A stretch of DNA of 64,000 nt from a virus: UHGV virus genome UHGV-1384413, one strand, 5' to 3'. A program made the position numbers and the translations under genes. The notes beneath the pieces were generated by a model. The model was not told the origin of the DNA. It saw only the letters and a list, made by a program, of their open reading frames with translations, and did not search any database. Shown here piece by piece: positions 1 to 64,000 of the stretch; positions within the stretch are counted from its first letter, which is position 1; every line of letters begins with the position of its first letter.

Positions 1-380
1 ATTGCAAACTCTAACTGATTCTTAGCAGGAATGCAAGCCGGAGAATCATCCACCCATATGTCAGGGTAGATATCAAACTGTGCTAGGTAGGCTGCCTTCT
101 GCACACCGCCTGTGTAGAACACACCTACGTCCAACTCCTTGCGCCAATACTCGATGTCCACGTTGTCTTGAGTGATGAATCGGGAAGTCACAAGGTATAC
201 TGTCCACCCTTCCTTTTTCAAGTCCTTAATCAGGCGGGAGAAGATGAAAGGACTCGCATTAAATGTTCCATCAAAGTCAATGGCAATGATGTGTGTGCCG
301 TGGCGAGTCTCATATGGGTTGCTCGTGGTGAGATTGCTGTAGTTAAAAGGGACTTCTTCCCCGCAGTAGCTGTAGTCCAT
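1..380 (-). CDS. HAD-superfamily phosphatase (nucleotidase-like), partial; continues beyond window start
   Basis: Minus-strand reading frame open from ATG at about 378-380 to position 1; N-terminal IAIDFDGTF matches HAD motif I (DxDGT); GGAG upstream of start. Confidence 0.55.
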   Translation of the reverse strand, partial: MDYSYCGEEVPFNYSNLTTSNPYETRHGTHIIAIDFDGTFNASPFIFSRLIKDLKKEGWTVYLVTSRFITQDNVDIEYWRKELDVGVFYTGGVQKAAYLAQFDIYPDIWVDDSPACIPAKNQLEFA

Positions 381-382
381 AT

Positions 383-658
383 TCACACCTTCTCGTTGAT
401 AAATTTACGGGCGGTTTGGTGAGTTGTTTCTGCTGTCTTCAGAATGATATTAATTTTATCGTCAAGATCATTCATCTCAGCAGTTAATTCAGGGATCTCT
501 CCGGCATGCATGGTGAAATCATACATAGACATACCCAGGATCTCATTGATTCGGCGGTTGCATTCTGCAGCACGCTGATTCATTTTCCAAGCTAACACCA
601 GAGCCTCTTGCGTAGCCTCCAGCGCAAAGTCTAATACGTCAGCTTCTTCTTTCGTCAT
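383..658 (-). CDS. hypothetical protein (91 aa)
   Basis: ORF in tightly packed minus-strand operon; no recognised motif. Confidence 0.5.
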   Translation of the reverse strand: MTKEEADVLDFALEATQEALVLAWKMNQRAAECNRRINEILGMSMYDFTMHAGEIPELTAEMNDLDDKINIILKTAETTHQTARKFINEKV

Positions 659-713
659 CTCAGTCTCTCTTGTTGTATTGTTGGTAGGTGCATGAACACC
701 TTATAGCTCACTT

Positions 714-1280
714 TTATTCAAACTGCAATAGCAAGTCCACCACCGCACTAGGTCTGTCAACAAATTCCCCAGGCCCACATGCCCATAGAGGATATCCGTC
801 AACATACCGCCATATCCAACCTGCAGTGTGGAGCTCAAGTAGGGCAGTGCCGTCCTTACTGTCAACCACTCTTTCCCATAGTGTTGGGCAGCGAAGCTTG
901 AGAATCGGGTCCCCACCCTTATACCCGTCCATGTAGATACTCATTGCAAAGTTAAGCATCATCTTTTTGTGCACCGATCTTTTACTGAGGGTGCTCATCA
1001 CTTCCTCTTTGTGAATGTTTGTAAGCTTCTCTTTGGCTATCCGTAGATCGTTGCAACCATTGTTCAGCAGATCTTCCAGGCACTTGATCCGAAGGTCATG
1101 AATGTCTTTGTCGTGTACCGTTGGTACAGGGTCGTAGCGATAGAGCACCGTTGATACAAGGTTGCTCGGGTGTGGGTCTGACAGCAACCCATAACCCCAA
1201 TACTCCTCTGTATCTGAAAGGACAAGACACCCAATGTCTCTGTCAAGCTTTCCTGTGTTGTAAGCCACATTGACCGCCAT
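714..1280 (-). CDS. hypothetical protein (188 aa)
   Basis: ORF with GGAG-type RBS upstream of ATG; abuts neighbouring genes. Confidence 0.55.
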   Translation of the reverse strand: MAVNVAYNTGKLDRDIGCLVLSDTEEYWGYGLLSDPHPSNLVSTVLYRYDPVPTVHDKDIHDLRIKCLEDLLNNGCNDLRIAKEKLTNIHKEEVMSTLSKRSVHKKMMLNFAMSIYMDGYKGGDPILKLRCPTLWERVVDSKDGTALLELHTAGWIWRYVDGYPLWACGPGEFVDRPSAVVDLLLQFE

Positions 1281-1282
1281 AA

Positions 1283-1528
1283 TTATAGCTCCACTAGCAA
1301 AGTGCTCTCAAAATGCCTCTCATGCAGACCACTATAAGGAACCACTTCCACAACACCGTCGCGGATGTATGGAGTCATCATGGTGACATAATCACCGAAC
1401 GGGTTGGCATTATCACTAACCACGACTACATGCTGCCCCTCCTTGGCAGAGTGCCAGATAGATCTGCACTTCATCATGTGTTCGAGAGCGCCAGGTAAAA
1501 TCTTGTTACGTTCTTTACGGGTCTTCAT
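1283..1528 (-). CDS. hypothetical protein (81 aa)
   Basis: ORF, 4-nt overlap with upstream gene in same operon. Confidence 0.45.
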   Translation of the reverse strand: MKTRKERNKILPGALEHMMKCRSIWHSAKEGQHVVVVSDNANPFGDYVTMMTPYIRDGVVEVVPYSGLHERHFESTLLVEL

Positions 1529-1974
1529 AACAGATATAGCTCCTTATGAAAGTGGGCTTTCAATTTCTCACCGAGAAACTTCTTGATACCTTCCTCTAAA
1601 GTGTTTTCGATGTAGTCCAGCTTAACTGCTTCAATAGACATATCATAGATCGCCAGCTCTAAGCTGTCAAGTCCCATCATAGCATGAACCATAAGATTTT
1701 CATCTTCAGATACATTCAGGGGACTTCCTATAACATCGGGAGGTAGAATAGTTTCCCAATTATTCTGGGCGGTAGATCTCCCGCCATCCACCTTACGTCT
1801 CAGCTCGAATGTATTCTTAGTGTAGAACACTTCATAAGAGACGATACGACTGTCACTTTCATAATAGACGAAGTTCAAGTAGGAGCCTAGCCGCAGTCGG
1901 CAAACTTCTACCCCAAACCATTGTTTCTTATAGGAATTTAGGCTAATGCTGTCGCATTCACGTTTGCTCAACAC
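1525..1974 (-). CDS. hypothetical protein (149 aa)
   Basis: ORF in minus-strand operon; no recognised motif. Confidence 0.5.
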   Translation of the reverse strand: MLSKRECDSISLNSYKKQWFGVEVCRLRLGSYLNFVYYESDSRIVSYEVFYTKNTFELRRKVDGGRSTAQNNWETILPPDVIGSPLNVSEDENLMVHAMMGLDSLELAIYDMSIEAVKLDYIENTLEEGIKKFLGEKLKAHFHKELYLL

Positions 1975-1990
1975 GGCTCTCTCCTTTTTG

Positions 1991-2224
1991 TCAATCTTCG
2001 TAAATAATGATTTCTGCTTTAGGTTTTCGTGCTTTCAGGTCCAGCTCTATCCAGTGTACCATAGCTGTTTCAAGAAAAACAGCCTGGATGCATCCGTCTT
2101 CAGCGTGCCCTACCAGCATAACAAGATCTTCACCTTCATCATCTGCATCACGAACATACAGAATCTCTCCAGATTCAAAGTCTTTCACAACCTGATTGCT
2201 GGATAATTTACGAATTTTTGCCAT
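1991..2224 (-). CDS. hypothetical protein (77 aa)
   Basis: Short ORF packed between neighbours. Confidence 0.45.
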   Translation of the reverse strand: MAKIRKLSSNQVVKDFESGEILYVRDADDEGEDLVMLVGHAEDGCIQAVFLETAMVHWIELDLKARKPKAEIIIYED

Positions 2225-2225
2225 A

Positions 2226-2489
2226 TCAGAAACCCTCTAAAAAGCTCTTGTAGAAAATAATCTCAGTATCCACACCAGTCACGATCTTGTCGTTCCTGAT
2301 TTCATCTGTAAGATAGGTGTCAAAACGCAGCACCTGTGTGGTATTGTCACACATCCACTCGGCTGTTACCATGGCAAAAATCTTAGCATCTTCATTATCT
2401 GGTGTAAATGTTACCACCTCACCGCATTTAAACTTTTCGATAGGTTGCGTGTTAGCTTTCGGTTCTGCAATAGTGATTTTTGTAGTCAT
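2226..2489 (-). CDS. hypothetical protein (87 aa)
   Basis: Short ORF, 1-nt spacing to neighbours. Confidence 0.45.
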   Translation of the reverse strand: MTTKITIAEPKANTQPIEKFKCGEVVTFTPDNEDAKIFAMVTAEWMCDNTTQVLRFDTYLTDEIRNDKIVTGVDTEIIFYKSFLEGF

Positions 2490-2755
2490 TACTCTTCCTT
2501 CATAGTTTCACCAAATACTTCGATACGAGCGTCAAGCTCTGTTGCTTTCAGCTCCCCAACAAAATCTTTCAGTTCTTTCTCGTCAAGATCGTATGCCCAC
2601 ACACAAGATGAGCATGCAGATTTCACGATTAGCAGTGTAGATACACGGCCTGACTCTGTAATCATGCTCACAATGGTTCCTACAGGGAACGTGTTGATAG
2701 CTTTTTTAACTGGGCGTTCAGCTTTAATTACTACCTCTGTTGCCATAAATACCAT
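2489..2755 (-). CDS. hypothetical protein (88 aa)
   Basis: Short ORF packed between neighbours. Confidence 0.45.
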   Translation of the reverse strand: MVFMATEVVIKAERPVKKAINTFPVGTIVSMITESGRVSTLLIVKSACSSCVWAYDLDEKELKDFVGELKATELDARIEVFGETMKEE

Positions 2756-2761
2756 CCTCTC

Positions 2762-4243
2762 TTACTTAGCGTACTCGATTAATTCCACAGTTTTCCCAAA
2801 GCTCGGGATATAATTTTTATTATACCCTTCGGTGAGAACCCATAAAGTATCGTACTTTTTCCACTTGTTGTCAACAGCCTTTTGTTCAAAGTTATGCTCA
2901 AAGTATAGGTCGGTCAGGACGATGACATCTTTTGCATTCGGTATATTGGCATCCAGATACTTGAACACGCAAGCAGCTGTTGTGCCCCATGTTGAGTGGA
3001 TCTCATAGTTGATCATCTCATCTATGTTACCGCGAGTGTATACTTTAACCTCTCCAACCTCAGTTGACCAACAGAACATTGTAACCTTAAACTCTTTATA
3101 CAGATTGCACAATCCGGTGATTTCATTGAACATTTTCTTTAAAGTTCTTTGAGAGATCGAGCCAGAAACGTCTAAAGCCACAACAATATCTATAGTGTTT
3201 TCCGGATTACGACCAGGAACAATAACGTGCTGGTTCTTGTTTATGGCCCCAACTTTTCGCATTGTGCTGGTCAAAGACCCAGATCGGCGACCAGGTTTTC
3301 TGTAGGTCAGTTCAGCCTTTCGTTTAGACAACATGCGTTGCTTAATAATGTCTATATAGTTGATTACAGGCTTACCTCTGTTCTTGACGAACTCACGCAC
3401 CGCCTCGGGGCAACGACCTCCGGAAGCTTGCATTGCTGCCTCCAGCATGTCACCAGAGTCCTGCATGGCCTGATCTTTATCAGATTGGCTGATTACAGGT
3501 TGTGGCTGATCATACCCCATAGCCTTTCCAAGATCATCACTGGTGCCACCGTTCCCGCTCATGTGATCATCGGTTTGTCGTTTATCTCCTTGAGAGTTCT
3601 CACCTTTACCGTTCTTACTTTTACCGTTATTCTGATCTCTTTGTTTATCGAGAACTGCATAGACGTTTTCAGCAATCCATCCATGAAACTTCATGTCGCA
3701 GTAGCAATTAGCTAAGAAGCCAAAAGGCTTACCTTTTACGAACGTAGTGCTTTTCCCCTTCGGGAAGAAAACACAAGGAGGCTTGCTAAAGTCAACCACA
3801 AGGCCTGTGTTGATAACGTGATCACAGGCAATATTGAACAGCTCCGGCTCAAAGCTTTTACCACGGACCAAATGATCGCAGATAATATGCCCCACCTCAT
3901 GTGACAGAAGAAAGGCCACCTCTTTCACAGATTTTGGAGAATAGAAAACCTCAGCCATCTCAAACTGCTCGTCAGTTAGAGAGGCTTTAAGAATGGTTTT
4001 GCGCTCATCTGCCAACCCCATAATAAACTCAGGGCTGTAATAGATGCGTTTATGGTCTGTTGCCATAGTGGAGCACCATGTGTGGTTTTCTACGAACTGC
4101 AACCCTGATAACAGTGTGCCATAAAACGGCAGCTTTTCAAGGAGATACATACGTGCAGCCTGCAACATTCTCAGGGCATCATCTTTTTGCGAGGCAATGA
4201 TTTCTGAACTTCTGCTATCCATTAAAACTCCAGAAGGGGCCAT
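2762..4243 (-). CDS. VWA-domain protein with N-terminal HExxH metallopeptidase-like motif
   Basis: 493 aa; HEVGH motif in N-terminal half; C-terminal VVALDVSGSIS matches VWA MIDAS motif (DxSxS); Gly/Asp-rich low-complexity linker. Confidence 0.7.
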   Translation of the reverse strand: MAPSGVLMDSRSSEIIASQKDDALRMLQAARMYLLEKLPFYGTLLSGLQFVENHTWCSTMATDHKRIYYSPEFIMGLADERKTILKASLTDEQFEMAEVFYSPKSVKEVAFLLSHEVGHIICDHLVRGKSFEPELFNIACDHVINTGLVVDFSKPPCVFFPKGKSTTFVKGKPFGFLANCYCDMKFHGWIAENVYAVLDKQRDQNNGKSKNGKGENSQGDKRQTDDHMSGNGGTSDDLGKAMGYDQPQPVISQSDKDQAMQDSGDMLEAAMQASGGRCPEAVREFVKNRGKPVINYIDIIKQRMLSKRKAELTYRKPGRRSGSLTSTMRKVGAINKNQHVIVPGRNPENTIDIVVALDVSGSISQRTLKKMFNEITGLCNLYKEFKVTMFCWSTEVGEVKVYTRGNIDEMINYEIHSTWGTTAACVFKYLDANIPNAKDVIVLTDLYFEHNFEQKAVDNKWKKYDTLWVLTEGYNKNYIPSFGKTVELIEYAK

Positions 4244-4255
4244 TGGCCCCTGTCA

Positions 4256-5242
4256 TTATTTAACGTGTTTGAAAATACTCGCCAACTCGGTCATCGTCAT
4301 GCGGGTGGTCTTCATAAGGTCTGTCATAGCTTTTTCCATAATCGGTGATACTACCATGAAGTTACCTTTAGTGAAACCTTTGTTCCAATCGGTTACCAAC
4401 AGAGGTTTGATTCCTGCCCCAAGACGCTCACCAGTTAAAGCACAGCATTTGCGGATGTACGCACTCTTAAATTGGCTGAAGGACAGATCAACTTTCATAC
4501 CTGCATCGTAGAACGTTTGGCAATAGAAAGTGTAAGCCTTGGCAATCTCAACATCATCAGGCAGTGCAGGAACCTCTTCTGCAACCTCCTCTTCGACCTC
4601 CTGAGGCTCTTTTTCCTCTTCAAAGGGCTGTTGCACCATTTCTTCAATTTCTTCTGTCACAGGCTCGTTTACGATGTCTGAAATGTGTTTGTTGGCTGCA
4701 CGCTCTGCCATGAAATTCTTAAAGTCCTGCATTGGTGACATATCTTCCTCCTCTTCGTCAAATAGTGCTAGTTTATCTTCTTCTGTCCCGTATTGCAAGA
4801 TGAAATCTTCAAAAGTATATTCATCTTTTAATTCCTCCATCCTCTCTTCGCTCAGGTGGAGCATCATTTGTTGGACAATTTTTCGATCAGTTTTGTCCTT
4901 AATCAAGATTGCGGTCGTTTTATCTACCAGACAATCCTTGAGAGAGTTGCACCGAAGTCCCACCACACAACAGTTATCAATTGCGTAAGGACCTTCATCG
5001 TTTATCCGCTCCAAAGATGGGTAGAACGGATTCCCCAGCCCGTTTTCATCTGTGTGCATGTCAAAAGGAATAAGGGTGTAGTCGCATACCCCCTCTCCTA
5101 AAAGTTTTTTACCGAATAGGAGGTATTCTTCCCACGACAGGTCGAACACTATACCTCGTTTTCGGGCATTATTCTGTTTGCGTCTGTATTTTTTGAGCAG
5201 GCGTTCTAGCTCTTCTGGTGTATAATATTTTTCAAGATTCAT
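4256..5242 (-). CDS. hypothetical protein with internal duplication and acidic linker
   Basis: Start moved to internal ATG (M66 of track ORF) because the longer ORF overlaps the divergent plus gene; two related segments (FDLSWEEY / VDLSFSQF) flank a Glu-rich linker. Confidence 0.5.
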   Translation of the reverse strand: MNLEKYYTPEELERLLKKYRRKQNNARKRGIVFDLSWEEYLLFGKKLLGEGVCDYTLIPFDMHTDENGLGNPFYPSLERINDEGPYAIDNCCVVGLRCNSLKDCLVDKTTAILIKDKTDRKIVQQMMLHLSEERMEELKDEYTFEDFILQYGTEEDKLALFDEEEEDMSPMQDFKNFMAERAANKHISDIVNEPVTEEIEEMVQQPFEEEKEPQEVEEEVAEEVPALPDDVEIAKAYTFYCQTFYDAGMKVDLSFSQFKSAYIRKCCALTGERLGAGIKPLLVTDWNKGFTKGNFMVVSPIMEKAMTDLMKTTRMTMTELASIFKHVK

Positions 5243-5315
5243 GAGTTGTCTCTTGTGCTCTGTAGGTGAAGAAATCTTATCAAGTGCCTCGACAGATGTC
5301 AACCTCAAAAACGTA

Positions 5316-5344
5316 TTGACTTTACTATAAATCCACGATATAGT
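5316..5344 (+). promoter_or_regulatory. sigma70-type promoter in divergent intergenic region
   Basis: TTGACT, 17-bp spacer, TATAGT about 40 bp upstream of ATG 5385; approximate coordinates. Confidence 0.5.
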
Positions 5345-5384
5345 GCACCCATTCGAAAGAAAACGAACACAGGAGCACTTAATC

Positions 5385-6284
5385 ATGGCAAATCTTAACA
5401 GCTTTAGCACTCGGTGGAAACAAGATATCACAACCAATCTCTCAGCAGGTGATATCCTTTCTGCAATTTACGAGGCTTTGGATGATAAAGCTACTTCAAA
5501 ATCGGTTTGTACCAACCCGCTAATTCCTATAGTAATGAAGGTTATTGAGCGTAGGCTGGTATCCGGATCTGATAAGTGGACATATCTGGATAATGGAGGC
5601 CACACTTACTCCAATGGCTATGTCGATATAAAAGTAGAATATGCGGTATCATATCGCCGGAGCGGCTCTGTAACTTTCAACTTCTCTGGTGGTTTCCGAT
5701 CTCTGGCAACTTCACCTTTTGTTTCCTCAGAGGAGAAGTTTGAACTTCCGTTCCTTTGGATGATGGCTAACGCGACAGGCAAAACCCCCGTAAGCATTCG
5801 CGTAAAATACAACTACAACGGATCTAGTAAGATCTATGCCGAGAGTGTCTCAGCAAGTTTTTATTTTGTGATGGGGGATGGAATCCTCAAACATATAAAG
5901 ATGTGCGATATGCATGATGTTATAAATGAAGTGACTGATAAGAATGTTCTGGTGAAGGATCTCAACAATTTTTATACACCTGGAGACTATTACGTCAACC
6001 GTCCACTGTGTATCTTTAATGCCGCACACCCTTTAGGTGAGTATCTGATCGCCAATAGCGATATTGCCAATAACCGCTTCGAGGTAGCAAGAGTGCAGAA
6101 TGAGGTGTTGACATCTTGCAAGAGCGGTGATAAGTTTACCGAAGAAGAGATGGGTGTTTTAGAAATGATGGGATATAAGTGTAGCCTTTGGGTGGATGAG
6201 GTGTTTAATGACGGCATCTACGGACAGGGTATTTACCCGTTAAAGAAGTATACTGATTCCAGTCTAATTTACGCGGAGATTTGA
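5385..6284 (+). CDS. hypothetical protein (299 aa)
   Basis: ATG at M15 of track ORF preceded by AGGAG; first gene of plus-strand operon. Confidence 0.55.
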   Translation: MANLNSFSTRWKQDITTNLSAGDILSAIYEALDDKATSKSVCTNPLIPIVMKVIERRLVSGSDKWTYLDNGGHTYSNGYVDIKVEYAVSYRRSGSVTFNFSGGFRSLATSPFVSSEEKFELPFLWMMANATGKTPVSIRVKYNYNGSSKIYAESVSASFYFVMGDGILKHIKMCDMHDVINEVTDKNVLVKDLNNFYTPGDYYVNRPLCIFNAAHPLGEYLIANSDIANNRFEVARVQNEVLTSCKSGDKFTEEEMGVLEMMGYKCSLWVDEVFNDGIYGQGIYPLKKYTDSSLIYAEI

Positions 6285-6286
6285 CT

Positions 6287-6559
6287 ATGATGAAGTCATG
6301 TGGTAGTGTATATTATGTTGGTGAGAATGTTCAGGCAGACAATGTGTGGAAATCCATTAAGTCCACCACCGACGATGCCTTCTTGAGTGGGTTATGTTTC
6401 CCAAATCCAGGAGACATTCTCCCCCACTCCGGAGATTTTGTTGTCAACAAGACGGACGGTTATACCGTGTGCCTGATGGTTGAAAAAATCTTTTTAGACA
6501 CTAGACACAATCACCGCCTTGTGTTAAAATTTCAAGAATGTAAAATGACAGTTGCCTAA
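6287..6559 (+). CDS. hypothetical protein
   Basis: ATG at M3 of track ORF, GGAG 8 nt upstream. Confidence 0.5.
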   Translation: MMKSCGSVYYVGENVQADNVWKSIKSTTDDAFLSGLCFPNPGDILPHSGDFVVNKTDGYTVCLMVEKIFLDTRHNHRLVLKFQECKMTVA

Positions 6560-6571
6560 GGAGGCCTACCA

Positions 6572-6928
6572 ATGTCTAAAGTTACTTATCGTGCAGCTAT
6601 TTACTGCAATGAGCAACCAATCAACAGTGATGGTCACTGCTTTTTTAAAGAAAATCAGTTGGGCTGTATTGCCCTCCTTGATGAAGGGGAAGGGTATATG
6701 ATTGCATTGACAGGGTTTGAGCCTGAAGCCTTGGAAGCCAATCTGGACTACCTGGTAGAGAAGGGTGCTGCAGACTTGGTTGCCAATGGCCTCTCTATAG
6801 GCCTTGAAGAAGTGGAGCGCTTCATGGGCAATTACCGTGTAGTGCGTGAGTTTACTATCGAGGTGGAAACTCCAGAGTGGGGTAGCACTGAAACTAATGC
6901 TGAAGAAAAAGAAGAGGGGGTAGAATAA
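6572..6928 (+). CDS. hypothetical protein (118 aa)
   Basis: ORF with AAGGAGG RBS. Confidence 0.55.
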   Translation: MSKVTYRAAIYCNEQPINSDGHCFFKENQLGCIALLDEGEGYMIALTGFEPEALEANLDYLVEKGAADLVANGLSIGLEEVERFMGNYRVVREFTIEVETPEWGSTETNAEEKEEGVE

Positions 6929-7185
6929 TGAAAGTACAGATCTTGACCAATGCCGAGAAGATGTTTATTGAAGATACGCCTTTTGAAACTGGTGAGCTAC
7001 AGTTTGTATATTTTGTTGACTTAGATAAGGTTTTTCCTGCGCTGAATTTAGGCTTGGAGAAAGTACCTTATAAAACCCTGTGCCAGGTTGTCCGTGCCTT
7101 AGCGGCAGATGGGGAGTTCCACACCCTTGAAGATATTCAGACCTATGGGTATCTTGAACTGCAACGAGAAGAAGAGGTGGATTGA
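6928..7185 (+). CDS. hypothetical protein (85 aa)
   Basis: ORF coupled to upstream stop (TAATG). Confidence 0.5.
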   Translation: MKVQILTNAEKMFIEDTPFETGELQFVYFVDLDKVFPALNLGLEKVPYKTLCQVVRALAADGEFHTLEDIQTYGYLELQREEEVD

Positions 7186-7187
7186 TA

Positions 7188-7568
7188 ATGGCCCAGTGGA
7201 AGACAACAGTTGACCTTCATGATCAGTGGTTAGGACGCATAGCTGAAGACGGGAAACTGGTAGAGTGGGACAACAAGCATGTTAGCGAGTTGGCAAGTAT
7301 TGTGGCTGGCAAGTTACGCTCCAAGTTCCCTGAACAACTGGATCCTGATAGTTCAAAGTTCGATCCTGAGTTGGAGGATGTTGTATACTACTTCGATACC
7401 GTTGATGACTACGACGCGTGGTTTGCAGCACTGGAGCTTTACCCACAAGGCTCTGCTATGCGCCAGATGGAAGAAGATTATCCTCCGTGTGAGCAATTCA
7501 ATAGTGCAATGACTTGCCTCTATGATTGGGCAGATAAGAACCTTGTCTGGATTCGGACTGCATTCTAG
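7188..7568 (+). CDS. hypothetical protein
   Basis: ATG at M3 of track ORF with GAGGTGG RBS. Confidence 0.5.
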   Translation: MAQWKTTVDLHDQWLGRIAEDGKLVEWDNKHVSELASIVAGKLRSKFPEQLDPDSSKFDPELEDVVYYFDTVDDYDAWFAALELYPQGSAMRQMEEDYPPCEQFNSAMTCLYDWADKNLVWIRTAF

Positions 7569-7612
7569 TGGGCAGGAATGGCGGCAAGGATGCTGCTTAA
7601 GGAGCAGTAGAT

Positions 7613-7882
7613 ATGTTATACCAGCAGTACGAACTTCATGCAGAAAAAGAATTAAATTTTGACAGAGATATTCACAGATATTATTATGGGAAAGTTAGAG
7701 GTCAAGCAAGAAAGTGTACTCCAACACTCTTTTATGCCAGCAGACGACTAGCGCCAGAAGAGGCAACAGCAGAAAGGGTTGCGTACAACTGGAGAGTCAC
7801 GTATGATATTGACAGATCCGATGTGATATCTGTTTTGGAAAACTTTGAAAACACTTACACACAAGTAGAGGACTTTTACTAA
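7613..7882 (+). CDS. hypothetical protein (89 aa)
   Basis: ORF with GGAG RBS. Confidence 0.5.
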   Translation: MLYQQYELHAEKELNFDRDIHRYYYGKVRGQARKCTPTLFYASRRLAPEEATAERVAYNWRVTYDIDRSDVISVLENFENTYTQVEDFY

Positions 7883-9066
7883 TGTCAAGAAATGTATTCG
7901 AAAGTGGTCAAATCACTGTCCGCGAGTTGCCAGCTATTATTCAATTTGCCCAGCGTCATAACCGATCTGTCCTGATTTTAGGACCGATGGGTGTGGGAAA
8001 GAGCCAGGTGATGAAGCAGATTGCTGATAATATGTTCGGTGAGCGAGATGACAACCTGGTTGACGTGCGGCTGTCAGATAAAGATCCTGCTGACTTATCC
8101 GGACTGCCTATCCCTGTAGAGTCAGATGGAACTACACGTACAGTGTTTGCAATTCCAGAATTTTGGCCTGCAGATCCGAACTGGAGCGGAATTATCTTTC
8201 TGGATGAGCTTACTCATGCAGATAACTACCTGCAGAAGGTTGCAATGCAAATTATGCTCGACAACAAGTGCGGCACCTATGCATTTCCTAAGGGCTCTGT
8301 TTTTGTAGCTGCAGGTAACCGTGCTACAGATGGTGCTGTTCTTTCAGCGCTCGAAGCCCCTCTGGCTAACCGCTTTATCATTGTAGAAGTTACAAGCAGT
8401 GCAGAGGTATTTATTGAGGACTACGCATTCCTTAATGGTGTACACTCCTCTGTAATTGGATATCTGAAAAGAGTTCCATCAGCTATCGATAATTATGAGG
8501 CTATGGCTGAGATTAATTGTCCATCTTTTGCCACACCGCGATCTTGGGTTGCTGCATCTGACATCTTGCACGATTTTGACAGCGGTATTATTTCTGACGC
8601 TATGGCTCGTGTTCTTCTGCAAGGTGCTATTGGTCACACTGCAGCGGTGGAAATCTGGACCTACCACACTAAGAAACGAAACTTGCCAGAAATCGGTCGG
8701 ATTATGGCAGGGGGTTGCAAAGAATATGTAGGTCCTAAGCAGCCAGATATCTTGTGGATTCTTGGGTCTGAAGGTTGTATTGCTATTCGGAATATGATGG
8801 AAAATGCAAGTGTCTCGGACGAAGACCTTGTTAGCTGCGTGGCAAACTTCCTCGATTTCCTTTGGGAAAATTTCAAAGATGAAAACCGAGACTTTGTATT
8901 CTCAGTCTTTATGGCGATGATGAAACCAAACGCTCTAGGAAATGCCTTGCTTATTGGTAAAGGCAGGGACAAGATCGTTGCTCAGCTGATCAAAGCATAC
9001 CCAAACCTGATGAAGATTGTAAAAGAGTTTGGTGAAGAGTTTAGCGCCATTTTAGCTAAAGCTTGA
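7882..9066 (+). CDS. MoxR-type AAA+ ATPase
   Basis: Walker A LILGPMGVGKSQ; Walker B region IIFLDELTHAD resembling the MoxR DEhNRa motif; 394 aa. Confidence 0.7.
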   Translation: MSRNVFESGQITVRELPAIIQFAQRHNRSVLILGPMGVGKSQVMKQIADNMFGERDDNLVDVRLSDKDPADLSGLPIPVESDGTTRTVFAIPEFWPADPNWSGIIFLDELTHADNYLQKVAMQIMLDNKCGTYAFPKGSVFVAAGNRATDGAVLSALEAPLANRFIIVEVTSSAEVFIEDYAFLNGVHSSVIGYLKRVPSAIDNYEAMAEINCPSFATPRSWVAASDILHDFDSGIISDAMARVLLQGAIGHTAAVEIWTYHTKKRNLPEIGRIMAGGCKEYVGPKQPDILWILGSEGCIAIRNMMENASVSDEDLVSCVANFLDFLWENFKDENRDFVFSVFMAMMKPNALGNALLIGKGRDKIVAQLIKAYPNLMKIVKEFGEEFSAILAKA

Positions 9067-9075
9067 GGAGGTTGT

Positions 9076-9456
9076 ATGGCTAAAGCAGGTAAGAGGGGAA
9101 ACTACCTGGTGATATTGACCGAGGAGCCGGAGAAGGAGTACGAATGCAGCTCCACTTGCGTGATCGATATCCGAGAAAAAGATGTAGATGAAATCTGGTT
9201 TAAAATATTGGACGCTTGCGACAGCAGTGACTATTTCTTCATCTATGTCAACGATAAAGCGGGGTTCTTCCATGACGATGGTGAGTTACCGTATGAAATC
9301 TATGAACTTGTAGAGGCTTGCCATCGTGGAGATGCGGAGTTGTTTGGTCTACGGCTGAAAAGCGGTAAATTCTTCTATCAAGATGAATGCATGAATCTTC
9401 ACAACTTCGTAGAGGGGACTTGCAACGATGGAGAGATTTTGGCACACTACGATTAA
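9076..9456 (+). CDS. hypothetical protein (126 aa)
   Basis: ORF with GAGGAGG RBS; followed by terminator. Confidence 0.55.
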   Translation: MAKAGKRGNYLVILTEEPEKEYECSSTCVIDIREKDVDEIWFKILDACDSSDYFFIYVNDKAGFFHDDGELPYEIYELVEACHRGDAELFGLRLKSGKFFYQDECMNLHNFVEGTCNDGEILAHYD

Positions 9457-9469
9457 TTTCTAAGACACA

Positions 9470-9490
9470 CCCCGCTTCGGCGGGGATTTT
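9470..9490 (+). terminator. intrinsic terminator
   Basis: CCCCGC-ttcg-GCGGGG hairpin followed by T-run; approximate coordinates. Confidence 0.6.
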
Positions 9491-9505
9491 CTATTTGGAG
9501 TTATT

Positions 9506-10006
9506 GTGAAAATTAAGATCTTTGCTATTATTTTGAGCGCATTTTTATCGCTGCCTGTTGTTGCAGCACCAAAACAAAAAGTGTATCACACCTGCAAGCC
9601 GTCTGATACTAAGGAAAACATTCTGGCATGCAATATCTACAGGGAGGCTAGAGGGGATGGCACGATGGGTATGCTGGCATCTGGGTTTGCCACACTAAAC
9701 AGGAAATCTCACCCCAAATACCCAGACACTATAAGAAAGATTGTCTACCAACCTAACCAGTTTTCGTGGACAAACCACGGCAAAACTTTTAAGGTGACAG
9801 AAAAAGATTCATGGGATCACGCTAAAAGTCTTGCAAAGATGCTTCTAAAGGTCTATAATAACAACCATGTTGCATACATGGCTATGGATATAACAGGTGG
9901 AGCAACACACTACCATACAACAAAAGTACGACCGAAATGGGCAAAAAAGATGCAGAGGACAGCTCAATTCGGGAGTCATATCTACTACAAGGAGCGCAAT
10001 AAATGA
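9506..10006 (+). CDS. SleB/CwlJ-type cell-wall hydrolase with N-terminal signal peptide
   Basis: GTG start; hydrophobic N-terminus ending AAP; NIYREARGD...NRKSHPKYP...QFSWTN collinear with Hydrolase_2 family motifs. Confidence 0.6.
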   Translation: MKIKIFAIILSAFLSLPVVAAPKQKVYHTCKPSDTKENILACNIYREARGDGTMGMLASGFATLNRKSHPKYPDTIRKIVYQPNQFSWTNHGKTFKVTEKDSWDHAKSLAKMLLKVYNNNHVAYMAMDITGGATHYHTTKVRPKWAKKMQRTAQFGSHIYYKERNK

Positions 10007-11985
10007 TTGTAAACAGCAATGAAACTAAAGCGGTGCTAACTGGGAATATGGAGGTAACCAGGGGATCAATTTCTCTGAACAAAGAGACTTTTGGGCTAAT
10101 CATCAAAGGGATTTATGAAGATAAGGTACTGGCAAGCTGCCGTGAACCGATCTTCAATGCTGTGGACTCCCATGTTGAGTCTGGACGGGGTGATGTTCCG
10201 ATCATCATTCACTCCCCTACAGACCTTGAACCATACTTCTTTGTGCAGGACGTTGGATTAGGCATGTCAGAAGAGATGGTCCGCAACACCTTCATGAACC
10301 TCGGAGAGTCAACCAAGCGCAACAGCAACGCTCTGGTAGGCAATAAAGGTGTTGGTTCAAAGGCCCCGTTCAGTATGGTGGACACTTTCGATGTAATCAG
10401 TGTGCACAACGGTGTGGAAAGCACATACCTATTGTTCTTGGACCAGGGTATCCCAAATGTCACCAAGATCCGTGAGCGGAAGACTGAAGAGCACAATGGG
10501 GTAAAAGTTCAGTTTCATGTTAAGAAAGAGCATGTTCTGAAATATCGCACCGCTATTGCATCATGCCTGCGCTATGCAAAATTTCCGTTCACTGTCACCG
10601 ATCCGATGACGAGCAAGATGCTGGAGGGGGACAAAGTAGAGGCGCAGTATTATTATGAAAAAGATGGTTGGAAGATGACCATCCTGAAGGGCTACACCAG
10701 CTCTGACGAGAGTCGTGTGGTAATGGGTCACCAACCTTATCGTTCTAAGTTCCTGGAGACACTAACAGATTATCCTGCAATTTGTGTAGAGATCCCTATC
10801 GGAGATTGCAATATTAACCCAGGGCGTGAATGGACCATAGAAGGTCACGACGATGGTGGATTCCAAGAGCGTTTGGAAGCTTTTGTCAAAGAAGGCATTC
10901 GCCTTCGTGGAGCAGAAGTTGTTGCAGAATTGGAGACAGCAAAAACATCCTCAGAAGCACGCGAGATGATGAAGAACAGCGGAGTGTTCGGGCACATCTT
11001 CGGTAAGAATTTTATGTATGACCGCTGGGAAGAAACAGGGCTAGGGAATTTGGGAGACTGCGAGATCTTCGCAGGTGGCTTAAACAAAGGCCGCATAGGC
11101 TACTCTTGTTACGGAAAGGTAGAATTCCTACGGGGAATCTATTTAGTATTTAACGACGGAGACGGAAAATACAACCGGAATAAATGTAACTACTTAAGCG
11201 AGATTACCGGACGCAACGTTTTCTATTGCCGTAACACGGATCTGGTGAAAGAGTTTAAAGAGGCGGCACACCATCCGTTTTTTGCAGATACGGTCAAATT
11301 GTTATCGGAGCTTCCACGCCGACCTACGAAGAAAGGTGAAACCAAAACCCGTTATGAGCCCGGTTATTGGGTTAAAAAACTTGAGAAGGATGGTTACTTC
11401 CGCCGTGAGCGTATTACTAAGGCAGAGTTCAGGAAGATTAAGCACTGCATTCCTTATGAGGGAGATATTCAACGTGGAAGTTGTTGGCTGGGACAAATGA
11501 GTAACATCTACCAGCAAGATTATGACCGTGTTCGTGCGGCACTCCAGATTCCTGAAGGGGAAGACCTATACCTAGTATCGGAATCTCGCCTGCTTTGGAC
11601 TGATCCTGATTGCCAGTATGTTACAGAGAAAAATGTGGAACATTTGTTGAAAGAGGATGCTTGGAAATTCTTACTAACTCGCGCAGCAAATGAAACTTCA
11701 TATGACAGCCTGTACAGACAGTTAGGTAAAATTATCCCCATGCAGGATTTTGGAAATTATCGGCCACATTTCCACAAGTGGGAAGGTAGCACCACGTGGA
11801 AGTACGGTGAGCTAAATCATCGTGCCAAAATCTTAATCGCCAACCGGGTTAAGTGCGGGAAGGCCTATATTGCAAGATTGGAAAAGAAATATCCACTTTT
11901 GAAGCATGTAGGCTTGAAATATTGGGACACTCCTGCTATGATTGAATACCGTGAACTGATTGATACAAAGAATAACATCAAATAA
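10003..11985 (+). CDS. GHKL-type ATPase, rIIA-like
   Basis: 660 aa; N-terminal GHKL boxes (EPIFNAVDSH, DVGLGMSEEMV, GNKGVGSKAPF); size and position fit phage rIIA. Confidence 0.5.
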   Translation: MIVNSNETKAVLTGNMEVTRGSISLNKETFGLIIKGIYEDKVLASCREPIFNAVDSHVESGRGDVPIIIHSPTDLEPYFFVQDVGLGMSEEMVRNTFMNLGESTKRNSNALVGNKGVGSKAPFSMVDTFDVISVHNGVESTYLLFLDQGIPNVTKIRERKTEEHNGVKVQFHVKKEHVLKYRTAIASCLRYAKFPFTVTDPMTSKMLEGDKVEAQYYYEKDGWKMTILKGYTSSDESRVVMGHQPYRSKFLETLTDYPAICVEIPIGDCNINPGREWTIEGHDDGGFQERLEAFVKEGIRLRGAEVVAELETAKTSSEAREMMKNSGVFGHIFGKNFMYDRWEETGLGNLGDCEIFAGGLNKGRIGYSCYGKVEFLRGIYLVFNDGDGKYNRNKCNYLSEITGRNVFYCRNTDLVKEFKEAAHHPFFADTVKLLSELPRRPTKKGETKTRYEPGYWVKKLEKDGYFRRERITKAEFRKIKHCIPYEGDIQRGSCWLGQMSNIYQQDYDRVRAALQIPEGEDLYLVSESRLLWTDPDCQYVTEKNVEHLLKEDAWKFLLTRAANETSYDSLYRQLGKIIPMQDFGNYRPHFHKWEGSTTWKYGELNHRAKILIANRVKCGKAYIARLEKKYPLLKHVGLKYWDTPAMIEYRELIDTKNNIK

Positions 11986-11995
11986 GGAGACCAAG

Positions 11996-13201
11996 ATGAT
12001 TTTCATCTACGAACATTTCAAAACTCGTAAAGAAGCACGTGACCGCCGTGCAGAGCTTGAGAAGAAGGGTTTCACATGCGCTATTGAGAAAGGTAACACA
12101 ACCTGGACACTGGCAGTGGGTGCCCCAGAGTTGTTCGATCCTGACCGTGACAGCGTCTGCTACACCCGTGAGGATTTTGAAACCCGTGAAGAGGCCCGTT
12201 TATTTCGATATGGGCTGGAAGATAACGGTAAGTACGCCATGATCTTAGACTTAGGAGAAGGTTCCGTTAAACGTTGGAGCGTGGTATATCCACTGTGTGT
12301 TGTTCACGGTGTAGGGTTCACCGGGGTAGCAATCAAATCAGAAGAGCCTTCGGTAGAAGTCAAAGATCCGGTGCTGGAGGTGGTGAGTAGTGTGTCTCAA
12401 CAACAGACCCGAAGCATCGAGCCTTTGGTGGTTATTTGCGGGGAACTCCTCCAGATCACCTGCAACGAAGGTATTTTTGAAATTCGCCGCAGTGAAAGTG
12501 AGGAAGTTTACCAGAAAGTCTTCGACCATATCTCTGTTCAGGAATATGACGAGGCAATTGGTGAAATCCTTGTCTGGTTGGAACGCAAGAATGAGTTCAC
12601 TACACTTGCAGACAACCTAATCATGAAAGATGGTAAGCTCTACTACTACGGTGTAGAGATGCGATCCACCATTGCAAAGAAAATTGAGAAAGATTATGCA
12701 GACGGAACACTGGATGACCGCTATGTGAAATTCCTCGTTCGCCTGCTACGCAATCCTTCTGCAAAATCTGTAAACATGCTCTACGATTTTATGCAGGCAA
12801 ACGACATTCAGATTGCAGAAGATGGTCGAATCATTTGCTACAAAGGGGTTCAGTTTAACGGCGACAAGTGGGTGGATTGGCACAGTGGTAAAGTCCCACA
12901 ATACCAGGGAGCTTTTGTATCCATGCCTCGTAACTTTGTAGAGGATGATCCGGAAGCTGCATGCTCTTATGGTCTGCACTGTGCCAGCAAAGAGTATGCA
13001 AAGAGCTACGGCACTGTGATGACGGTTATGGTTGACCCTGCCGATGTAGTCAGTGTACCTTACCAACACAACAGCGCTAAGTGCCGTGCATGCCGCTACG
13101 AAATCGTAGTAGCTCCAGAATCGCGCAAAGATGGAGACCCAATCGAGTACGTGGTTGACCGCGACGGTAACACTATCGACATTATCTACGAGGAGGCGTA
13201 A
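11996..13201 (+). CDS. hypothetical protein, possible rIIB-like partner
   Basis: ATG at M13 of track ORF with AAGGAGA RBS; lies directly downstream of the rIIA-like gene; assignment is positional only. Confidence 0.4.
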   Translation: MIFIYEHFKTRKEARDRRAELEKKGFTCAIEKGNTTWTLAVGAPELFDPDRDSVCYTREDFETREEARLFRYGLEDNGKYAMILDLGEGSVKRWSVVYPLCVVHGVGFTGVAIKSEEPSVEVKDPVLEVVSSVSQQQTRSIEPLVVICGELLQITCNEGIFEIRRSESEEVYQKVFDHISVQEYDEAIGEILVWLERKNEFTTLADNLIMKDGKLYYYGVEMRSTIAKKIEKDYADGTLDDRYVKFLVRLLRNPSAKSVNMLYDFMQANDIQIAEDGRIICYKGVQFNGDKWVDWHSGKVPQYQGAFVSMPRNFVEDDPEAACSYGLHCASKEYAKSYGTVMTVMVDPADVVSVPYQHNSAKCRACRYEIVVAPESRKDGDPIEYVVDRDGNTIDIIYEEA

Positions 13202-14571
13202 TGGAAAAAGGGCAGTACGATGTAGGCACAGATGCTGCCCTTGTTGCAATCATGAGTGGTGAGAATGTCTTCGTAAGCGGACCTGGTGGGACCGGGAAGA
13301 CATATCTTATCAACATGATCCAGTCCATGTATGGAGACTCTTGCATAACGGTTGCCCCGACAGGGGTAGCCGCTTTAAACGTTAATGGAGCAACAGCTCA
13401 CCGAACTTTCGATCTTGCCGCAGGTGTGAGCATGGAGTCAGACTGGACAGCGATAAGGGCAAAAACAGCAAAGCCTCTGAAAAGCAAGGCATTTACCATT
13501 CTAATTATCGATGAAATCTCTATGATCCGTGCTGACAAGTTCATAGAGATGGATAGAAAACTCCGCTTTCTTCGGAAAAATGACAAACCTTTCGGAGGCA
13601 TTCAGGTGCTATTGTTTGGAGATTTCTACCAAGCACCTCCAGTTGTCTCTTCCATGGAGAAGGAAGCCTACTTCAACTTCTACCACACAGACCTGTGTTG
13701 CTATACAGAATCCTGGGAGGATCTTAATCTTCACAACATAGCCTTAGTAGACCAGTTCCGTCAGGAATCTGTTCGCTTCGCCACAATGTTGAACTGTGTT
13801 CGTGAAGGCCGTCGCATAAAAGAGGTTGTGGCAGAGCTTAACACCCGTTGCTATCATGGTGGTGTCCCAACAGATGCCTTGACCATCTGTGCCACCAATA
13901 AGCAAGCAGAGGAGGTGAACAGACGTTTCTATGATGCCATCAAGGCCCCAGAGAGGACCTACATTGGTAAAATGAAAGGTAAGTTCCCTTCCACACTGCC
14001 TGTGGAGCAGGAAATGAGGCTGAAGATAGGTATGAAGGTTATGATAACCTCAAACGATGTTGACCCTACTCATAAAGTTCCGTATTATGTCAACGGGACA
14101 CGTGCCACAGTGGTAAAATTCAAGACCAAATCCGTGGTAGTTGAGCTAGAAGACGGAACACAGGTTGAAATTGAGCCGAGATTGTGGGAGAATAACGAGT
14201 ACAAACCTTCCCAGAGGTACAATATTGCCGAAAGGAAGATGGAGAAGTTTATAGAGAGGGTTGTGATCGGATCTTATGAGCAACTTCCTTTGAAATCTGG
14301 GTACGCAGTAACATCGCATAAAAGTCAAGGACTTACGTTAGATTGTTACAACCTAGACCTCGGAAAGAACGGAGCTTTCTCTCCCGGAATGACGTATGTT
14401 GCCTTGAGTCGGGTTAAGACGATACAAGGAATAAACTTGTTGCGTCCATTAAGAGAGGTGGATATTATTGTTGACCCGAGAGTCGTAGAGTTTTATAATA
14501 CAACTTTCCCTGGCTTAGACGAGAAAGTCAGGAAAGATTTTGAAACTAGAGCAGAAAAGGGGGACGTATGA
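13201..14571 (+). CDS. SF1 DNA helicase, Dda/RecD-like
   Basis: Walker A VSGPGGTGKT; DEISM Walker B; 456 aa. Confidence 0.7.
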   Translation: MEKGQYDVGTDAALVAIMSGENVFVSGPGGTGKTYLINMIQSMYGDSCITVAPTGVAALNVNGATAHRTFDLAAGVSMESDWTAIRAKTAKPLKSKAFTILIIDEISMIRADKFIEMDRKLRFLRKNDKPFGGIQVLLFGDFYQAPPVVSSMEKEAYFNFYHTDLCCYTESWEDLNLHNIALVDQFRQESVRFATMLNCVREGRRIKEVVAELNTRCYHGGVPTDALTICATNKQAEEVNRRFYDAIKAPERTYIGKMKGKFPSTLPVEQEMRLKIGMKVMITSNDVDPTHKVPYYVNGTRATVVKFKTKSVVVELEDGTQVEIEPRLWENNEYKPSQRYNIAERKMEKFIERVVIGSYEQLPLKSGYAVTSHKSQGLTLDCYNLDLGKNGAFSPGMTYVALSRVKTIQGINLLRPLREVDIIVDPRVVEFYNTTFPGLDEKVRKDFETRAEKGDV

Positions 14572-14906
14572 GTTTGTGGAGAAATATAGTTAACTACGTG
14601 TGCGGTAATCCAAATCCTGAAGAGAAGGATGTTGTGATTCACGATTTTACTAAAAGATCTCGTGAAAAAGACCTCCTGCTAACAAAGGTGATCGATAAAG
14701 ACCCTATAGGGGACTGGGCAGGGTTTGCGTTTACATCTGACAAATACACCTTTAACAAAGGTGACTACCTTGTTGTGGATTTTAACGAAGACATCGAGGG
14801 TGCTGAACCTTACTATCAGACCCTTATCGTTGCAGAGTGTGTTGAGCTCTCTGCAAACATGCATAGTTTGATTCTTTTTGAGCTTGACTCTGAAGACCTT
14901 GAGTAG
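14568..14906 (+). CDS. hypothetical protein (112 aa)
   Basis: ORF with 4-nt overlap to helicase gene. Confidence 0.5.
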   Translation: MSLWRNIVNYVCGNPNPEEKDVVIHDFTKRSREKDLLLTKVIDKDPIGDWAGFAFTSDKYTFNKGDYLVVDFNEDIEGAEPYYQTLIVAECVELSANMHSLILFELDSEDLE

Positions 14907-14966
14907 TAAGATGTGAGTCTAAAGGGGAGGAGTTCCTCCCCACAAAAACTAAGGAAGCACTAAACG

Positions 14967-15269
14967 ATGAAACGTTATAAACCATACACTTTTGAAATCG
15001 ATTTCGAACTTGACGATATGCTTACTGTGGAGGCTCAGGCAGTTGTCCAGTTGCCAGACCCGGAGTGCCGTGATTCTGATGTTGATTATTACGGATTTAG
15101 ACAAATTACCGATGTGCATGTTTACCACAACGGTGAAGAGGTGGACTTCCACCAACTGCCAAACGATATGCGCCACTCGATTTACAAACGGGCAGCACGT
15201 GAACTAGAGTCCTATCTGGATGCAGCAACAACAGCGGCTGCATTTGCTGAAGAGACAGGAGGTTTCTAA
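14967..15269 (+). CDS. hypothetical protein (100 aa)
   Basis: ORF with AAGGAAG RBS. Confidence 0.5.
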   Translation: MKRYKPYTFEIDFELDDMLTVEAQAVVQLPDPECRDSDVDYYGFRQITDVHVYHNGEEVDFHQLPNDMRHSIYKRAARELESYLDAATTAAAFAEETGGF

Positions 15270-15664
15270 TGATTACAGATGTGAAGATTATCCAATACCA
15301 CCTAACCAAATTAGAAGATGCTGAAAAAGAGCTTTCAGAAGTTCTGAACAGTGGGTATACTTTACTGACATGCTCCTGTTCAGACACATACATTGTGTGG
15401 ACACTTGCTAAGAAGGAAGAACCAGCCGGAATCTTGGTGCCAAACCCTAAGATTATTAGTGAGGTGGACTACTACTCTCAAGATGGCCTGCCAGAAGGCT
15501 GGGAAGCATGGGAAGGTGGTGAAAACCCTGCACCAGGTAAGTGGGTAAAATACAAACTACGTAGCGGTGCACAGTATGCTGACTACTCTGATGACCTAGA
15601 CTGGAGTCACTCTTCACCAGGATCATCTGCAAGTGCATATGATATTGTTGCTTTTCAGGAATAA
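15269..15664 (+). CDS. hypothetical protein (131 aa)
   Basis: ORF with AGGAGG RBS. Confidence 0.5.
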   Translation: MITDVKIIQYHLTKLEDAEKELSEVLNSGYTLLTCSCSDTYIVWTLAKKEEPAGILVPNPKIISEVDYYSQDGLPEGWEAWEGGENPAPGKWVKYKLRSGAQYADYSDDLDWSHSSPGSSASAYDIVAFQE

Positions 15665-15676
15665 GGAGAGAGTGTT

Positions 15677-16159
15677 ATGTCAGATTTTATGTGGAAGGTA
15701 GGTTATGCCTCTCCTGAAATGTGTGAGGCTTGCTTTGTGAAAATAGGCCGCGAGGATATTGACAAAGTGATCCTTAAGTTTCGTGATGTGTCTGTAATCG
15801 GCAACCGAGTTCTTAAGCACTTAAAGAATCTGAAGCTCACCAAGAAGAAGTTCTTCGGACTTTTCGAAGAGAAAGTTGATGCTTGGACCCATTGCATTCA
15901 GGAAGCTAAATCTCACTACAGTGCTATCGTTACTCCGGAACGGGTAGCCAAGATGGAAGGATTCATCAACAGCACGGAGTTTGAGTGCCTAAAGGCTGCC
16001 CTTGATAGCTATCCAAAGTGCCTCAAACACCTTGACAAGTATGTAGAAAAGGATGGTGAAATGTATCTCACCCTAGACGCATACTATGAGATGCAAGAAA
16101 TTTTAAATTTAGATTTGACATTGGTATCTACCGAGTATACAATAGGTATCCGGGTTTAA
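15677..16159 (+). CDS. hypothetical protein (160 aa)
   Basis: ORF with AAGGAGAG RBS; followed by terminator. Confidence 0.5.
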   Translation: MSDFMWKVGYASPEMCEACFVKIGREDIDKVILKFRDVSVIGNRVLKHLKNLKLTKKKFFGLFEEKVDAWTHCIQEAKSHYSAIVTPERVAKMEGFINSTEFECLKAALDSYPKCLKHLDKYVEKDGEMYLTLDAYYEMQEILNLDLTLVSTEYTIGIRV

Positions 16160-16165
16160 CACTAG

Positions 16166-16192
16166 GCCCTGCCCGAAAGGGTGGGGCTTTTT
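16166..16192 (+). terminator. intrinsic terminator (copy 1 of duplicated hairpin)
   Basis: GCCCTGCCC-gaaa-GGGTGGGGC hairpin plus TTTTT; identical hairpin recurs near 26325. Confidence 0.65.
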
Positions 16193-16210
16193 GCATTAGG
16201 AGACAGCAAA

Positions 16211-16975
16211 TTGAAATTTATCTACAAAGAACACTACCACAAAGGTGTTGTGTGGAGTCTATTTGACGGGTCTGGTGGTGCAGTTATTGACTGGGCAAAA
16301 GCTGGGTACCTGTGCCTGTGCTTTAATGCAGAAGGTGCTGACCACGGTAGTTATGCAGAGGTGATAACCGATCATCCTAACATTCACTATGTGGATTATT
16401 GGATTGATCCATGGTTCCCTCAAGAAACTTTTTGCATGTATCCAGCTCCAGACTTTATTCTTGCATTTCCTCCGTGCACGCATTTAGCAGTATCCGGAGC
16501 TGCACACTTTAAGAAAAAGCTGGCTAAGGATCCTCTGATCCAAATTAATGCTGTGAAAGATGCTCGGGTTGCAGAAGAGTTGGGAGAGATTTACGATTGC
16601 CCGTGGCATGTAGAGAACCCTGTAGGAGTTATGTCAACACTGTGGCGAAAACCTGATTACCGTTTTCATCCTTCGGATTATGGCGGGTATTTACCAGAGG
16701 ATGATGTAAACCCATGGTTTCCTGAATTTATAGCTCCACGTGATGCCTACCCAAAAATAACTTGCGGTTGGATAGGTAATGGATTTATAATCCCCGCCAC
16801 AAAACCTGTCCCGCAAATAGTTGATGCGGTTAGCGGTTATTCCATGCAACACGCTAAGCTAGGTGGAAAGAGTGCAAGGACGAAGATGATTCGAAGCCTT
16901 ACACCACGTGGCTGGGCAAGAGCTGTATTCTTAGCAAACGAGCCTGCAGTAAGGAGAAGAATTAATGGGCAGTAA
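16211..16975 (+). CDS. C5-cytosine methyltransferase-like protein
   Basis: Motifs in canonical order: I LFDGSGG (FxGxGG), IV FPPCTHLAVSG (PC catalytic Cys), VI HVENPVG (ENV); no in-frame ATG before motif I, so TTG start with AGGAG RBS chosen; track GTG start lies inside the terminator hairpin. Confidence 0.5.
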   Translation: MKFIYKEHYHKGVVWSLFDGSGGAVIDWAKAGYLCLCFNAEGADHGSYAEVITDHPNIHYVDYWIDPWFPQETFCMYPAPDFILAFPPCTHLAVSGAAHFKKKLAKDPLIQINAVKDARVAEELGEIYDCPWHVENPVGVMSTLWRKPDYRFHPSDYGGYLPEDDVNPWFPEFIAPRDAYPKITCGWIGNGFIIPATKPVPQIVDAVSGYSMQHAKLGGKSARTKMIRSLTPRGWARAVFLANEPAVRRRINGQ

Positions 16976-19043
16976 ATTCATGGCATCTGCATACAACCGT
17001 TTCGGTGAGCCAAACCCGAAAGCAACTAAGTATAAAAGTGGGGGAAGTGTGAAACGAGACTATCGTGATGAAAAAGAAGTTGAAACTGTAGAGACTGTTT
17101 TAGAAAATACTAAAATTGTCCCTGTTCCACAACAAAATATTGGACTGATGGCTGCACAATATTTTGGTGTACGATCATCGCTATCTCAAGAGGATGGTGT
17201 AACTGTTACTGCCACCTACTTCCCGTATTATGACCGCTACGGTAATCTATCCGGCTTTAAAAAGCGGGACTGGACAATCCCTAAAGAGCAAAGGGGCCAT
17301 TTCTCGGTTGTTGGCATAGTAAAGGCCAACTCCCAAATGTTTGGTCAAAAGCTGTGTGCATCCTCCAACAACCGTAAGCAGATTAACGTTTGTGAGGGAG
17401 AAGGTGATGTTATTGCAGCATGGCAGGCTGCATATCAGGTGCAAGTAAAAGGAATTCTCACCAATGCTAAAGCCCCAGCGAAGGTGAAGCAGTGGGCTAA
17501 AGAGGTCCAGGATGGGATCGATGCAGTTATCAACGGCGGCGATCTTGCAGGAAAACCCTGCCTACCTTTTGTTGGAATTAACTGCGGGTGTGCAAACGCA
17601 GTAGACACTTTTGCGAACAATGAGAAATTTATCCGTAGCTACGGAACAGTGGTCCTTGCAATGGACAACGATGCAGCTAACGAGGTAGAGAAGCAAAAAC
17701 ACGTTATCAAAGGTGTTGAAGCCACACATAATATCGCAGCATTTTTGATGGCTGATAACGTTTACCACGTGGAATACCCAGGTGAGGTAAACGACCCTGA
17801 TGGTGTAAAAGATATTCGTGACATGCTGAAGGCTAAAAAGCTGGAAGATATTGTCAACATGTTCCGTCACCCAGTCAAATATGTGCCTGATGCTGTATCT
17901 GATTTAGAAGACTTCTCCATTGAATCTCTTCGTAAGAAGACTTCCAATGGCGTGGATATTAGTGCAGAGTTCCCTAAACTGCAGAAGATGCTGAAAGGAC
18001 TCCACAAAGGCACCTTGATGATGCTGACAGGCCCGTCTGGCGGTGGTAAAACAACTGTAGCCAAGAAGCTGGAACATTGCATTGCAAGATACTTGATGGA
18101 TCCAACATGCCCTAAAGCTGATGATTATGAAGAGGATGATCGCCTGTGCCTGATTCACCTTGAAGAGGATCCTGAGGAAGCAATCAACTCTCTGTACGCT
18201 AACCAGCTGGGGTTTGATGTTAAAGAGTTTGTTGAAGACCCCAGTCAGTTCCTGACCGATCAGGAGCACGCTGAGATTCATCAATCTTGGGCCAAGGCCG
18301 GAAAAATCAAAGTGTTCAAGCATTTCGGCTCCATCCCTGTAGATGAGCTGATCACTAAGCTTAAACAAATGGTGTGCCTGTATCACTGCCGTTACATTGT
18401 GCTGGATCACTTGTCTATGGTGATTTCAGGGCTTAATGTTAAGGATGAGCGTAAAGAGCTTGACATGGCTATGACTCAACTAGCCGCGTTCTGTAAGCAG
18501 TTTAATGTGTTTATCTTGGTGATTGCTCACCTGAAGCGCACAGAGATTGTACCTCCGAAGGATAAGGATGGAAATCCGTTACCTTTCTGGTACCCTGTAC
18601 GAAAAGAGAACCTTCGTGGTAGTGCCGGATTGGAGCAACTTAGCTGGGTGGTTGTCGGGGTAGAGGCAGAGGAGATGGTGGATCGTTCCCGTGGACGTGT
18701 CCGACTGGTAGGTCTTAAAAACCGCCCAGCAAAAACCTTAGGTATTGCAGACACTCTAGTTATGGATCCCCACACAGGCAAGTTCCATGATGCCAGCAAC
18801 TGGTACTGGGACAAAGAAATGCAGATGTTTACAGACGGGGAAGGTGGGGAGGTTGTTTGGAGACCTCAGGCTATGTTTGAGGATCAGGAGCATGCAGTTG
18901 TAGAAACACCTGTAGGCAAGGTTGTGGCTGATAAGGTTATAACCCCTGCTGTTAACCCTGTTGACACACAGGAAGATCTTCAGTATGATGATCCGTCCTC
19001 TAACCACGTTCCTGGTTTTGAAGACGACGAAACACCTTTTTAA
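16965..19043 (+). CDS. primase-helicase (Toprim primase plus DnaB-like helicase)
   Basis: 692 aa; N-terminal acidic Toprim-like motifs (CEGEGDV, LAMDNDAANE); Walker A LTGPSGGGKTT in C-terminal half. Confidence 0.75.
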   Translation: MGSKFMASAYNRFGEPNPKATKYKSGGSVKRDYRDEKEVETVETVLENTKIVPVPQQNIGLMAAQYFGVRSSLSQEDGVTVTATYFPYYDRYGNLSGFKKRDWTIPKEQRGHFSVVGIVKANSQMFGQKLCASSNNRKQINVCEGEGDVIAAWQAAYQVQVKGILTNAKAPAKVKQWAKEVQDGIDAVINGGDLAGKPCLPFVGINCGCANAVDTFANNEKFIRSYGTVVLAMDNDAANEVEKQKHVIKGVEATHNIAAFLMADNVYHVEYPGEVNDPDGVKDIRDMLKAKKLEDIVNMFRHPVKYVPDAVSDLEDFSIESLRKKTSNGVDISAEFPKLQKMLKGLHKGTLMMLTGPSGGGKTTVAKKLEHCIARYLMDPTCPKADDYEEDDRLCLIHLEEDPEEAINSLYANQLGFDVKEFVEDPSQFLTDQEHAEIHQSWAKAGKIKVFKHFGSIPVDELITKLKQMVCLYHCRYIVLDHLSMVISGLNVKDERKELDMAMTQLAAFCKQFNVFILVIAHLKRTEIVPPKDKDGNPLPFWYPVRKENLRGSAGLEQLSWVVVGVEAEEMVDRSRGRVRLVGLKNRPAKTLGIADTLVMDPHTGKFHDASNWYWDKEMQMFTDGEGGEVVWRPQAMFEDQEHAVVETPVGKVVADKVITPAVNPVDTQEDLQYDDPSSNHVPGFEDDETPF

Positions 19044-19101
19044 TGTTTAACCAAGAGTGGGAGGGGTAGTACAACCGCCTCCCCTTTAAGGAGAACTGTA
19101 T

Positions 19102-21879
19102 ATGAGTATGTGGTCTTTCGATTTTGAGGCCTCTGGCCTGCTGGAAGATCCAGATCTTTATTATCACTGCGGTTTGTTTAAAGAGTTGAATAAGAACCGT
19201 TTTATGCTGTTCCTTCCTCTAAATGACCGCACACACTACTCTGAAGAGGATGTGGAGAAAGCTAAGAACTTCATTCTGGCAAAGAAGACCCTTTATACAG
19301 ATTTTGATGTTCGCATAGCAGATTTTTCAGAGTTGGAGGGTTGGCTTACAGGTAACTCAGACTGGTCACCTACAGCTTTGAACTGTCATAACTGCTACAG
19401 CTACGACTTTATGCTGATGGAGAGATTATCCGGTATTCATTTTGATATGTTCCGTGATCCTAAATGCATGGGAACTATCAACGACCACCAGGTTAATCTG
19501 TTTGATACGTTAGCGATGAGTCGAATCTTGTGGCCTGACCGCCCTTTGCCAAAAGGTTGTCCGGACGCAGTATTCAATCCAGTTACCAAGAAAATGCAGC
19601 CTGTTGGACCTCATGGTCTTATGGCATGGGGCTATGCCCTTGGTAACCAGAAAGTTCAAATCGATGACTGGCGTGAGCTTCCGCTGTGGAAGTATGTGGA
19701 TCGTGTGTTCGAGGACGTTATCATTCAGGAGTTGCTCTGGAAGGAGTTGGTAGCGGAATCAAAAGGTGTATTCTACGGCAAATCTGACATGCAGAACTTT
19801 ATGTACGATCCTGCCAAAGAGAAGCCGAAAGGCTTCAAGAAGATCACCTGGAAGAACGCATTACGCCGAGGCATGTTACAGCACTTCCTGATGGAGCTGC
19901 AGGCTCGACAGGGGGTGTATTTCGACATAGATGGGGCTATTGCTTTACGTGACCGTTGCGATGCGTGGATGAAAGAGATCGCTGATCGTGTTGAACCACA
20001 ACTTCCTTTAAAAGAGCTATCAATGTCTCAGCGGCCTAAGTTTCCTGAAAAGCCGTTTAACCAGGATGGGACAATCTCCAATAATGGTTGGAAATGGTTA
20101 AAAGACAAGCTTGGCTACCCTGTAGACATGAGTGCTTTAGAGTTCAAAGCTCCTCCTAAGCGAGCATTTACCTCCACAGGGGATGTAAGTAAGATGGGGA
20201 TAAAATGGTGTGAAGAGATGGGCTGTAAAGACCCCGATAAGATGGCTGATTTCTTAAGGGGGTATATCAAAGGAACTTCTACACCACACCCTTTACCTAA
20301 AGAGCTGATGGATCAGGCGATAAGTGACCTACAGCAGAAGCGAATGCCTGACTGCAAGATACCTATGAAAATCAGCAATCAGGACGACATCAAGCGATAC
20401 CTGATCAGTGCTGGTTGGCTCCCAACAATGTGGAGAACTAAGGATGTAACTAAGGACAGCAAGAAGAAAGCTTTACCTGATGCAGATGTTGATGCACGAG
20501 TATATGCATATATGGACGAGCTTTTGGAGTCAGAGTATTGTGACCTAATTATCAACTTCTGGAACAAAACTGATGCTAAGTTTCAGACAACTGTACATAA
20601 GTTCAGAAGCTTCCCTAACTCTGAAAGAATTAAAAAGGAAGTGTTCGGGAAAATACGTAGAAAAGCCAGAGCGCTTATTACTTCTCCGCAACTGAAAGAT
20701 ACGTTTGGACACCTATGTCCGAATCTTGAAAAATTGAACGGAGAGATGGCTAAAGATATCGTTTTGTGGTTATCATTGCGAAACCGCAGATCGGTCCTTG
20801 ATCCAATCAAGGAAGATAAGGTCGATACTGGTCTTCTTAATCATCCACGTTTGAAGATTGACCACAAGCTTCCTGCTAAAAGTTCTGGATTAACAAACAC
20901 TTCCAGACAGAAACATAGTATTTGTGCAAACATGCCTAAACCATCTCCTAAAGTGGTTATGGGTAAAGAGATGCGTAGTCTGTGGGGTGTTCCTCCGGGA
21001 TACTTTGAGATCGGTATTGACGGATCCAACTTAGAGCAACTCATCGGGGCCTGGGGTGCCTTTGAGTTTGACAACGGTCTGTATTATGATGTTGTAAGTA
21101 ACGGGGACGCGCACCAAAACAATGCTGAGGCATATACAAAAGTAGCAGGTAGAGAGGTGTCTCGTAACGATGGTAAACCTATCACGTATGGGGTTATGTA
21201 TGGGGCACAAAAAGATAAAGTTGCAGATATGCTGGATATCTCTCCAGAACTGGGGCAGAGAGTAATTGATGCTCTCTGGGATGCCAACCCAGGTCTTAAG
21301 GGGCGCAAAGAGGATCTGGAGAAATTCTGGGAAGCAACAGGTAAGAAATTTATCTACTCTTTTGACGGGCATGCCATTTGGACCCGCTCTAAACACTCTT
21401 TGCTTAATGCATATCAGCAAAATGGCGGTGCATCGTTGTGCGACTTGGTCGGAATCCTCATGCACCACCAAATGGTGAAGCGTGGATGGTATGATGAAGG
21501 TGTTCGTCGTATTATTTATTACCATGACGAATATCAGCTTCAAGTGCCTGACACCCCTAAGTATAAAACTGTATACACCTTCGACACAATTGAAGAGCTG
21601 GAAACATTTAAGGCCAAGCAGGAGGCTAAACTTCATGTGTTCGACGGTCATAAGTACAAAAAGGCACGCAAGGATGAGGATGGAAACGAAGTGGTTGACA
21701 AGGACGGAAATACGGTATATGATCCTATCTTGAATGATGACGGAAAGCTTGAACTTATCTGGAGCCCTGTGGGCGAAATGGTGGTGCATTGCTTCTGGCA
21801 GGCTTCTAAAATGATGGGCGTTCCGTTCCAGATCACAGGTGAATACTTGTGCGGTCGTAACTGGGGCGATTGTCACTAA
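19102..21879 (+). CDS. DNA polymerase, family A, with 3-prime-5-prime exonuclease domain
   Basis: 925 aa; Exo I-like FDFEASGL; motif B-like KPITYGVMYGAQ; motif C YYHDEYQLQV. Confidence 0.85.
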   Translation: MSMWSFDFEASGLLEDPDLYYHCGLFKELNKNRFMLFLPLNDRTHYSEEDVEKAKNFILAKKTLYTDFDVRIADFSELEGWLTGNSDWSPTALNCHNCYSYDFMLMERLSGIHFDMFRDPKCMGTINDHQVNLFDTLAMSRILWPDRPLPKGCPDAVFNPVTKKMQPVGPHGLMAWGYALGNQKVQIDDWRELPLWKYVDRVFEDVIIQELLWKELVAESKGVFYGKSDMQNFMYDPAKEKPKGFKKITWKNALRRGMLQHFLMELQARQGVYFDIDGAIALRDRCDAWMKEIADRVEPQLPLKELSMSQRPKFPEKPFNQDGTISNNGWKWLKDKLGYPVDMSALEFKAPPKRAFTSTGDVSKMGIKWCEEMGCKDPDKMADFLRGYIKGTSTPHPLPKELMDQAISDLQQKRMPDCKIPMKISNQDDIKRYLISAGWLPTMWRTKDVTKDSKKKALPDADVDARVYAYMDELLESEYCDLIINFWNKTDAKFQTTVHKFRSFPNSERIKKEVFGKIRRKARALITSPQLKDTFGHLCPNLEKLNGEMAKDIVLWLSLRNRRSVLDPIKEDKVDTGLLNHPRLKIDHKLPAKSSGLTNTSRQKHSICANMPKPSPKVVMGKEMRSLWGVPPGYFEIGIDGSNLEQLIGAWGAFEFDNGLYYDVVSNGDAHQNNAEAYTKVAGREVSRNDGKPITYGVMYGAQKDKVADMLDISPELGQRVIDALWDANPGLKGRKEDLEKFWEATGKKFIYSFDGHAIWTRSKHSLLNAYQQNGGASLCDLVGILMHHQMVKRGWYDEGVRRIIYYHDEYQLQVPDTPKYKTVYTFDTIEELETFKAKQEAKLHVFDGHKYKKARKDEDGNEVVDKDGNTVYDPILNDDGKLELIWSPVGEMVVHCFWQASKMMGVPFQITGEYLCGRNWGDCH

Positions 21880-21930
21880 TGTAAACTATCAACACACGGA
21901 AGTGTTGTTAGACAAAGAGAGGAGACTTTT

Positions 21931-22215
21931 ATGGTAGTAGAACCAACAAAAACATTTACCTCCATGACTATCCCTGTCATTATGCAGGTAGAGTGCGTTC
22001 AGGTGTCCCAAGTGTGGCCCGGTACTAAAATTCCAACAGGGCCTGATTTCTTTCAGGTCGGCAAAGTGTATAATGTCTGGAAGGCACCGGATTGTTACCC
22101 TTTCATTAAAGATGACCGTGGAATGTTATGGTATCTGGGGAATGATTTGACACTGCATCTTGGAAATGCTATTATTGCAGTGTTCCGGCTCAACAAGAAG
22201 GAGACAGATCAATGA
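21931..22215 (+). CDS. hypothetical protein, paralog 1 of 3
   Basis: 94 aa; shares GKVY..W....D..G..WY motif with next two genes. Confidence 0.5.
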   Translation: MVVEPTKTFTSMTIPVIMQVECVQVSQVWPGTKIPTGPDFFQVGKVYNVWKAPDCYPFIKDDRGMLWYLGNDLTLHLGNAIIAVFRLNKKETDQ

Positions 22216-22439
22216 CAACTTTGGTTAAAGCTACGTTTGTAGAAGAAAAGATGACAGACCTGTCATTCTTTGAAGAAGGTAAGGTCTACAAGGTTTATTA
22301 CGATAAGGATCGCAGGAACAATATGATCGAAGACGAGGACGGTATCTCCTGGTATATCTCCCATCTGGCAAATGGTGAGTATCATATCTATGGGACCACC
22401 CTACTTGCCAAGTTTGTAGTTGTTGAAGAGGATCTATGA
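22212..22439 (+). CDS. hypothetical protein, paralog 2 of 3
   Basis: 75 aa; EGKVYKVYYD...GISWY motif; 4-nt overlap with neighbours. Confidence 0.5.
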   Translation: MTTLVKATFVEEKMTDLSFFEEGKVYKVYYDKDRRNNMIEDEDGISWYISHLANGEYHIYGTTLLAKFVVVEEDL

Positions 22440-22630
22440 AAGTAAAGTATCTGGCTGAAGGTATGAGTAGGTATTTTACCCTTGGGGAAGAGTATTGGCC
22501 CTTCACGGAAAATGGAGATGTATACGTGAAGGATGACCAAGGTGTGCCGTGGTTTCTGCACCATAATGGGTTGGGATATTCCATCTACTGCGGTGCGGTG
22601 AACAACACAACCCTTGCAGAGTTTGTATAG
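22436..22630 (+). CDS. hypothetical protein, paralog 3 of 3
   Basis: 64 aa; GDVYVKDDQGVPWF motif. Confidence 0.5.
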   Translation: MKVKYLAEGMSRYFTLGEEYWPFTENGDVYVKDDQGVPWFLHHNGLGYSIYCGAVNNTTLAEFV

Positions 22631-22640
22631 AGGAGGTAGA

Positions 22641-23012
22641 ATGTTAGTAAAAGGTACCCACACAGTCAAGCAACGTATTGAAGTTGAGATTGATGACTGC
22701 GAGCTGAAGCATATTTTACAGTCATGCTCCAACGTTTTGCTCCTCAGTATTCTCCAGGAGCGAGCGGAGAACGAGTTCTTAAATGCACTGGCAGGCCGCC
22801 CCGGTGACTTCTGTGTGCGTAAGCGTGGTGACAACAAGTCATGGTTGTGGGAAATCGATGCCGACTGGGATTACCACAAAAATGAGGGTATAGATGAGCC
22901 TATTCGTGAATTGACAGACAAAGAGATTCAGATGTACAATGAAGTTTGTCATTGGGCAAAACGCCAACAAATTTACCTCGACCCTGTGTGGCTGATTGAA
23001 AATAGCCATTGA
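22641..23012 (+). CDS. hypothetical protein
   Basis: ATG at M10 of track ORF with AGGAGG RBS. Confidence 0.5.
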   Translation: MLVKGTHTVKQRIEVEIDDCELKHILQSCSNVLLLSILQERAENEFLNALAGRPGDFCVRKRGDNKSWLWEIDADWDYHKNEGIDEPIRELTDKEIQMYNEVCHWAKRQQIYLDPVWLIENSH

Positions 23013-23087
23013 CAAGAAGTAAGATTAGATATAAGATGCTTCACACAAACAGAGCGTTGATTTCAAATAATTAAGGAGACCTCCAAG

Positions 23088-23342
23088 ATGAAAATCACTT
23101 TGAAGCCAGAATGCGTTGCAAATGACCGAGCTTTTAAAGATTGCACAGTCGGTGCAATTTATGAAGCAGAGTTTTGTGAGAATCCCCTGGTAAAAGCCCT
23201 TCTGGAAGAAGGGGCCCCTTTATCACAAGAAGAGATTGATGAGCTGGAAAACTCAGCACAGTGCCTTACCTTTAAAGATGATGAAGGAGACTCTGTCTGG
23301 TGCACTGTTAATGAAGTAGTTTTTGTAAAACCTGAACATTAA
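23088..23342 (+). CDS. hypothetical protein (84 aa), paralog pair with 23406..23678
   Basis: AAGGAGA RBS; DCTVGAIY...DDEGD motif shared with next gene. Confidence 0.5.
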   Translation: MKITLKPECVANDRAFKDCTVGAIYEAEFCENPLVKALLEEGAPLSQEEIDELENSAQCLTFKDDEGDSVWCTVNEVVFVKPEH

Positions 23343-23345
23343 TAC

Positions 23346-23374
23346 TTGACAACAGTGATGGGGCCTAATATAAT
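23346..23374 (+). promoter_or_regulatory. sigma70-type promoter
   Basis: TTGACA, 17-bp spacer, TATAAT; approximate coordinates. Confidence 0.5.
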
Positions 23375-23405
23375 GGCCCTATCAAAACGAAAGGAGACCA
23401 CAGCA

Positions 23406-23678
23406 ATGACCAAACAATATCAACGAATTAAAGCCAAGGTTAAGCCAGACTATCTGGAGAAGGACTCTGCTTTTCGGGACTGCACAGCAGACAAAATTTA
23501 CACAGGGGCCGTCCTGCTAAACGATGAATTTGAAGTGGATGTGCTAGGTAAGGAGGCTACTATCAAGGATGACCAGGGAGATTATGTTTGCTGCACCACA
23601 CGTGAGCTAGAAATCTTAGAATACTTCGGTGAAATCTTCACCTCTCTTGATGATTACTTAGATGACGAGGCAGAGTGA
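23406..23678 (+). CDS. hypothetical protein, paralog of 23088..23342
   Basis: ATG at M21 of track ORF with AAGGAGA RBS; DCTADKIY...DDQGD motif. Confidence 0.5.
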   Translation: MTKQYQRIKAKVKPDYLEKDSAFRDCTADKIYTGAVLLNDEFEVDVLGKEATIKDDQGDYVCCTTRELEILEYFGEIFTSLDDYLDDEAE

Positions 23679-24079
23679 TGAAAAACATTTGGGATATTAA
23701 TATCTTTGAAGCCTCTGAGCTTGACGGTGCCGATGGGGTTATTATAGTTTCTGATGGAAAGGCAACACTGACCTCTGGACTGACCTATGAGGACACTACC
23801 TACGCACTGGGAGATCTTGCCTTGTTGAAATCAACAGGTGACTCTCTGGAAGAACGTCTGCAAGGATTTGCCTTTAAAGAAGGCACAAGCACCACACTGA
23901 TGTGCACTACACGCACTGTTCAGTTGGGCAACGGGGTCTATATGGTCATTGCAGTGTGCCCCAAATTTAGCAACATCAATAAAGATGATGCTGACGCTGT
24001 CAACGACGTGGTTGTCCTCTTCGTTGGTGACGCTATGGCAGATCTGATGAATGCAGGAGAAGCAGCAAATGAAGACTGA
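23678..24079 (+). CDS. hypothetical protein
   Basis: ATG overlapping upstream stop (TGATG). Confidence 0.5.
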   Translation: MKNIWDINIFEASELDGADGVIIVSDGKATLTSGLTYEDTTYALGDLALLKSTGDSLEERLQGFAFKEGTSTTLMCTTRTVQLGNGVYMVIAVCPKFSNINKDDADAVNDVVVLFVGDAMADLMNAGEAANED

Positions 24080-24371
24080 AAACATCAACCCAACAGGATT
24101 CTTGAAAGTATACCGTGAACTGCTGTATACTACAGAAGATAGTGTTCTAGAGTATCCAGAATATCTTTTGCTGTATAAGTATCTACAGGAAGCTGGTGAA
24201 AATCTACCAGTTAGTGCAGAAGGCGGTCCGAACTGGATATACAGCGCATGGAGAAAGGTTGACATTCTCCCAGATCCAGGAAAAGATATGGTAGTTTGGC
24301 AGCTTATCAACAACATCGGGATTCCAATCTTTGATGAGGCTGTTAAAATCTATTTTGAACTTGACGATTAA
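24069..24371 (+). CDS. hypothetical protein
   Basis: ATG at M7 of track ORF with AGGAGA RBS. Confidence 0.45.
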   Translation: MKTENINPTGFLKVYRELLYTTEDSVLEYPEYLLLYKYLQEAGENLPVSAEGGPNWIYSAWRKVDILPDPGKDMVVWQLINNIGIPIFDEAVKIYFELDD

Positions 24372-24388
24372 TATCAGGAGACCTTAAG

Positions 24389-24634
24389 ATGGCTGAAGTA
24401 GTTGCTCGCGCAGGACAGAAAGTACGTTGTGTTGAAGTTGGTTTCGGCGGCAAAGGTTGCCAGAACCTAACACAAGGTAAGGAATACGCTGTTATTTCTG
24501 GTGGTGGCGATAAGAGCATTGTGTTCGATGACCATATTCTGGATGTTGAAAACTTTGAAATAATTGACGATGATGGTGATCCGATCACCTGCCTGCTGAA
24601 CGGGAGTTGGGGTACTTTCGAAGTAATTGGCTAA
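24389..24634 (+). CDS. hypothetical protein (81 aa)
   Basis: ORF with AGGAGA RBS. Confidence 0.5.
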   Translation: MAEVVARAGQKVRCVEVGFGGKGCQNLTQGKEYAVISGGGDKSIVFDDHILDVENFEIIDDDGDPITCLLNGSWGTFEVIG

Positions 24635-24717
24635 CAAATACCTGTTGTAATTTGCAGAAGGAGATGCTAAAATGGTGTCTCCTTCTATGTTGTTCAAATA
24701 AAATCGGAGATTCCATA

Positions 24718-25083
24718 ATGGAACAAATGAACGATCAAGCGTCGGTTGCGATGAACGAGCAAGAACAACCTCAAGAATTTTTCTTAGGGTTAAGTAAAGA
24801 TCAAGTGTCTCTTCTGCTAGTGCTTTCTTCTTTCATGGGAAGACTTCAGGAGCTTACACAACAGCCAGAGGCTGAACAATTATTCCAGGCTCTGCGTGAA
24901 GAAGAAAAATATCGTCGTTTGGACTATGCCTTAGGTTGGGTAGCTCAACAACGAGATATGCTGATGGCCCTCTCTGGGACCACAAGTTTTGCAATGGGCC
25001 TGTTGGCTCAAGTTCAGGACAAATTAATTCAAGCAGGGTTTGCACACACGGCAAACACTAACGAAGAACAAGGAGATAAATAA
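24718..25083 (+). CDS. hypothetical protein
   Basis: ATG at M38 of track ORF with GGAGA RBS; upstream part of track ORF is Cys/Leu-rich and lacks an RBS. Confidence 0.45.
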   Translation: MEQMNDQASVAMNEQEQPQEFFLGLSKDQVSLLLVLSSFMGRLQELTQQPEAEQLFQALREEEKYRRLDYALGWVAQQRDMLMALSGTTSFAMGLLAQVQDKLIQAGFAHTANTNEEQGDK

Positions 25084-26309
25084 TGAGCGTTATTCAACAA
25101 TTCGCTAACCCGATGAATCCGCGTGAAACTGTTTTACTGGCTCACGGCATGATTAAACGTGTCAGCATCAAGCCTATCAAAGGTGCTGATCCTACAACAG
25201 GTATTAAAACCACTGTGTGGCAAGGTAAGAAAATTGAATCCAGCCACACCATCTCTTTACTGATTTCTGAACTGGATTCCTCTGATAACCTGCTTCAAGG
25301 TGGTGAAGAAGTTTGGATCAGTATGGGTGATAAGCTGCTTAAACCGGGTCATCAAGACTCTGTCTCTGTTAAAATTGATGACAAGTGGGAAACTGTAACG
25401 CCAGGATGGATCGTAAATATCCCTTTGAAGGCAAACGAGCATAACGGTAAGACCTATTACAAAGGCTCCCTGGCTAAGATGGTCAAGCTGGGTGCAGGAG
25501 AGGCTCCAGCAGCGACTCAGCAGCAAAAACAGCAACAAGGTGCACAATCACAAGGCCAGAAGCAGAAACCTCAGCAGAATGCCAATCAGGACGTTTTACG
25601 CATCTATGGCGATGTGACTCAGATTGTTGGCAACGTGGTTACTGTCAATGATCACAAGATTGGTGAAGGTGCTATGGTTGTCTCTGATGAGCAGCTTAAA
25701 GACCTGGTGGTAGGTGGTCGTGTTGCAGCTATTGTTGACAAAGACACCGGGAATATTATCAGCGGTTTTAAAGCCTACCCCCCAAAGGCAGAGAACAGCA
25801 CTCAAGGCTCTGGTGGTAAGCGTAAATCTTCTTATGATCCTATCGGTGTAGAAACAGGGCATAGCATCAATGCGTTGCAAATCATCCTGGATCGCGGGTT
25901 TAAGGTAGACAATCCTTTAGACGTGGCTAAAACACTACACGTTGTCACCATTGAGCTTAAGAAAGAGTACGCTCAAGCCACCAACCGAACTGAAGATGAA
26001 GTAGGTGCCAGTGTTGGTAATGCGGTATTGAACGCTTGTCGCCGTATTGACAAGAAAACGAAAGTTGACGATTTTGCAGTAGCAATTACTGCAGAAGCAA
26101 AAGATGTCTTGACTAATCTTGCTGAACCGTTGTATGATTGGATCAAGAACGGTGCTGGGGCCACTGACCATCAAGAACCTCAAGCTGCCAAACAGGAGGC
26201 CGCTCCACAGCAAAACACTGTAGACGCTCCTCCTGTAGATGATGGGGAAGACGACCCTATGGATCAGAATCCAGCACAGTACGCCTTTGATGATGACATT
26301 CCTTTTTAA
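25083..26309 (+). CDS. SSB-like protein with E. coli SSB-type C-terminal tip
   Basis: 408 aa; ends in DDDIPF, the E. coli SSB C-terminal tip as I recall it; Gln-rich linker; N-terminal domain not recognisably OB-fold by eye. Confidence 0.5.
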   Translation: MSVIQQFANPMNPRETVLLAHGMIKRVSIKPIKGADPTTGIKTTVWQGKKIESSHTISLLISELDSSDNLLQGGEEVWISMGDKLLKPGHQDSVSVKIDDKWETVTPGWIVNIPLKANEHNGKTYYKGSLAKMVKLGAGEAPAATQQQKQQQGAQSQGQKQKPQQNANQDVLRIYGDVTQIVGNVVTVNDHKIGEGAMVVSDEQLKDLVVGGRVAAIVDKDTGNIISGFKAYPPKAENSTQGSGGKRKSSYDPIGVETGHSINALQIILDRGFKVDNPLDVAKTLHVVTIELKKEYAQATNRTEDEVGASVGNAVLNACRRIDKKTKVDDFAVAITAEAKDVLTNLAEPLYDWIKNGAGATDHQEPQAAKQEAAPQQNTVDAPPVDDGEDDPMDQNPAQYAFDDDIPF

Positions 26310-26324
26310 CATCTAGTTAACATA

Positions 26325-26353
26325 GCCCTGCCCGAAAGGGTGGGGCATTTTTG
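26325..26353 (+). terminator. intrinsic terminator (copy 2 of duplicated hairpin)
   Basis: Same GCCCTGCCC-gaaa-GGGTGGGGC hairpin as near 16166, followed by T-run. Confidence 0.65.
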
Positions 26354-26371
26354 TATAAGGAGGCCTGAAAA

Positions 26372-26788
26372 ATGACATTAGAAGATATCATTGTTAAACC
26401 TGAGAACTATGACCAATACAATCTATCAACTCAATCTGTGGACCTTGGATGCGCCACTGTCAGTGCGTGGCTGGTTAACGGAAAAGAGCTGGATAAATGC
26501 TTAGAAGCTCACATAACTGTTAACAAGTTCCTTGATGAAAATACTCACTGGCTTGAGGGTGCAGGTGTATACGCTTCGTGGCTAGAGAGTATGGGATTTG
26601 ACTACCAATCTGAAGAGGGGTGGTGGAGCTATCTGGCTATCTGTCCGGAGACGTTGCAATGCTTCATGAAATATTCTGAGGATTTGGAGTACCGGGCGGT
26701 GGTTGACAGTGCTATTGCCCGTTATAGCCGCAAACCTTTTTCCCACGACATTAAAACTGTGGGAGAATTTGTTGAAGTTTTCTGTTGA
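26372..26788 (+). CDS. hypothetical protein (138 aa)
   Basis: ORF with AAGGAGG RBS. Confidence 0.5.
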   Translation: MTLEDIIVKPENYDQYNLSTQSVDLGCATVSAWLVNGKELDKCLEAHITVNKFLDENTHWLEGAGVYASWLESMGFDYQSEEGWWSYLAICPETLQCFMKYSEDLEYRAVVDSAIARYSRKPFSHDIKTVGEFVEVFC

Positions 26789-26884
26789 CACAGGTTGTAA
26801 GGTGTGCAATTATAACCTTGTTGAGCTGGAGGATGTGATGAACGAAGAAAACTGGGATGTGTAACTAACAGGAGGCCACTGCCC

Positions 26885-27082
26885 ATGATTTATCGAATCC
26901 GTGTGAGAGAAGATGCACCAGGTTGTTACTTTGACTGGCGTGGGTGGTGGTTTCTCCACCCAATGGATGGACTCACAGATAGAATGCTAGATGCTGCCCT
27001 TTACACAGATACTGACATAGAGTATAATCTTTACTTGAAGGATGGTATCGATAACGGCCTGTTTGAAGCAATTCCTGCGTAA
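26885..27082 (+). CDS. hypothetical protein (65 aa)
   Basis: ORF with AGGAGG RBS. Confidence 0.45.
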   Translation: MIYRIRVREDAPGCYFDWRGWWFLHPMDGLTDRMLDAALYTDTDIEYNLYLKDGIDNGLFEAIPA

Positions 27083-27147
27083 GAGAATGTGATCGCCATG
27101 TTTTATGATCTTCCTGTAGCACCACCTATTGATCCTGGAGAACTACG

Positions 27148-27573
27148 ATGATTTATGAAATGCCAAAACTGATTCGTGACGATGCACGAAACGCCCACAC
27201 CTTTATTATGGGCAAGCGCATGGATATTATTTGTCACAAAGACTTCTGGGAAGGGAGCTACTTCACAGAATATTTTGGAAAAATGGATGATGGCCTACTG
27301 ATCCAGTTTTACACCGATGCGGAAAACAACATTAGTTGGGAGTTCGAGACCGAAGATATCCATAAACTTTTCACCTTCCTAGACATTAAGGTTAAGGCCA
27401 AGTTTGAAGAAGGTGAGTGCGACGATTGTGGATTTTATGAGGTAACAGATTTCTATCTTCCGAGCGGTAAAAACCTTTACTATGAAAGCCACTTCGGTAA
27501 CTCCAATATGCCACAGTGCTGGACTGAGTTTTTTGAAATTGTGGAAGAGGAGCTGGAATATCGTGATTATTGA
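27148..27573 (+). CDS. hypothetical protein (141 aa)
   Basis: ORF with GGAG RBS; immediately upstream of macro-domain gene. Confidence 0.5.
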   Translation: MIYEMPKLIRDDARNAHTFIMGKRMDIICHKDFWEGSYFTEYFGKMDDGLLIQFYTDAENNISWEFETEDIHKLFTFLDIKVKAKFEEGECDDCGFYEVTDFYLPSGKNLYYESHFGNSNMPQCWTEFFEIVEEELEYRDY

Positions 27574-28021
27574 TACTGTGGAGGGAGATTTAATCTCCCT
27601 TTTTAAGAGCGGTGCTGGTCACCTGATCCACGGTTGTAACTGCTTCCACACAATGGGTAAGGGTGTAGCGAAACAGATTGCCCGTGAGTTCCCTCAAGCA
27701 TTGGAAGCTGATAAAATGACTATGCACGGTTGCCTAAGTAAACTGGGCGCGTTCTCCCGCTGGGAGCACTTATCTCCGAGAGGTATTGTCTACGGAATAA
27801 ATCTGTATACTCAGTTCTACCCAGGGCCTAATGCTGAATATTTCTCAATACTGAAAGGCTTTGAGCGAGTCAATGAAGTATTTGAGGGGTCGATTTTACC
27901 ATTCTACATCCCTAAGATCGGGTGCGGCATAGGTGGTTTGAAGTGGGAACATGTAGAGGACATTATTAACCTTGCCACTTTTGATATAGATATTATCGTG
28001 GTGGAGTACAAAGAGTGTTGA
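27563..28021 (+). CDS. macro-domain protein, TARG1/DarG-like
   Basis: GDLISLF...HLIHGCNCFHTMGKGVAKQI and IPKIGCGIGGLKWEHV collinear with TARG1/OARD1-type macro motifs as I recall them; start set at in-frame GTG (V28 of track ORF) overlapping upstream stop. Confidence 0.6.
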   Translation: MIIDTVEGDLISLFKSGAGHLIHGCNCFHTMGKGVAKQIAREFPQALEADKMTMHGCLSKLGAFSRWEHLSPRGIVYGINLYTQFYPGPNAEYFSILKGFERVNEVFEGSILPFYIPKIGCGIGGLKWEHVEDIINLATFDIDIIVVEYKEC

Positions 28022-28046
28022 CAGCTATATTTTAAGGTGGTATAGT
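28018..28046 (+). promoter_or_regulatory. sigma70-type promoter
   Basis: TTGACA, 17-bp spacer, TATAGT; approximate coordinates. Confidence 0.5.
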
Positions 28047-28075
28047 CACCACAACGATTAAGACAGAGGAGCACT

Positions 28076-28276
28076 ATGGAGACTAAAATCTTAATTCTAG
28101 CTGTGATAGATACAACAGAAGGAGCCATGTTTGAATCTGCAGGAGGGTATTTCTACCTGCCCTACGGAAAAAGAACTTCCGAGCCGAGTAAAGATTCAAT
28201 CCTCAAAGTGTTCCCGTGTGCTTTCTGGCTGGAGATCCTGGTAGAAGATTGCAGAGGATTGGGGAGAGAATTATGA
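28076..28276 (+). CDS. hypothetical protein (66 aa)
   Basis: ORF with GAGGAG RBS. Confidence 0.45.
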   Translation: METKILILAVIDTTEGAMFESAGGYFYLPYGKRTSEPSKDSILKVFPCAFWLEILVEDCRGLGREL

Positions 28277-28467
28277 GAAACAAGAAAGAGCTTTACTCTG
28301 GTGAGTGGATAAACGATCAACAGGTAGGAGAGGTAACCTGCTTCCGGTGCTTTACTCGGTACAATCTTAAAACTGCACCAAAAAGTGTTCCAAAGACTGA
28401 TGGTTATTACATAAAAGAACCTCATTGCCCAAAATGCAAATGCCGAGTATACTGGAGTAACCTGTAA
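28273..28467 (+). CDS. small zinc-ribbon protein
   Basis: ATG at M20 of track ORF with GGGAGAG RBS; CxxC...CxxC pairs (CFRC, CPKC). Confidence 0.45.
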   Translation: MRNKKELYSGEWINDQQVGEVTCFRCFTRYNLKTAPKSVPKTDGYYIKEPHCPKCKCRVYWSNL

Positions 28468-28471
28468 AAGG

Positions 28472-28499
28472 TTGACATCTGAAAACTGCGGTGTATAAT
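28472..28499 (+). promoter_or_regulatory. sigma70-type promoter
   Basis: TTGACA, 16-bp spacer, TATAAT; approximate coordinates. Confidence 0.55.
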
Positions 28500-28530
28500 A
28501 TAAACATAAACTAGCAGAGAGGGATAAATT

Positions 28531-28722
28531 ATGGTAATTTTTAATCGAGACGGTATCATAGTTAGACAGCACCCATTCCTTGAATACTATCAAGTTGAGC
28601 AATGGTGTTACGGGGATTGCAGTCATTCCTATGGGCAAAGTTGGGGATATCGAACAGTTTTTGAATCAACAAATCTTGATAAAGTAAAACAGAAAGTCTT
28701 AGAACTTCTTAACAACAAGTGA
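28531..28722 (+). CDS. hypothetical protein (63 aa)
   Basis: ORF with GAGAGGG RBS. Confidence 0.45.
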   Translation: MVIFNRDGIIVRQHPFLEYYQVEQWCYGDCSHSYGQSWGYRTVFESTNLDKVKQKVLELLNNK

Positions 28723-28732
28723 GTATTATACT

Positions 28733-29065
28733 ATGGTAACATTAGAAAGACGTAAAGCTATCGCCGCCACACTGGCAGATATCTTTTGGGATTGCAATTT
28801 AAAAGATACTCGAAATTGTGGCGCATCTGTAGATGTATTATTTCCACGACCTACCATTATTGCGATGGGTAACCTGCTGGATACAGTTACAGGTGCATGG
28901 GATAAGGAGGGCGGTTTCTATATCTGGCAACCTGTCTACGGAGCCTGGAAAGAGGTAAGAGGCGCTGATGACTTTGGGCCTACAGCCGCTAAGATGGATG
29001 GTTGGAAAATTTATGTTGGGAACGATATGAAGCTGAAAGGTGAGATTGTTTACTGGTTACCTTAA
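28733..29065 (+). CDS. hypothetical protein (110 aa)
   Basis: ORF; weak RBS. Confidence 0.45.
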   Translation: MVTLERRKAIAATLADIFWDCNLKDTRNCGASVDVLFPRPTIIAMGNLLDTVTGAWDKEGGFYIWQPVYGAWKEVRGADDFGPTAAKMDGWKIYVGNDMKLKGEIVYWLP

Positions 29066-29085
29066 TAAAACGCAGGAGATAAAGT

Positions 29086-29331
29086 ATGAACAAAGGGTGG
29101 ACATTTGTAGACGGCGTTAAAAACATGCCTCTCGGAAAGTATATCGTAGCCATGGCTGACGAGAATGGTAATGTGGATTTCGGAGTTTGCGAGATTGTTC
29201 TTGCAGGATCTGGTGACTATGCCCACAAAACTGGGATAATTAACGGTCATTTCTACTTTGATTACAACCCTGTTGTGGCGTATATGGCTATGCCAGAGTT
29301 AGAGCTCCCAAAGGAGGGTGCAGATGTTTAA
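29086..29331 (+). CDS. hypothetical protein (81 aa)
   Basis: ORF with AGGAGA RBS. Confidence 0.5.
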   Translation: MNKGWTFVDGVKNMPLGKYIVAMADENGNVDFGVCEIVLAGSGDYAHKTGIINGHFYFDYNPVVAYMAMPELELPKEGADV

Positions 29332-29521
29332 GCTTAAATCTGCATGGAACATTGCTGTGGGTGATGAGATCCGCATTCCGGGTGGGAAGACCGTTATGAA
29401 GATATCCCGTATTGAATACGAAGGCGACCGTGTATTCCACATCTTTGCAGAAGATGGTCGGGAAATTTATGTACAAGCAGGCTCTCACATCTATATCCGT
29501 AAGAAAGGGGGTGACAAATGA
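29324..29521 (+). CDS. hypothetical protein
   Basis: ATG at M3 of track ORF with AAGGAGG RBS. Confidence 0.5.
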   Translation: MFKLKSAWNIAVGDEIRIPGGKTVMKISRIEYEGDRVFHIFAEDGREIYVQAGSHIYIRKKGGDK

Positions 29522-29847
29522 CAGAGATCATTATTTCAACTGCAGGGTATGTATTCCTGACAATCATTGCTCTGACCATTTTGGTGGCGGTATATGGATT
29601 TGTTATTCTACCTATTCTTGAGACAATTAGTTTGTGTCGGTGTTGGAGAAAGGCTTACGGTCCACAGCCGTGGAGGGACTGGCCCCACCTGGTTCGCATA
29701 GCGTTCTCTTATGCTTATGATCACGCCAGCAGTGCATGCATAACCGGGTATCACGCTCACAATTGGAACTGGGAAGGGTTGGGTAGATGGAATGTTATAA
29801 AGACCATACCTCTACGTATGCACAAGCCTAAAAACAAAGACAGTTGA
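29518..29847 (+). CDS. predicted membrane protein (109 aa)
   Basis: N-terminal hydrophobic helix (YVFLTIIALTILVAVYGFVILPIL); GGGGTGA RBS. Confidence 0.5.
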   Translation: MTEIIISTAGYVFLTIIALTILVAVYGFVILPILETISLCRCWRKAYGPQPWRDWPHLVRIAFSYAYDHASSACITGYHAHNWNWEGLGRWNVIKTIPLRMHKPKNKDS

Positions 29848-29878
29848 TACTTGAAAATCCCTGGCACATCAAGTATAA

Positions 29879-29905
29879 GGAGGATTTCTAAAATGGATTT
29901 CCTCC
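29879..29905 (+). promoter_or_regulatory. hairpin pairing the RBS with an anti-RBS across the start codon
   Basis: GGAGGA ... TCCTCC inverted repeat enclosing the ATG of the 35-codon ORF; approximate coordinates. Confidence 0.35.
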
Positions 29906-30000
29906 TTTTGATATTTTACCTGGCCGGATATTTTAAAATCCTTAGAAAATCAGAAAATGGATCGAAAACTAAAATGGATTTTTCAAGACAGGCGCGATAA
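29893..30000 (+). CDS. small hydrophobic peptide (35 aa), tentative
   Basis: ATG with AGGAGG 7-8 nt upstream; MDFLLLIFYLAGYF...; not in ORF track (below 60 aa); approximate coordinates. Confidence 0.3.
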   Translation: MDFLLLIFYLAGYFKILRKSENGSKTKMDFSRQAR

Positions 30001-30156
30001 GATGTGCTGCTCATTCTATCGTTCGCACCGTACTTTAAGTCACTATTCCAGATTTTCCGCACATACTCTCACCCTTCTACCAGAACTTTCCCAGCTTACC
30101 TCTGACCTTTTATAACAATAAGTCCATTATTATCAGAAAGTTTCGGCACATCTCTC

Positions 30157-30340
30157 TCGGTACTCGATCTGTTTTTCATTTCAAAGACCTGATTTTCTGA
30201 AAATTTTTCTCGATAAATTTCTTAGTACTCGATCTGTTTTTCGTTTTCTGAATCAGATTTTCTGGAAATCGTTCCGGCGCTCGACCTAAAATTTTTGGGG
30301 ACGAAATCGATTTTTCGTTTTCAGAAATGGATTTTTAAAA
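30157..30340. repeat. tandem imperfect direct repeats (about 66-bp units) in AT-rich non-coding region
   Basis: GTACTCGATCTGTTTTTC(A/G)TTT...ATTTTCTG(A/G)AAAT occurs twice in tandem, with further degenerate copies (TCGATTTTTCGTTTTC); approximate coordinates. Confidence 0.5.
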
Positions 30341-30487
30341 TTTATATATGGGAATATTTTATTGGATATTGTTTTATAGGAAATTGTTACGGAGGGTAAT
30401 TAGCATGCTAATTAAATTTATTAAATGCGAGGAGTTCTCATTTAGAATTTTGAATGATAATCATTCTCGTTTGCAGAATAACGGGCA

Positions 30488-30522
30488 CCCCCGGTGATTG
30501 TCTCCCGGCCCCTGTTGCCCCG
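30488..30522. repeat. GC-rich element, copy A
   Basis: CCGGTGATTGTCTCCC core shared with 30623-30659 and, inverted, 39596-39640. Confidence 0.5.
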
Positions 30523-30622
30523 GCTTGTTATTATAGTATCACACAGGACAAAGAAAGCAAGGATTTTTTGCATGAATTTTTAAACGATAATGATAACAGT
30601 TCTCATCTCATGCAACGCCCAT

Positions 30623-30659
30623 CCCCGGTGGTTGTCTCCCCCGTCACCGGTGCCTGCCG
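30623..30659. repeat. GC-rich element, copy B
   Basis: CCGGTGGTTGTCTCCCCCGTCACCGGTGCCTGCC; about 90 percent identical to the reverse complement of 39596-39640. Confidence 0.5.
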
Positions 30660-30868
30660 TCCTTCCGATAAGTATATTGTGCCACCTAGCGGGGCCGCTG
30701 TCAACACCTTTTCAAAAAATTTTCTAACCTGGTTCGTCCACCGCCGCAACCTGGCGGGGCCAACCATGCCGGGGGGCAAAATTATAAAAGTGGTTGCGCC
30801 TGGTCCTGAAAGGCAGTATAAAAGAATCAGGAAAGAGAGATACCCAACAAGGCGAGGAGGAAAATAAA

Positions 30869-31039
30869 ATGAAAGGTAAAAATAAAAAAGATATCTCAAT
30901 GAACTGCAAGGATATTAATGCAAAACGTGAAAAAGCGGCCCGTGATGCCCTGGTCAACTGGTTGGACTATGAAAAAAGGATGGTTGAAGCTGCAGGAGCT
31001 GCCGCCGGAGCTTTTTACCCTAAAAATAATTTAAGATAG
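30869..31039 (+). CDS. small basic protein (56 aa), tentative
   Basis: ATG at M26 of track ORF with GAGGAGG RBS. Confidence 0.35.
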   Translation: MKGKNKKDISMNCKDINAKREKAARDALVNWLDYEKRMVEAAGAAAGAFYPKNNLR

Positions 31040-31128
31040 CTATTGACAACGTGGCGAGTAACCTGGTATTCTTATCCACAAGATGAACAACACCGCTACA
31101 CCATGCAGCTAACAGAGAGGAAAACAGC

Positions 31129-31326
31129 ATGAACGCATACGGCATTAAAGTACGTCGCAATATTCGCCAGGTGGTCACCGATCAAATGGTTTGCCGGGTG
31201 GATGTAACCATCAACAATGGGCAAGGTCTTTATAAATTCCGTCGCGGTCAGAGCTATACCCGGCAACAGCTTAATCGTTGCGCCCTGACAAAAGGACAGA
31301 TCAACCACTGGTTTAATAAAAAATAA
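31129..31326 (+). CDS. hypothetical protein (65 aa)
   Basis: ORF with GAGAGGA RBS. Confidence 0.5.
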   Translation: MNAYGIKVRRNIRQVVTDQMVCRVDVTINNGQGLYKFRRGQSYTRQQLNRCALTKGQINHWFNKK

Positions 31327-31329
31327 GTA

Positions 31330-31358
31330 TTGACATATAGTCCGACACCAAATACACT
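31330..31358 (+). promoter_or_regulatory. sigma70-type promoter
   Basis: TTGACA, 17-bp spacer, TACACT; approximate coordinates. Confidence 0.45.
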
Positions 31359-31390
31359 AAAAGCACAAAAGACACTGAGAGGATAAAATC

Positions 31391-31789
31391 ATGAAAACCA
31401 CTACCTTTAATTTTGATAATGCGGACTTTTCTTTTTCTGATGTCAAGAACTGCCGTCGTGATCGTGGATTTTACAAGGCTTATAATCTGGTGGGCCTGGA
31501 CGATGACAATAATTTGCACGAAGTAGCTGAGATCCGGTATTATGCCGCCGCCAGCGGGAACACTCAATACTGCGTTTTTTGGATTCACGACAACAAGAAC
31601 AATAAGTACGGTTATACTGGCGGGAAGGCGAGCGGTCACGGTTACGATAAAGCTAATGCAGCACTTGAGAGCGCATTAAATGCTATGGGGATCACTGCCA
31701 ACGGCTGGATCTATGAAGAAGAGTTTTTGTCGGCACTTGCTAACCACCTGGGCTATAAAAAGCACATTGTAACATGCGCCCACGAATAA
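31391..31789 (+). CDS. hypothetical protein (132 aa)
   Basis: ORF with GAGAGGA RBS. Confidence 0.5.
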   Translation: MKTTTFNFDNADFSFSDVKNCRRDRGFYKAYNLVGLDDDNNLHEVAEIRYYAAASGNTQYCVFWIHDNKNNKYGYTGGKASGHGYDKANAALESALNAMGITANGWIYEEEFLSALANHLGYKKHIVTCAHE

Positions 31790-31871
31790 AAATTGTTGAC
31801 ACGCTGCAAAATTCAAGTAAACTAATCACAAAAGGCGGGAAACATTCCCGCCAACACAAAGGAAAAAGATC

Positions 31872-32276
31872 ATGAATAAGAACGTACGCCGCATCATGAA
31901 CGAGCTGGCAAACGATGAAAAAATTATTGACATGCATTTGATCAACATTTGCCGCCGTTGTGTAACATATAACAACCGCGCCGCAAAAGCGCGTGAGATG
32001 AACGCAAAAGGCACCTTAAAGCCCTTCCAGGTGGTGGTAAAGGCCATTAAAGATGTAACTAATACGGCAAACCAGGTACAGGGGAACACCAACGAGAGTA
32101 CCAGTATTGATCCGGCTTACATCATGAAACGGATCCGGACCTGCAAGAACAAAGAGCAAGTGTATAACGTCATAGACTGGTTGGATTCCATGGGCGACGT
32201 GGTGTACAATAGGTTTTCTGCAGCTATCGAGATCCAGCTTGACAGGTTGGACGGGAAAGTACTGAAAACTTACTAA
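31872..32276 (+). CDS. hypothetical protein (134 aa)
   Basis: ORF with AAAGGAAAAAG RBS; TTGACA promoter-like hexamer about 75 bp upstream. Confidence 0.5.
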   Translation: MNKNVRRIMNELANDEKIIDMHLINICRRCVTYNNRAAKAREMNAKGTLKPFQVVVKAIKDVTNTANQVQGNTNESTSIDPAYIMKRIRTCKNKEQVYNVIDWLDSMGDVVYNRFSAAIEIQLDRLDGKVLKTY

Positions 32277-32277
32277 G

Positions 32278-32322
32278 TTTATTTTTAGATGGCCTTGACT
32301 CCAGGGCCATCAATAAAGTAAA
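32278..32322. repeat. conserved 45-bp hairpin element, copy 1
   Basis: TTATTTTTAGATGGCC-ttgactccag-GGCCATCAATAAAGTAAAC directly after stop codon; 7-bp stem GATGGCC/GGCCATC. Confidence 0.55.
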
Positions 32323-32356
32323 CTAATCTCAGTTAAGCGAAAAAGGGGGCTTTAAG

Positions 32357-32476
32357 ATGAGCACTACACGCCAATACACAAAGGTAACTATTATCGTTTG
32401 CGTTGTCGGTTACATCCTGGCGCAAATGTTAATGAGTAGCGCTAACAGTTTTGCAAAATTTTTCTTAAATTTTTAA
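32357..32476 (+). CDS. small hydrophobic peptide (39 aa), tentative
   Basis: ATG after GGGGG RBS; TM-like KVTIIVCVVGYILAQMLM; not in ORF track; approximate coordinates. Confidence 0.3.
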   Translation: MSTTRQYTKVTIIVCVVGYILAQMLMSSANSFAKFFLNF

Positions 32477-32504
32477 TTGACAAGCTAACTTAGATTGATA
32501 TACT
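32477..32504 (+). promoter_or_regulatory. sigma70-type promoter
   Basis: TTGACA, 16-bp spacer, TATACT; approximate coordinates. Confidence 0.55.
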
Positions 32505-32555
32505 TAAACACGTAAACGGGAAAACTTCCCAGAACACACAAAAGGAGAAAACATT

Positions 32556-32906
32556 ATGAATACTTCCATCACTATGACCGCCGAAGAAAAAGCCCTGCAG
32601 ATCGCCGCTCTGAAAAAACAGATTGCAGAACTTGAAGACAAGATCGACAATTTTGAAATCGACGAAGACAAATACGACGATAAATATGATGAATGGCTAG
32701 ACGAAATCTATGGCGAAATTATGATCGGTTGTATCTCTTTTCTTCCGTCGCATATCCTCAAAGAGCTAGATCCTATCGCTTACCGCTGTGGCTTTAGTGA
32801 TTATATTGATAGCCTAGATATTGAAGATGACGAAGACTATCAGGAATTGCAAGCGGAGCTTGAAGAAGTGAAAGAAGAGCTTGCAGAACTGGAAGAAAAC
32901 GAGTAA
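32556..32906 (+). CDS. hypothetical acidic coiled-coil protein (116 aa)
   Basis: ORF with AAGGAGA RBS; Glu/Asp-rich with heptad-like repeats. Confidence 0.5.
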   Translation: MNTSITMTAEEKALQIAALKKQIAELEDKIDNFEIDEDKYDDKYDEWLDEIYGEIMIGCISFLPSHILKELDPIAYRCGFSDYIDSLDIEDDEDYQELQAELEEVKEELAELEENE

Positions 32907-32907
32907 G

Positions 32908-32952
32908 CTTATTTTTAGATGGCCTTGATTCCAGGGCCATCAATAAAGTAAA
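32908..32952. repeat. conserved 45-bp hairpin element, copy 2
   Basis: Near-identical to copy 1, directly after stop codon. Confidence 0.55.
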
Positions 32953-32995
32953 CTTTACACTGTTAACACTGAACTAATACAGAGGAGTTAAAACC

Positions 32996-33241
32996 ATGGC
33001 CGCACTAATTACCAAATATTATGCCCCTACCAACACCAAAAGCGCCCGTATCATGGTAAAAGGCTTCGGACGTAAAAAGGTTTACACCTGGGATTATTCC
33101 CTAGACATGGAAGACAACTACACCAACGCAATGACCGATTTTATTAATGATCTGAATAAACAGATCTTGACCGACTACAAAGTGACCGATATTGCCTACG
33201 TCGGGGAAGGCGGGATCTGTTTTGTAGGCATTGTGAAATAG
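32996..33241 (+). CDS. hypothetical protein (81 aa)
   Basis: ORF with GAGGAG RBS. Confidence 0.5.
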   Translation: MAALITKYYAPTNTKSARIMVKGFGRKKVYTWDYSLDMEDNYTNAMTDFINDLNKQILTDYKVTDIAYVGEGGICFVGIVK

Positions 33242-33287
33242 TTATTTTTTCGGTGGTCCTGGCTGCAGGGCCATCTATAAAGATAAT
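33242..33287. repeat. conserved hairpin element, diverged copy 3
   Basis: TTATTTTTTCGGTGGTCCTGGCTGCAGGGCCATCTATAAAGATAAT; same position relative to stop codon. Confidence 0.4.
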
Positions 33288-33316
33288 TTATTAACACCAT
33301 GAAAGGAGAAAGTAAC

Positions 33317-33670
33317 ATGATCAGCGGTGCAAGTTTTATCATTGGCGCTATTGCTACGGCTTTAATTGTAAACAAGATCCAATCCAAAAACGAAAAAGAG
33401 AGCAACGCCTTTACAGAATACCCATTTTGGGTATTCAACGACAACGAAGACTATATAATCAAGTACAAGGATGAGAAGGGCGACCAGGTAACACCACGAC
33501 CGATCCCGGCTTACAAGATGCAAGAAACACTATACCGCCTAAAGGCTGGAGGCGCAAAAATCGTAGACTTTTGGGGATATGATTGCAAGGATCAGGAGGT
33601 TATAAAACGGCGTATCCGTGCGATTCAGGCAAATATTGAAATCAGTAAAGGGGGAAGTTATGAAAATTAA
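33317..33670 (+). CDS. predicted membrane-anchored protein
   Basis: ATG at M7 of track ORF with AAGGAGA RBS; N-terminal hydrophobic helix. Confidence 0.5.
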   Translation: MISGASFIIGAIATALIVNKIQSKNEKESNAFTEYPFWVFNDNEDYIIKYKDEKGDQVTPRPIPAYKMQETLYRLKAGGAKIVDFWGYDCKDQEVIKRRIRAIQANIEISKGGSYEN

Positions 33671-33857
33671 TTTCGAAAAAATTGTAAAGCGCCCTCATGA
33701 TTCCGAAGAGTTGCCGAAACGCCGCCAGCGTAACAATAAACTGAATAAGCCAAAAAGGTTTGGGAAGATCTGGCGGAATCACTATGATCGCAAATTACCG
33801 GGCCTGCTTTTGGAACGTGAACGACAGGCAGAACGATACCGCCATAAAGACAAATAA
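33660..33857 (+). CDS. small basic protein
   Basis: ATG at M15 of track ORF with GGGGGAAG RBS; Lys/Arg-rich. Confidence 0.4.
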   Translation: MKINFEKIVKRPHDSEELPKRRQRNNKLNKPKRFGKIWRNHYDRKLPGLLLERERQAERYRHKDK

Positions 33858-33868
33858 CAACCAACGCC

Positions 33869-33893
33869 CCGCCATTGTGCGGGGCTTTTTATT
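33869..33893 (+). terminator. intrinsic terminator
   Basis: GCCCCGC-cattgt-GCGGGGC hairpin plus TTTTT; approximate coordinates. Confidence 0.6.
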
Positions 33894-34038
33894 TCTATCC
33901 CGCCGATAGCGCCCCTGGTTGGCCCCACAAGCCCCCTAAAAGCCCCTACCTATGCAATCCCCTTTCTTAACCTGAAAACAGCGCCCAGGGCCGTTTTATG
34001 GCGTTAAAAATATTATTGACAGTGATTTTATTTAAAGC

Positions 34039-34066
34039 TTGACATCTTAAACAGGTTAGATATACT
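34039..34066 (+). promoter_or_regulatory. sigma70-type promoter (second TTGACA 23 bp upstream)
   Basis: TTGACA, 16-bp spacer, TATACT; approximate coordinates. Confidence 0.55.
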
Positions 34067-34098
34067 AACCACATCAAAGAGAGAAAGGAGTAAACGCC

Positions 34099-34359
34099 AT
34101 GCGTAAATTAAAAAATTTTGATAAGGTTGATGTTGTCCTGAATAATTTTTACTACTGCAACAACAAGGCCATTTGGTGGCGTGATAGTTCCACCGATAAA
34201 GTCAAGGCGCGCTTTCTCCAGGGGCACTGGCAAGGCCGCCCAGTGATTAAAATCATGGGGCAATTGGCAGCGTTTAAAAATTGCCGCCGTGTTGATGACG
34301 TTGAAGAGATTTTAAACATTTTGCGCCACAATAATTTAAAAAATAGCGTTGACAAGTAA
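34099..34359 (+). CDS. hypothetical protein (86 aa)
   Basis: ORF with AAAGGAG RBS. Confidence 0.5.
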   Translation: MRKLKNFDKVDVVLNNFYYCNNKAIWWRDSSTDKVKARFLQGHWQGRPVIKIMGQLAAFKNCRRVDDVEEILNILRHNNLKNSVDK

Positions 34360-34375
34360 ATCTAGATAAGTATAC
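34348..34375 (+). promoter_or_regulatory. sigma70-type promoter overlapping the 3-prime end of the upstream gene
   Basis: TTGACA, 16-bp spacer, TATACT; approximate coordinates. Confidence 0.5.
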
Positions 34376-34433
34376 TTAAACACACAGGCGGGAAAACTTC
34401 CCGCCACTAACAAAGAAAATAGGAGAAAATATC

Positions 34434-35057
34434 ATGACCACCGTTAACATTACCACAGGTTACAATTTATCTTTCGACGTGCTGACCGATGAACAAAAAG
34501 AAAAAGCTATTGAAATGGTCCGCGAAAGAGAAGAACACAGCGGGGATAACTTTTTTGCAGAAAGTGTAATTGAAGACTATAAAGAATATATCTTTCCAGA
34601 GTATGGCCTTGAAGATACCAAGGTACATTGGTCCGGCTTTTGGTGCCAGGGTGACGGCGCGTCAATCAGTGCGGAAAACGTGGATTTAGAAAAATTCTTG
34701 CGTAAAGTCAAGTCTCTGACTAAATTCCGCTCAATTCGTCACTTGTTCGGCACAATGCACGATGGCGAGCTATCCGCAAGTGTTGAGCGTGATCCATATA
34801 GCCGCTATAGTCACGAAAACACTGTAAGCGGGTACATCGATACTACATGGCTAGACCTGACAGCCAAGCAAGAAAGTAAGGTTGAAGAGCTGGAAGAGTT
34901 GATCACCGAGACGGTGCGGGAGCTATCCCGCAAGGTTTACGTAGACCTGGAGCAAGCTTATCTTGAACAATTTACTACCGAAAACCTGATCGGCCTTATC
35001 GAGGCCAATGATTGGCGGTTTGATGTGGATGAATATGGCGAGATGACTTTTTCATAA
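34434..35057 (+). CDS. hypothetical protein (207 aa)
   Basis: ORF with AGGAGA RBS; HWSGFWCQGDGASI motif not assigned to a family. Confidence 0.5.
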   Translation: MTTVNITTGYNLSFDVLTDEQKEKAIEMVREREEHSGDNFFAESVIEDYKEYIFPEYGLEDTKVHWSGFWCQGDGASISAENVDLEKFLRKVKSLTKFRSIRHLFGTMHDGELSASVERDPYSRYSHENTVSGYIDTTWLDLTAKQESKVEELEELITETVRELSRKVYVDLEQAYLEQFTTENLIGLIEANDWRFDVDEYGEMTFS

Positions 35058-35065
35058 ATAAAGTG

Positions 35066-35093
35066 TTGCAATAACCTAAAAACCTGCTATATT
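35066..35093 (+). promoter_or_regulatory. sigma70-type promoter
   Basis: TTGCAA, 16-bp spacer, TATATT; approximate coordinates. Confidence 0.45.
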
Positions 35094-35145
35094 AAAACTC
35101 AAGGGGCAAGACGTTTGCCCCACACAAAACAAAGAGGAAAACATT

Positions 35146-35526
35146 ATGAAAAGCACCACTAAAGCCATTGACACCGTTATGTTTAACCTGGTTACCTTTC
35201 GTGAGGATATGAAAGATCTTCCACGTGAAACAGTGTGCGATCACATCGAAAACTATCGCAAACTGATCAAACAACTGCCTTTAAAACGTGACCAATATGC
35301 GGCTAACGCTATGCTTAACGCCATGATCAAAAAGATGATCCAGTGTGATTTAACTCTGGCCTATGATTATGCAGGCGGTCGTTTTGCAGTATACAATCAG
35401 CCCGTGCCCGGTATGAGCACCACTGAAGAATTGCACGCGTTAAATCTAAAACAAGATGTATGGGATAGCATGCCCCGCGTGGTGGTGTGGGCAGAAAGCG
35501 GAAAGATTTACGGCGATAATTTTTAA
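35146..35526 (+). CDS. hypothetical protein (126 aa)
   Basis: ORF with AAGAGGA RBS. Confidence 0.5.
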   Translation: MKSTTKAIDTVMFNLVTFREDMKDLPRETVCDHIENYRKLIKQLPLKRDQYAANAMLNAMIKKMIQCDLTLAYDYAGGRFAVYNQPVPGMSTTEELHALNLKQDVWDSMPRVVVWAESGKIYGDNF

Positions 35527-35593
35527 TCAGGTAACAGGCGGCGGCATATTTGCCGCCTTATTGTTAAGCAGAATTGTAAGAGAGGTACACAGA

Positions 35594-35965
35594 ATGGAAT
35601 TTATTATTTTGGCTGTATTAGTTGCCTTGTTCAACGCCTGGATAGCTGGCAAAACAGGTAGATCCGCTTTTCTATGGTTTGTTATATCTATTTTCCTGGG
35701 AGTGGTTGCAACCATTGTATTAGTTATCCTTGCAATTGTTGACAAGGATAATAATAAGAAAGGTAAAGTATTTTCCGACCTGTATGACGCTCAAACTTTT
35801 GTTAACGCCTATTATAGTGATCTTCCGGTCTCCTTGCGCTGCAGCCTAGCGCAACAAGTTTTCGATGAAGCTAAAACCAGAGAACAGGCCCATGAAATAT
35901 GTCTAACCGAGGCAGATCGCCTATTCGAGAGGAATAGAAAATATGTGGACCAGCCGTTTAAATAA
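35594..35965 (+). CDS. predicted membrane protein (two TM helices)
   Basis: ATG at M47 of track ORF with AGAGAGG RBS; two hydrophobic stretches. Confidence 0.5.
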   Translation: MEFIILAVLVALFNAWIAGKTGRSAFLWFVISIFLGVVATIVLVILAIVDKDNNKKGKVFSDLYDAQTFVNAYYSDLPVSLRCSLAQQVFDEAKTREQAHEICLTEADRLFERNRKYVDQPFK

Positions 35966-36184
35966 TGCCACGTTAATTAATCCCTTTAGTGAAGATTTGA
36001 AGCCAGCGGCCTGGCGTGAGGGATTCAACACAGAAAGATTTATTTTCAGGCCTGACCTTGAGGAATTTTATAACAATGGATCGAACAACGACAGAGATAA
36101 TTTTTCTTGTAATGTGCGTGGTGATAATACTCCTGGGGGCCATTACAAACCACGTCACTGCTAACAGGAGGAAAGGGGGAGACG

Positions 36185-36304
36185 ATGACAACCAAGGATA
36201 AGCCCCGCACCGATAAGGTGCGCCGTGTTATGGTATGGCTTGAGATCATCGCCCTTGAAATATTGTTAGGCGTAGGGATGTACTTTATCGCTGTAAGTAA
36301 CTGA
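36185..36304 (+). CDS. small membrane peptide (39 aa), tentative
   Basis: ATG with AGGAGG/GGGGGAG RBS; hydrophobic C-terminal half; followed by terminator hairpin; not in ORF track; approximate coordinates. Confidence 0.35.
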   Translation: MTTKDKPRTDKVRRVMVWLEIIALEILLGVGMYFIAVSN

Positions 36305-36308
36305 TAAC

Positions 36309-36338
36309 GGCCCCCAATCCCTGGGGGCTTAACTTTTT
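36309..36338 (+). terminator. intrinsic terminator
   Basis: GCCCCCA-atccc-TGGGGGC hairpin then T-run; approximate coordinates. Confidence 0.5.
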
Positions 36339-36360
36339 CAAAAATTTTTCTTCTAGGGTG

Positions 36361-36389
36361 TTGCAATCCGGTCCGGAATATGGATAATA
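36361..36389 (+). promoter_or_regulatory. sigma70-type promoter, extended -10
   Basis: TTGCAA, 17-bp spacer, TGgATAATA; same ATATGGATAATAA box as promoter near 37170. Confidence 0.5.
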
Positions 36390-36440
36390 ACAATCAACGG
36401 GGAGCAATCCCCACCACAAAGACTAGAAAGGAGAAACAAA

Positions 36441-36641
36441 ATGAGTAACAATATCCGCGTTATTAACTTCAAAAAAGAAGAAAAAATTGCCGTGCTGATT
36501 GACGGTCAAGAAATCTTTAAAGGTGATTATGAAGATCATCAAACGGCGATTAGTATCACTCGCGTGATTGGTTACCATAATTTTTACCCTCAAGGCGCTG
36601 AGGCAGCAGTAAAACGAATTAAAGAGATTGTAGGCCTGTAA
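36441..36641 (+). CDS. hypothetical protein (66 aa)
   Basis: ORF with AAAGGAGA RBS. Confidence 0.5.
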   Translation: MSNNIRVINFKKEEKIAVLIDGQEIFKGDYEDHQTAISITRVIGYHNFYPQGAEAAVKRIKEIVGL

Positions 36642-36643
36642 AA

Positions 36644-36688
36644 TTTATTTTTAGATGGCCTTGATTCCAGGGCCATCAATAAAGTAAA
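36644..36688. repeat. conserved 45-bp hairpin element, copy 4
   Basis: Near-identical to copies 1 and 2, directly after stop codon. Confidence 0.55.
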
Positions 36689-36726
36689 TTTAAACCCTGT
36701 TAAAATAATCAGTGCAAAAAGGAGTA

Positions 36727-37044
36727 ATGATCATGTTTATCCAGGCTAATAATCTTTATTTCTTTGATGGTCAGATCGTAGACGGCGTGGAGGTGGAAAT
36801 CACTGGGTGCCCTGGCGGTCAGGTTATGACTTTTCGGAATAATGCCTTTGATGATTCTCATATCGTTATGAGAATGGAAGTTAGTAAGCTGGATGATAAG
36901 AAAACATTGATTGACTATTCCGTCAAAGATCATCCAGACTACCACATGATCTATGGTGATTTGTGCATTGTTGACCGTGACAAGGTGAACGGCATTGTTA
37001 TAGCCATTGTGAACGATGTTTTCTCTGAGTATTCCGGCAAATGA
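36727..37044 (+). CDS. hypothetical protein
   Basis: ATG at M6 of track ORF with AAGGAG RBS. Confidence 0.5.
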   Translation: MIMFIQANNLYFFDGQIVDGVEVEITGCPGGQVMTFRNNAFDDSHIVMRMEVSKLDDKKTLIDYSVKDHPDYHMIYGDLCIVDRDKVNGIVIAIVNDVFSEYSGK

Positions 37045-37089
37045 TGCAAAATAAGGCCCCTGGCAGGGCCTGCAGCGATATAATCACAT

Positions 37090-37123
37090 AAAGGCTATGC
37101 GGTTGCATGGCCTTTATTATTTT
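37090..37123 (+). terminator. intrinsic terminator
   Basis: AAAGGC ... GCCTTT hairpin followed by ATTATTTT; approximate coordinates. Confidence 0.45.
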
Positions 37124-37169
37124 AGCGTTACAGCTGCCCCCAAGGCGCTTAAAAAATTTTTAAAGAAGT

Positions 37170-37198
37170 ACTTGCATCAAGCCCCACAATATGGATAA
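37170..37198 (+). promoter_or_regulatory. sigma70-type promoter, extended -10
   Basis: TTGCAT, 17-bp spacer, TGgATAATA. Confidence 0.5.
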
Positions 37199-37255
37199 TA
37201 AGAGTTGTCGAGGGGGCTATGCCTCCAATCATTAACAGAAACAGGAGTTAAAACT

Positions 37256-37540
37256 ATGGCTATTGTTACCGCTGGCGATGTAGTAGAAATGGAAGCAAAA
37301 TACTTAAAAGCGGGTATGCATATCCTACGGAATGATCAAGAGTTATTATTAACGATGGTCGACTATAATCCCGGCCAGGATTATCCAAGCATCGACTACT
37401 TTTTTGAGTATGTTGATGAAGAGTTGAAAGAGGATGAGGCCTATTGCGGTGAGTTCTGCAACTTCTTTTGTCCTGATGAGGTTGTAAAGGTTATTTATCA
37501 ACCTGGCGTAGCTTTCCCGCTGCACGCTATCAATAAATAA
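37256..37540 (+). CDS. hypothetical protein
   Basis: ATG at M18 of track ORF with AGGAG RBS. Confidence 0.5.
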   Translation: MAIVTAGDVVEMEAKYLKAGMHILRNDQELLLTMVDYNPGQDYPSIDYFFEYVDEELKEDEAYCGEFCNFFCPDEVVKVIYQPGVAFPLHAINK

Positions 37541-37595
37541 ACCTGGCGGGGCCGAAAAGGCCCCCAATTATGAAAATAAAGATAGGTTAATCATC

Positions 37596-37829
37596 ATGAT
37601 GGAACAAATTAAACGCGCCGAGGCTATTAATGGCAATGTGATCTATTCTGTCAGCAAAAACGAAAAAGGCGTACCATATGCGGCGGTAATAGTACAGCCT
37701 GACGGCGATTATTGGCTTACTGTGTACGGCGCGTATTCTTTCGGTCGTCCAGTGCATGATAAAATTTTGAAAGTAGCTAACCCTACGGGGAAGAATATCA
37801 CGGCAGAAAAATTTTTTGAAAATAATTGA
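37596..37829 (+). CDS. hypothetical protein (77 aa)
   Basis: ORF; weak RBS. Confidence 0.45.
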   Translation: MMEQIKRAEAINGNVIYSVSKNEKGVPYAAVIVQPDGDYWLTVYGAYSFGRPVHDKILKVANPTGKNITAEKFFENN

Positions 37830-37854
37830 CATGACCGCCTGAAAGTGTAGTATA
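37827..37854 (+). promoter_or_regulatory. sigma70-type promoter
   Basis: TTGACA, 16-bp spacer, TAGTAT; approximate coordinates. Confidence 0.5.
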
Positions 37855-37901
37855 TAAATCAAAGGGCAAGCCCCGCCAACCACAAAGAGGATAAAAAAAT
37901 C

Positions 37902-38081
37902 ATGGCTATTATTGCAAAGACCGAGATTGCAGGTTTAGATTCTATTCTCCTGGCATATGAGGAAGCTATAGAAATGTATGTGGTTTCCTATGGTGAGTAT
38001 ATCCGTGAATATACATCTATTGATCTGGCTTTTGAATGTTATATCCGCCAGGTAAATAAAGCATATGATGATTATCGTTAA
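37902..38081 (+). CDS. hypothetical protein (59 aa)
   Basis: ATG after AAAGAGGA RBS, downstream of the promoter above; not in ORF track; approximate coordinates. Confidence 0.4.
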   Translation: MAIIAKTEIAGLDSILLAYEEAIEMYVVSYGEYIREYTSIDLAFECYIRQVNKAYDDYR

Positions 38082-38172
38082 AATAGTTTGACAACAAACA
38101 ACTATCTAACAAAGCATAATACATAAGGTGGTAGAATGATCCGCCACCTGGAACAAAGAAGAGGTAAACACC

Positions 38173-38418
38173 ATGAAAAGCAATAAAGGTTATAACGGTC
38201 ACAAAAACAAAACTCATTGGAATGTAAGCCTTTGGATTAATAACGATGAATCATTATACTTATACGCTGTAGGCTTAATAAATGAGTGCGGCAATAAAGA
38301 TAAAGCGGCGGATCTAATGTGCTACAGATTAAAACAGGACGGAATCACTCATACACCTGATGGTTTCAAGTATAGTAAAACTGCAATCCGTGCCGCTATG
38401 GTAGGAATGAAACACTAA
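38173..38418 (+). CDS. hypothetical protein (81 aa)
   Basis: ORF with AGAGGTAA RBS. Confidence 0.5.
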   Translation: MKSNKGYNGHKNKTHWNVSLWINNDESLYLYAVGLINECGNKDKAADLMCYRLKQDGITHTPDGFKYSKTAIRAAMVGMKH

Positions 38419-38492
38419 AAGCACATAGCCGCCTTACCCTGGGGCTGTGGTAGCGGCCCCATGAATAAGGTTACTAACAAAGAATAGAAAAC

Positions 38493-38597
38493 ATGAAACA
38501 GAAATTAATTGATGCGGTAATCCTGGTTATTGCCCTGGGTATTGGCCTGATTGCAACCATGGCTAATATGATCTTGTCTTCCAACGGTATCGGATAA
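38493..38597 (+). CDS. small hydrophobic peptide (34 aa), tentative
   Basis: ATG followed by a single TM-like helix; weak RBS; not in ORF track; approximate coordinates. Confidence 0.25.
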   Translation: MKQKLIDAVILVIALGIGLIATMANMILSSNGIG

Positions 38598-38606
38598 GGT
38601 GGGCAA

Positions 38607-38822
38607 ATGATCACCAACAAAACAGGCAAAACAGAATTTTTACGCAACTTGCAGATCGGCAAGCCCGAGATCTGGTATTGCACTAAAACACCACGTGACG
38701 AAATGAAAGACTTCACCGCCACGCTGCAACGGGTAAAGATATCTATCACGCAGAAAAAAGCCTTGATAGTGGTTGAAGGTGAGATCCCTCAAGCCGTTGT
38801 TATAATTGAGCGTACAGCATAG
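38607..38822 (+). CDS. hypothetical protein (71 aa)
   Basis: ORF with AAGGTGGG RBS. Confidence 0.5.
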   Translation: MITNKTGKTEFLRNLQIGKPEIWYCTKTPRDEMKDFTATLQRVKISITQKKALIVVEGEIPQAVVIIERTA

Positions 38823-38913
38823 TTTAATTTATACAGATACCCGAAAATTAACCAACAAAGCATAAACAGGCGGTTACCGCCGCCTTAAACGTAGCAGAAA
38901 GAGGATAGACAAC

Positions 38914-39198
38914 ATGAAAAAGATGATCGCAGTGGTTGCCCTGGTTGTTGGACTTAATGCGCCTGTAATGGCTAAAGAGCTGGCAAAAGAGGTTGATCTA
39001 ACGGATATCCATGCCGTCAATCAAATCGGGGTTACTTATCGCTTATGCCTTGCCGCTAAAACTTTTAATGACGGTACAACAGAGTACTACGGATTCGAGG
39101 GTATCCGGTGCGGTGAGCTTGCTCGCGACCTTAAGGAAGATCCAGACCTGGAGGATCTGCCCATCACCGTAAACGGTAAAGCTTACGTAAACCGTTAA
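38914..39198 (+). CDS. predicted secreted protein (signal peptide)
   Basis: N-terminus MKKMIAVVALVVGLNAPVMA resembles a Sec signal peptide; AGAGGA RBS. Confidence 0.5.
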   Translation: MKKMIAVVALVVGLNAPVMAKELAKEVDLTDIHAVNQIGVTYRLCLAAKTFNDGTTEYYGFEGIRCGELARDLKEDPDLEDLPITVNGKAYVNR

Positions 39199-39343
39199 CC
39201 ATGAGAAAGATGATCATCACCTTGGGGATTGTGGCGGGATTGCTGGCGCTCTTTCCCCTTATGGTTAGGTATGTGCTGATCAGTGTTGTCCTGGTAGTCA
39301 GCGATCTAATGTTATATATTAACTCATTGTTTTAGGTGGAATA

Positions 39344-39535
39344 ATGACAGCAGAAGAAGTTAAAAAAGTACTGGCAGTACTACGTTACCATAATCATTGT
39401 AAGGTGAAGAATGATCCTGATTATCTCGATTCATCCCTTGAAGAGGATACACTACAAGCCATAAGTAACATGCAAGAATTGCTAAAGCGCATGACAGAGA
39501 AAAACCGACCGGACTACATAGGCGAAAAAATATAA
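39344..39535 (+). CDS. hypothetical protein (63 aa)
   Basis: ORF with GGTGGA RBS; followed by terminator. Confidence 0.45.
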   Translation: MTAEEVKKVLAVLRYHNHCKVKNDPDYLDSSLEEDTLQAISNMQELLKRMTEKNRPDYIGEKI

Positions 39536-39550
39536 TCCTTATTGACTAGA

Positions 39551-39579
39551 AAACAGGGCTTGCAATGGTCCTGTTTTTT
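39551..39579 (+). terminator. intrinsic terminator
   Basis: AACAGGGC...GTCCTGTT hairpin followed by TTTTTT; approximate coordinates. Confidence 0.55.
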
Positions 39580-39595
39580 GTTATACTTATTCCAC

Positions 39596-39640
39596 GGCAG
39601 GCACCTGGCGACGGGGGGAGACAATCACCGGGCCTGCCTG
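39596..39640. repeat. GC-rich element, copy C (inverted relative to copies A and B)
   Basis: Reverse complement matches 30623-30659 over about 35 bp; flanked by GGCAGGC/GCCTGCC inverted repeat. Confidence 0.5.
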
Positions 39641-39663
39641 TCATATAAGAACTATAAAAACCG

Positions 39664-39692
39664 TTGACATCTGCCAGGGGGTGGGGTAACAT
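39664..39692 (+). promoter_or_regulatory. sigma70-type promoter
   Basis: TTGACA, 17-bp spacer, TAACAT; approximate coordinates. Confidence 0.45.
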
Positions 39693-39746
39693 TTATCTTG
39701 AAGGGGCAAAAGTGCCCACACAACAACCAGAAGAGAGGAAAACATT

Positions 39747-40019
39747 ATGTCAAGCTGGATTAATCAAGAAGTCGAATCACGTTTTAATGCTATCTGGGAT
39801 CTCGTAGAAAAAGAGGACGGAACATCAAGCCCCTACCTCAACAATTTGGAATTCCATTTTGTGGAAGCGATGAACGCAGAACATGATCACGAAGGTGGCG
39901 CGGATGAGTTCGCTAAAGGTTATGGCTTTAACAATGCCAACGAAATGATCGAGTCGGTTGTACTCCAAGCCGAGGAAGATTATCAATTAAAAACGCTTGA
40001 ATTCTGCCGCCGCAAGTAA
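39747..40019 (+). CDS. hypothetical protein (90 aa)
   Basis: ORF with AGAGAGGA RBS. Confidence 0.5.
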   Translation: MSSWINQEVESRFNAIWDLVEKEDGTSSPYLNNLEFHFVEAMNAEHDHEGGADEFAKGYGFNNANEMIESVVLQAEEDYQLKTLEFCRRK

Positions 40020-40079
40020 TAAGATAATGACAAGGGCCGAAAGGCCCACTAATCAGAACCGCACAAAGAGGAAAACATC

Positions 40080-40343
40080 ATGAAACGTCTTGATCAGCTC
40101 AAATTAGTTCAATATATGGCTTATCGTGTTCTTGAAGTACAGAAAGGCAGCAAAAAAGAAGTTTGCGAGAAAGCGTACAAGATCTTTACTCGCAAAAAAG
40201 ACGATTGGATGTTACGCCAGACTAAAAAGGCTGACATCTTGGGGTACCTGGAAGAAGAGATCCGGCTTGAAGAACAAGAAGAGATCCGCCGTAGTGAGGC
40301 AGATTATCAGGCAGCTTGGGAAAACTGGATGAGCAACAAATAA
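40080..40343 (+). CDS. hypothetical protein (87 aa)
   Basis: ORF with AAGAGGA RBS. Confidence 0.5.
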   Translation: MKRLDQLKLVQYMAYRVLEVQKGSKKEVCEKAYKIFTRKKDDWMLRQTKKADILGYLEEEIRLEEQEEIRRSEADYQAAWENWMSNK

Positions 40344-40406
40344 TACAACAAGTTACATGGTCAGGGGCAATAAAGCCCCTTGATCACACAAAAATTATGC
40401 TATCCT

Positions 40407-40435
40407 TGTTGACAGAGATCGGCAGTTTTGCTATA
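40407..40435 (+). promoter_or_regulatory. sigma70-type promoter
   Basis: TTGACA, 17-bp spacer, TATATT; approximate coordinates. Confidence 0.55.
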
Positions 40436-40485
40436 TTCTTTTTGAAGGGCAGTTGTAAGAAAATTAACTAAGAGGTAAAAACACC

Positions 40486-40905
40486 ATGAACATTAAATCT
40501 GATAATCCGGCATATAGCTTTGATAACGCTTTTTGTCACGGTCCGGCGGCGAAAGGATTCGAAATCGATGGTAAACTAATTATTGTCAATGTTGACGGGG
40601 AAGAGGTTGCAGTATATCCGGTGGCAGACGTTAAAAGCCGTCTACAATGCCGCATCGATGTTACCGCCTACCAGCTTGATCCGGTCCGGGTAGTTGCCCT
40701 GGTCCTGGAAGAAGAAATTAAAGCAATGCACCACAGCAACAAGTTTATTGGTGACGCTCAAGATAATATGCAGGTATGCCGCTATAAAGTTAATGAAGTG
40801 CTTAAAGAGTACGGCTATAAGGATTTAATGATCAAGCGTGATGAAAAATTCCGCTACCGTAACGACCTGGCAAATCGGATTTTTGAAATATACGAATCAT
40901 TATAA
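40486..40905 (+). CDS. hypothetical protein (139 aa); last gene of plus-strand block
   Basis: ORF with AGAGGTAA RBS; followed by strong terminator. Confidence 0.55.
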   Translation: MNIKSDNPAYSFDNAFCHGPAAKGFEIDGKLIIVNVDGEEVAVYPVADVKSRLQCRIDVTAYQLDPVRVVALVLEEEIKAMHHSNKFIGDAQDNMQVCRYKVNEVLKEYGYKDLMIKRDEKFRYRNDLANRIFEIYESL

Positions 40906-40923
40906 TTTCTTAACTGAATTATC

Positions 40924-40950
40924 AAGGGGCTTAAAGGCCCCTTTCTTTTT
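40924..40950 (+). terminator. intrinsic terminator closing the plus-strand block
   Basis: AAGGGGC-ttaaag-GCCCCTT hairpin plus TCTTTTT; approximate coordinates. Confidence 0.6.
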
Positions 40951-41539
40951 GTCTGCTCTTCTCCTACCATAAACGGCCCTACCTGGCAAGTGGAATAATT
41001 GACTAGCCATCAATCCCACACACTGTATAAATATACATGGAAAATAACTATTGCATAATTTTTCATTGTGTGGTAGCAAGGCCATTTTTACCCGTTTTCT
41101 CTCCCAAAATTGCACGTAATGCCGCTATTGCACAAAATTTAACCTGATGCACATCTTCAACATCTTGTCAATAACTAAAAATCTTTATAAGTCATACACT
41201 TACACAACCATAAAGCCGTGTTCTACGTGAAAAATCGAGTATAACTATAGCCGCCAGATCTCAGAATTTACGTACGTTCACCATTCTATAGCCTGCAAAG
41301 TATTTATTCCAACCACAGAATAACGGAATAGTCAATACCTGCATAAAATAATTATTCGTGTAAACTGCATAACATAAATCAGCTCAGGTGTCAACATTTT
41401 TCGTAAGCAGTTCGAAATTGTCACGATAAGTTATTATACACAAAGAAATCTTTAGTCGTCTAATGGTTACTATACATTACTAATCTGACTGGAATCATTA
41501 GATGACTAAGAGAAAGATAAGAAATAATTAATAATGTAA

Positions 41540-41850
41540 TTGTTTTACCTGTAACAATAAGGCAACTATGCAAACGAATGGCATGGCGCGACGGAGTCGC
41601 GACATAATATAAAAGCAGTAACCATCACCCCCGTGATAGTTTTTCTGCAATCTATTACTCAGATCATAGTTGCCTTGTATTTAGTTAATCATGACATAAC
41701 AAGCAAGGCAACTATAGATCTTCTAATAGTTGCCCTGCTTTTATATTATGTCATAGAAACGCCCGAAGGGGTGACCTAGTCACCTGGCATAGCCAGCGAA
41801 AGATTATTATCTTGTTAATTGTTTTCATGCAAACGAATGTCATGGCTTAT
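41540..41850. repeat. iteron / inverted-repeat cluster (candidate origin or regulatory hub)
   Basis: 9-mer GGCAACTAT in alternating orientation near 41560, 41667, 41707, 41726; 18-bp perfect inverted repeat GACATAATATAAAAGCAG near 41601 and 41735; flanking direct repeats ATGCAAACGAATG(G/T)CATGGC near 41568 and 41826; small palindromes GCGACggaGTCGC, GGTGACctaGTCACC. Confidence 0.6.
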
Positions 41851-42596
41851 CATCTATGCGTGAACTATCCAGGCGTAAACAGTCTATGCGGGAACAATCT
41901 ATACGGGAACAGTGAGGCATGCAATAGTAACAACTGTTATTGTATCCGGTGTGTTGAGTATGCCCGGTGTGTCACTATTATGTCACATTATGTCAGACAA
42001 GTTTTTCTCCTCTTTGTCAAGTGCTGCATGAAAAATTTACAAACTGGTATGGTAGCATTTTTGCGGCCCTGTTTACATTCAGAAATGTATGTATAATCCT
42101 TGGTGTGTGGGCGTTTAGACGTCTGGACGGTCAGAAGTCCGCAGGTCAATATCTAATCTATTGGTTGCTAACTATATCCCACACAAATAGTAAGAAATAT
42201 AATTGTTATGTGCGTAAACAGTAACCCATGTTATCAATCCCTGTATGTATCGCCAGTGGTGCGCATAATGGGTATTATGTTAAATTGCCCGTAATGATAA
42301 CTATTCTCACAATGATAGGTATTCTCATTCATCCCCACAAGATAGATTGCAAATGTTGTGCCACTGTGTGAACGGCCTGGTCTATTAATTTGCCTCACTG
42401 CCTCGATATTTGAGAATTATTATAAAAATGAGAAGTATTCCCATTCCGTCCGCCTGGCAGCACTCCTGTAGGACAAGCACAAAATCGGGGCATAACTGAC
42501 CTGTTCAGATATTTCTGGCTGACTCTTCAGGTCTGTGTGGGAAAAGCCAACCTCTCCGGCGGCGGGGTAGGGGTCAATTAAAAAATTTATGCGGTG

Positions 42597-42652
42597 TATG
42601 AAACCCTCTTCAGGCAAGGTGTGTATTATGGTATGAAACCCTCTTCAGGCAA
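42597..42652. repeat. two perfect 21-bp direct repeats
   Basis: TATGAAACCCTCTTCAGGCAA twice, 35 bp apart; related CTCTTCAGG and CGGCGGGGTAGGGGT motifs recur nearby; approximate coordinates. Confidence 0.55.
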
Positions 42653-43411
42653 TGATATTTGTGGGTGTGATATTTGCTGGAAAGCCAGATATGACGGGAC
42701 TCCCGGCGGGGCAGGGGTAGTACAGACAGGGAAAATGTGGGGATGTAGTTGGGGAAATTGATCAGACAGGTAGAGTATGGAATATGTTATGAATATGTTA
42801 AATATGGAGGGTGAATATCTGTAGGATTTGTGTGTAAAATCAAAGACTTAAGTGGTGTTGTGGTATTTTCTATAAATAATTCAAGTTTAATAGGTAATAT
42901 TTGTCTCTATCCACTTTGTGTGGTAAACAGATTTAGATGAAATTGGTTTACAAGTGTATACATAATATACAAATTAAAGATACAAGAAACCCCCCTCCCC
43001 CTTCGGCTACCATTCACCTTTTCCTCTGACTGGTACTTAAACACTTATTCAGACTCTTCAGGTTATCACCCATATACTATATGGCAGTGACTGGTGTCCT
43101 CCGGCCCCTCTTTCGTCACCCGTCCGCTTCGCCAAGCTAATGCCATAGCCAAATGTTCGGTTGTTCACCCTGTTCACTCAGGTGTATCTCCATACCCCTT
43201 CAAACCGAAGAGAACAGAAAACCCGAATTACTCGGTAAAAGAAAAGAGAAGAACTTAATTTTATCAAGATAGGCAAGAATGTCAAGGGATGACTGCTCAC
43301 TAAACAAGCAAACAGTCATGTGTGGTAGGTAAGTGATTGTAGTGGTGGAAAATTTAGTTGAAAGATGTGTTATAGTGCTCCCAGCACTTTAGCCGGGCAG
43401 CTAATTGTGTG

Positions 43412-43627
43412 TCAGTCCAGAGGTTCATCCTCCACTTCACTGAAATCAATGTTCATGGTCTCTTCCCAACCATCGATCTCAGCACAAGAGTGAAGTTCTT
43501 TAGGGTTTACTCCCAAAGCCTCAGCAACAGAGTCTATATTTAACACCTCTGGCAGGTATGATTCATCAAATTCAAGGTAAATCAGGCCACGAGTGTTGTC
43601 AGCCCCACCAAATATTTCTATTTTCAT
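43412..43627 (-). CDS. hypothetical acidic protein (71 aa)
   Basis: ORF with GAGGAG RBS; last gene of minus-strand block. Confidence 0.5.
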   Translation of the reverse strand: MKIEIFGGADNTRGLIYLEFDESYLPEVLNIDSVAEALGVNPKELHSCAEIDGWEETMNIDFSEVEDEPLD

Positions 43628-43746
43628 GAAATCTCCTCTGGAAATGAGAGTGTGAACAGGGTTATACGTTCCAATATGATGGAATTATGCACGTTTGCCT
43701 CTTCAGGCCATGCTTTAGCATGATAAACTTATGTGGGCTCGGTGCT

Positions 43747-43959
43747 TCATAGTCTCCCACCTCTGAACTCTTCGTGCTCAGGCATAATAGAGAACCAGAT
43801 ATCTACGATGTCTTCCCACGTTAGGTCATCAGCCTCAGGATCTACCTGGAGCGAAGATGGAGAATCTTCAGAATCGAAGTTTTCCTCTTTCACTGGCTCA
43901 GCCAAGGGACATATGGTCACTCCTTTGGATGTCTCTTCAGATGCATGTGTGTTGATCAT
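43747..43959 (-). CDS. hypothetical acidic protein (70 aa)
   Basis: Minus ORF preferred over overlapping plus ORF on composition and operon direction. Confidence 0.4.
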   Translation of the reverse strand: MINTHASEETSKGVTICPLAEPVKEENFDSEDSPSSLQVDPEADDLTWEDIVDIWFSIMPEHEEFRGGRL

Positions 43960-44265
43960 GTTCCACCCGTGAGTATTCCGGCAACAGCTGCTATGGACGT
44001 GATGATCATCAGGATCACCACTAAAACCTCTGACAATGTTTTCATTGTGTATTCCATATTATCCAAACAATGTGTGGATATTATCACAGGAGCGGTAATG
44101 TGTCAACAGAAGCGCCGCGAGGGTTTGGTTAAAATCCGAGCGTATGGTGATTTGGGTCAAAACGGACGTGCGTTCTCGCTACGCTCGAAATAGAGAGTTG
44201 TTTACAGGCCGTCCTTAAACGCTCTGTAATAAGATTATCCATCTAAGGTATGCAATCGTGCACCA

Positions 44266-44295
44266 GATAAAGAAAAGGACGCCACAGAGCGTCCT
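44266..44295 (-). terminator. intrinsic terminator (minus strand)
   Basis: GGACGC-cacaga-GCGTCC hairpin followed on the minus strand by a T-run; approximate coordinates. Confidence 0.45.
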
Positions 44296-44319
44296 AGGTG
44301 CCTTAAATTTGATATTTTG

Positions 44320-44631
44320 CTATACCCATGAGGGCTTGTCCAGGTTGGAGTAACTGAAAGGGGTCAAAAGGTGACTGTCAAAATCTTTCAAACTGTCCAG
44401 ATCTTTTTCCTCGTCCTGACACCATCTGTGTCTACATTTATTGTTGTAGTGCATGGAATGCATAGCGTTCTGCAACTTAATAGGCACAAGTGATTCAGGA
44501 GTAGATAGAATTGTTGGGTATGCCAGGACTATCTCAAACAATGGAAACACATCGAAACTGAAGTCTATTTCTGCTGAGGTTGCTGGCATATAGGAGTATT
44601 TAGCTGTCGTTGTAGACATAATCCACCTCAC
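44320..44631 (-). CDS. hypothetical protein (103 aa)
   Basis: ORF, 4-nt overlap with upstream gene. Confidence 0.5.
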   Translation of the reverse strand: MRWIMSTTTAKYSYMPATSAEIDFSFDVFPLFEIVLAYPTILSTPESLVPIKLQNAMHSMHYNNKCRHRWCQDEEKDLDSLKDFDSHLLTPFSYSNLDKPSWV

Positions 44632-44960
44632 ACAGGCTTGATAATACCTTCACCGAATAACTCTTTATATTTAATCTTATCAGGATCCCACTCCTGGATA
44701 ATTTCGAAGACAATATCCAGCCCGGGGATAATCACTTCTCCAGTATCAAGTCTGGCAAGAACAAAACCGGAAGGTTGAATGGTTTCCCAGTTACGGCGAT
44801 CAGAATAGAATACTTCGAAAATATCACCAACCTCAATCCGTTTCTGTTGCTCAAGATGATCCAGGTTCTCTTTCATGCGGATGCAGCGTATTTTACGTGC
44901 AGGCCACAGGCCACCTGCATCACGTTCATTTAGCTCTTTTACAGTAATCGGCATTAACAT
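44628..44960 (-). CDS. hypothetical protein (110 aa)
   Basis: ORF in minus-strand operon. Confidence 0.5.
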   Translation of the reverse strand: MLMPITVKELNERDAGGLWPARKIRCIRMKENLDHLEQQKRIEVGDIFEVFYSDRRNWETIQPSGFVLARLDTGEVIIPGLDIVFEIIQEWDPDKIKYKELFGEGIIKPV

Positions 44961-45014
44961 CTCTGATCTCCTTCATAGGTAGTAAAAAGAGGGGCTTTGA
45001 GCCCCTCTTTGTCA

Positions 45015-45320
45015 TTATTCTACAGAGCGTTTGAACAGAATGTCTGCTTCAGACATGTGCTCAACCTCCTCTTCGATTTTAGCTCGACGTTTTTCAGCTT
45101 CGTAGCGGATATCGAACTCGGTAGCCACCAATGACTTGATAAACTTAGGAGAATACAAGTGATCCTGTTTCTCGACAAGAATAATATCCTTGATAGCGTC
45201 TTTCAGATCTTTAATCTGAAGCTGAAGTTCCACCAGCTCTTCAATTGTTTTACGGAGGCGATCACGCTCTGCAATGTCAGAAGGAAGAGAGGTGAACAGT
45301 TCAACTTTAGATTTAGCCAT
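45015..45320 (-). CDS. hypothetical coiled-coil protein (101 aa)
   Basis: ORF with AAGGAG RBS; charged heptad-like sequence. Confidence 0.5.
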   Translation of the reverse strand: MAKSKVELFTSLPSDIAERDRLRKTIEELVELQLQIKDLKDAIKDIILVEKQDHLYSPKFIKSLVATEFDIRYEAEKRRAKIEEEVEHMSEADILFKRSVE

Positions 45321-45348
45321 AGTAAGAGTCTCCTTATATTGTTTTAAA

Positions 45349-45600
45349 TTAGCGTTCTACAAAAATACCGTTCAGTTCGATAACCAGGAATTTCTGGTCT
45401 TCACTATCGTCACGTGCCAGCACCTCACAGACGTAACGGTCATCTCCGTCATCATCGCAGTCAAATACAAGGCTGAGGACTTTATCATGATAAACCTTCG
45501 CCACTACCGCCTCGTAAGTGTTGCCGATTGTGAATCCAAGATAGTCCCCGATGCATTTGACAACAACATGGTCGCCAGCATTTAAGTCAATCTTCGCCAT
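45349..45600 (-). CDS. hypothetical acidic protein
   Basis: Start moved to internal ATG (M23 of track ORF) with AAGGAG RBS. Confidence 0.45.
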   Translation of the reverse strand: MAKIDLNAGDHVVVKCIGDYLGFTIGNTYEAVVAKVYHDKVLSLVFDCDDDGDDRYVCEVLARDDSEDQKFLVIELNGIFVER

Positions 45601-45755
45601 TACTGTGCTCCTTGGGTGATAATATGGTATGTAAAACTTTAACCAGAGATGTGAATAACGCCCCAAAACACACAGATAGCGCTAAAACGGATAAGGCCAT
45701 CATTAAAGCTTCAGTAAAATCAGTCATTCCTCACCTCTTGTTAGTAACTATACTA

Positions 45756-46019
45756 TCATTTATCTTTGCCGTCAAGAACTTTTTTAAATCTCTCAGGAAT
45801 ATCTCCTGTTCTTAGATAGTTCATGACCTCACAAGGTTCCCACTTAAACTTCTTACACAGCAGGGCGGCTGAGATTGTCTCATTGCGAAAAGAAAGGATA
45901 TCAATATCCCACTCTGAGAACCCTAATTTCCGAAGAGTGGCTATAGAAATCCTCACAGCAACCCAACAAGAGAGGCACGCAACAAACGCTACTGCTACAA
46001 CCCACACCAAGATGTTCAT
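45756..46019 (-). CDS. predicted membrane protein (87 aa)
   Basis: N-terminal hydrophobic helix; AAGGGGG RBS. Confidence 0.5.
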   Translation of the reverse strand: MNILVWVVAVAFVACLSCWVAVRISIATLRKLGFSEWDIDILSFRNETISAALLCKKFKWEPCEVMNYLRTGDIPERFKKVLDGKDK

Positions 46020-46108
46020 ACAGCCCCCTTAATGAAATACAAGACATAGTGCCAAGGTCACTATCCCGCAAATAATTAACAGTGTCGTTGCAACCTTGGC
46101 AAGATTTA

Positions 46109-46396
46109 TCATAGCGTCTCTAAAATTTCATACCCTTCGGGTCGGAAAACAAGCCACTCAGGTGCTCCATTTGGTCGATACGCTTTATACAGAACAACCT
46201 GATCTCGGCACATACACATTGCTACATAGTTTTCATCCACACCTGCAGCCTGCATTGCATCTTCTTCTCCGGCAACCGCTTTGCTTACAACTTCCTTGGT
46301 AGGCAGGTGGGCGATCAGCTCGTCACCATCGTTAATTCCAAAATGGCTGAGTTCTCCATTGGTGTCTTTAATCTTGATCTTAACCAAATCTTTCAT
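46109..46396 (-). CDS. hypothetical protein (95 aa), small-paralog cluster
   Basis: ORF abutting neighbour; MK..VKIKIKD N-terminus. Confidence 0.5.
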   Translation of the reverse strand: MKDLVKIKIKDTNGELSHFGINDGDELIAHLPTKEVVSKAVAGEEDAMQAAGVDENYVAMCMCRDQVVLYKAYRPNGAPEWLVFRPEGYEILETL

Positions 46397-46725
46397 TAGT
46401 CTTCCCCCAAGTTCAAAGGTCCTAAGATCTCATATGCCAGATTAGAAGTTACCAGAGGATCTTCTGCATCTTTAGTATTATACCACCCGTGAATAACCAG
46501 AGTCCCACTTTGCTTCATGTCTAACTGGAACTGTTCTGCCGTTTCCTCATCCATCTCCAAGATCTCCATGAGGTATTTGATGTTAGGAAGGTATGCAGCT
46601 GTTACAGTCCCCTCTACTAGGCCTTCAGGCCAACCTACATCCGGATGACAAGTAGGGACCAGAGAGGTCAGCTTGATAGTGTATGCTTTTTCTGCACGAG
46701 CCTTCAGTAACGGATCAATTTTCAT
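46396..46725 (-). CDS. hypothetical protein (109 aa)
   Basis: ORF, 1-nt overlaps both sides. Confidence 0.5.
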   Translation of the reverse strand: MKIDPLLKARAEKAYTIKLTSLVPTCHPDVGWPEGLVEGTVTAAYLPNIKYLMEILEMDEETAEQFQLDMKQSGTLVIHGWYNTKDAEDPLVTSNLAYEILGPLNLGED

Positions 46726-47075
46726 TATTCTTCCTCCTCTTCGGTGCCTGCTTCCAGTAGTAAGTTAAGAACATCTTCAGCAGAAGGTTCGTAGAACTCT
46801 TGGCCTTCGTTGTCGATGATACGATAGTCATCACCACGAATAATCAGAGGATCGTTATCAAAACCTTCAAGACCTTTAACAACGACAACACGGTCGATTG
46901 CCATCATTGTAAGAACTTTATCAACATCTTCCTCTGCCACACCATACTGCAGCAGGATGTCTTTGGTAGGAGGAACAGCATCAACCACAACACCGTTACC
47001 AAAACCTTCCGGAAGTTTAGCTAAAATATCTTCCGGAACCGCATTCATATCAAAACCTGTGATCTCTACTTTCAT
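46725..47075 (-). CDS. hypothetical acidic protein (116 aa), small-paralog cluster
   Basis: MKVEITG N-terminus, poly-Glu C-terminus. Confidence 0.5.
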   Translation of the reverse strand: MKVEITGFDMNAVPEDILAKLPEGFGNGVVVDAVPPTKDILLQYGVAEEDVDKVLTMMAIDRVVVVKGLEGFDNDPLIIRGDDYRIIDNEGQEFYEPSAEDVLNLLLEAGTEEEEE

Positions 47076-47336
47076 TTACAGCACCTCTTCGTCAACTACT
47101 TCATAAAAATGGCTTGGGATTGCAATGGCGTTCTCGCCTTCACCTAAGAACACTGTCCCACTAACGATTAACATTAGAAGAACGTCTGCGATACCTTCCT
47201 CGGGTACGTTGCCAAAACCTTTAATCAGCTCGTAGGTTGGAAGATTTACCTCTAAGATGTCACCATCCTTAGAACGGAAATCAACACCGTCCTGAATCTC
47301 TGCCGTTTCAAGGTTTTTCAATTTAATCTTCATCAA
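47076..47336 (-). CDS. hypothetical protein (86 aa), paralog family B
   Basis: MKIKL N-terminus and C-terminal G.GE..I..P..YEVVDEE shared with 48500..48769. Confidence 0.5.
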   Translation of the reverse strand: MMKIKLKNLETAEIQDGVDFRSKDGDILEVNLPTYELIKGFGNVPEEGIADVLLMLIVSGTVFLGEGENAIAIPSHFYEVVDEEVL

Positions 47337-47412
47337 TCAGTCTCCTGTCTTGTTAAGATGGAGGTATTATTGCACACAGGGTTGGTGTTGTCAACACCTG
47401 TGTGGCATAAAA

Positions 47413-47808
47413 TTACTGAAATAGTGCAGATAAATTACCTTCTGGTGGGAACTTATCTGCCAGGAATGGGGTTAGAACAGTGGCCTTCTGAATATCAGGG
47501 GTCCACTCATTGTTCAGAACATCCCAGTAGTACGCAATGTTACTGTGTGGGTGCCGCATTACGAACTTTTTCCCTTCGTAGTCAGTTGAAACCTCTACAG
47601 AAGAAATAACAACAGAGTCTTCAAGGGTTTCTTCATAGAAAGATCCACCCTCAAATTTCCAACGAGATGCAAGAGCTCCTGCCTTGAACGCTGCAGATAA
47701 CGGACTGTCTGCAAGAACATACATTTCTTGCACTCTGTCACTGCGATCTTTGCTTCTTACATTGTATACAGTATCCGAGCTATACTCAACACGGTATAGA
47801 CTTACCAT
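47413..47808 (-). CDS. hypothetical protein (131 aa), paralog family C
   Basis: HPHSNIAYYWD...EWTP motif shared with 49615..50013. Confidence 0.5.
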   Translation of the reverse strand: MVSLYRVEYSSDTVYNVRSKDRSDRVQEMYVLADSPLSAAFKAGALASRWKFEGGSFYEETLEDSVVISSVEVSTDYEGKKFVMRHPHSNIAYYWDVLNNEWTPDIQKATVLTPFLADKFPPEGNLSALFQ

Positions 47809-48140
47809 TACCTAACCTCCTCAATAACTTCCACATCTGAACCCACCACAAATGCAAAAGGGCAGGTTTCATGAAAGATATCCGGATCTCCACCAAGCTT
47901 GCTAACTATCTCTCCACCACTAATAAACACAAGCTCACCAATATTCATCAGATTGCTAAAATAGTAGCCATAATGATTGAAGAATGCAGCTGGGTCAGGT
48001 AGACTGGTGGCCTCAAGCTCTACATTGCTTGAGATCACTTTCTTATCATACCCTCTCGCCTTTTGAGATGCAAGATCTGCAGAGTCTTCAGGAGACCGGA
48101 GATGCACAGGAATTGTTTCACCAATAAAGCGTACTTTCAT
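47808..48140 (-). CDS. hypothetical protein, paralog family A-like
   Basis: Start at ATG (M6 of track ORF, which begins TTG) with GGGGTGAGA RBS; C-terminal FVVGSDVEVIEEV. Confidence 0.45.
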   Translation of the reverse strand: MKVRFIGETIPVHLRSPEDSADLASQKARGYDKKVISSNVELEATSLPDPAAFFNHYGYYFSNLMNIGELVFISGGEIVSKLGGDPDIFHETCPFAFVVGSDVEVIEEVR

Positions 48141-48144
48141 ATTC

Positions 48145-48408
48145 TCACCCCACAATCATAGCTTCAAAAGGTGTCATAAACGAATAAACAGCATCATCAT
48201 CTGCTTCAGGGAATGCCCCCAAAGACTTTATGTCTGATCCCTTGACAAATACAAGGTTTTGATCAAAAGCTTCTTGGGGATCAATCCGATACATATCTCG
48301 TAGGATATTGCTTACCTCCTCATCAAGAGGTGAGTATGCTGTGCACGTTTTTCCAATCAAGCTTTGAGAATCAGGGTATCCACCTGAAGTTTTAAAATAA
48401 ACAATCAT
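48145..48408 (-). CDS. hypothetical protein (87 aa), paralog family A-like
   Basis: VFVKGSDIKSLGAF motif; GAGGTGA RBS. Confidence 0.5.
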   Translation of the reverse strand: MIVYFKTSGGYPDSQSLIGKTCTAYSPLDEEVSNILRDMYRIDPQEAFDQNLVFVKGSDIKSLGAFPEADDDAVYSFMTPFEAMIVG

Positions 48409-48499
48409 ATAGTATCACCTCTGGCAAGAGATGGGGATTCCTTTCCCACAAATAATTACAAACCTTCCTTATCGAGGAAGCATGCTAATCCAAGCAGGA

Positions 48500-48769
48500 T
48501 TATTCCTCTACAATCTCATACACATCAGGAGTTACAATCAACTCTTCTCCGTTACCCGGTGCAACAAACACCACCAAGCCTTCAGGTGTGTGCTTTTTAG
48601 CCATCTCGATAACATCTTCTCGCAGAGCTGGCTCCATCAGATCAAAGCCTTCACCCAGGGCATCACGAACCACCTTCATATAGTCCACTGGTTGTGCTTC
48701 AACAATCATGCCTTCAACCAGTCCACAGTTTTTGTCTGCCAGCTCAGTTTTGAATAATTTAATTTTCAT
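48500..48769 (-). CDS. hypothetical protein (89 aa), paralog family B
   Basis: MKIKLFK N-terminus; C-terminal LIVTPDVYEIVEE; GAGGAG RBS. Confidence 0.5.
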   Translation of the reverse strand: MKIKLFKTELADKNCGLVEGMIVEAQPVDYMKVVRDALGEGFDLMEPALREDVIEMAKKHTPEGLVVFVAPGNGEELIVTPDVYEIVEE

Positions 48770-48906
48770 TTAGAGGTCTCCTCAATTATTTGATATTAAT
48801 AGCCGTAACCTAACACATTAACTACAACTACGATTGCAAACATAATTTCAAAGCATGCAATCTCTACATTTGGGACTAATTTCTTAATCATACCCATTGT
48901 AGCACC

Positions 48907-49224
48907 TCATTCTCCAAAGTCAATCTTTACTTTGCCTTTCCCCTTACCTTTCTTTCCACCACATTTAGCCAACTGACGTGCTGCAACATCTACCATACGG
49001 TCAGTTGCCTCGTAAGCATCACTGCCTTTAGCTTTGGCAATAACTTCTTTTCCGGAAGTGTCAAAAATGAACGCCATAACTTCCTGGTGATCATTTTCAA
49101 CTTTTACACTCACACGTGCATAGTTGGCAGAGGGGTGCAAACGCTCCAGCTTAGACATTTTGTGGGAAATGAAAGACACCATACCTTCAGTGATTTCTAC
49201 GTTGCCAGTGATTTCAATTTGCAT
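48907..49224 (-). CDS. ribosome hibernation factor homolog (HPF/RaiA, S30AE family)
   Basis: 105 aa; MQIEITGNVEITEGM...KLERL...VSVKVEN and ...ARQLAK collinear with E. coli HPF as I recall it (MQLNITGNNVEITEAL...KLEQY...VLKVEK...LARQLTK); Lys/Gly-rich C-terminal tail. Confidence 0.65.
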   Translation of the reverse strand: MQIEITGNVEITEGMVSFISHKMSKLERLHPSANYARVSVKVENDHQEVMAFIFDTSGKEVIAKAKGSDAYEATDRMVDVAARQLAKCGGKKGKGKGKVKIDFGE

Positions 49225-49306
49225 AACGTGTTCCTTTTAAAGAAGAGGGAACCAAACCCTCTTTGAAAACAATGATACTAAATCTGAAGCGTTGTGTCAA
49301 CAGTTT

Positions 49307-49597
49307 TTACAGCTTGTCGTCGATAGTTTTTAAAATATCCACAGCAAGATCTGCCATTTTTCGAACATACTCTGCAAACTCAACAGGATCCTTGATCAAA
49401 GAATTCACAGGGTCGTACCCTAGAGCGTTCAAAATGGCTGCAGCATCTACAACCTTCTCATCATTTGCGAAGATCTCTCCATCAAACTTGTAGGTCCATT
49501 TTGAGTCAATCTTGGCAGAGAAGGATTGGTCAACGCTTGTTACACCATCCTTTTTAAACTCTCCAGTGTTATCAGTGTCCAGAACTAAATCCATCAT
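49307..49597 (-). CDS. hypothetical protein (96 aa)
   Basis: ORF with GTGAGGT RBS. Confidence 0.5.
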   Translation of the reverse strand: MMDLVLDTDNTGEFKKDGVTSVDQSFSAKIDSKWTYKFDGEIFANDEKVVDAAAILNALGYDPVNSLIKDPVEFAEYVRKMADLAVDILKTIDDKL

Positions 49598-49614
49598 GTT
49601 AGTACCTCACTGTT

Positions 49615-50013
49615 TCAGTCTAGCTTTTCTTCAACAACCCCATAACTTGGGGCAGAGTCAAGAGCTTTCTGGTTTAAAAGTGGCGTAGCAGAATCTGCAA
49701 ACGGTGTCCAAGTTTTTGTTCTGGCATTCCAGTAATGCTTCACTCTGGAATCTGGATGCACTATAACAAAAACTTTTTCACTTGTCAACACATTAATTTC
49801 TTCTACACCCTTGCTGATAATTTCTCCGTCATAGCCACCAGTCTGGTATCCTTCGTACCAGGTTCTTGCATATGCATAGCCAGCCTGCCAGCATGCAGCC
49901 TCCTCCGAGGTGGAGACTACGTAGAAGTCTTTCTCAAATTCTGGGATACGCCCTTGCTTTACGCTCCAAGACCCGCGAATTTTCATTGTAACTTTGAACA
50001 GTTTATTTTTCAC
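49615..50013 (-). CDS. hypothetical protein (132 aa), paralog family C
   Basis: HPDSRVKHYWN...TWTP motif shared with 47413..47808. Confidence 0.5.
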   Translation of the reverse strand: MKNKLFKVTMKIRGSWSVKQGRIPEFEKDFYVVSTSEEAACWQAGYAYARTWYEGYQTGGYDGEIISKGVEEINVLTSEKVFVIVHPDSRVKHYWNARTKTWTPFADSATPLLNQKALDSAPSYGVVEEKLD

Positions 50014-50025
50014 AACGGTTACCCC

Positions 50026-50280
50026 TCACAGCTCTACAATCTCTGCATCTGACCCTGCCCCAAAGGCATAATAGGATTCTTCCCCGAAATAATATTCCGG
50101 TGCACCAGCAGCGATCAGGTCTGATCCCAAGATAAACACCACGTTGTGGCCTACATAACTGTGATGTTGCCGCACAGGATCATCCCACGGCAACCCTTCA
50201 AAGTATACCGCAGGAACGACCTTTCCATTCAGGAAGGATTGTCCCAAGTAGACGTTAGAATCAAGAATTTTAACCTTCAT
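50026..50280 (-). CDS. hypothetical protein (84 aa), paralog family A
   Basis: MKVKILDSNVYLGQ ... SDLIAAGAPEYYF ... AEIVEL. Confidence 0.55.
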   Translation of the reverse strand: MKVKILDSNVYLGQSFLNGKVVPAVYFEGLPWDDPVRQHHSYVGHNVVFILGSDLIAAGAPEYYFGEESYYAFGAGSDAEIVEL

Positions 50281-50497
50281 TCTCGTCCTCCACTATCTCT
50301 ACATCCTCACCAAGGGCAAAGTTGTAGGTCCACTGACTGTCAAAGCAGTCCTGAGATGCACCAGCGGCAATAAGATCTGCACCTTTTATTTTTAAAAGGT
50401 CAGGATAATCTTCGTTAGGGATAGCGGTAAACACTTTCCCCACTAAGGGCTCCTGACCAATATAGAAGCTTGAATCTAAAACTTTAACTTTCATCAA
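50270..50497 (-). CDS. hypothetical protein (75 aa), paralog family A
   Basis: MMKVKVLDSSFYIGQ ... ADLIAAGASQDCF ... VEIVEDE. Confidence 0.55.
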   Translation of the reverse strand: MMKVKVLDSSFYIGQEPLVGKVFTAIPNEDYPDLLKIKGADLIAAGASQDCFDSQWTYNFALGEDVEIVEDENEG

Positions 50498-50778
50498 CGG
50501 TCTCCCTCAGGCGGTTGTGGAACGTAAACACTGTTACGAATCTCGTCAGCAGTGTAGTAACAAGTTTTCCCCTCTCTGCCCCTGGCAGCAATGTATTCAG
50601 CTATACCAATAAGTGCCATAGCCTTGGTGGCGTATCTCTTAAGCTCGTTAGCTCCCCAGCAAAATCTCTGCCAAAACGGTATGAAACCGAATAGGTACAC
50701 CTTCTGTTTCACTATCCAATAAGTTCCTTTACAGATCACTTTAAACTCTGCAGCACTATTGCTAACACCATTGCTCAT
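50494..50778 (-). CDS. hypothetical protein (94 aa)
   Basis: ORF, 4-nt overlap with downstream gene. Confidence 0.5.
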   Translation of the reverse strand: MSNGVSNSAAEFKVICKGTYWIVKQKVYLFGFIPFWQRFCWGANELKRYATKAMALIGIAEYIAARGREGKTCYYTADEIRNSVYVPQPPEGDR

Positions 50779-50790
50779 TATCTTCTCCTT

Positions 50791-51075
50791 TTATTTTTCT
50801 GGGTTTGGCAGATATTGCACATTGGCAGGAGGAACACCGGATAGCTCCCAAACAACCATAGTGCTGTACCCTGGCACACTTCTAACATTTAAAAGAGTAG
50901 GAGCACCAACACATTTAAACTTCCTTTTCCCAAATCCGTTCTCCATCATAACCCAGTATCCGGTATCCTGATCACCGGGAATTTGTGTTCCATCATCGTC
51001 CACCCAGCGGACGGTCCATTTCGATACAGCAACGGCTCGGTATTTAAACTTTTTAAACCACTCAAACAGTTTCAT
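50791..51075 (-). CDS. hypothetical protein
   Basis: Start moved to internal ATG (M13 of track ORF) to reduce overlap. Confidence 0.45.
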   Translation of the reverse strand: MKLFEWFKKFKYRAVAVSKWTVRWVDDDGTQIPGDQDTGYWVMMENGFGKRKFKCVGAPTLLNVRSVPGYSTMVVWELSGVPPANVQYLPNPEK

Positions 51076-51259
51076 CTTCAGCCTCGCTTGGCAGCCCTTC
51101 CATTTTGACATACCGGAAAGTGTTGCCGTAATAGTTGATCCATGACATCAGCTCACTTTCTTGCTCTTCCTCTGGGATGGACTCTCTAACGCTGACAAGT
51201 TTTAAGAAAACCCAATCACAATCCACCCCCATCCTACCAGACAGACAATAGTGCTTCAT
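51062..51259 (-). CDS. hypothetical protein (65 aa)
   Basis: ORF in operon. Confidence 0.4.
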   Translation of the reverse strand: MKHYCLSGRMGVDCDWVFLKLVSVRESIPEEEQESELMSWINYYGNTFRYVKMEGLPSEAEDETV

Positions 51260-51277
51260 AAAACCCTCCCGCCTGGT

Positions 51278-51472
51278 TTAGAATATTGCTTCTTCCATTG
51301 CACCTGAGAGCAACAAAGAGGTAATCTGGCTAACATTCATCTCAGACTCCACTTCCTCTCCTTTGAAAGGTTCGCGGCAGAATAGGACTGTTTCAGGATT
51401 TTTACTTCGAACAATATAATACAAATCATTCAAAGTGTTGTAGTAATAAGTGTTAAAATGTAAGTTTTTCAT
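51278..51472 (-). CDS. hypothetical protein (64 aa)
   Basis: ORF, 4-nt overlap with upstream gene. Confidence 0.45.
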   Translation of the reverse strand: MKNLHFNTYYYNTLNDLYYIVRSKNPETVLFCREPFKGEEVESEMNVSQITSLLLSGAMEEAIF

Positions 51473-51756
51473 TTTCTAGTCCCCTTTTTAGATTTTTGTG
51501 CAGAAACGCTTTCTGCAATACGAGACAGGCGTTCTTCTGAAGCTTTACCTACCCCAGGTTTCTTGAGCGGGTTATCTTTATGACCGCAATCCAATTGGAT
51601 GCTAGATACATCCCCAACCTTGTAAGTCAATTCTAGCAAAAGGTTGTCGTCCTTGTCAAATGTTTTTACGATAAATTTTTTATCGTCCTCCTTAACTTCA
51701 TATCTAGTACCTGCAGTATACAGCATGGTGCCATCAGCGTAGGATATCCAGATCAT
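51469..51756 (-). CDS. hypothetical protein (95 aa)
   Basis: ORF, 4-nt overlaps both sides. Confidence 0.5.
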   Translation of the reverse strand: MIWISYADGTMLYTAGTRYEVKEDDKKFIVKTFDKDDNLLLELTYKVGDVSSIQLDCGHKDNPLKKPGVGKASEERLSRIAESVSAQKSKKGTRK

Positions 51757-52100
51757 TGCACCTCCTTCTGCTGCAACAGCATCAACTCTTTGTTGGAAAT
51801 CTTTACTGCTGTCTTTATTGTCCCATCTTCACGGAACCACGACCAGAATTCTACAGTATCACCACTATCAAGCAAGGCATGACCATGGTAAAAATCTTTG
51901 TCCTTAGACAGTTTCTCATCTATATCTGCATCGACACATTCGTGATCCATAGCATTCTGCCTGAATGCATCGGTTATGCCAATGCACGCCTTACTCTCAA
52001 GGCTGGTATACCCAATATCTTTTAATTCAGTTTCCCAAGTCCAGTATCCTACAAAAGCTACAACAGCCACCCACATTAATATAGATTTAATCTTTGACAT
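51753..52100 (-). CDS. predicted membrane-anchored protein (115 aa)
   Basis: N-terminal hydrophobic segment ILMWVAVVAFVGYW. Confidence 0.5.
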   Translation of the reverse strand: MSKIKSILMWVAVVAFVGYWTWETELKDIGYTSLESKACIGITDAFRQNAMDHECVDADIDEKLSKDKDFYHGHALLDSGDTVEFWSWFREDGTIKTAVKISNKELMLLQQKEVQ

Positions 52101-52160
52101 TCTCTCTACCTCTTTCTTAGTTTATTTAGTTATGGCACATCCTTTGTGCCATAATGCACA

Positions 52161-52622
52161 TTACTTAAACAACAGTTCAAAATAGTGCAAAATTAACAGA
52201 AGTTGAATTACGCCTAGCACAACTGCAAGTATGTTGATCTTAGAATCAAAAAACTTCTTAACTTTTACCCTAAAAGGCTCCTTAATGTCCTTTACGATCC
52301 TATTTATAGATGATTTCATATCCCTGATTACCATCCTAAACATTAGAGACGGATCTTCCTTCTCTGTAACGGAATCGAAAACATACTCTCTTCGGTCATA
52401 AGGACCTCCAGATCTGCGTATTAACCTCTCCACAGATACCTCGTACGACACACCTGTAACGTAATCATCTATGACAAGTAGTGACGGGTCTTTATCGTCC
52501 AAAGGTATCAAAGTTATCTTTCCAGATTTTGTTAAAATTTCTCCTTTTTCAAGCAGTGTGTACCAATGCTCTCTACCAAGGTTGTTGAGGCACGTTTTTA
52601 CATATTTAACAAACATCGTCAC
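52161..52622 (-). CDS. predicted C-terminally membrane-anchored protein (153 aa)
   Basis: C-terminal hydrophobic segment ILAVVLGVIQLLLIL. Confidence 0.5.
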   Translation of the reverse strand: MTMFVKYVKTCLNNLGREHWYTLLEKGEILTKSGKITLIPLDDKDPSLLVIDDYVTGVSYEVSVERLIRRSGGPYDRREYVFDSVTEKEDPSLMFRMVIRDMKSSINRIVKDIKEPFRVKVKKFFDSKINILAVVLGVIQLLLILHYFELLFK

Positions 52623-52822
52623 CCCTCATCGCACGTCTGATATAGCCATTCTATGAAATCTTGATACCACTCTCCCTCTGAGCGCTCCGTAGGCCAATAA
52701 TCTTCCCCCTCTCTTGCATTAAAATCTGAGTATTCAACTTTCCACTCCTTTACCAGCTCGTGGAGAAGGTTTTCAGCCTGTTCTAAGGATTTATTTTTTG
52801 TCATTACTGTCCCCTTTTTCAA
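52619..52822 (-). CDS. hypothetical protein (67 aa)
   Basis: ORF, 4-nt overlap with downstream gene. Confidence 0.45.
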   Translation of the reverse strand: MKKGTVMTKNKSLEQAENLLHELVKEWKVEYSDFNAREGEDYWPTERSEGEWYQDFIEWLYQTCDEG

Positions 52823-53039
52823 GATAATTATACATCAGCGCCGCGCCACCTAAAATGGCTACCAGCAGTAATACCCCAGAGAGCATTTCAATAAACATGG
52901 CTTGAAACATTAGAAGGCCCCCTAATTTCACGCACCATTTTAAATACATATTCTTTTCCCATAAAGGTGCCCGGCTAAGATCTGCGTAGAATGCAATCTC
53001 TTTAAGAACAGTATAAACAGTTTTAGGTGCGGTATCCAT
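52791..53039 (-). CDS. predicted membrane protein
   Basis: Start moved to internal ATG (M16 of track ORF); hydrophobic helix. Confidence 0.45.
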   Translation of the reverse strand: MDTAPKTVYTVLKEIAFYADLSRAPLWEKNMYLKWCVKLGGLLMFQAMFIEMLSGVLLLVAILGGAALMYNYLEKGDSNDKK

Positions 53040-53259
53040 CCCTACTCTCCTTTTTCCCCTTACGGATATTCTTGTGGTAATCAACTAGGCACATTATTAC
53101 GATGAAGATAACAACAGGCCAAAAGGGCGCAGCAGTGATGATGGTGATAAAATCATCAAACTTCACCCTTCGTGTAGACACGATGCATATACCTGCCAAG
53201 ATTACTGCTGTTAGAACAGCTACTACCAGGTAACCTATCAGCACAGCATCTATACTCAT
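53023..53259 (-). CDS. predicted membrane protein (78 aa, two TM helices)
   Basis: Two long hydrophobic stretches. Confidence 0.5.
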   Translation of the reverse strand: MSIDAVLIGYLVVAVLTAVILAGICIVSTRRVKFDDFITIITAAPFWPVVIFIVIMCLVDYHKNIRKGKKESRDGYRT

Positions 53260-53277
53260 TGGCTCCTCCTTTGTAGG

Positions 53278-53823
53278 TTAAATTGTACACTGCAGGTGGT
53301 TGCCGAGGGTGTCAAGAAAATTATCCCGTTCTTTCTCAGAGTTTTCATGGGTGTAGCTGAAAAACATATCTAGAATAACCTTATTGATATATTCCAGCTC
53401 CTCTGTGTTCAGGTACTTAGCAGGATCTACAATGACATCCCAAATATCATACAAACCGCACTCATGATACCCCCAACGCCGCTCAATTGTCAAACTGAGC
53501 GGCAAATCTTTACCATCACAAACAACCTTCCATCTGCAGATGTTGGTATCTGGACGTACCTGTGTACGGTATACCTGTACAAAATCCAATTTGAATTGGA
53601 GGTACTCGTCATACAATTTAAGTACAAAACTCTCGATTTGTGGAGATACTTTTGCAGCAAACTGTGCGTATTTGTACTTGCACTGGATGATCTTTCTGCG
53701 TTTTGCAGTTAAATTTTTTGCAGCCAGTTGTTCTTCAGTGTACCTCCACCTACGATCAACAAACGCAACAGGGTCTTTGTCCCCATAGAGGTCTTCCCAG
53801 TTAATCAGAAGCATACCTGCCAC
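53278..53823 (-). CDS. hypothetical protein (181 aa)
   Basis: ORF in operon; several Cys/His. Confidence 0.5.
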   Translation of the reverse strand: MAGMLLINWEDLYGDKDPVAFVDRRWRYTEEQLAAKNLTAKRRKIIQCKYKYAQFAAKVSPQIESFVLKLYDEYLQFKLDFVQVYRTQVRPDTNICRWKVVCDGKDLPLSLTIERRWGYHECGLYDIWDVIVDPAKYLNTEELEYINKVILDMFFSYTHENSEKERDNFLDTLGNHLQCTI

Positions 53824-54053
53824 TCCTCCACAACTTCAAGGCCTTTGCCGCCTCGTTCTGGTAGATTACTTAAAGACAGGTAATACGTATAGTCAGGAGA
53901 GATCCTGCCAGACTCTGCACCTGCAGCTAGTAAATCTTTTCCCTTAACCATGACAACATTATCGTTTGCAGATAGCCGTTTTGCTTCCACAATTTTACCA
54001 ACGCAGTCAACCAAGGAAGGGTACCCTAAATCTGTAAGAAATTTAACTTTCAT
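53805..54053 (-). CDS. hypothetical protein (82 aa), paralog family A
   Basis: MKVKFLTDLGYPSL ... KDLLAAGAESG. Confidence 0.55.
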   Translation of the reverse strand: MKVKFLTDLGYPSLVDCVGKIVEAKRLSANDNVVMVKGKDLLAAGAESGRISPDYTYYLSLSNLPERGGKGLEVVEEWQVCF

Positions 54054-54092
54054 GCTACCTCCTGCTTTTACCGTCCCTGGTAAGATAAATTA

Positions 54093-54491
54093 TTACTGAA
54101 CAGATCGCGGAGCTGGGAAGGATAACTCTTCTAAAGAGAAGATTTCATTTCCCACAATCCATGTTGCCGGATCATCCGGGTTGACTGGATAGATAATCAT
54201 CACCTCGTCCGTGTTACATACTCGCTTTTTACCTGTGGAGTTATCAGCAACTAGCATGCGAGGCTCTTCAGAGATACACAAGTATCCACCACGTCCAACT
54301 GTCCCTTCTACAGGATCCTGGCCTTTTATCACGATGAATATCTTCTCTCCTGAGGTGATATTACCTTGCACACTCACCGTTTGACCAACCTTGGATGTGC
54401 CAATCTTAGTGACTTCGAACATTACATCACGGATAACTGTTGCATAGTTACCAGAGACTTTCTTACCTTCTTCAGTAATCTCAATCTTCAT
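54093..54491 (-). CDS. hypothetical protein (132 aa)
   Basis: ORF in operon. Confidence 0.5.
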   Translation of the reverse strand: MKIEITEEGKKVSGNYATVIRDVMFEVTKIGTSKVGQTVSVQGNITSGEKIFIVIKGQDPVEGTVGRGGYLCISEEPRMLVADNSTGKKRVCNTDEVMIIYPVNPDDPATWIVGNEIFSLEELSFPAPRSVQ

Positions 54492-54760
54492 AATCTAGGC
54501 TCCTTAAATGAATCTATATAGTCAATTAAATCCCAAGCATCCCTATGACCTGTCAGAGGGTATACTTCTCCAAGAGGGATCATAGCAATAAGCCTATCAA
54601 AAACCCAGTCTGGACGCAACATTTTATGATGATATTCCCACTCACCTTCCACAGATTTTTTCTGAGTGATCAGAATCTCTGTGTAGTGTTTTGCCTGTCT
54701 TGAGTAAATTGAAAATGACTTATACATAGATGACCCCCTCTTGTTGAAAACAAAATACAC
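54488..54760 (-). CDS. hypothetical protein (90 aa)
   Basis: ORF, 4-nt overlap with downstream gene. Confidence 0.5.
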   Translation of the reverse strand: MYFVFNKRGSSMYKSFSIYSRQAKHYTEILITQKKSVEGEWEYHHKMLRPDWVFDRLIAMIPLGEVYPLTGHRDAWDLIDYIDSFKEPRL

Positions 54761-54762
54761 TA

Positions 54763-55047
54763 CTACCAGGTCACTGTCAAGTAGGCAACTGTGTTATTTT
54801 TCTCCGGGGAGATGCCAACAACATCCACCTGCAGACCTCCTGCCCTCAAATCCCCAACGATGTGTGGGAAGTAGTCTGAGAGGTGTGATGGAAGATTTAT
54901 CGAAAATCCGCATCCCAGAAAGCCTGCTAACGCCTTATTTTGTATCTCCCCTACAATCGCATCATAAATGGAGTTAAGCTCGTCAGGGAGAGTTACAGGA
55001 CGTTTTAGCGCTAACTGGTGCAACTTGTCCTTAGCACTCATTTTCAT
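54763..55047 (-). CDS. hypothetical protein
   Basis: Start at internal ATG (M24 of track ORF), giving ATGA overlap with the Dam stop; GGAGG RBS. Confidence 0.45.
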   Translation of the reverse strand: MKMSAKDKLHQLALKRPVTLPDELNSIYDAIVGEIQNKALAGFLGCGFSINLPSHLSDYFPHIVGDLRAGGLQVDVVGISPEKNNTVAYLTVTW

Positions 55048-55577
55048 TTCAAGTCTGCCTCCGGAGGTGCCAACCACATAAATGGTGGTAGGTCTAAACG
55101 GTTCTTCTTGTCCCACACAAAATATGCATATGCTTGCCCGTCAGTTCTGCCATTCGATTGGAATGATGGACGCTTAGATATTGTGATCACAGTGGTAGGG
55201 GCATTATCAAGCCACCATTCAAATCTGGCCTTGCTTTCCAGAAAATTAAGACGCAAAAGCATAATAACTACGTCGGCATCTTTCAACGCCTTGTCCACAA
55301 ACTCACGAGCCAGGCTGTACGGCGGGTTGGTGATAATACAGTCAACATGGTTGTATTCTGTATTCAGATAGTCAACACCTTCTTGGATTTCTCCCCATGC
55401 AGATCCTAACGGCATACGGGAGTAGAACACACCTGAGGCGCTATTCCTGCAAGGCTCCAAATAGGTCCAATCTTCTGGGAACGGAATGAGGTCATACAAC
55501 CCTTCTGCACACCACTCTGGTGTCACATATTCATCATAGGCGTTACGTTGTTCGTCAGGTTTTCTAGCACAAGTCAT
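55044..55577 (-). CDS. DNA N6-adenine methyltransferase, small phage Dam type
   Basis: 177 aa; DCIITNPPY (motif IV NPPY); size fits small phage Dam-type enzymes. Confidence 0.6.
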   Translation of the reverse strand: MTCARKPDEQRNAYDEYVTPEWCAEGLYDLIPFPEDWTYLEPCRNSASGVFYSRMPLGSAWGEIQEGVDYLNTEYNHVDCIITNPPYSLAREFVDKALKDADVVIMLLRLNFLESKARFEWWLDNAPTTVITISKRPSFQSNGRTDGQAYAYFVWDKKNRLDLPPFMWLAPPEADLK

Positions 55578-55591
55578 GCAAATCTCCAGAT

Positions 55592-55617
55592 CATAAAAGC
55601 CCTCCGAAGAGGGCTTT
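55592..55617 (-). terminator. intrinsic terminator (minus strand) downstream of the protease gene
   Basis: AAGCCCTC-cgaa-GAGGGCTT hairpin followed on the minus strand by TTTTAT; approximate coordinates. Confidence 0.5.
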
Positions 55618-55628
55618 AAGATTAATGT

Positions 55629-56678
55629 TTAAGCTTCTTCGATAATTCCTGCGCCCAGGATTTTTTCATTGAGCTCTTTTGCTGTTTTAATAATATTGTC
55701 CACCAGACGCTTGCGGGTCTTATCTTTAACCTGAACTTCTTCACCTCCGTTCAGGGTGGTTTTCAATTGGGACAAAATGTCCTGAAGCTCTACCACAGAG
55801 AATCGCTGCAGATCTTCCGAGGTAATCTCACTCAGTGCAATCTTAACGGTCTCACCACTCTCCATCTGCAGATTCAGGAACACAGTGTGAACATCACCTT
55901 TCATACCATTTGCTTTTGCAGACTCAACAGCGTGAACCAGCTCGTCCAGAGATGTGCATTGGTGAATCTCTGGCAGGCCTGCTTCGCCTAGCACACCTTC
56001 TTCATCACTTTTTGCCAAAAGCTTTTTCGGTTTCTGCCCATTCTGAATGCGCTGAATGTTTTCATCGTCCAGAATGATAGCACCAGTTCGAGCTGCCAGC
56101 TCTTCTCCATCCAACCACACTTCTCCACCAGCCGTGATGGATGCGATCTCATCTTCTGTCAGAACCCCACCGTAGTATTTTTCGATCAGGCGTTCAAAAC
56201 GTTTCTTCCAGTAGTTGACCTGAGTATTCATGTTCACACCGTTGCCATAGGTGCCACCTTGATAGTAGTGGAACATAAACTCTGTGTCCGGAGCCACAGT
56301 TCGTTCTTTGCAACCCAGCCATAAGATTGTTCCTGCTGAGCAGCACATCCCTTCAGCGTGTACAACAACGCTTGCCTGAGACTCGCGGAATGCCTGCAAA
56401 TACGCCATGGCAATGTGGACGCAACCACCAGGGCTGTTAACAATTACACGGATACTTTCTTCCGGCTGTGCCATACGAATTGTTTGCAAACGGGACATAT
56501 GATCCTGCAAATCATCAAGATCGTCAATATAAAGCACGTGGTCAACAACTGGCGTTGGGTAGCTGTATGTTTCCATAATACCACCAGGCATACCAAACAT
56601 TTTATTACTCATCGGTTCGAAGCCGTTCTGTTTTTCTTTCATGCCGTGTACCATGGTGCTGCGAGGTGTTAAATTCAT
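55629..56678 (-). CDS. ClpP-fold serine protease with C-terminal extension
   Basis: 349 aa; RVIVNSPGGCVHIAMAYLQAF, GMCCSAGTIL and FMFHYYQGG collinear with ClpP motifs as I recall them; about 180 aa of extra C-terminal sequence. Confidence 0.6.
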   Translation of the reverse strand: MNLTPRSTMVHGMKEKQNGFEPMSNKMFGMPGGIMETYSYPTPVVDHVLYIDDLDDLQDHMSRLQTIRMAQPEESIRVIVNSPGGCVHIAMAYLQAFRESQASVVVHAEGMCCSAGTILWLGCKERTVAPDTEFMFHYYQGGTYGNGVNMNTQVNYWKKRFERLIEKYYGGVLTEDEIASITAGGEVWLDGEELAARTGAIILDDENIQRIQNGQKPKKLLAKSDEEGVLGEAGLPEIHQCTSLDELVHAVESAKANGMKGDVHTVFLNLQMESGETVKIALSEITSEDLQRFSVVELQDILSQLKTTLNGGEEVQVKDKTRKRLVDNIIKTAKELNEKILGAGIIEEA

Positions 56679-56738
56679 GTGAGGTCCTTAATGTTGGAAA
56701 GTTAAAAGCGATCTATTTAAACCTGATTCTCATTTACT

Positions 56739-57050
56739 TTATTTAGCAATTACCATGGAATACTTACAATTGTCAGAAGCATCACAGGTCAACGATTGCC
56801 AGTCTACCACATACCACGTGTCATTGTCAACAATTACTTTATCCCCTGTTCTGTAAAATGTGTTGCTTTCAATAACACGGGACTCAGTGAAGAATCGGTG
56901 TCTTCGCTCACGTAGTAGCGCCAAGTTGATTATGTTACCACCGCTGTCCTTAATCCACACATTCTTGTATCCTTTGTTTGCCAAAATTGTCTCACCGTTA
57001 TAGACAAATAGGCAGTATATCTTATTCAGTCTCTCTTGTATTGTAGCCAT
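56739..57050 (-). CDS. hypothetical protein (103 aa)
   Basis: ORF in operon. Confidence 0.5.
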   Translation of the reverse strand: MATIQERLNKIYCLFVYNGETILANKGYKNVWIKDSGGNIINLALLRERRHRFFTESRVIESNTFYRTGDKVIVDNDTWYVVDWQSLTCDASDNCKYSMVIAK

Positions 57051-57149
57051 ACTGTCATTCTCCTTGTTTTGTTCGATAATACCTAAAACTTATCTGTTTG
57101 TCAATAATTGTTTTAGATATTTAAGGGTGGAATAACCACCCTTTTTGTA

Positions 57150-57938
57150 TTACTCGGAAACAGGCGTCCAAATATGATTTGCACGATCCTTAATAAGATT
57201 GAGTGCAATCTGACGACCCAACCCGGAACGAACGACATCATCTGGGCTATCAAAGCTAATCATCCCAACCTCAGGATCTGGATGACGAGTAAAGAAATCC
57301 GTTACCCATGCAAGCCCAGACTTACCAGGGATGTCACGTTGGCTATTATCACCCATGATTACAAGTGTGGCCTGATCAGAGATCCTTGTGATAATTGACA
57401 ACATCTCTTCAGGGTTAGTTTGCTGTGCCTCGTCAATTAGGACAAAGCATCGCTCATCGAAACTACGACCACGAATGCTTTCAACTTCACAGATCTCGAT
57501 ACGACTGTTCTGACCATCTCCCAGCATTGCGGCAAAAGCACCTTTGCCAACACGACGACAAATCGTGTCCATCATGCTTCGGAGATAGGGCCACAGTTTC
57601 TGCATTGCGTTTCCAGGTTTAAACCCTGAAGTCTTTCCTGTCTGAACGTAAGGGCGTGCAACAATGATCTTATCAATCTCGTTCTTACGCAAAAGATCAC
57701 CTGCATATGCGGATGCCATGAATGTCTTACCGGATCCAAACACACCGTTTACAATAATAATCTTACGCGATCCTAGATAATCAAGATACTTTTGCTGCTT
57801 TTTGTTCATTGGTCTGAGAGCTGGAGCTGTGTGCTCTCGTTCGTCAGCAAATTTCTCAGCAGCCTTACGCAGACGATCAGATTTGCGAGCCTCTTTGGCT
57901 TCATCACGCATGCGTTTTGTTTCTTTAGCTCGACCCAT
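57150..57938 (-). CDS. phoH: PhoH-like ATPase
   Basis: Walker A GVFGSGKTF; VLIDEAQQ Walker B; 262 aa. Confidence 0.75.
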   Translation of the reverse strand: MGRAKETKRMRDEAKEARKSDRLRKAAEKFADEREHTAPALRPMNKKQQKYLDYLGSRKIIIVNGVFGSGKTFMASAYAGDLLRKNEIDKIIVARPYVQTGKTSGFKPGNAMQKLWPYLRSMMDTICRRVGKGAFAAMLGDGQNSRIEICEVESIRGRSFDERCFVLIDEAQQTNPEEMLSIITRISDQATLVIMGDNSQRDIPGKSGLAWVTDFFTRHPDPEVGMISFDSPDDVVRSGLGRQIALNLIKDRANHIWTPVSE

Positions 57939-57976
57939 GTTGGGACTCCTTTCAGATTGAGATGTGTCAAGAACTT

Positions 57977-58327
57977 CTACTGCAACAGTTTTTCAATAGC
58001 CGCTTCCATGCTGCTTGCAACAGCCTGAACTCGGATATTCATCTCTTCTTGGCGGATCAGCTCCTTAAGCTCTTTAACGGTGAATTCTTTGGAGAAACCT
58101 TCCACCATAATCTTGTGCAAGGCTTCTTGCGTGTCTACTTGCAAGAACTTTTCCAGTTTGTTGGCAGAGGCCTCTAAATCGGCCCGAATACGTGGGTCAT
58201 CTGTTCGGTTCAGCATTAGGCGTAAGCCATCAAGATTGGTAGAAATAGCGTCTGCATGTTGAGTAACCAACCGTGGCAAAATGAGATCTACAAACTTACT
58301 GGCTAAATCAATACGCTCTTGTGTCAC
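57977..58327 (-). CDS. hypothetical protein (116 aa)
   Basis: GTG start overlapping stop of the upstream small peptide. Confidence 0.45.
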   Translation of the reverse strand: MTQERIDLASKFVDLILPRLVTQHADAISTNLDGLRLMLNRTDDPRIRADLEASANKLEKFLQVDTQEALHKIMVEGFSKEFTVKELKELIRQEEMNIRVQAVASSMEAAIEKLLQ

Positions 58328-58437
58328 TGTTGCACCCCCTCTTCATCTCCATGATATTTCTTTTCACGCTTGTGTTTTTTCTTAAGCTCAAGCGCAATCT
58401 CTTTCTTGTACGCCTTCTTCAAGGCTTTTTTAGCCAT
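58324..58437 (-). CDS. small lysine-rich peptide (37 aa), tentative
   Basis: ATG to TGA read on minus strand; MAKKALKKAYKKEIALELKKKHKREKK...; not in ORF track. Confidence 0.3.
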   Translation of the reverse strand: MAKKALKKAYKKEIALELKKKHKREKKYHGDEEGVQQ

Positions 58438-58499
58438 TTGGCACCTCCTCTGCTTTCATTACGATAATTATAACCAACTTACCAAAGCTTTGTCAACGA

Positions 58500-58973
58500 T
58501 TAGTCAACCTGAACCCAACCGCCTGCTACCTTTTTAAACATTCTTTGGTTATCGCTGCCTCGGAATGGTTTCTTTGTTGGTAAATCTTTTACATACTTGC
58601 CATCAATGATGATATCAGCCAGCTCAAGAACATCACTAGAGATATGCTCAAATGTGAACCCAGTATACACAAGAATAGTTTTCTTGTCACCAAACTTTTC
58701 CTTAATTCTCCTCATAAGTTTAATAATACCGGGCTCATTATACGTAGCCAAAGGCTCTCCACCAAGCAAAGAAATACCGCATATAGATTCATTGTCTAAA
58801 TCTGACAAAATTCTCTGCAAATCTTCTTCGGTGAATTCTCTTCCCTTATCTTTTGACCAAAATGCTTGATTAAAGCAACCAGGACAAGCGTGTGGGCACC
58901 CAGATACCCACAAGGCCGTCCTGAGACCTGGCCCTTCGGTGTAGGATATTTCTGTGTATCCGACAATATTCAT
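58500..58973 (-). CDS. nrdG: anaerobic ribonucleotide reductase activating protein (radical SAM)
   Basis: CPHACPGC (CxxxCxxC); 157 aa; adjacent to nrdD. Confidence 0.8.
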   Translation of the reverse strand: MNIVGYTEISYTEGPGLRTALWVSGCPHACPGCFNQAFWSKDKGREFTEEDLQRILSDLDNESICGISLLGGEPLATYNEPGIIKLMRRIKEKFGDKKTILVYTGFTFEHISSDVLELADIIIDGKYVKDLPTKKPFRGSDNQRMFKKVAGGWVQVD

Positions 58974-59086
58974 AAGTACTCCGCATCACATTTAGGACAA
59001 TGCCAAATAAAATCGTCCAGTGCCTTGCACCAACGAAGATTGCAATGACAACCACACTTGCAAATTTTATAAATACCTGACGACAT
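58970..59086 (-). CDS. small cysteine-rich zinc-ribbon peptide (38 aa), tentative
   Basis: AGGAGGTG RBS; MSSGIYKICKCGCHCNLRWCKALDDFIWHCPKCDAEYL; stop overlaps nrdG ATG; not in ORF track. Confidence 0.4.
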   Translation of the reverse strand: MSSGIYKICKCGCHCNLRWCKALDDFIWHCPKCDAEYL

Positions 59087-59149
59087 ACTGCACCTCCTAG
59101 TTTACTGTGTAACAACAATATGCCACATCCTTGTGGCTTTTGTCAAGTA

Positions 59150-61273
59150 TCAGCAACCACAGCTTCCGTAGTGCTTAACCCGTTCTATAACTTCCGCTTG
59201 CTTACCTTTGTTGTAAGGTCGGGAGTTTGGACTGGACAGATACCCAGATACACGTCTAATCACACTGATCGTTCCATCTTCATGGTTTCCGCACTCTGGG
59301 CATACAAAGCCTTTAGCTGTTGCACTGAACTCACCAGAGAATCCACACTTAAGACATTTATCCACAGGTTGGTTAATACCAAAATACATAATGTGTTTAT
59401 ACCCGAAATCGACAAGGGATTCCAAAGCATCCAGGTTGTTTTTCAGGTTAGGTGTTTCTATGTATCCAATGTTGCCGCCAGAAGAGATCATAGCAAAACC
59501 TTCCTCATACTTCCACTTGTCAAAAGGTGAGCTATTGATCCACACGGGTTGGTGGAAACTGTTGGTAAGGTATTCGTGCTCGTGCTTCAACACTTCAGGA
59601 TATTCACGATCTAGACATGTTGCAGCCTTATAGCACAAGCTCTCTGAAGGAGTGCCGTACAAGCTGAATGCCAGACCACTTTCTTTTTTGTACCGATCAC
59701 AAGCGTCTTTCATGTGTTGAAGGATCCCAAGAGCTAAGGACTTGTCTCCCTCTCTGCCTAAAATCTGGCAGGTTTCATACACACCAATATACCCAATACT
59801 TATGGAAGCATACCCGTCATAGAAGAGTTTATCAATACTCTCTTCAGGATCCAGGCGAGCAAGGGCCCCTTCACACCACATGATGGGGTTCTGCCCTGCC
59901 TTTGTTCCTTTTAGACGGTTAACCCTTACAAGGTGAGCCTCGTATGCCAGATCCAAGTACTCGTCAAGAACTGCAAAGAAATCAACACCTTCCGTTTTAG
60001 CTTTTGCCGCAATCATTGGTAGGTTAAGGCTAACAACACCTAAGTTGAATCTGCCAAGGTATTTCTCCTCTCCTGTTTCCAAGTCATTGTATTTGCTAAG
60101 AAAACTCCGGCAACCCATGCTTGTGACATTACCTTCTGTTGAACCTGTCACTTTTCTATTTAGTGGTACAGATACGAAGTCAGGATAAATCCGCTCTGCA
60201 GAGCATTCCAGAGCTAATCGTTTCAAATCATAGTTAGGATCCCCGGGGTTCATGTTGATACCCTCCTCCAGGAAGAACAGCACCTTAGGGAACACAGGTG
60301 TGATACGTTCTTCACCAAGACCCATTTTGTGGACTTTCAGGTAGTTTTTGGTAATCATTCTACCAAAGATTGAGGTATCCAGTCCTAAACTTAATGTGAT
60401 GAATGGGGTTTGCCCGTTGACAGAAGTTAACGTATTGATTTGGTATAGCAAAGTTTGCATACTATCAAACACGTCTTTATCCGTCATTTGCATTGCAACA
60501 GTCTCAGCATCAGGCAACCATTGTTCCTGACAAAATTTAAGATTCTTCTCATAGGTTGCTTCAGCATACTGCGCCAGATAATGATCAATATGGCTCATGG
60601 TCTGACCACCATATTGAGCACTAGCTACTGCACTAGAGATTTGGCTGAGGATTGTTGTTGCAACCCCTATTGACTTCGGCTTACTGACATGGGCGTTGCC
60701 AATGTTGAATCCGTTTTCCAGCATATCCGGATAATTCACCAAACAACAGTTTGTTAACGGACTGATCAGATAGTCAAGATCATGCACATGGATGAATCCC
60801 TTGTTGTGCTCTTCGGAGACACGATCTGGCAGTATCTGTGTTGATGCAAGGTGTTTGCTAAGGATACCTGCAAGCAGGTCACGATGAGTATGTACATGAT
60901 TAGTGGGCTTATTTGCGTTTTCTTTTGTAAATTCATCACAAGTTCGATCCAAGAAGCCACTAATATCTGCAAGCAGTTTTCCACCTGCCTCTCTGTTATT
61001 ATCTCTTGTCTGTCTATACTGGATATATTCTCTGGCTGCACATTTTAAACCCATATCCATAAGAGCATCTTCAACAAGGATATGGATATTTTTTACAGAG
61101 ATCGTGCACTGGTCGGTTGGTAGATTGTTGGCAACAACTTCATTAACCGCACAAGCGATCCGGTAAGCTTCTTCTTCAGTATGCCCAGATTCAAGTAAGG
61201 CGGACTCTGCCGCCTTGATTACCTTAACTCCGTTATAGACCTCTTCTCTACCGTCCCGTTTTACAACTTTCAC
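59150..61273 (-). CDS. nrdD: anaerobic ribonucleoside-triphosphate reductase (class III)
   Basis: 707 aa; C-terminal RRVSGY glycyl-radical motif; CLKCG...CPECG zinc ribbon; adjacent nrdG. Confidence 0.85.
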   Translation of the reverse strand: MKVVKRDGREEVYNGVKVIKAAESALLESGHTEEEAYRIACAVNEVVANNLPTDQCTISVKNIHILVEDALMDMGLKCAAREYIQYRQTRDNNREAGGKLLADISGFLDRTCDEFTKENANKPTNHVHTHRDLLAGILSKHLASTQILPDRVSEEHNKGFIHVHDLDYLISPLTNCCLVNYPDMLENGFNIGNAHVSKPKSIGVATTILSQISSAVASAQYGGQTMSHIDHYLAQYAEATYEKNLKFCQEQWLPDAETVAMQMTDKDVFDSMQTLLYQINTLTSVNGQTPFITLSLGLDTSIFGRMITKNYLKVHKMGLGEERITPVFPKVLFFLEEGINMNPGDPNYDLKRLALECSAERIYPDFVSVPLNRKVTGSTEGNVTSMGCRSFLSKYNDLETGEEKYLGRFNLGVVSLNLPMIAAKAKTEGVDFFAVLDEYLDLAYEAHLVRVNRLKGTKAGQNPIMWCEGALARLDPEESIDKLFYDGYASISIGYIGVYETCQILGREGDKSLALGILQHMKDACDRYKKESGLAFSLYGTPSESLCYKAATCLDREYPEVLKHEHEYLTNSFHQPVWINSSPFDKWKYEEGFAMISSGGNIGYIETPNLKNNLDALESLVDFGYKHIMYFGINQPVDKCLKCGFSGEFSATAKGFVCPECGNHEDGTISVIRRVSGYLSSPNSRPYNKGKQAEVIERVKHYGSCGC

Positions 61274-61548
61274 TTTTTCTCTCCAAAACCATTCTTAACA
61301 AAAGAGATGAAATCGTCAGCACCACCTATGTGGACACTATCAAGGTTGCTTTCCAAGAAGATCTGAGGCAACGTTCTGGGAACAAATGGACTACACTTCT
61401 CAATAAGCTCTTCTTTTGTGTATCCTTCACCGAGCGTCTTGTATACGAAAGGTATACCTTTGCTTGCTGCAAATTCTTTTGCTCTTACACAATGTGGGCA
61501 GTTATCCTTACCGTAGATGATAATGAAAAAAGATTTTTCACAGCTCAT
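61270..61548 (-). CDS. glutaredoxin-like redoxin (NrdH/Grx-like)
   Basis: 92 aa; CPHC active site; sits between nrdB and nrdD. Confidence 0.65.
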   Translation of the reverse strand: MSCEKSFFIIIYGKDNCPHCVRAKEFAASKGIPFVYKTLGEGYTKEELIEKCSPFVPRTLPQIFLESNLDSVHIGGADDFISFVKNGFGEKK

Positions 61549-61551
61549 GTA

Positions 61552-62640
61552 TTAAAACTCCCAAATTTCTTCTTCAGCGTCATTAACAGTTGTGTTGACG
61601 CGATAGTCGGTGTTAGACATTTCCTGGTTAGCCGTCTGTTGCAGTGAAGGTTTCATCCACACCTGCATAAACGGTAACGGGTCTTTTGTTGGCGGCACAA
61701 AGTCTTTGTCGATGTTATAGTAATCATAAATCGGTGAACAGTTATAGTCAACCCATTCTTTAAGTAATGGTGAGTTAAGCCCTATAATCGCCCTTCCTTC
61801 GCTGAAAATATAGTCACTCCAACCGTACTCCTTGATCCGTACTTCGTCAAGAATCTCTTTTAACTCTCCCTTAATCTCAAGAAAGCTTTGCTCCCATGTA
61901 GGATCATCAAGCAGGATATCGATGATAGCAAAATCACCTTTCGAATGCAGCATCTCATCAAGCATAATTTTTTGAACGAGTTGTGCAACTTGAACAAAAA
62001 TACCTTGCTCAGCTACTGCGAACGTACATGCAAAACTTGCAATAAACTCAATACTCTCTAGAGCTAAAAGTGCAAAAAGTGCTCTAAGGATACATTTCCG
62101 TACAACATCTTCTTCAACACTGGAAGGATCCAGTCGGTATTTTGCACCAATAACCTCAAGCTCTTGCATATATTTGACAATAACTCCAGACCTGCTTAGC
62201 ACGTTCTGGTTTTCCTGAATCTCTTCTATAATCTCACGAGCATTAGGAAGGCATTGTCTAACAATCTCTGAGTAAGTTAGTGCATGAAGAACCTCGATCT
62301 CAGACTGCTTCATCAACAAGGTGAAAAGTTCACTATTAGTGATAAATGGTGAAAACAGACAAATGATAGATCTTGCTGCAACACTGTCTGCCTCCCATTG
62401 CCACATCAGTGTCTGCACCATTACATCGTAAGTTGACTTTGAGCATGTTACGAAATCCGAAATAGACTGTGACAAATCTACTTCGTCCTCTGCCCAATCT
62501 TGTTCTTTTTGTTTTTTGTATAGTTCAAACAGCTGTGGGTACTTTTTGTTAATAGAGTCGTACATCCCCATCTGCTGTCCTAAAAACAGCGGATAATCAC
62601 CAGTTTTATGAGCAGTGTTCTCAGTATTAAATACAGCCAT
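61552..62640 (-). CDS. nrdB: ribonucleotide reductase class Ia small subunit
   Basis: Start at internal ATG (M31 of track ORF) with AGAGGTAG RBS, about 362 aa; downstream of nrdA; call rests on size and operon context. Confidence 0.7.
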   Translation of the reverse strand: MAVFNTENTAHKTGDYPLFLGQQMGMYDSINKKYPQLFELYKKQKEQDWAEDEVDLSQSISDFVTCSKSTYDVMVQTLMWQWEADSVAARSIICLFSPFITNSELFTLLMKQSEIEVLHALTYSEIVRQCLPNAREIIEEIQENQNVLSRSGVIVKYMQELEVIGAKYRLDPSSVEEDVVRKCILRALFALLALESIEFIASFACTFAVAEQGIFVQVAQLVQKIMLDEMLHSKGDFAIIDILLDDPTWEQSFLEIKGELKEILDEVRIKEYGWSDYIFSEGRAIIGLNSPLLKEWVDYNCSPIYDYYNIDKDFVPPTKDPLPFMQVWMKPSLQQTANQEMSNTDYRVNTTVNDAEEEIWEF

Positions 62641-62680
62641 TATTCTACCTCTAAAATGGGGCCGAAGCCCCTTTTTTAAA

Positions 62681-64000
62681 TTACAGTGCACAACTTTCGC
62701 AATACGGATCTTCAACTGAACTATCTGCAATCAAAGGATAGTTCTTTCTGGTTTCATCTTCAGCCTGTTTCTTCGCGTGAAGCTCCTCTGTCAAAGAGTC
62801 ACCAGCACCAACCCGAGAGTTTAAGTAATACCATGTCTTCATCCCGAATTTAGTAGCACGGATAAGATACCCCAGCTGCTCTTTCATTGAAATTTTACCA
62901 TCTTTCAACTTGGTGTAATCAATATATAGGTCAGCACTGATTGCCTGTCCTGTGAATTTTTGAATCACAGCATACATATCAATCATGTCGTTAGTATCAA
63001 CGTCCCAAGCCGAGGTATAATACTCTTTCAGTTCATCATATTCAGGAACGATAAACAGCACCTGTCCTTGTGGCGACTTTTTAAAGATAATGTGCTCACG
63101 GATAGGATAAACCCCGTTAGTGGTGTTTGTTGCCAGCGAAGAGCTTTCATTAGGCATATATGCTTCAAGAACGCTATTACGTAGCCCACCATTTTCAATG
63201 ATTTCTTTACGTAACCCTTCCCAATCCTGCTTAAGAGAAGGATCTTTCACCACACTATCGACCTCTTTGTTATAGGTGTCGATTGGTAACCAACCCTCCG
63301 GGTATTTTGTTTTATGCATCCACTCACAGACACCACGCTCTTTTGCCAATCGTAAACTTGCCTTATGCAAGCTGTAGCTGTGAAGTTCTGCAAGATCGTG
63401 AACAAGCTGTTTACTTTCAGGAGATCCGTAAGTAACCTTGTGGCTGGCAATAAAATGTGCAACATTAGTAAGGCCAACCCCAATGGATCTGCGTTTTTTA
63501 ACAGTGCTCTCCATATTTTCATACGGATATGTCATGATTTCCATAACATTGTCAATCATAAGCACCGTGTAGTATGCAACATCCTCATACTCCTCTGGGG
63601 TAACCCTTCCAGCTACAAGAGATGACAGGAAGCACAATGCAACTTCGCCATCATCAACATCGTACTTGAAGATATTACGCATATCTGAATAGCCTTTTGT
63701 CGGGAGGGCTATTTCTGCACACAGGTTACTTGAATAGATTACATCTTTAAAAGGTGTATGTCTATTCATCTCATCTGTCCAGTATACGTACAGCCTTCCA
63801 ACCTCGGTACGCTGCGTGATCAGCTCAACAGCAAGATCTCTAGCTCGGATCCATGTTTTAGGAATACTGTCATCTTTAGCGATACGATCAACCTCTGCAT
63901 CAAACTCCTCCATAGACATGGTGAAGATACCCTCATGCAGTTGAGGCGCATGCTTATAAGAAACAAGCATCCAATCTAAATTCTTAGCCACACGGTTGAT
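62681..64000 (-). CDS. nrdA: ribonucleotide reductase class Ia large subunit, C-terminal part; continues beyond window end
   Basis: SNLCAEIALP catalytic-Cys motif; C-terminal CESCAL tail; ATG at 63991 in the track is an internal Met. Confidence 0.8.
   Translation of the reverse strand: MNRVAKNLDWMLVSYKHAPQLHEGIFTMSMEEFDAEVDRIAKDDSIPKTWIRARDLAVELITQRTEVGRLYVYWTDEMNRHTPFKDVIYSSNLCAEIALPTKGYSDMRNIFKYDVDDGEVALCFLSSLVAGRVTPEEYEDVAYYTVLMIDNVMEIMTYPYENMESTVKKRRSIGVGLTNVAHFIASHKVTYGSPESKQLVHDLAELHSYSLHKASLRLAKERGVCEWMHKTKYPEGWLPIDTYNKEVDSVVKDPSLKQDWEGLRKEIIENGGLRNSVLEAYMPNESSSLATNTTNGVYPIREHIIFKKSPQGQVLFIVPEYDELKEYYTSAWDVDTNDMIDMYAVIQKFTGQAISADLYIDYTKLKDGKISMKEQLGYLIRATKFGMKTWYYLNSRVGAGDSLTEELHAKKQAEDETRKNYPLIADSSVEDPYCESCAL

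Follow-up and report, generated by a model that had tools for sequence, protein, structure and literature searches.

A predicted short, Dcm-like DNA cytosine-C5 methyltransferase encoded in the replication module of a Vequintavirus genome

Background

The short Dcm-like methyltransferases of phages have a characterised member in the 711-bp dcm gene of phage K42, a strain of KarlJaspers (Bas06), which triggers the retron Ec86 (10.1101/2023.08.16.553469). All four K42 escaper phages have lesions in or just upstream of dcm, and expression of K42 Dcm is toxic only in cells carrying the retron (10.1101/2023.08.16.553469). By LC-MS, 5-methylcytosine (5mC) is high in the Ec86 msDNA in the presence of K42 Dcm, but not in the presence of a C82A/E128A/K175A/K176A mutant; this quadruple mutant was the only one assayed, with no single K176 mutant (10.1101/2023.08.16.553469). 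Alteration of the CCTGG site in the msDNA leads to loss of Ec86 defence (10.1101/2023.08.16.553469). The K42 host is itself dcm+, yet its msDNA is poorly methylated without the phage enzyme (10.1101/2023.08.16.553469), and the K42 enzyme may therefore differ from the host Dcm in site, position or form of the substrate. The preprint has been cited by other papers as 'DNA methylation activates retron...'.

The gene described here lies in a 64,000-nucleotide stretch of viral DNA (the window), and essentially the same gene has been annotated before. Its counterparts are rV5 gp226 ('DNA methyltransferase'), bas52_0074 of the BASEL collection ('Dcm-like C5 cytosine methyltransferase') and a gene of Escherichia phage S127 BCL3 ('DNA cytosine methyltransferase'), whose proteins are 97–99% identical to that of the window. 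With annotations in rV5, FV3 and the BASEL vequintaviruses, and a characterised member in the family, the finding of a methyltransferase at this locus is real and already known. Together with a small GATC-specific Dam, the Dcm-like enzyme defines the methylation equipment of a phage group that is used therapeutically, and phage methyltransferases are known triggers of retrons in relatives, Dcm for Eco1/Ec86 and Dam for Asa1 and Squ1. What remains of interest is which site the Vequintavirus-type enzyme targets, and how sequence specificity can be achieved with about 230–250 residues.

Other described C5-methyltransferases are more distant. The canonical bacterial enzymes E. coli Dcm/M.EcoRII and M.HhaI run to 327–472 aa, with a large target-recognition domain, PCQ and ENV motifs, QxRxR and a clear GN, whereas the window protein has 254 aa, with PPCT and ENP, and no recognisable QxRxR or GN. 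To our knowledge, its family is among the shortest C5-methyltransferases. The closest solved structures are the catalytic domains of DNMT3A/B, although these have only 12–17% sequence identity with the window protein. The DNMT3 domain is eukaryotic, is about 30 aa longer, forms a dimer or tetramer and has CpG as its target, but its PCN and the PCT of the window protein are alike in having PC followed by a residue other than Q.

Genomic setting

The window is a Vequintavirus sequence. Over 4 kb around the methyltransferase gene, it shares 98.7% identity with Escherichia phage S127 BCL3 and 93–98% with FV3, rV5 and some 110 further vequintaviruses. The gene is preceded by a helicase gene and four small ORFs, and is followed by a primase/helicase gene and then the DNA polymerase gene; it belongs to the replication module. 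The primase/helicase gene (16965..19043, + strand) starts with an ATG at 16965, so that it shares the final 11 nt of the methyltransferase gene, and because of this overlap the two could be translationally coupled. The K42/Bas06 gene has a different context, being in a siphovirus where it does not adjoin a primase/helicase gene. A further difference is seen within the vequintaviruses, as some 1.3 kb upstream rV5 and Bas52 have an additional gene, for a putative adenine methyltransferase of 441 aa, that is absent from the window.

A candidate sigma70-like promoter (16115..16143, + strand; TTGACA-17 nt-TACAAT) matches the consensus at 11 of 12 positions and is a consensus match only. It is situated in the 3' end of the upstream ORF, 5' of the terminator hairpin described below, and is the element annotated as promoter P231 in rV5. 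No tRNA genes were found within the window.

Reading frame and start codon

The methyltransferase frame opens at 16166, directly after an in-frame TAG (16163–16165). There is no ATG among the in-frame codons from 16166 to motif I, and the candidate starts in this interval are GTG 16181, TTG 16211 and GTG 16250. The region also contains an intrinsic-terminator-like hairpin followed by a T-run (16164..16193, + strand), with an 11-bp GC-rich stem (16164–16189) and a GAAA loop, which from its form terminates the upstream gene, whose stop codon is at 16157–16159. The program-called start, GTG 16181, falls in the 3' arm of this hairpin. A ribosome-binding site, AGGAG (16198..16202, + strand), is positioned 8 nt before TTG 16211.

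These elements are strongly conserved. The hairpin is identical in rV5 and Bas52, the ribosome-binding site is invariant in both, and the hairpin, ribosome-binding site and start region have a mean column identity of 99% across the window, rV5 and Bas52. The annotated coding sequences of rV5 gp226 and bas52_0074 are each 765 nt long and at the homologous position, and the first codon in Bas52 aligns to TTG 16211. In a metagenomic relative with 80% identity (P0002, locus L008), a GTG start is present at the homologous codon, 6 nt after AGGAGG, and an in-frame TAA among the codons immediately preceding this GTG rules out any earlier start. In a second relative, with 78% identity (P0005, locus L010), the start is an ATG eight codons further in; the terminator hairpin is kept, with one G.T pair becoming G-C, and the start is 3' of it. 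Since the starts in the relatives are all 3' of the hairpin, we take TTG 16211 as the most likely start of the window gene, giving a coding sequence at 16211..16975 (+ strand) of 765 nt, with TAA at 16973–16975 and a predicted product of 254 aa.

The original prediction had described this region in much the same way: it held that no ATG precedes motif I, that the called GTG lies inside an upstream terminator hairpin, and that a TTG with an AGGAG ribosome-binding site is the likely start. All of this is borne out, the last part being backed by the rV5 and Bas52 annotations and by both relatives (P0002/L008 and P0005/L010). The non-ATG start is real, though the published annotation already has it.

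Family membership

The profile search that had been proposed places the protein clearly. PHROG 757, 'DNA methyltransferase', matches residues 2–252 with an E-value of 6.5e-87; there are 4183 homologs at E<=1e-3 in a large protein collection, and tblastn finds the gene in 1506 phage records, including Vequintavirinae, RB49-type T-even relatives, Drexlerviridae, Klebsiella weberviruses and others. With this match, and these numbers of homologs and phage records, the gene is far beyond chance. Family members range from 219 to 262 aa, nearly all of the 4183 homologs being 220–260 aa long. By these matches, the window protein is a member of the phage short 'Dcm-like' C5-methyltransferases of PHROG 757.

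The connection to the general C5-methyltransferase profile, PF00145, can be seen in the family rather than in this one protein. The window protein alone has no PF00145 match in Pfam even at E<=10, and no relevant match in NCBIfam. Among 34 family members, 22 match PF00145 at E<=1 (best 1.3e-6) and three exceed its gathering threshold of 22 bits, with scores of 24.7–28.5 bits; the matches cover profile positions 4–94 only, corresponding to motifs I–IV. Three distant phage members considered as bridges to PF00145 (Sarge gp54, EKq1 and ST15-VIM1phi2.1) have no Pfam match.

Neither the whole protein nor its C-terminal 80 aa yielded anything usable with phmmer against PDB sequences, and the family profile matched only DNMT3B and M.HaeIII, weakly (E 0.3–0.9) and over motifs I–IV. 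Pairwise comparisons with hhalign, for which the DNMT3A and M.HhaI query sequences are 100% identical to PDB 5yx2_A and 10mh_A, aligned residues 12–95 with motifs I–IV of DNMT3A (E 5.9e-5), with C89 on the catalytic Cys of SPCN; against E. coli Dcm only motif IV was aligned (E 0.17). The family HMM aligns PPC...ENP and the PCQ...ENV of E. coli Dcm within a single domain. Against DNMT3A, hhalign in forced global or low-MAC mode misaligned everything after motif IV, and motifs VIII, IX and X are thus not mapped.

Motifs and conserved residues

Numbering residues from TTG 16211, motif I (LFDGSGG; 16259..16279, + strand, residues 17–23) is the predicted SAM-binding loop after strand beta-1, and aligns with SLFDG of DNMT3A/B. 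Motif IV (FPPCT; 16466..16480, + strand, residues 86–90) aligns with SPCN of DNMT3A and with FPCQ of both M.HhaI and E. coli Dcm, and includes Cys89 as the predicted catalytic nucleophile. The residue before PPC, F in the window protein, is F or W across the family. Motif VI (ENP; 16613..16621, + strand, residues 135–137) contains Glu135, the predicted proton donor to N3 of the target cytosine, and aligns with ENV of E. coli Dcm, within the HMM domain that also holds motif IV. The three motifs have canonical order and spacing, with the Q of PCQ replaced by T and the V of ENV by P; the canonical order had already been noted from the sequence, in a protein then put at about 255 aa.

Canonical motifs VIII (QxRxR) and X (GN) were not identified by sequence, and the C-terminal half gave no reliable residue-level alignment; motif VIII has PK(K/I)TC.W.GN as its sequence candidate, and motif X has GGKS or TPRG. 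In the window protein the motif VIII-like segment is PKITCGWIGN (16751..16780, + strand, residues 181–190), on strand beta-7, in which K182 does not vary across the family. At residue 183 the Vequintavirus clade has I or L, whereas each of the other 31 members examined has K. A conserved C-terminal segment, RSLTPRGWARAVF (16892..16930, + strand, residues 228–240), leads into the last helix. By eye, RSLTPRGWARAV resembles canonical motif IX (RKLHPRECARV in M.HhaI), and a motif X 'GN' is not recognisable by sequence after it.

Motifs VIII and IX do not flank a distinct target-recognition domain. Strand beta-7 and the C-terminal helices are separated by only about 25–30 residues (191–220), forming a short variable loop (16781..16870, + strand) that is the sole candidate target-recognition region. 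In an alignment of 34 diverse members two loop subtypes are common, 'YSxQ(H/Y)' in 25 of the 34, including the window protein ('YSxQH'), and 'NPGW' in eight, including K42/Bas06. Invariant or nearly invariant positions in the same alignment are G20-S21-G22, N39, D44-H45-G46, P87-P88-C89 and E135-N136-P137, together with R177-D178, Y180, K182, T184, W187, G218-G219 and R228-S229-L230...R233. Of these, P87-P88-C89 and E135-N136-P137 do not vary at all, and G20-S21-G22 hardly does.

Comparison with K42/Bas06 Dcm can be made directly, as KarlJaspers (Drexlerviridae) bas06_0055 (711 bp) codes for a protein with 54% identity to the window protein over 235 aa (E 7e-87). The four residues altered in the inactive K42 mutant, C82, E128, K175 and K176, align with C89, E135, K182 and I183. 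Both proteins have FDGSG, PPCT, ENP, PK.TC.W.GN and IRSLTPRGFARAVF. They differ in that the K42/Bas06 enzyme has an N-terminus 8 aa shorter, K176, PPCTD and an 'NPGW' loop, whereas the window enzyme has I183, PPCTH and a 'YSxQH' loop with an insertion of 3–4 aa. The insertion, the I or L at residue 183 and PPCTH for PPCTD are confined to the Vequintavirus clade.

Predicted structure

A confident AlphaFold2 model built from the family alignment (mean pLDDT 88.3, pTM 0.88) has a seven-strand class I methyltransferase core and a long C-terminal helix (233–251). In a Foldseek search of the PDB, chains of DNMT3A/B are at the top, with probability 1.0 and a TM of about 0.5, and the sole entry in the top 50 other than DNMT3A/B is a putative DNA modification methyltransferase of prophage CP-933R. 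The predicted structure is thus that of a C5-methyltransferase, as had been anticipated from the motifs.

Function and target site

We consider it highly probable that the gene product is a minimal, SAM-dependent orphan DNA C5-cytosine methyltransferase by which phage DNA is methylated during replication, most likely at CCWGG-type sites. The 5mC activity and target site of the window enzyme are predicted by analogy, both the 5mC and the CCTGG dependence coming from the 54%-identical ortholog. In the proposed mechanism, the protein would be translated from TTG 16211 and would bind SAM through the FDGSGG loop. Cys89 of the PPC loop would add to C6 of a flipped-out cytosine while Glu135 of ENP protonates its N3; transfer of the SAM methyl group to C5 and beta-elimination would then free the 5-methylcytosine. 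The original prediction, which regarded the altered catalytic motif as leaving the substrate open, has been overtaken on this point: DNMT3 has PCN, and the ortholog makes 5mC in DNA. As the ortholog makes 5mC and PPCT is the family norm, the 'non-canonical' PPCT is compatible with activity.

The role of the enzyme would be orphan protective methylation of replicating phage DNA, and methylation of CCWGG-type sites would guard against EcoRII-like restriction where the host has no Dcm or too little of it. A side effect would be that retron Eco1/Ec86 can sense this activity. Vequintavirinae have been described as exceptionally susceptible to restriction-modification systems, which speaks for methylation at specific sites and against bulk hypermodification of the DNA. 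The window contains 135 CCWGG sites (observed/expected 0.93), so that the site is frequent and is not avoided, in keeping with protective methylation of the CCWGG type. By contrast, ten 6-bp palindromes are absent from the window, and CTAG and GTAC are depleted.

Alternatively, the chemistry could be the same 5mC formation in DNA with another target, either a site other than CCWGG or a preference for hairpin or single-stranded DNA, and this we regard as possible though somewhat doubtful. It is favoured by the features in which the protein departs from K42 Dcm (the subtype of recognition loop, its 3–4-aa insertion and the change of K183 to I/L), by the failure of host Dcm to replace the phage enzyme on msDNA, and by the BASEL study, in which restriction phenotypes were not related in any simple way to these methyltransferase genes. 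However, overall identity to K42 Dcm is 54% and all of the other conserved segments are common to both; the window has many CCWGG sites and does not avoid them, and nothing points to any other site. Given the loop subtype, the insertion, I183 and PPCTH, the CCWGG specificity of K42/Bas06 is not safely transferable, and CCWGG is probably best regarded as a reasonable guess for the window enzyme. We found no cytosine-methylation data in the literature for any Vequintavirus, and a nanopore study of Bas51 called adenines only.

The same differences in loop subtype, clade-specific insertion and K183I, in suggesting a target other than that of K42, open a wider reading in which the window-type enzyme is not a mere small version of host Dcm. 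With just some 25 residues available for recognition, it may read DNA as a DNMT3-like dimer and/or have another target, be it a different sequence, the outer C within CCWGG or a DNA hairpin; we think this unlikely. A more remote version is that a basic residue near the cofactor pocket would allow the use of carboxy-SAM.

Use of carboxy-SAM is the property of CmoX (PDB 8yf3), a C5-carboxymethyltransferase defined by SPPC and by an Arg in place of the motif X Asn (Arg350, which binds the Cx-SAM carboxyl), and usually encoded beside phage CmoA and CmoY. A CmoX-like window enzyme would make 5-carboxymethylcytosine using carboxy-SAM made by E. coli CmoA, but there is very little to recommend this. 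The window protein has FPPC, not SPPC; a tblastn search of the 64-kb window with E. coli CmoA has a best E-value of 1.2, and so finds no homolog; and the candidate basic residues K220 and R233 are lost in distant family members, the R350 position being unmapped. The ortholog, moreover, makes 5mC.

It is scarcely credible that the protein is an RNA (tRNA) cytosine-C5 methyltransferase of the DNMT2 kind, which would combine DNA-methyltransferase motifs with an RNA substrate, since DNMT2 ranks below a dozen DNA enzymes, the ortholog methylates DNA, and the gene is in a DNA replication module in a window with no tRNA genes. A catalytically dead or purely regulatory protein with a methyltransferase fold, to which the lack of a Pfam match and the atypical motifs VIII and X might point, is just as improbable, given the (near-)invariance of the SAM loop, PPC and ENP across more than 30 diverse members, protein identity among the vequintaviruses (97–99%) that exceeds their nucleotide identity (93–98%), the location in the replication module, and an ortholog that is active and is inactivated by mutation of its catalytic residues.

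A second methyltransferase

The DNA C5-cytosine methyltransferase favoured here is accompanied in the window by a small Dam-type N6-adenine methyltransferase gene (55044..55577, − strand), as the original prediction of two DNA methyltransferase types in the phage had it. The 177-aa product has NPPY at residues 84–87 and weak Pfam matches to Dam and EcoRI_methylase. The 'N6 adenine methyltransferase' of Bas51 methylates GATC and triggers retrons Asa1 and Squ1, and its escape mutations D69G, D79G and T83P are at the positions of D69, D79 and T83 in the window protein; the 441-aa methyltransferase of Bas52/rV5 has C, G and E at those three positions. By this residue-level correspondence, the 55044..55577 product is the GATC Dam already characterised in Bas51.

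Methyltransferase gene content

The otherwise collinear vequintaviruses differ in methyltransferase content, since a 441-aa putative N6-adenine methyltransferase is encoded in rV5 (gp230) and Bas52 (bas52_0070) at a site where the window has none; the gene is cleanly missing from the window at 14906..14967, as compared with the L001 locus (L001:3416-4748). A small Dam-type methyltransferase of 177 aa with an NPPY motif is encoded at 55044..55577 (leftwards-transcribed, - strand), and it contains D69, D79, and T83, the exact positions of the escape mutations in the GATC N6-adenine methyltransferase of Bas51, the enzyme that triggers retrons Asa1 and Squ1. Judged by these shared residues, the protein is an ortholog of the characterised Bas51 enzyme.

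Across the whole window there is no avoidance of GATC (observed/expected 0.96) or CCWGG (0.93). CTAG (0.57) and GTAC (0.63) both occur less often than expected, and the sequence lacks ten 6-bp palindromes altogether, including TGGCCA, GGCGCC, and CGATCG. Methylated adenines in GTAC were also quantified in the Bas51 nanopore study.

Genome context of the Dcm-like gene

Ahead of the short Dcm-like methyltransferase gene, a sigma70 promoter close to the consensus (TTGACA-17-TACAAT; P231 in the rV5 annotation) is followed after about 20 nt by a terminator hairpin, the two together spanning 16115..16193 (+ strand). A transcript from this promoter would reach the terminator within about its first 45 nt. 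The sigma70-like promoter is either a mere prediction or part of a leaky or attenuating arrangement ahead of the methyltransferase and primase genes.

In the 137.6-kb contig coding for a 78%-identical relative (L010:1-2764), two small ORFs are inserted between the methyltransferase and primase/helicase genes; their Pfam matches are to DUF723 and to T5orf172/MUG113, and they are possible homing-endonuclease genes. The PIF1-type helicase upstream in this contig has intein and LAGLIDADG Pfam matches. In Klebsiella phages EKq1 and ST15-VIM1phi2.1, a second gene annotated as 'DNA methyltransferase' adjoins the distant homolog (L013:1282-1350 and L014:1-298), which suggests that paired methyltransferase genes recur around members of the short Dcm-like family.

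We note that 16 GenBank records named 'Campylobacter phage' (MG065690 and others) match this E. coli Vequintavirus region by megablast with at least 80% nucleotide identity, 15 of them giving C. jejuni as the host; these are probably mislabelled or contaminant sequences. One of the 16, A135, encodes a methyltransferase protein that is 97% identical.

What the first reader, a model, noticed from the sequence alone, without database searches (positions are those of the whole stretch)
25083..26309. Long SSB-like protein ending in the E. coli SSB tip DDDIPF
The 408-aa product ends in DDDIPF, which I recall as the C-terminal tip E. coli SSB uses to recruit partner proteins, and has a Gln-rich flexible linker before an acidic tail. 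Its N-terminal region is not obviously a canonical OB fold by eye and it is over twice the length of bacterial SSB. It may be a divergent phage SSB or a mimic that competes for host SSB-interacting proteins.
Basis: partly seen in the sequence, partly recalled or inferred. Interest (0 to 1): 0.55.

Follow-up and report, generated by a model that had tools for sequence, protein, structure and literature searches.

The report
Divergent phage SSB with host-like tip
This gene of an rV5-like E. coli phage most likely encodes the phage's own, very divergent single-stranded-DNA-binding protein, whose tail ends in the same six residues as the host's SSB; a 98%-identical ortholog was described in the same way in an April 2026 preprint, so the finding is real but no longer new.

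Summary
In detail: window 25083-26309 (+) encodes a 408-aa protein ending ...AFDDDIPF-stop. The window is a Vequintavirus (rV5-like myovirus). The gene lies about 3 kb downstream of the PIF1-like helicase, primase/helicase and family-A DNA polymerase genes, on the same strand.

The acidic [ILV]PF tip ends 91 of 118 family representatives. Neither the two published phage annotations nor my partial sequence search found another SSB.

The ortholog Bas52_0087 (98% identical) was reported in bioRxiv 10.64898/2026.04.29.721553 as an SSB-like trigger of the DRT10 defence system. Its escape mutations, D252V and Y351C, map to the four-helix domain.

Best reading: the phage's replicative SSB, with a tip that docks partner proteins. 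ssDNA binding and tip partners remain untested.

Two extras: the primase/helicase also ends in an acidic ...TPF tail, as in T7, and an endonuclease gene lineage inserts right after such tip codons in three unrelated gene families.

The parts
25070..25075 (+). Shine-Dalgarno sequence AAGGAG, with a 7-nt spacer to the ATG. The upstream gene's TAA stop overlaps the start codon (TAATG), so translation is probably coupled.
   Evidence: Read directly from the sequence.
25083..26309 (+). Coding sequence of the 408-aa SSB-like protein; ortholog of Bas52_0087, bas48_0087 and rV5 gp209; member of PHROG 4477.
25083..25496 (+). N-terminal OB-fold domain (aa 1-138; pI 9.1). Family-conserved residues are G22, H55, W77, G82, W102, G108, E119 and the hairpin N-G-K-T-Y-Y (121-126). 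Inferred to be the ssDNA-binding module.
25497..25592 (+). Disordered Gln-rich linker (aa 139-170; 13 Gln in 32 residues).
   Evidence: pLDDT 25-34; composition; variable in length across homologs.
25593..25778 (+). Small second beta-barrel (aa 171-232) with strand order b1-b2-b3-short helix-b4-b5, which is OB-like. It is missing from the short-form relatives of about 250-300 aa.
   Evidence: Secondary structure and pLDDT of about 80-85. Absent from P0056-P0060; length classes. Weak Foldseek hits to IF1 and proteasome Rpt OB domains over 65-73 columns, but the output gives no query coordinates. The preprint calls it a second OB fold.
25839..26147 (+). Four-helix domain (aa 253-355), the most conserved block of the family (G259, H260, N263, H286, G308, G312). 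The DRT10-escape positions sit here: D252 (codon 25836-25838) at its N-terminal edge and Y351 (codon 26133-26135) in its last helix. Inferred to mediate oligomerisation or cooperativity.
26148..26288 (+). Disordered acidic Pro/Gln-rich tail (aa 356-402).
   Evidence: pLDDT 31-42. Residues 357-408 have 13 D+E against 1 K+R and pI 4.05. Sequence is variable across homologs.
26289..26306 (+). The tip DDDIPF (aa 403-408), identical to the last six residues of E. coli SSB. It is followed directly by TAA, so Phe408 carries the free C-terminal carboxylate.
   Evidence: The family profile aligns with the E. coli SSB tail EPPMDFDDDIPF in the PDB. 91 of 118 representatives keep such a tip.
26325..26352 (+). 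Intrinsic-terminator-like hairpin (9-bp stem with 7 G-C pairs, GAAA loop) followed by a T-run. It is conserved in relatives.
   Evidence: Fold energy -19.1 kcal/mol, z = -2.8.
16965..19043 (+). Primase/helicase (692 aa) with a DnaB-type helicase domain. Its C-terminus, ...GFEDDETPF (last seven codons 19020-19040), is a second acidic tail ending in PF. It is a candidate co-user of the same docking site.
   Evidence: The phiTE ortholog ends ...EDDWDDAAPF and the KE23 ortholog ...DMDDDTPF. The T7 gp4 and gp2.5 tails were read from the T7 record.
19102..21879 (+). Family-A DNA polymerase (925 aa); inferred docking partner of the two acidic tails, by analogy with T7 gp5.
   Evidence: Pfam DNA_pol_A, E = 9e-8, 31.8 bits, just under the gathering cut-off of 34.3. 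Annotated as DNA polymerase in Bas48 and described in the rV5 paper.
13201..14571 (+). PIF1-like helicase; part of the same replication module.
   Evidence: Pfam PIF1, E = 1.8e-33; annotation.

Best explanation
The gene most likely encodes the phage's own replicative single-stranded-DNA-binding protein, from a very divergent SSB family (PHROG 4477) found in rV5-like, phi92-like and phAPEC8-like myoviruses and many uncultured phages.

Proposed mechanism, with each step marked:
1. The basic N-terminal OB fold binds ssDNA exposed at the phage replication fork. The fold is predicted; binding is inferred. In the long form, the small second beta-barrel may add to this.
2. The conserved four-helix domain holds subunits together or makes binding cooperative. 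This is inferred from its conservation and from the two published DRT10-escape substitutions, D252V and Y351C, which flank or lie in it.
3. The long disordered acidic tail presents the terminal ...DDDIPF with a free Phe carboxylate as a docking peptide.
4. Two kinds of partner are plausible, and they are not mutually exclusive. One is the phage's own T7-like replisome: the primase/helicase carries a similar acidic ...TPF tail, just as T7 gp4 and gp2.5 both carry acidic tails ending in Phe, which in T7 dock on the DNA polymerase. The other is the set of host proteins that read the E. coli SSB tip, such as exonuclease I (SbcB), RecQ, PriA and the chi subunit of Pol III.
5. Engagement with ExoI or with ssDNA 3' ends would explain why this protein is needed to trigger the ExoI-controlled DRT10 defence system.
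For: The ORF and tip are confirmed.

The architecture is folded domains followed by a disordered acidic tail and the tip. The tip is conserved in 91 of 118 representatives, and the family profile aligns with the E. coli SSB tail.

The gene lies downstream of the helicase, primase/helicase and family-A polymerase genes on the same strand in the window, and near the DNA polymerase gene in Bas48, phiTE, VIK251 and ESCO5.

No SSB is annotated in the curated 235-feature Bas48 genome or named in the rV5 genome paper. No ORF in the window plus Bas48 1-50000 plus 63679-88905 matches E. coli SSB, T7 gp2.5 or a T1-like SSB profile (all E > 0.09).

A strong Shine-Dalgarno sequence and coupled translation fit a protein needed in quantity.

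The ortholog Bas52_0087 is 98% identical. Both of its DRT10-escape mutants are single missense changes rather than knock-outs, which fits an essential gene. Wild-type protein supplied in trans enhances DRT10 restriction, and SbcB dosage modulates the system.

Acidic PF tails on the primase/helicase of three genera, and the T7 gp2.5 and gp4 tails, were read from sequence.
Against: There is no experimental evidence for ssDNA binding, oligomerisation or any tip-partner contact, for this protein or for its ortholog.

Every sequence-level test against known SSB families fails: Pfam, NCBIfam, the PDB profile search apart from the tail, and HHalign at 7.5% against a T1-like SSB profile and 0.2% against T7 gp2.5.

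In rV5 and many relatives an endonuclease gene inserted after the Phe codon adds 15 residues, so the IPF is no longer C-terminal. If the tip needs a free carboxylate, as established for E. coli SSB (own knowledge), then those viable phages do without it. The tip would then not be essential for replication.

Expressing Bas52_0087 alone does not trigger DRT10.

The local sequence search for a second SSB covered about 83% of a genome equivalent. The rest rests on annotation only.
Confidence: 0.75

Rival explanations
1. The protein is mainly a decoy for the host SSB tip, not the replicative SSB. It uses the DDDIPF tip to titrate or redirect host SSB-interacting proteins (ExoI, RecQ, PriA, RecO, Ung and others) away from host SSB. 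This would shut down host DNA transactions or protect phage ssDNA ends.
For: The tip is identical to the host's. In many relatives the last 9-11 residues (PPMDFDDDIPF) equal those of E. coli SSB. The preprint links the protein genetically to a system controlled by ExoI and proposes competition with SbcB.
Against: A decoy would not need a conserved OB fold and a conserved helical domain. The gene sits in the replication module, and no other SSB candidate was found. The phage primase/helicase has a similar tail, which points to an internal phage docking code. Viable phages carry a capped tip. Expressing the ortholog alone did not affect host viability, which argues against strong titration of essential host SSB partners.
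Confidence: 0.12
2. It is primarily a recombination protein: a strand-annealing protein or recombination mediator. This would be analogous to the annealing activity of T7 gp2.5, or to RecO, which also combines an N-terminal OB fold with a helical domain.
Against: Only the OB part aligns with RecO (70-94 residues). There is no profile similarity to gp2.5 (0.2%). RecO reads the SSB tip rather than carrying one (abstract of PMC7913777). Annealing would in any case be an added activity of an SSB, not an alternative to it.
Confidence: 0.08
3. It is a transcription factor that uses ssDNA binding and a sigma-region-2-like helical domain to act on host RNA polymerase, as the phage N4 SSB activates late transcription (own knowledge).
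Against: Those scores are typical of generic helical bundles, and several have rmsd of 9-14 A. No sequence signal for sigma domains appears in Pfam. The escape mutants and the genomic context point to DNA metabolism.
Confidence: 0.03

Closest known systems
Bas52_0087 (QXV84166.1) of Escherichia phage RudolfGeigy, the 'SSB-like' trigger of the DRT10 (UG17) reverse-transcriptase defence system; bioRxiv 10.64898/2026.04.29.721553
   Same: It is an ortholog: 398 of 408 residues identical with no gaps, the same D252 and Y351, and the same FDDDIPF end. The published reading matches this one: SSB-like architecture with two OB folds, a disordered C-terminus and an E. coli-like tip.
   Different: It comes from a different phage isolate and differs at 10 residues. 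The preprint offers no biochemistry, no family survey and no fold statistics. It does not mention the primase/helicase tail or the endonuclease insertions.
Bacterial homotetrameric SSB (E. coli SSB; Pfam PF00436, TIGR00621)
   Different: There is no detectable sequence homology in the OB domain. The protein is 408 aa against 178 aa. It has an extra beta-barrel and a conserved four-helix domain that bacterial SSBs lack. Oligomerisation is probably through the helical domain rather than OB-OB contacts (inferred).
T7 gp2.5 with the T7 replisome (gp4 primase-helicase and gp5 family-A polymerase)
   Same: Both are phage-encoded OB-type SSBs serving a family-A polymerase and a DnaB-type primase-helicase. 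In both phages the SSB and the primase-helicase end in acidic tails with a terminal Phe.
T1-like siphovirus SSBs (PHROG 44; for example phage morffagbaw CAI9420970)
   Same: Both are short phage OB SSBs with a Gln-rich linker and the PPMDFDDDIPF tail. Both have a similar E-Y-N-G-K-x-Y hairpin. Both are hit by the same endonuclease insertion at the tip codons.
   Different: HHalign probability is only 7.5%. They are 140-165 aa long and have no helical domain.

Membership tests
Canonical bacterial SSB family (Pfam PF00436 SSB; TIGR00621 ssb) | The OB domain is recognised by the family's sequence model. | tested here: not met
   Pfam gives no SSB hit for the window protein at E <= 10 or for any of 103 diverse members at E <= 0.01. 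NCBIfam gives none for the window protein; the homolog ESCO5_00088 matches an SSB model only over its last 42 residues. The tail-free N-domain profile finds no SSB in PDB sequences. HHalign against a phage SSB profile gives 7.5%.
Canonical bacterial SSB family (Pfam PF00436 SSB; TIGR00621 ssb) | OB-fold three-dimensional structure of the DNA-binding domain. | tested here: met
   [not shown]
Canonical bacterial SSB family (Pfam PF00436 SSB; TIGR00621 ssb) | Disordered linker followed by an acidic C-terminal tip ending D-D-D-[IL]-P-F with a free carboxylate. | tested here: met
Canonical bacterial SSB family (Pfam PF00436 SSB; TIGR00621 ssb) | Preferential, sequence-independent ssDNA binding and homotetramer formation. 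| not testable with these tools
   Needs purified protein. No multimer prediction tool was available.
T7 gp2.5-like SSB / annealing proteins | Sequence or profile similarity to gp2.5. | tested here: not met
   [not shown]
T7 gp2.5-like SSB / annealing proteins | Acidic C-terminal tail with a terminal aromatic residue, paired with a similar tail on the primase-helicase of a family-A polymerase replisome. | tested here: met
   Window tails are ...AFDDDIPF and ...GFEDDETPF. phiTE tails are ...MDWDDDVPF and ...EDDWDDAAPF. T7 tails are ...EADEDGDF and ...DWSNDTDF. Whether the tails bind the polymerase was not tested.
PHROG 4477 (phage protein family, function unknown) | Full-length match to the family profile. 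| tested here: met
   E = 6.5e-172, residues 1-408 against profile positions 1-393 of 393. The phiTE, VIK251, ESCO5 and metagenomic homologs fall in the same family.
Bas52_0087 orthologous group (DRT10 trigger) | Near-identity over the full length, the same genomic position, and the residues whose substitution gives escape (D252, Y351). | tested here: met
   398/408 identical with no gaps. The flanking genes are the same. D252 and Y351 are present. Whether this phage triggers DRT10 was not tested.

The most novel reading that the evidence does not exclude
The acidic ...PF tip may be a shared docking code with two audiences. Inside the phage replisome, the SSB-like protein and the primase/helicase would use it on the family-A polymerase, as in T7. 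Because it copies the host SSB tip exactly, it would also divert host exonuclease I and other SSB partners onto or away from phage ssDNA, and that is what the ExoI-gated DRT10 system would detect.

Natural endonuclease-gene insertions after the Phe codon, as in rV5 and many relatives, cap the tip with 15 residues. They would then create tip-off variants in phage populations that change both host-partner engagement and sensing by SSB-directed defence systems.
Probability: 0.15. Interest if true: 0.7.

Novelty: already known. Interest (0 to 1): 0.35.

Why it matters
SSBs are central to phage replication, and several bacterial defence systems sense them (retron Eco8, DARNA, AbpAB, Hna, DRT9 and now DRT10). 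A large group of well-studied E. coli phages (rV5-like, phi92-like and phAPEC8-like) had no annotated SSB apart from a few tail-driven labels. Assigning this family, PHROG 4477, fills that gap and corrects hundreds of 'hypothetical protein' annotations.

The family also shows that an SSB-type tail can sit on a folded core with no sequence similarity to known SSBs. It carries an extra helical domain where the defence-escape mutations fall.

The core claim has been in the literature as a preprint since April 2026, so its value here is confirmation and extension rather than discovery. The extensions are:
- fold statistics for the OB domain;
- the breadth of the family;
- the finding that existing 'SSB' labels rest only on the tail;
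- the matching tail on the primase/helicase;
- the endonuclease lineage that lands on tip-coding DNA.

Tried and rejected
- Pfam, NCBIfam and PDB sequence searches with the single protein found nothing meaningful. The weak hits to PIN_9, DCX2, a salivary D7 protein and SprB are noise.
- A Pfam scan of 103 diverse members gave only scattered single hits.
- The whole-family profile against PDB sequences matched only the SSB tail and an acidic HMGB1 tail.
- The tail-free N-domain profile against PDB sequences gave only sub-threshold cold-shock-protein OB hits and an ornithine transcarbamoylase hit, judged to be chance. Against the 5.8-billion-protein collection it returned four unnamed proteins.
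- Foldseek of the full-length model against the PDB gave no hit below E = 0.01.
- HHalign against a T1-like SSB profile and against T7 gp2.5 gave 7.5% and 0.2%.
- The 121-aa upstream neighbour was tested as a possible conserved partner. It is conserved only in close genera, so I dropped the idea.
- I first took the 15-residue extension after IPF to be part of the protein. It is the 5' end of an inserted endonuclease gene, read in another frame.
- The sigma-region-2 resemblance of the helical domain is too generic to use.
- Rfam finds nothing around the gene.
- Pfam does not recognise the inserted endonuclease. Its identity rests on depositors' annotations and on an HNH-type motif that I read by eye in the related morffagbaw endonuclease.
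- The local SSB search could not include Bas48 positions from about 114,600 to 137,623, because that locus was not available to the script.

Full report
**1. The observation**

Window 25083-26309 (+) is an ATG-initiated ORF of 408 codons. Its product ends ...DQNPAQYAFDDDIPF, followed by TAA. The reverse strand in the same register is full of stops.

An AAGGAG Shine-Dalgarno sequence lies 8 nt upstream, and the upstream gene's stop overlaps the start codon as TAATG. A stable hairpin plus T-run follows the gene at 26325-26352 (-19.1 kcal/mol, z = -2.8).

A pattern search for an acidic tract plus [ILVM]PF finds one site in all six frames of the window. It is this one, directly before the stop.

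The tract before the tip (357-408) is Pro/Gln/Asp/Glu-rich, with 13 acidic residues against 1 basic.

**2. Where the window comes from**

The gene is 95-97% identical in DNA to 114 near-full-length matches in the phage collection, nearly all rV5-like phages of the genus Vequintavirus. It is labelled 'hypothetical protein' in the annotated records listed.

In the curated BASEL phage CarlMeissner (Bas48) it is bas48_0087. It lies about 3 kb downstream of the helicase, primase/helicase and DNA polymerase genes, on the same strand. I confirmed those identities on the window's own ORFs:
- PIF1-like helicase, 13201-14571;
- DnaB-type helicase domain in the 692-aa primase/helicase, 16965-19043;
- family-A DNA polymerase, 19102-21879.

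More distant genera show the same neighbourhood near the DNA polymerase gene: phiTE, VIK251 and ESCO5.

**3. Sequence-level identity**

Pfam, NCBIfam and PDB sequence searches give nothing for the folded part. PHROGs places the protein, full length, in phrog_4477, 'unknown function' (E = 6.5e-172).

The family is broad. There are 60 clusters at 90% identity in the word-indexed search. An exhaustive HMMER search finds 118 representatives at 50% identity. Most members are a short form of 250-300 aa that lacks the middle block.

None of 103 diverse members hits a relevant Pfam family. A family profile searched against PDB sequences matches E. coli SSB only through the tail, aligning eppvDdfDddiPF with EPPMDFDDDIPF.

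With the tail removed, the N-domain profile finds no named relative. HHalign gives 7.5% probability against a T1-like phage SSB profile and 0.2% against T7 gp2.5.

A few depositors call distant homologs 'single-stranded DNA-binding protein'. In the homologs I scanned, SSB models match only the last ~40 residues, so those labels are most likely tail-driven.

**4. Structure**

AlphaFold2 on a 31-sequence alignment predicts five parts:
- an all-beta N-domain, residues 1-138;
- a disordered linker;
- a small five-stranded barrel, 171-232, with OB-like strand order;
- a four-helix domain, 253-355, at pLDDT of about 90;
- a disordered tail.

The N-domain predicted alone reaches pLDDT 89.9 and pTM 0.82.

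This establishes an OB fold of the nucleic-acid-binding kind. It does not establish homology.

**5. Is there another SSB?**

The curated 235-feature Bas48 genome lists a polymerase, a primase/helicase, a helicase, a ligase, exonucleases, Endo VII and ribonucleotide reductases. It lists no SSB. The rV5 genome paper names none (PMC3606486).

A local search of 1,038 ORFs from the window plus Bas48 1-50000 and 63679-88905 found nothing below E = 0.09. The last ~23 kb of the genome was not covered by that search.

**6. Literature**

A bioRxiv preprint of 30 April 2026 (10.64898/2026.04.29.721553) reports that phage Bas52 escapes the DRT10 (UG17) reverse-transcriptase defence system through D252V or Y351C in Bas52_0087. 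It also reports the following:
- The protein alone is not toxic with DRT10, but it enhances restriction during infection.
- ExoI (SbcB) dosage modulates the system.
- Both mutated residues lie at a 'putative oligomerization interface'.

Bas52_0087 is QXV84166.1 of phage RudolfGeigy. It is 398/408 identical to the window protein, with no gaps.

The window protein has D252 and Y351. D252 is conserved in 88 of 103 family members and sits at the N-terminal edge of the four-helix domain. Y351 lies in that domain's last helix.

So the core interpretation is already published, as a prediction backed by genetics. ssDNA binding and tip-partner binding remain unmeasured.

**7. Mechanism**

I commit to this reading: it is the phage's replicative SSB. 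The OB domain binds ssDNA (inferred). The helical domain mediates oligomerisation or cooperativity (inferred from conservation and the escape mutants). The flexible acidic tail presents ...DDDIPF-COOH to partner proteins.

A new observation bears on which partners. The primase/helicase of this phage ends ...GFEDDETPF. Its phiTE ortholog ends ...EDDWDDAAPF, and the phiTE SSB-like protein ends ...MDWDDDVPF. T7 gp2.5 and gp4, read from the T7 record, end ...EADEDGDF and ...DWSNDTDF. In T7 both tails dock on the polymerase (own knowledge; quotes the gp2.5 case).

The tip may therefore serve the phage's own T7-like replisome as well as, or instead of, the host SSB interactome. Both escape mutants are missense changes, which fits an essential gene.

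**8. A complication and a side finding**

Many relatives continue past IPF with about 15 residues, APIGLQYGRSRIYAL or variants. These include the type phage rV5 (gp209) and a 90%-identity cluster with 533 member sequences.

This is the by-product of a 207-aa gene inserted exactly between the Phe codon and the stop. The inserted gene starts inside the extension in another frame and reuses the same TAA and terminator. Depositors annotate it as an endonuclease, endonuclease VII or HNH endonuclease. It occurs at 95-99% protein identity in 32 phage records and at 80-90% in 20 more.

The same N-terminal zinc-finger-like module and the same kind of extension occur in two other places:
- after ...PPMDFDDDIPF of a T1-like siphovirus SSB;
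- after ...DMDDDTPF of the primase/helicase of a Seunavirus.

One endonuclease lineage has therefore landed after acidic-PF tip codons in three unrelated gene families. That suggests homing to the tip-coding DNA.

Because these phages are viable with a capped tip, a free IPF terminus is probably not essential. That counts against any model in which the tip is indispensable. In rV5 the tip has also lost one Asp (FCDDIPF). Klebsiella phage VIK251 carries an extension with no endonuclease gene downstream, perhaps a remnant.

**9. Verdict**

The family is not a sequence member of any named SSB family, but it resembles one in fold, architecture, tail and context.

The same conclusion for a 98%-identical ortholog is already in a preprint, so I rate novelty as 'already known' and interest as moderate-low. 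The tail-code parallel with T7 and the tip-targeting endonuclease are additions worth following up.

Noticed in passing
L002 5244-5867 (metagenomic Vequintavirus contig); rV5 NC_011041 121386-122009 (gp208); absent from the window, where its site would be 26306/26307: A 207-aa endonuclease gene is inserted exactly between the last sense codon (Phe) and the stop of the SSB-like gene in many relatives. It adds about 15 residues (APVGLQYGKSRIHAL) and removes the free C-terminal Phe. It starts inside the extension in another frame and reuses the same TAA and terminator.
   Followed up: yes
L010 1038-1941 (phage morffagbaw, OX538565) and L011 1-1962 (Salmonella phage KE23, PP856722): The same endonuclease N-terminal module, with the same kind of extension, follows ...PPMDFDDDIPF of a T1-like siphovirus SSB and ...DMDDDTPF of a Seunavirus primase/helicase. 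One endonuclease lineage has therefore landed after acidic-PF tip codons in three unrelated gene families, which suggests homing to the tip-coding DNA.
   Followed up: partly
window 16965-19043, C-terminal codons 19020-19040: The primase/helicase ends in an acidic tail with a terminal PF (...GFEDDETPF). This is conserved in phiTE (...EDDWDDAAPF) and KE23 (...DMDDDTPF) and parallels the acidic Phe-terminated tails of T7 gp4 and gp2.5.
   Followed up: partly
L008 14001-15221 (Klebsiella phage VIK251, VIK251_00040): This homolog carries a 15-residue extension after DDDIPF (APIGLPYGRNFIHCI), but no endonuclease gene follows; the next gene is a tail fibre gene on the other strand. It may be a remnant of a lost insertion.
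   Followed up: no
L007 15218-15721 (phiTE_001): A different gene, which the depositors compare to a Felix O1 putative HNH endonuclease, directly abuts the 3' end of the phiTE homolog. There the tip stays terminal (...MDWDDDVPF-stop). Endonuclease genes recur at this gene's 3' end.
   Followed up: no
L014 258-1529 (rV5 gp209): In rV5, where the tip is capped by the extension, the tip itself reads FCDDIPF rather than FDDDIPF (one Asp replaced by Cys). The uncapped variant P0005 also reads DFCDDIPF.
   Followed up: no
window 27482-28021 (+): A 179-aa ORF contains a Macro domain (Pfam PF01661, E = 2e-7). It overlaps the end of the preceding ORF (27148-27573). A phage macrodomain could reverse ADP-ribosylation by host defence systems.
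   Followed up: no
window 21800-28200: There are 20 sigma-70-like promoter matches against 11.3 expected from shuffles, nearly all on the + strand. They include a perfect 12/12 consensus at 23346-23374 and 11/12 matches at 22147, 22911, 27000 and 28018.
   Followed up: no
[not shown]
   Followed up: partly
window 24051-24371 (+) and 24718-25083 (+): Two small upstream genes: one matches DUF7238 (E = 4e-7). The other (121 aa) is translationally coupled to the SSB-like gene and is conserved only in close genera (31% identity with VIK251).
   Followed up: partly

Follow-up and report, generated by a model that had tools for sequence, protein, structure and literature searches.

We believe, with a probability of roughly 0.55, that the macro-domain gene at 27563..28021 (+) encodes an orphan antitoxin-like ADP-ribosylglycohydrolase of the Tk.4/AdfM family, which undoes the ADP-ribosylation of DNA by DarT2. 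The gene lies in a window (the whole stretch of DNA analysed, 64,000 nt) from an rV5-like E. coli phage of the Vequintavirus type that is 97% identical to phage B9-1 and has a 96%-identical relative in the genome of NHEP1. It begins with a GTG codon, preceded 10 nt upstream by a GAGGAG Shine-Dalgarno-like element, its start overlaps the end of the upstream gene, stop codon included, by 11 nt, and the product of 152 aa contains GDL...HGCNCFHTMGKGVA plus IPKIGCGIGGLKWE. The ORF, the motifs and the neighbours that had been listed in a previous reading made without database searches (hereafter, the sequence-only reading) were all found in place. Two other starts are used in GenBank relatives, namely ATG 27482 (179 aa) and ATG 27653 (122 aa), and both were rejected in favour of GTG 27563, since all homologs start at the equivalent position (MIIDTVxGDL, with ATG there in RB49 and T4), the equivalent codon is the annotated start in rV5_ev147, the beta-1 strand begins at residue 2 in the AlphaFold model of the GTG-27563 product, and a start at ATG 27482 would create a 92-nt overlap with the upstream gene. 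In the Vequintavirus records of GenBank the gene is labelled either "macro domain protein" or "phosphatase".

The assignment of the 152-aa protein to the macro domains is far beyond chance. The Pfam Macro profile (PF01661) matched it at E 1.3e-7 with 32 bits, the curated gathering score being 22, and the match spanned profile positions 1-118 of 118. PHROG 335 matched at E 1e-60 and the PADLOC model of DarG at E 2e-14, the latter match being limited to positions 4-141 of the 329 in the profile. The AlphaFold (AF2) model, with a pLDDT of 96.5 and a pTM of 0.91, predicts a three-layer alpha/beta/alpha macro fold. When this model was submitted to Foldseek, 177 PDB matches were obtained at E<=1e-3, and the best 50 of these 177 were macrodomains or designed enzymes on a macro-type scaffold. 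Superposition was best on TARG1, Poa1p and DarG (TM 0.71-0.82), with TARG1/OARD1 as the best structural match (Foldseek E 3e-10, TM 0.76/0.82). As for the class, the closest solved relatives were DarG, BT1257, SCO6735, TARG1 and Poa1p. The family profile scored members of the ALC1-like/TARG1 class at E values from about 4e-19 to 7e-16 (Mtb DarG, 2e-18; SCO6735, 3e-18; TARG1, 1.5e-17; Poa1p, 5e-16; Taq DarG, 7e-16), as against ~5e-3 for MacroD-type and coronavirus Mac1 domains, and on these values a MacroD-type or viral Mac1-type assignment was rejected. In a single-sequence search, the top PDB match was Mtb DarG (4e-7). The protein belongs to the ALC1-like/TARG1/DarG class. The sequence-only reading had proposed a TARG1/DarG-type macro domain, to be checked by HMM search and by superposition; the Pfam match above the curated threshold, the family profile and the fold ranking agree with each other and with that proposal. 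With TARG1/OARD1 (PDB 4J5R/4J5S) the protein shares the class and the order of the motifs, the identity being ~24%.

Among phage proteins, it can be aligned over its full length with Tk.4 of T4, at 41-42% identity over 150 aa (E 1e-32 in a collection-wide tblastn and 5e-38 in a local search), and it is 70% identical to Tk.4 of RB49. T4 Tk.4 and the macro protein both fall in PHROG 335 and have the motifs HGCNCFHTMG, NLYTQFxPGPN and IGxGIG in common, Gln included. The name AdfM (anti-DarT factor Macrodomain) was given to T4 Tk.4 in 2025 for the effect of its loss: tk.4 was the single hit of a transposon screen on a DarTG2 host, and a clean knockout made T4 DarTG2-sensitive, so that the evidence is genetic (bioRxiv 10.1101/2025.11.20.689424). 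For a second and independent phage macrodomain, PhiKZ AdfM, removal of DarT2 ADPr from DNA has been demonstrated biochemically (PMC13309987). Like T4 Tk.4/AdfM, the protein described here is of ~150 aa, consists of a single macro domain and is encoded by a stand-alone gene with no toxin partner (no darT toxin gene adjoins it). In both phages the gene stands among small early-type genes and its translation is coupled to that of the gene before it. Unlike T4 tk.4, the gene is found in the Vequintavirinae and not in the Straboviridae, and it has no vs/tk neighbours. The sequence-only reading had taken the gene for a candidate reverser of ADP-ribosylation-based defence, and homology to a protein that T4 needs against DarTG2 backs this view. 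The literature search yielded no paper linking DarTG2 to the Vequintavirus macro gene. While the gene had been read correctly, its kind was already known; the macro-domain label in GenBank relatives and the published phenotype of the T4 homolog had been missed.

The key residues of the protein are H23, N26, K33, N80, Y82, T83, Q84, P117, G120, G122 and G125. It had been noticed from the sequence that the catalytic Lys and Asp of TARG1 were not obviously conserved, and this was confirmed by the alignments: the Lys84-Asp125 dyad is absent, Q84 being aligned with TARG1 K84 and DarG K80, and G124 with TARG1 D125. Since PTKK of Mtb DarG aligns with LYTQ, the catalytic Lys of DarG is Gln in the macro protein, while the equivalent of DarG N22 is kept as N26. 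Both N26 and Q84 are invariant across 69 homologs, and Q84 sits in NLYTQ, within the strictly conserved motif N-x-Y-T-Q. Moreover, H23, N26, K33 and Q84 align with H24, N27, K34 and Q85 of SCO6735 (PDB 5E3B), the likeness extending to the Gly-rich phosphate-binding loop, and judging from these alignments Q84 and N26 would make up an active site of the SCO6735 type. It is known that SCO6735, with its Gln, acts as a hydrolase on thymidine-linked ADPr-DNA and can rescue cells exposed to DarT, that activity is lost in the mutants Q85A and N27S, and that a long mobile loop bearing Lys89 and Lys94 contributes to the activity on DNA (PMC9411070). The different chemistry suspected in the sequence-only reading thus finds a counterpart in a Gln/Asn site that is active on thymidine-ADPr DNA. 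The two proteins are, however, only ~27% identical, and the phage protein has 5-7 residues fewer in the loop that follows Q84 (FYPGPN vs HGMKTGSKGAPV) and is without the five-residue-longer mobile loop that carries K89 and K94. Also, SCO6735 is encoded on a bacterial chromosome and controlled by DNA damage, whereas the macro gene is a phage gene. The DNA-binding Lys at K33 is not a feature of the family, because the consensus at that position is Ala or Ser.

The proposed substrate is the same as that of DarG (PDB 5M3I, 5M31) and of the DarG-like PhiKZ gp104 AdfM, in both of which the position of the Gln is occupied by the catalytic Lys (DarG K80, PhiKZ K78). The protein has Q and G where TARG1 has the canonical catalytic residues K84 and D125, and on that account it might instead be a non-catalytic binder or stoichiometric inhibitor, sequestering ADP-ribose derivatives or blocking the DarT toxin directly. 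In vitro, the Q85A mutant of SCO6735 has lost catalysis but continues to inhibit DarT by interacting with it (PMC9411070). We consider this very improbable. The invariant Gln in N-x-Y-T-Q and the invariant Asn26 are conserved in the way that catalytic residues are expected to be, the Gln and Asn of SCO6735 are needed for hydrolysis (PMC9411070), and the C-terminal domain with which DarG binds DarT is absent from the 152-aa macro protein.

Reversal of DNA ADP-ribosylation is one of two activities documented in the family, the second one being that of an ADP-ribose-1''-phosphate phosphatase. RES-domain NAD+ phosphorylases, among them the aRES defence, produce ADPR-1''-P, and a phosphatase of the Poa1p/Adpp type would turn this product into ADPR. 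Its benefit to the phage would be a restored or detoxified NAD+ pool and not the repair of DNA. Members of the family are labelled "phosphatase" or "Poa1p-like" in GenBank and PHROG, and yeast Poa1p, which has the IHxCNC motif in common with the macro protein, ranks among its best matches both in sequence and in fold. In this region IHSCNCNGSWGGGIA of the macro protein aligns with IHGCNCFHTMGKGVA of Poa1p, so that H23 is kept and T30 stands opposite Poa1p S30 (the Poa1p residues compared, H23 and S30, are the mutants named in PDB titles). It has been reported that Adpp of Vibrio phage Gary dephosphorylates ADPR-1P, as followed by LC-MS, and that NARP1-AP does not overcome aRES without it (bioRxiv 10.64898/2026.01.28.702374). 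Like Adpp, the macro protein belongs to PHROG 335 and carries the HxCNC motif and the Gln. The NARP1-linked side of our comparison consisted of one sequence, gp176 of Vibrio phage Achelous, a stand-in for Gary Adpp that holds its operon position in the same Adps-macro-Namat arrangement. This protein is a homolog of the macro protein (35% identity by tblastn, E 4e-14; 32% in a MAFFT alignment), and the two matched similar numbers of phage records (2,711 by gp176 and 2,810 by the macro protein) with the same host breakdown.

In contrast with these likenesses, the Adpp-type phosphatase needed both Adps and Namat in order to work (bioRxiv 10.64898/2026.01.28.702374), and the macro gene is outside any Adps-Namat operon, its neighbours being small unknown genes. 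Pfam searches of 20 larger ORFs from the rest of the window gave no match to Adps or Namat, and the genome annotation of NHEP1 lists no ribose-phosphate pyrophosphokinase or NAMPT-like gene. Similarly, neither these 20 ORFs nor the NHEP1 annotation contained NADAR/AdfN, ADP-ribosyltransferase or NARP1 genes. The absence of NARP1 genes from the window ORFs scanned and from the NHEP1 annotation argues against an Adpp role. Furthermore, the macro protein is nearer to T4 Tk.4 (42%), which is anti-DarTG2 in a phage without NARP1, than to the NARP1-linked Achelous protein (32%), and it does not have the insertion of 6-7 residues that the latter shows in the loop after the Gln. On the other hand, T4 Tk.4 is about as distant from the Achelous protein (36%) as from the macro protein (42%), so function is not readable from identity alone, and by these identities the phage macro family appears to be a continuum. 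We therefore infer from a phage without NARP1 and a protein of the short-loop T4 form that reversal of DarT2 DNA ADP-ribosylation is the most likely role; the phosphatase activity, although unlikely, is a live rival.

DNA could also be one of several substrates, or a minor one, of a broad ADP-ribose eraser acting on RNA or protein. The candidate substrates would include uracil-linked ADPr RNA, the mRNA ADP-ribosylation of CmdTAC-type systems, Glu/Asp-linked protein ADPr and the O-acetyl-ADPr produced by a Sir2-like enzyme of the phage itself. Uracil-linked ADPr is stripped from RNA by TARG1, DarG and SCO6735 alike (PMC13036486), and proteins are also substrates of SCO6735 and TARG1 (PMC9411070). 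Moreover, some records of the family are labelled "O-acetyl-ADP-ribose deacetylase", and a "Sir2 NAD-dependent deacetylase" is annotated in NHEP1 beyond the region of the window. However, the deacetylase labels are automatic annotations, and the only genetic phenotype known in the Tk.4 family is anti-DarTG2, which makes a broad eraser, in our opinion, an improbable alternative. It is conceivable, though we advance this tentatively and with more doubt than conviction, that the short-loop Tk.4 subgroup acts as a general "C1''-linkage" ADP-ribose hydrolase with a water-mediated Gln/Asn site, and that AdfM and Adpp are one bifunctional family. Were this true, one 17-kDa early protein could strip DarT2 ADP-ribose from DNA thymidine and also cleave further products of NAD+, for example ADPR-1''-phosphate or uracil-ADPr RNA, at least two classes of defence would be blunted (DarTG2, RES/aRES-type, RNA-targeting ADP-ribosyltransferases), and the loop insertion after the Gln would tune the substrate preference.

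The surroundings of the gene were also analysed. A sigma-70 promoter-like site at 27000..27028 (+; TTTACA-17-TATAAT, 11/12, a consensus match only) lies 5' of a translationally coupled pair composed of the gene for a 141-aa acidic protein (27148..27573, +; matched by PHROG 8157) and the macro gene, the latter identified by Pfam, PHROG, PADLOC, T4/RB49 homology, AF2 and Foldseek. A second consensus match (28018..28046, +; TTGACA-17-TATAGT with TG, 11/12) overlaps the stop codon of the macro gene and would start the next transcription unit. It is followed by a 66-aa gene (28076..28276, +; matched by PHROG 15268) and by a 64-aa CxxC zinc-ribbon gene (28273..28467, +; Phage_zn_bind_2, PF23903, Pfam E 8e-23), beyond which a third site with a perfect match to the consensus (28472..28499, +; TTGACA-16-TATAAT, 12/12) would open the next small-gene unit. 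The tRNA and Rfam scans of the 64,000-nt window gave no match. The 141-aa, 66-aa and zinc-ribbon neighbours of the sequence-only reading are therefore real genes, and the early-gene layout that it had proposed fits the near-consensus promoter-like sites at 27000, 28018 and 28472. The zinc-ribbon protein is 77% identical to RB49p090, which is encoded directly 3' of RB49 tk.4. This downstream gene is thus common to RB49 tk.4 and the macro gene but not to T4, where unrelated small genes (DUF7202, DUF7438) are found at the position. The slot between the macro and zinc-ribbon genes is variable, with no gene in RB49 and two in rV5_ev147. Considering that T4 does without the zinc-ribbon protein, that the unit containing its gene has a promoter-like site of its own and that the slot in between varies, an obligatory partnership with the macro protein was rejected; the pair is more likely a co-transferred block.

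The macro allele of rV5_ev147 is only 79% identical, whereas the flanking genes are 86-98% identical. In the comparison with this divergent allele, dS was 1.31 and dN/dS 0.11, which indicates that the protein is under purifying selection, and positive selection on the gene was rejected on the same values. The divergence in rV5_ev147 points to recombinational replacement by an old allele and not to adaptive divergence.

If the macro protein reverses DarT2 DNA ADP-ribosylation, the most plausible course of events would be as follows. The gene would be transcribed early by the host RNA polymerase, probably from the sigma-70-type promoter at 27000 and together with the 141-aa gene. The macrodomain would bind the ADP-ribose set by a DarT2-type toxin on thymidine N3 of single-stranded phage DNA and cut the C1''-N bond. 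ADP-ribose would be set free and the DNA could be replicated again, with the result that a DarTG2-type abortive defence would fail. Catalysis would be of the SCO6735 type and would not depend on the Lys of DarG and TARG1: Gln84, itself held by Asn26, would position both the transition state and the distal ribose, with a bound water as the proton donor.

Since the catalytic Lys of DarG and PhiKZ AdfM is replaced in T4-type AdfM by an invariant Gln, the two proteins that carry the name AdfM probably differ in chemistry. In addition, AdfM of T4 and Adpp of Gary appear, on the matches obtained, to form one homologous phage family present in about 2,800 phage genomes, and annotations cannot safely be transferred within this AdfM/Adpp family before its substrate specificity has been mapped. 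Neither the Gln/Lys split nor the AdfM-Adpp kinship is raised in the two AdfM papers (bioRxiv 10.1101/2025.11.20.689424, PMC13309987), and we regard both as useful refinements that bring no new kind of system. The macro gene would extend the orphan-antitoxin strategy of the AdfM type from T4-like and nucleus-forming phages to the Vequintavirinae, which are used in therapy cocktails and belong to the BASEL collection, and it predicts that the Vequintavirinae would be naturally resistant to DarTG2.

The segment at 27148..28467 holds four genes, all on the + strand: a 141-aa gene (27148..27573), the 152-aa macro gene (27563..28021), a 66-aa gene (28076..28276) and a 64-aa CxxC gene (28273..28467), whose ATG overlaps the stop codon of the 66-aa gene. 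The genes other than the macro gene are the small neighbours listed in the sequence-only reading, and the macro-protein motifs that it quoted are found verbatim in the 152-aa product. The macro gene begins with GTG, in an 11-nt overlap with the upstream stop codon, and GenBank relatives give it three different starts: ATG 27482 in NHEP1 (179 aa), GTG 27563 in rV5_ev147 (152 aa) and ATG 27653 in B9-1 (122 aa). The start at GTG 27563 is supported because, besides the rV5_ev147 annotation, every homolog begins at the equivalent N-terminal position (an ATG in RB49 and T4), strand beta-1 starts at residue 2 in the structure model of the 152-aa protein, and the alternatives are worse. The B9-1 start shortens the protein so far that HGCNC, which holds the essential Asn, is lost. 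For the 141-aa upstream protein, no family or fold was detectable in searches including Pfam and PADLOC.

The product had been described as a TARG1/DarG-type macro domain, and profile, PDB and fold matches bore this out. Pfam Macro scored 32 bits (cutoff 22), PHROG 335 matched at 1e-60, and the PADLOC DarG model at 2e-14, with the macro part of the model alone being covered. A single-sequence PDB search gave the Mycobacterium tuberculosis DarG macrodomain as top match (4e-7), and a profile built from 69 homologs matched BT1257 (4e-19), M. tuberculosis DarG (2e-18), SCO6735 (3e-18), TARG1 (1.5e-17), Poa1p (5e-16), Taq DarG (7e-16) and coronavirus Mac1 (5e-3). The AlphaFold2 model was very confident (pLDDT 96.5, pTM 0.91); Foldseek placed TARG1 (E 3e-10, TM 0.76/0.82), Poa1p and DarG at the top, and Tk.4 of Acinetobacter phage 133 was among the best matches to viral models. 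Together these matches place the protein in the ALC1-like/TARG1 class of macrodomains.

The catalytic Lys and Asp of TARG1, already noted as not obviously conserved, are replaced: Gln84 occupies the TARG1 K84/DarG K80 position in all alignments, and Gly124 that of TARG1 D125. The replacement is not decay: N26 and Q84 are invariant across the 69 homologs, and H23, Y82 and T83 are conserved in at least 90%. T4 Tk.4 itself has FNLYTQFQPGPN, and the Gln is also found in SCO6735 and BT1257, within NMIGQHG. SCO6735 hydrolyses thymidine-linked ADPr on DNA and can rescue cells exposed to DarT, whereas the mutants Q85A and N27S have no activity; the mechanism proposed for it is water-mediated, with the distal ribose positioned by Gln (PMC9411070). 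The conservation of Gln and Asn, taken with the activity of SCO6735, argues that the site is of a known, active, Lys-independent type, so that the different chemistry allowed for in the sequence-only reading would be that of SCO6735. Unlike SCO6735, the window protein lacks the longer mobile loop bearing K89 and K94.

Homologs were found by tblastn in 2,810 phage records, with RB49 Tk.4 at 70% identity (E 2e-64) and T4/T2 Tk.4 at 41% (E 1e-32). In T4, tk.4 was the sole significant hit of a transposon screen on a DarTG2-expressing host, and a clean knockout sensitised the phage to DarTG2, the gene being named adfM (bioRxiv 10.1101/2025.11.20.689424). Our literature search found no published test of any Vequintavirus macro protein. 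Most likely, at a probability of about 0.55, the window protein acts as a Gln/Asn-type macrodomain enzyme that clears thymidine in phage DNA of DarT2-type ADP-ribose. The original observation is confirmed and its anti-defence interpretation supported.

A second activity is on record for the family. In Vibrio phage Achelous, the homolog gp176 (35% identical by tblastn at E 4e-14, 32% when aligned with MAFFT) has a "ribose-phosphate pyrophosphokinase" gene on one side and a "nicotinamide phosphoribosyl transferase" gene on the other, as annotated, forming an Adps-macro-Namat operon (3132-6138 of the Achelous sequence, L006). A macro-domain gene is associated with the operon in 15% of NARP1-carrying phages; Adpp of Vibrio phage Gary dephosphorylates ADPR-1''-phosphate, and this activity lets NARP1 overcome the aRES defence, but only jointly with Adps and Namat (bioRxiv 10.64898/2026.01.28.702374). 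A search with the Achelous protein returned 2,711 records, against 2,810 for the window protein, with the same host breakdown; pairwise MAFFT identities were 42% for window-T4, 32% for window-Achelous and 36% for T4-Achelous. The near-equal searches indicate that AdfM-type and Adpp-type proteins are one family. The main rival, that the window protein is an ADPR-1''-phosphate phosphatase like its relative Adpp, nevertheless appears unlikely: no NARP1 genes were found among the window ORFs scanned, nor annotated anywhere in the genome of NHEP1 (96% identical), and the post-Gln loop, NLYTQFxPGPN, is short, as in rV5, RB49 and T4, whereas Achelous gp176 has the long form NxY[G/S]QY plus 6-7 residues. 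The loop is a weak discriminator, because the long form also occurs in 4MG gp089 (3980-4474 of the 4MG sequence, L009), an orphan not linked to NARP1. Both features favour the AdfM role in the window phage.

Escherichia phage B9-1 shares 97.4% identity with the 2.8 kb surrounding the macro gene. These 2.8 kb match 120 phage records, nearly all of them from rV5-like Vequintavirus genomes, whose existing labels for the gene are "macro domain protein", "phosphatase", "O-acetyl-ADP-ribose deacetylase" and "Poa1p_like family". The gene follows rIIA/rIIB, helicase, primase and DNA polymerase and is embedded in a long series of small genes of unknown function. At 27000, 28018 and 28472 there are promoter-like sites that match the consensus at 11-12 of 12 positions (26 such sites in the region, against 14.5 +/- 4.7 in shuffles); they fit, but do not prove, early transcription by host RNA polymerase, and suggest that the 141-aa and macro genes form one unit and the 66-aa and Zn-ribbon genes the next.

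The CxxC product is a Zn-ribbon protein (Phage_zn_bind_2, PF23903), 77% identical to that encoded directly downstream of RB49 tk.4. The macro and Zn-ribbon block (27563-28467) corresponds to 2501-3140 of the Krischvirus RB49 (L003), at 70% and 77% protein identity, and is thus common to Vequintavirus and Krischvirus; these identities suggest lateral movement from one E. coli myophage to another, unrelated one. How many small genes stand between the two differs among phages: none in RB49, one in the window and two in rV5_ev147. The Zn-ribbon was not counted as a required partner because T4 has unrelated small genes there. Against rV5_ev147 (L005:3501-3959) the macro gene has diverged further than any other gene of the block (76.5% nucleotide and 79% protein identity; dS 1.31), while its flanking genes show 86-94% nucleotide identity and dS 0.13-0.70. 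Together with a dN/dS of 0.11, this indicates two old macro alleles in Vequintavirus and recombinational replacement under purifying selection.

Other loci were also recorded. The stretch 29848-31040 (about 1.2 kb) has only short, unconvincing ORFs, no annotated CDS in B9-1, a long terminator-like hairpin at 30291-30328, and no match in tRNA and Rfam scans. At 41100-44300 the coding strand switches across about 3 kb that lack convincing ORFs, show a GC-skew sign change and have no Rfam match. This region has two perfect direct copies of the 22-nt GTATGAAACCCTCTTCAGGCAA, 35 nt apart at 42596 and 42631, the motif ATAGTTGCC in both orientations (41552-41743) and a perfect inverted repeat of 18 nt (41601/41735). 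It is probably the counterpart of the transposon-free intergenic region of about 2 kb reported for the related phage Bas54, and could serve as an origin or in regulation. On the - strand, 2762-5437 encodes a protein in which DUF2201 metallopeptidase-like and VWA-like domains are combined, and an adjoining 392-aa ORF had no Pfam match; relatives carry the annotation 'ATPase' in this region. In the Bas54 study, the MoxR ATPase bas54_0063, possibly the same locus, is reported to be an anti-defence gene that counters the predicted system DS-28. Beyond the window, NHEP1 (14696-18549, L008) carries a 'Sir2 NAD-dependent deacetylase' and a nucleotide pyrophosphohydrolase adjoining an RNA ligase/phosphoesterase/ATPase cluster. 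This is a further module of the phage with a link to NAD+/ADP-ribose, and it could be a source of O-acetyl-ADP-ribose as a substrate for the macrodomain.

The family, the anti-DarTG2 phenotype in T4 and the Gln chemistry of SCO6735 are already published. What the comparison of sequences adds to the AdfM papers is that the T4-type and PhiKZ-type proteins sharing the name AdfM differ at the catalytic residue, and that AdfM and Adpp belong to a single large phage family, within which homology alone is an unsafe basis for transferring function.
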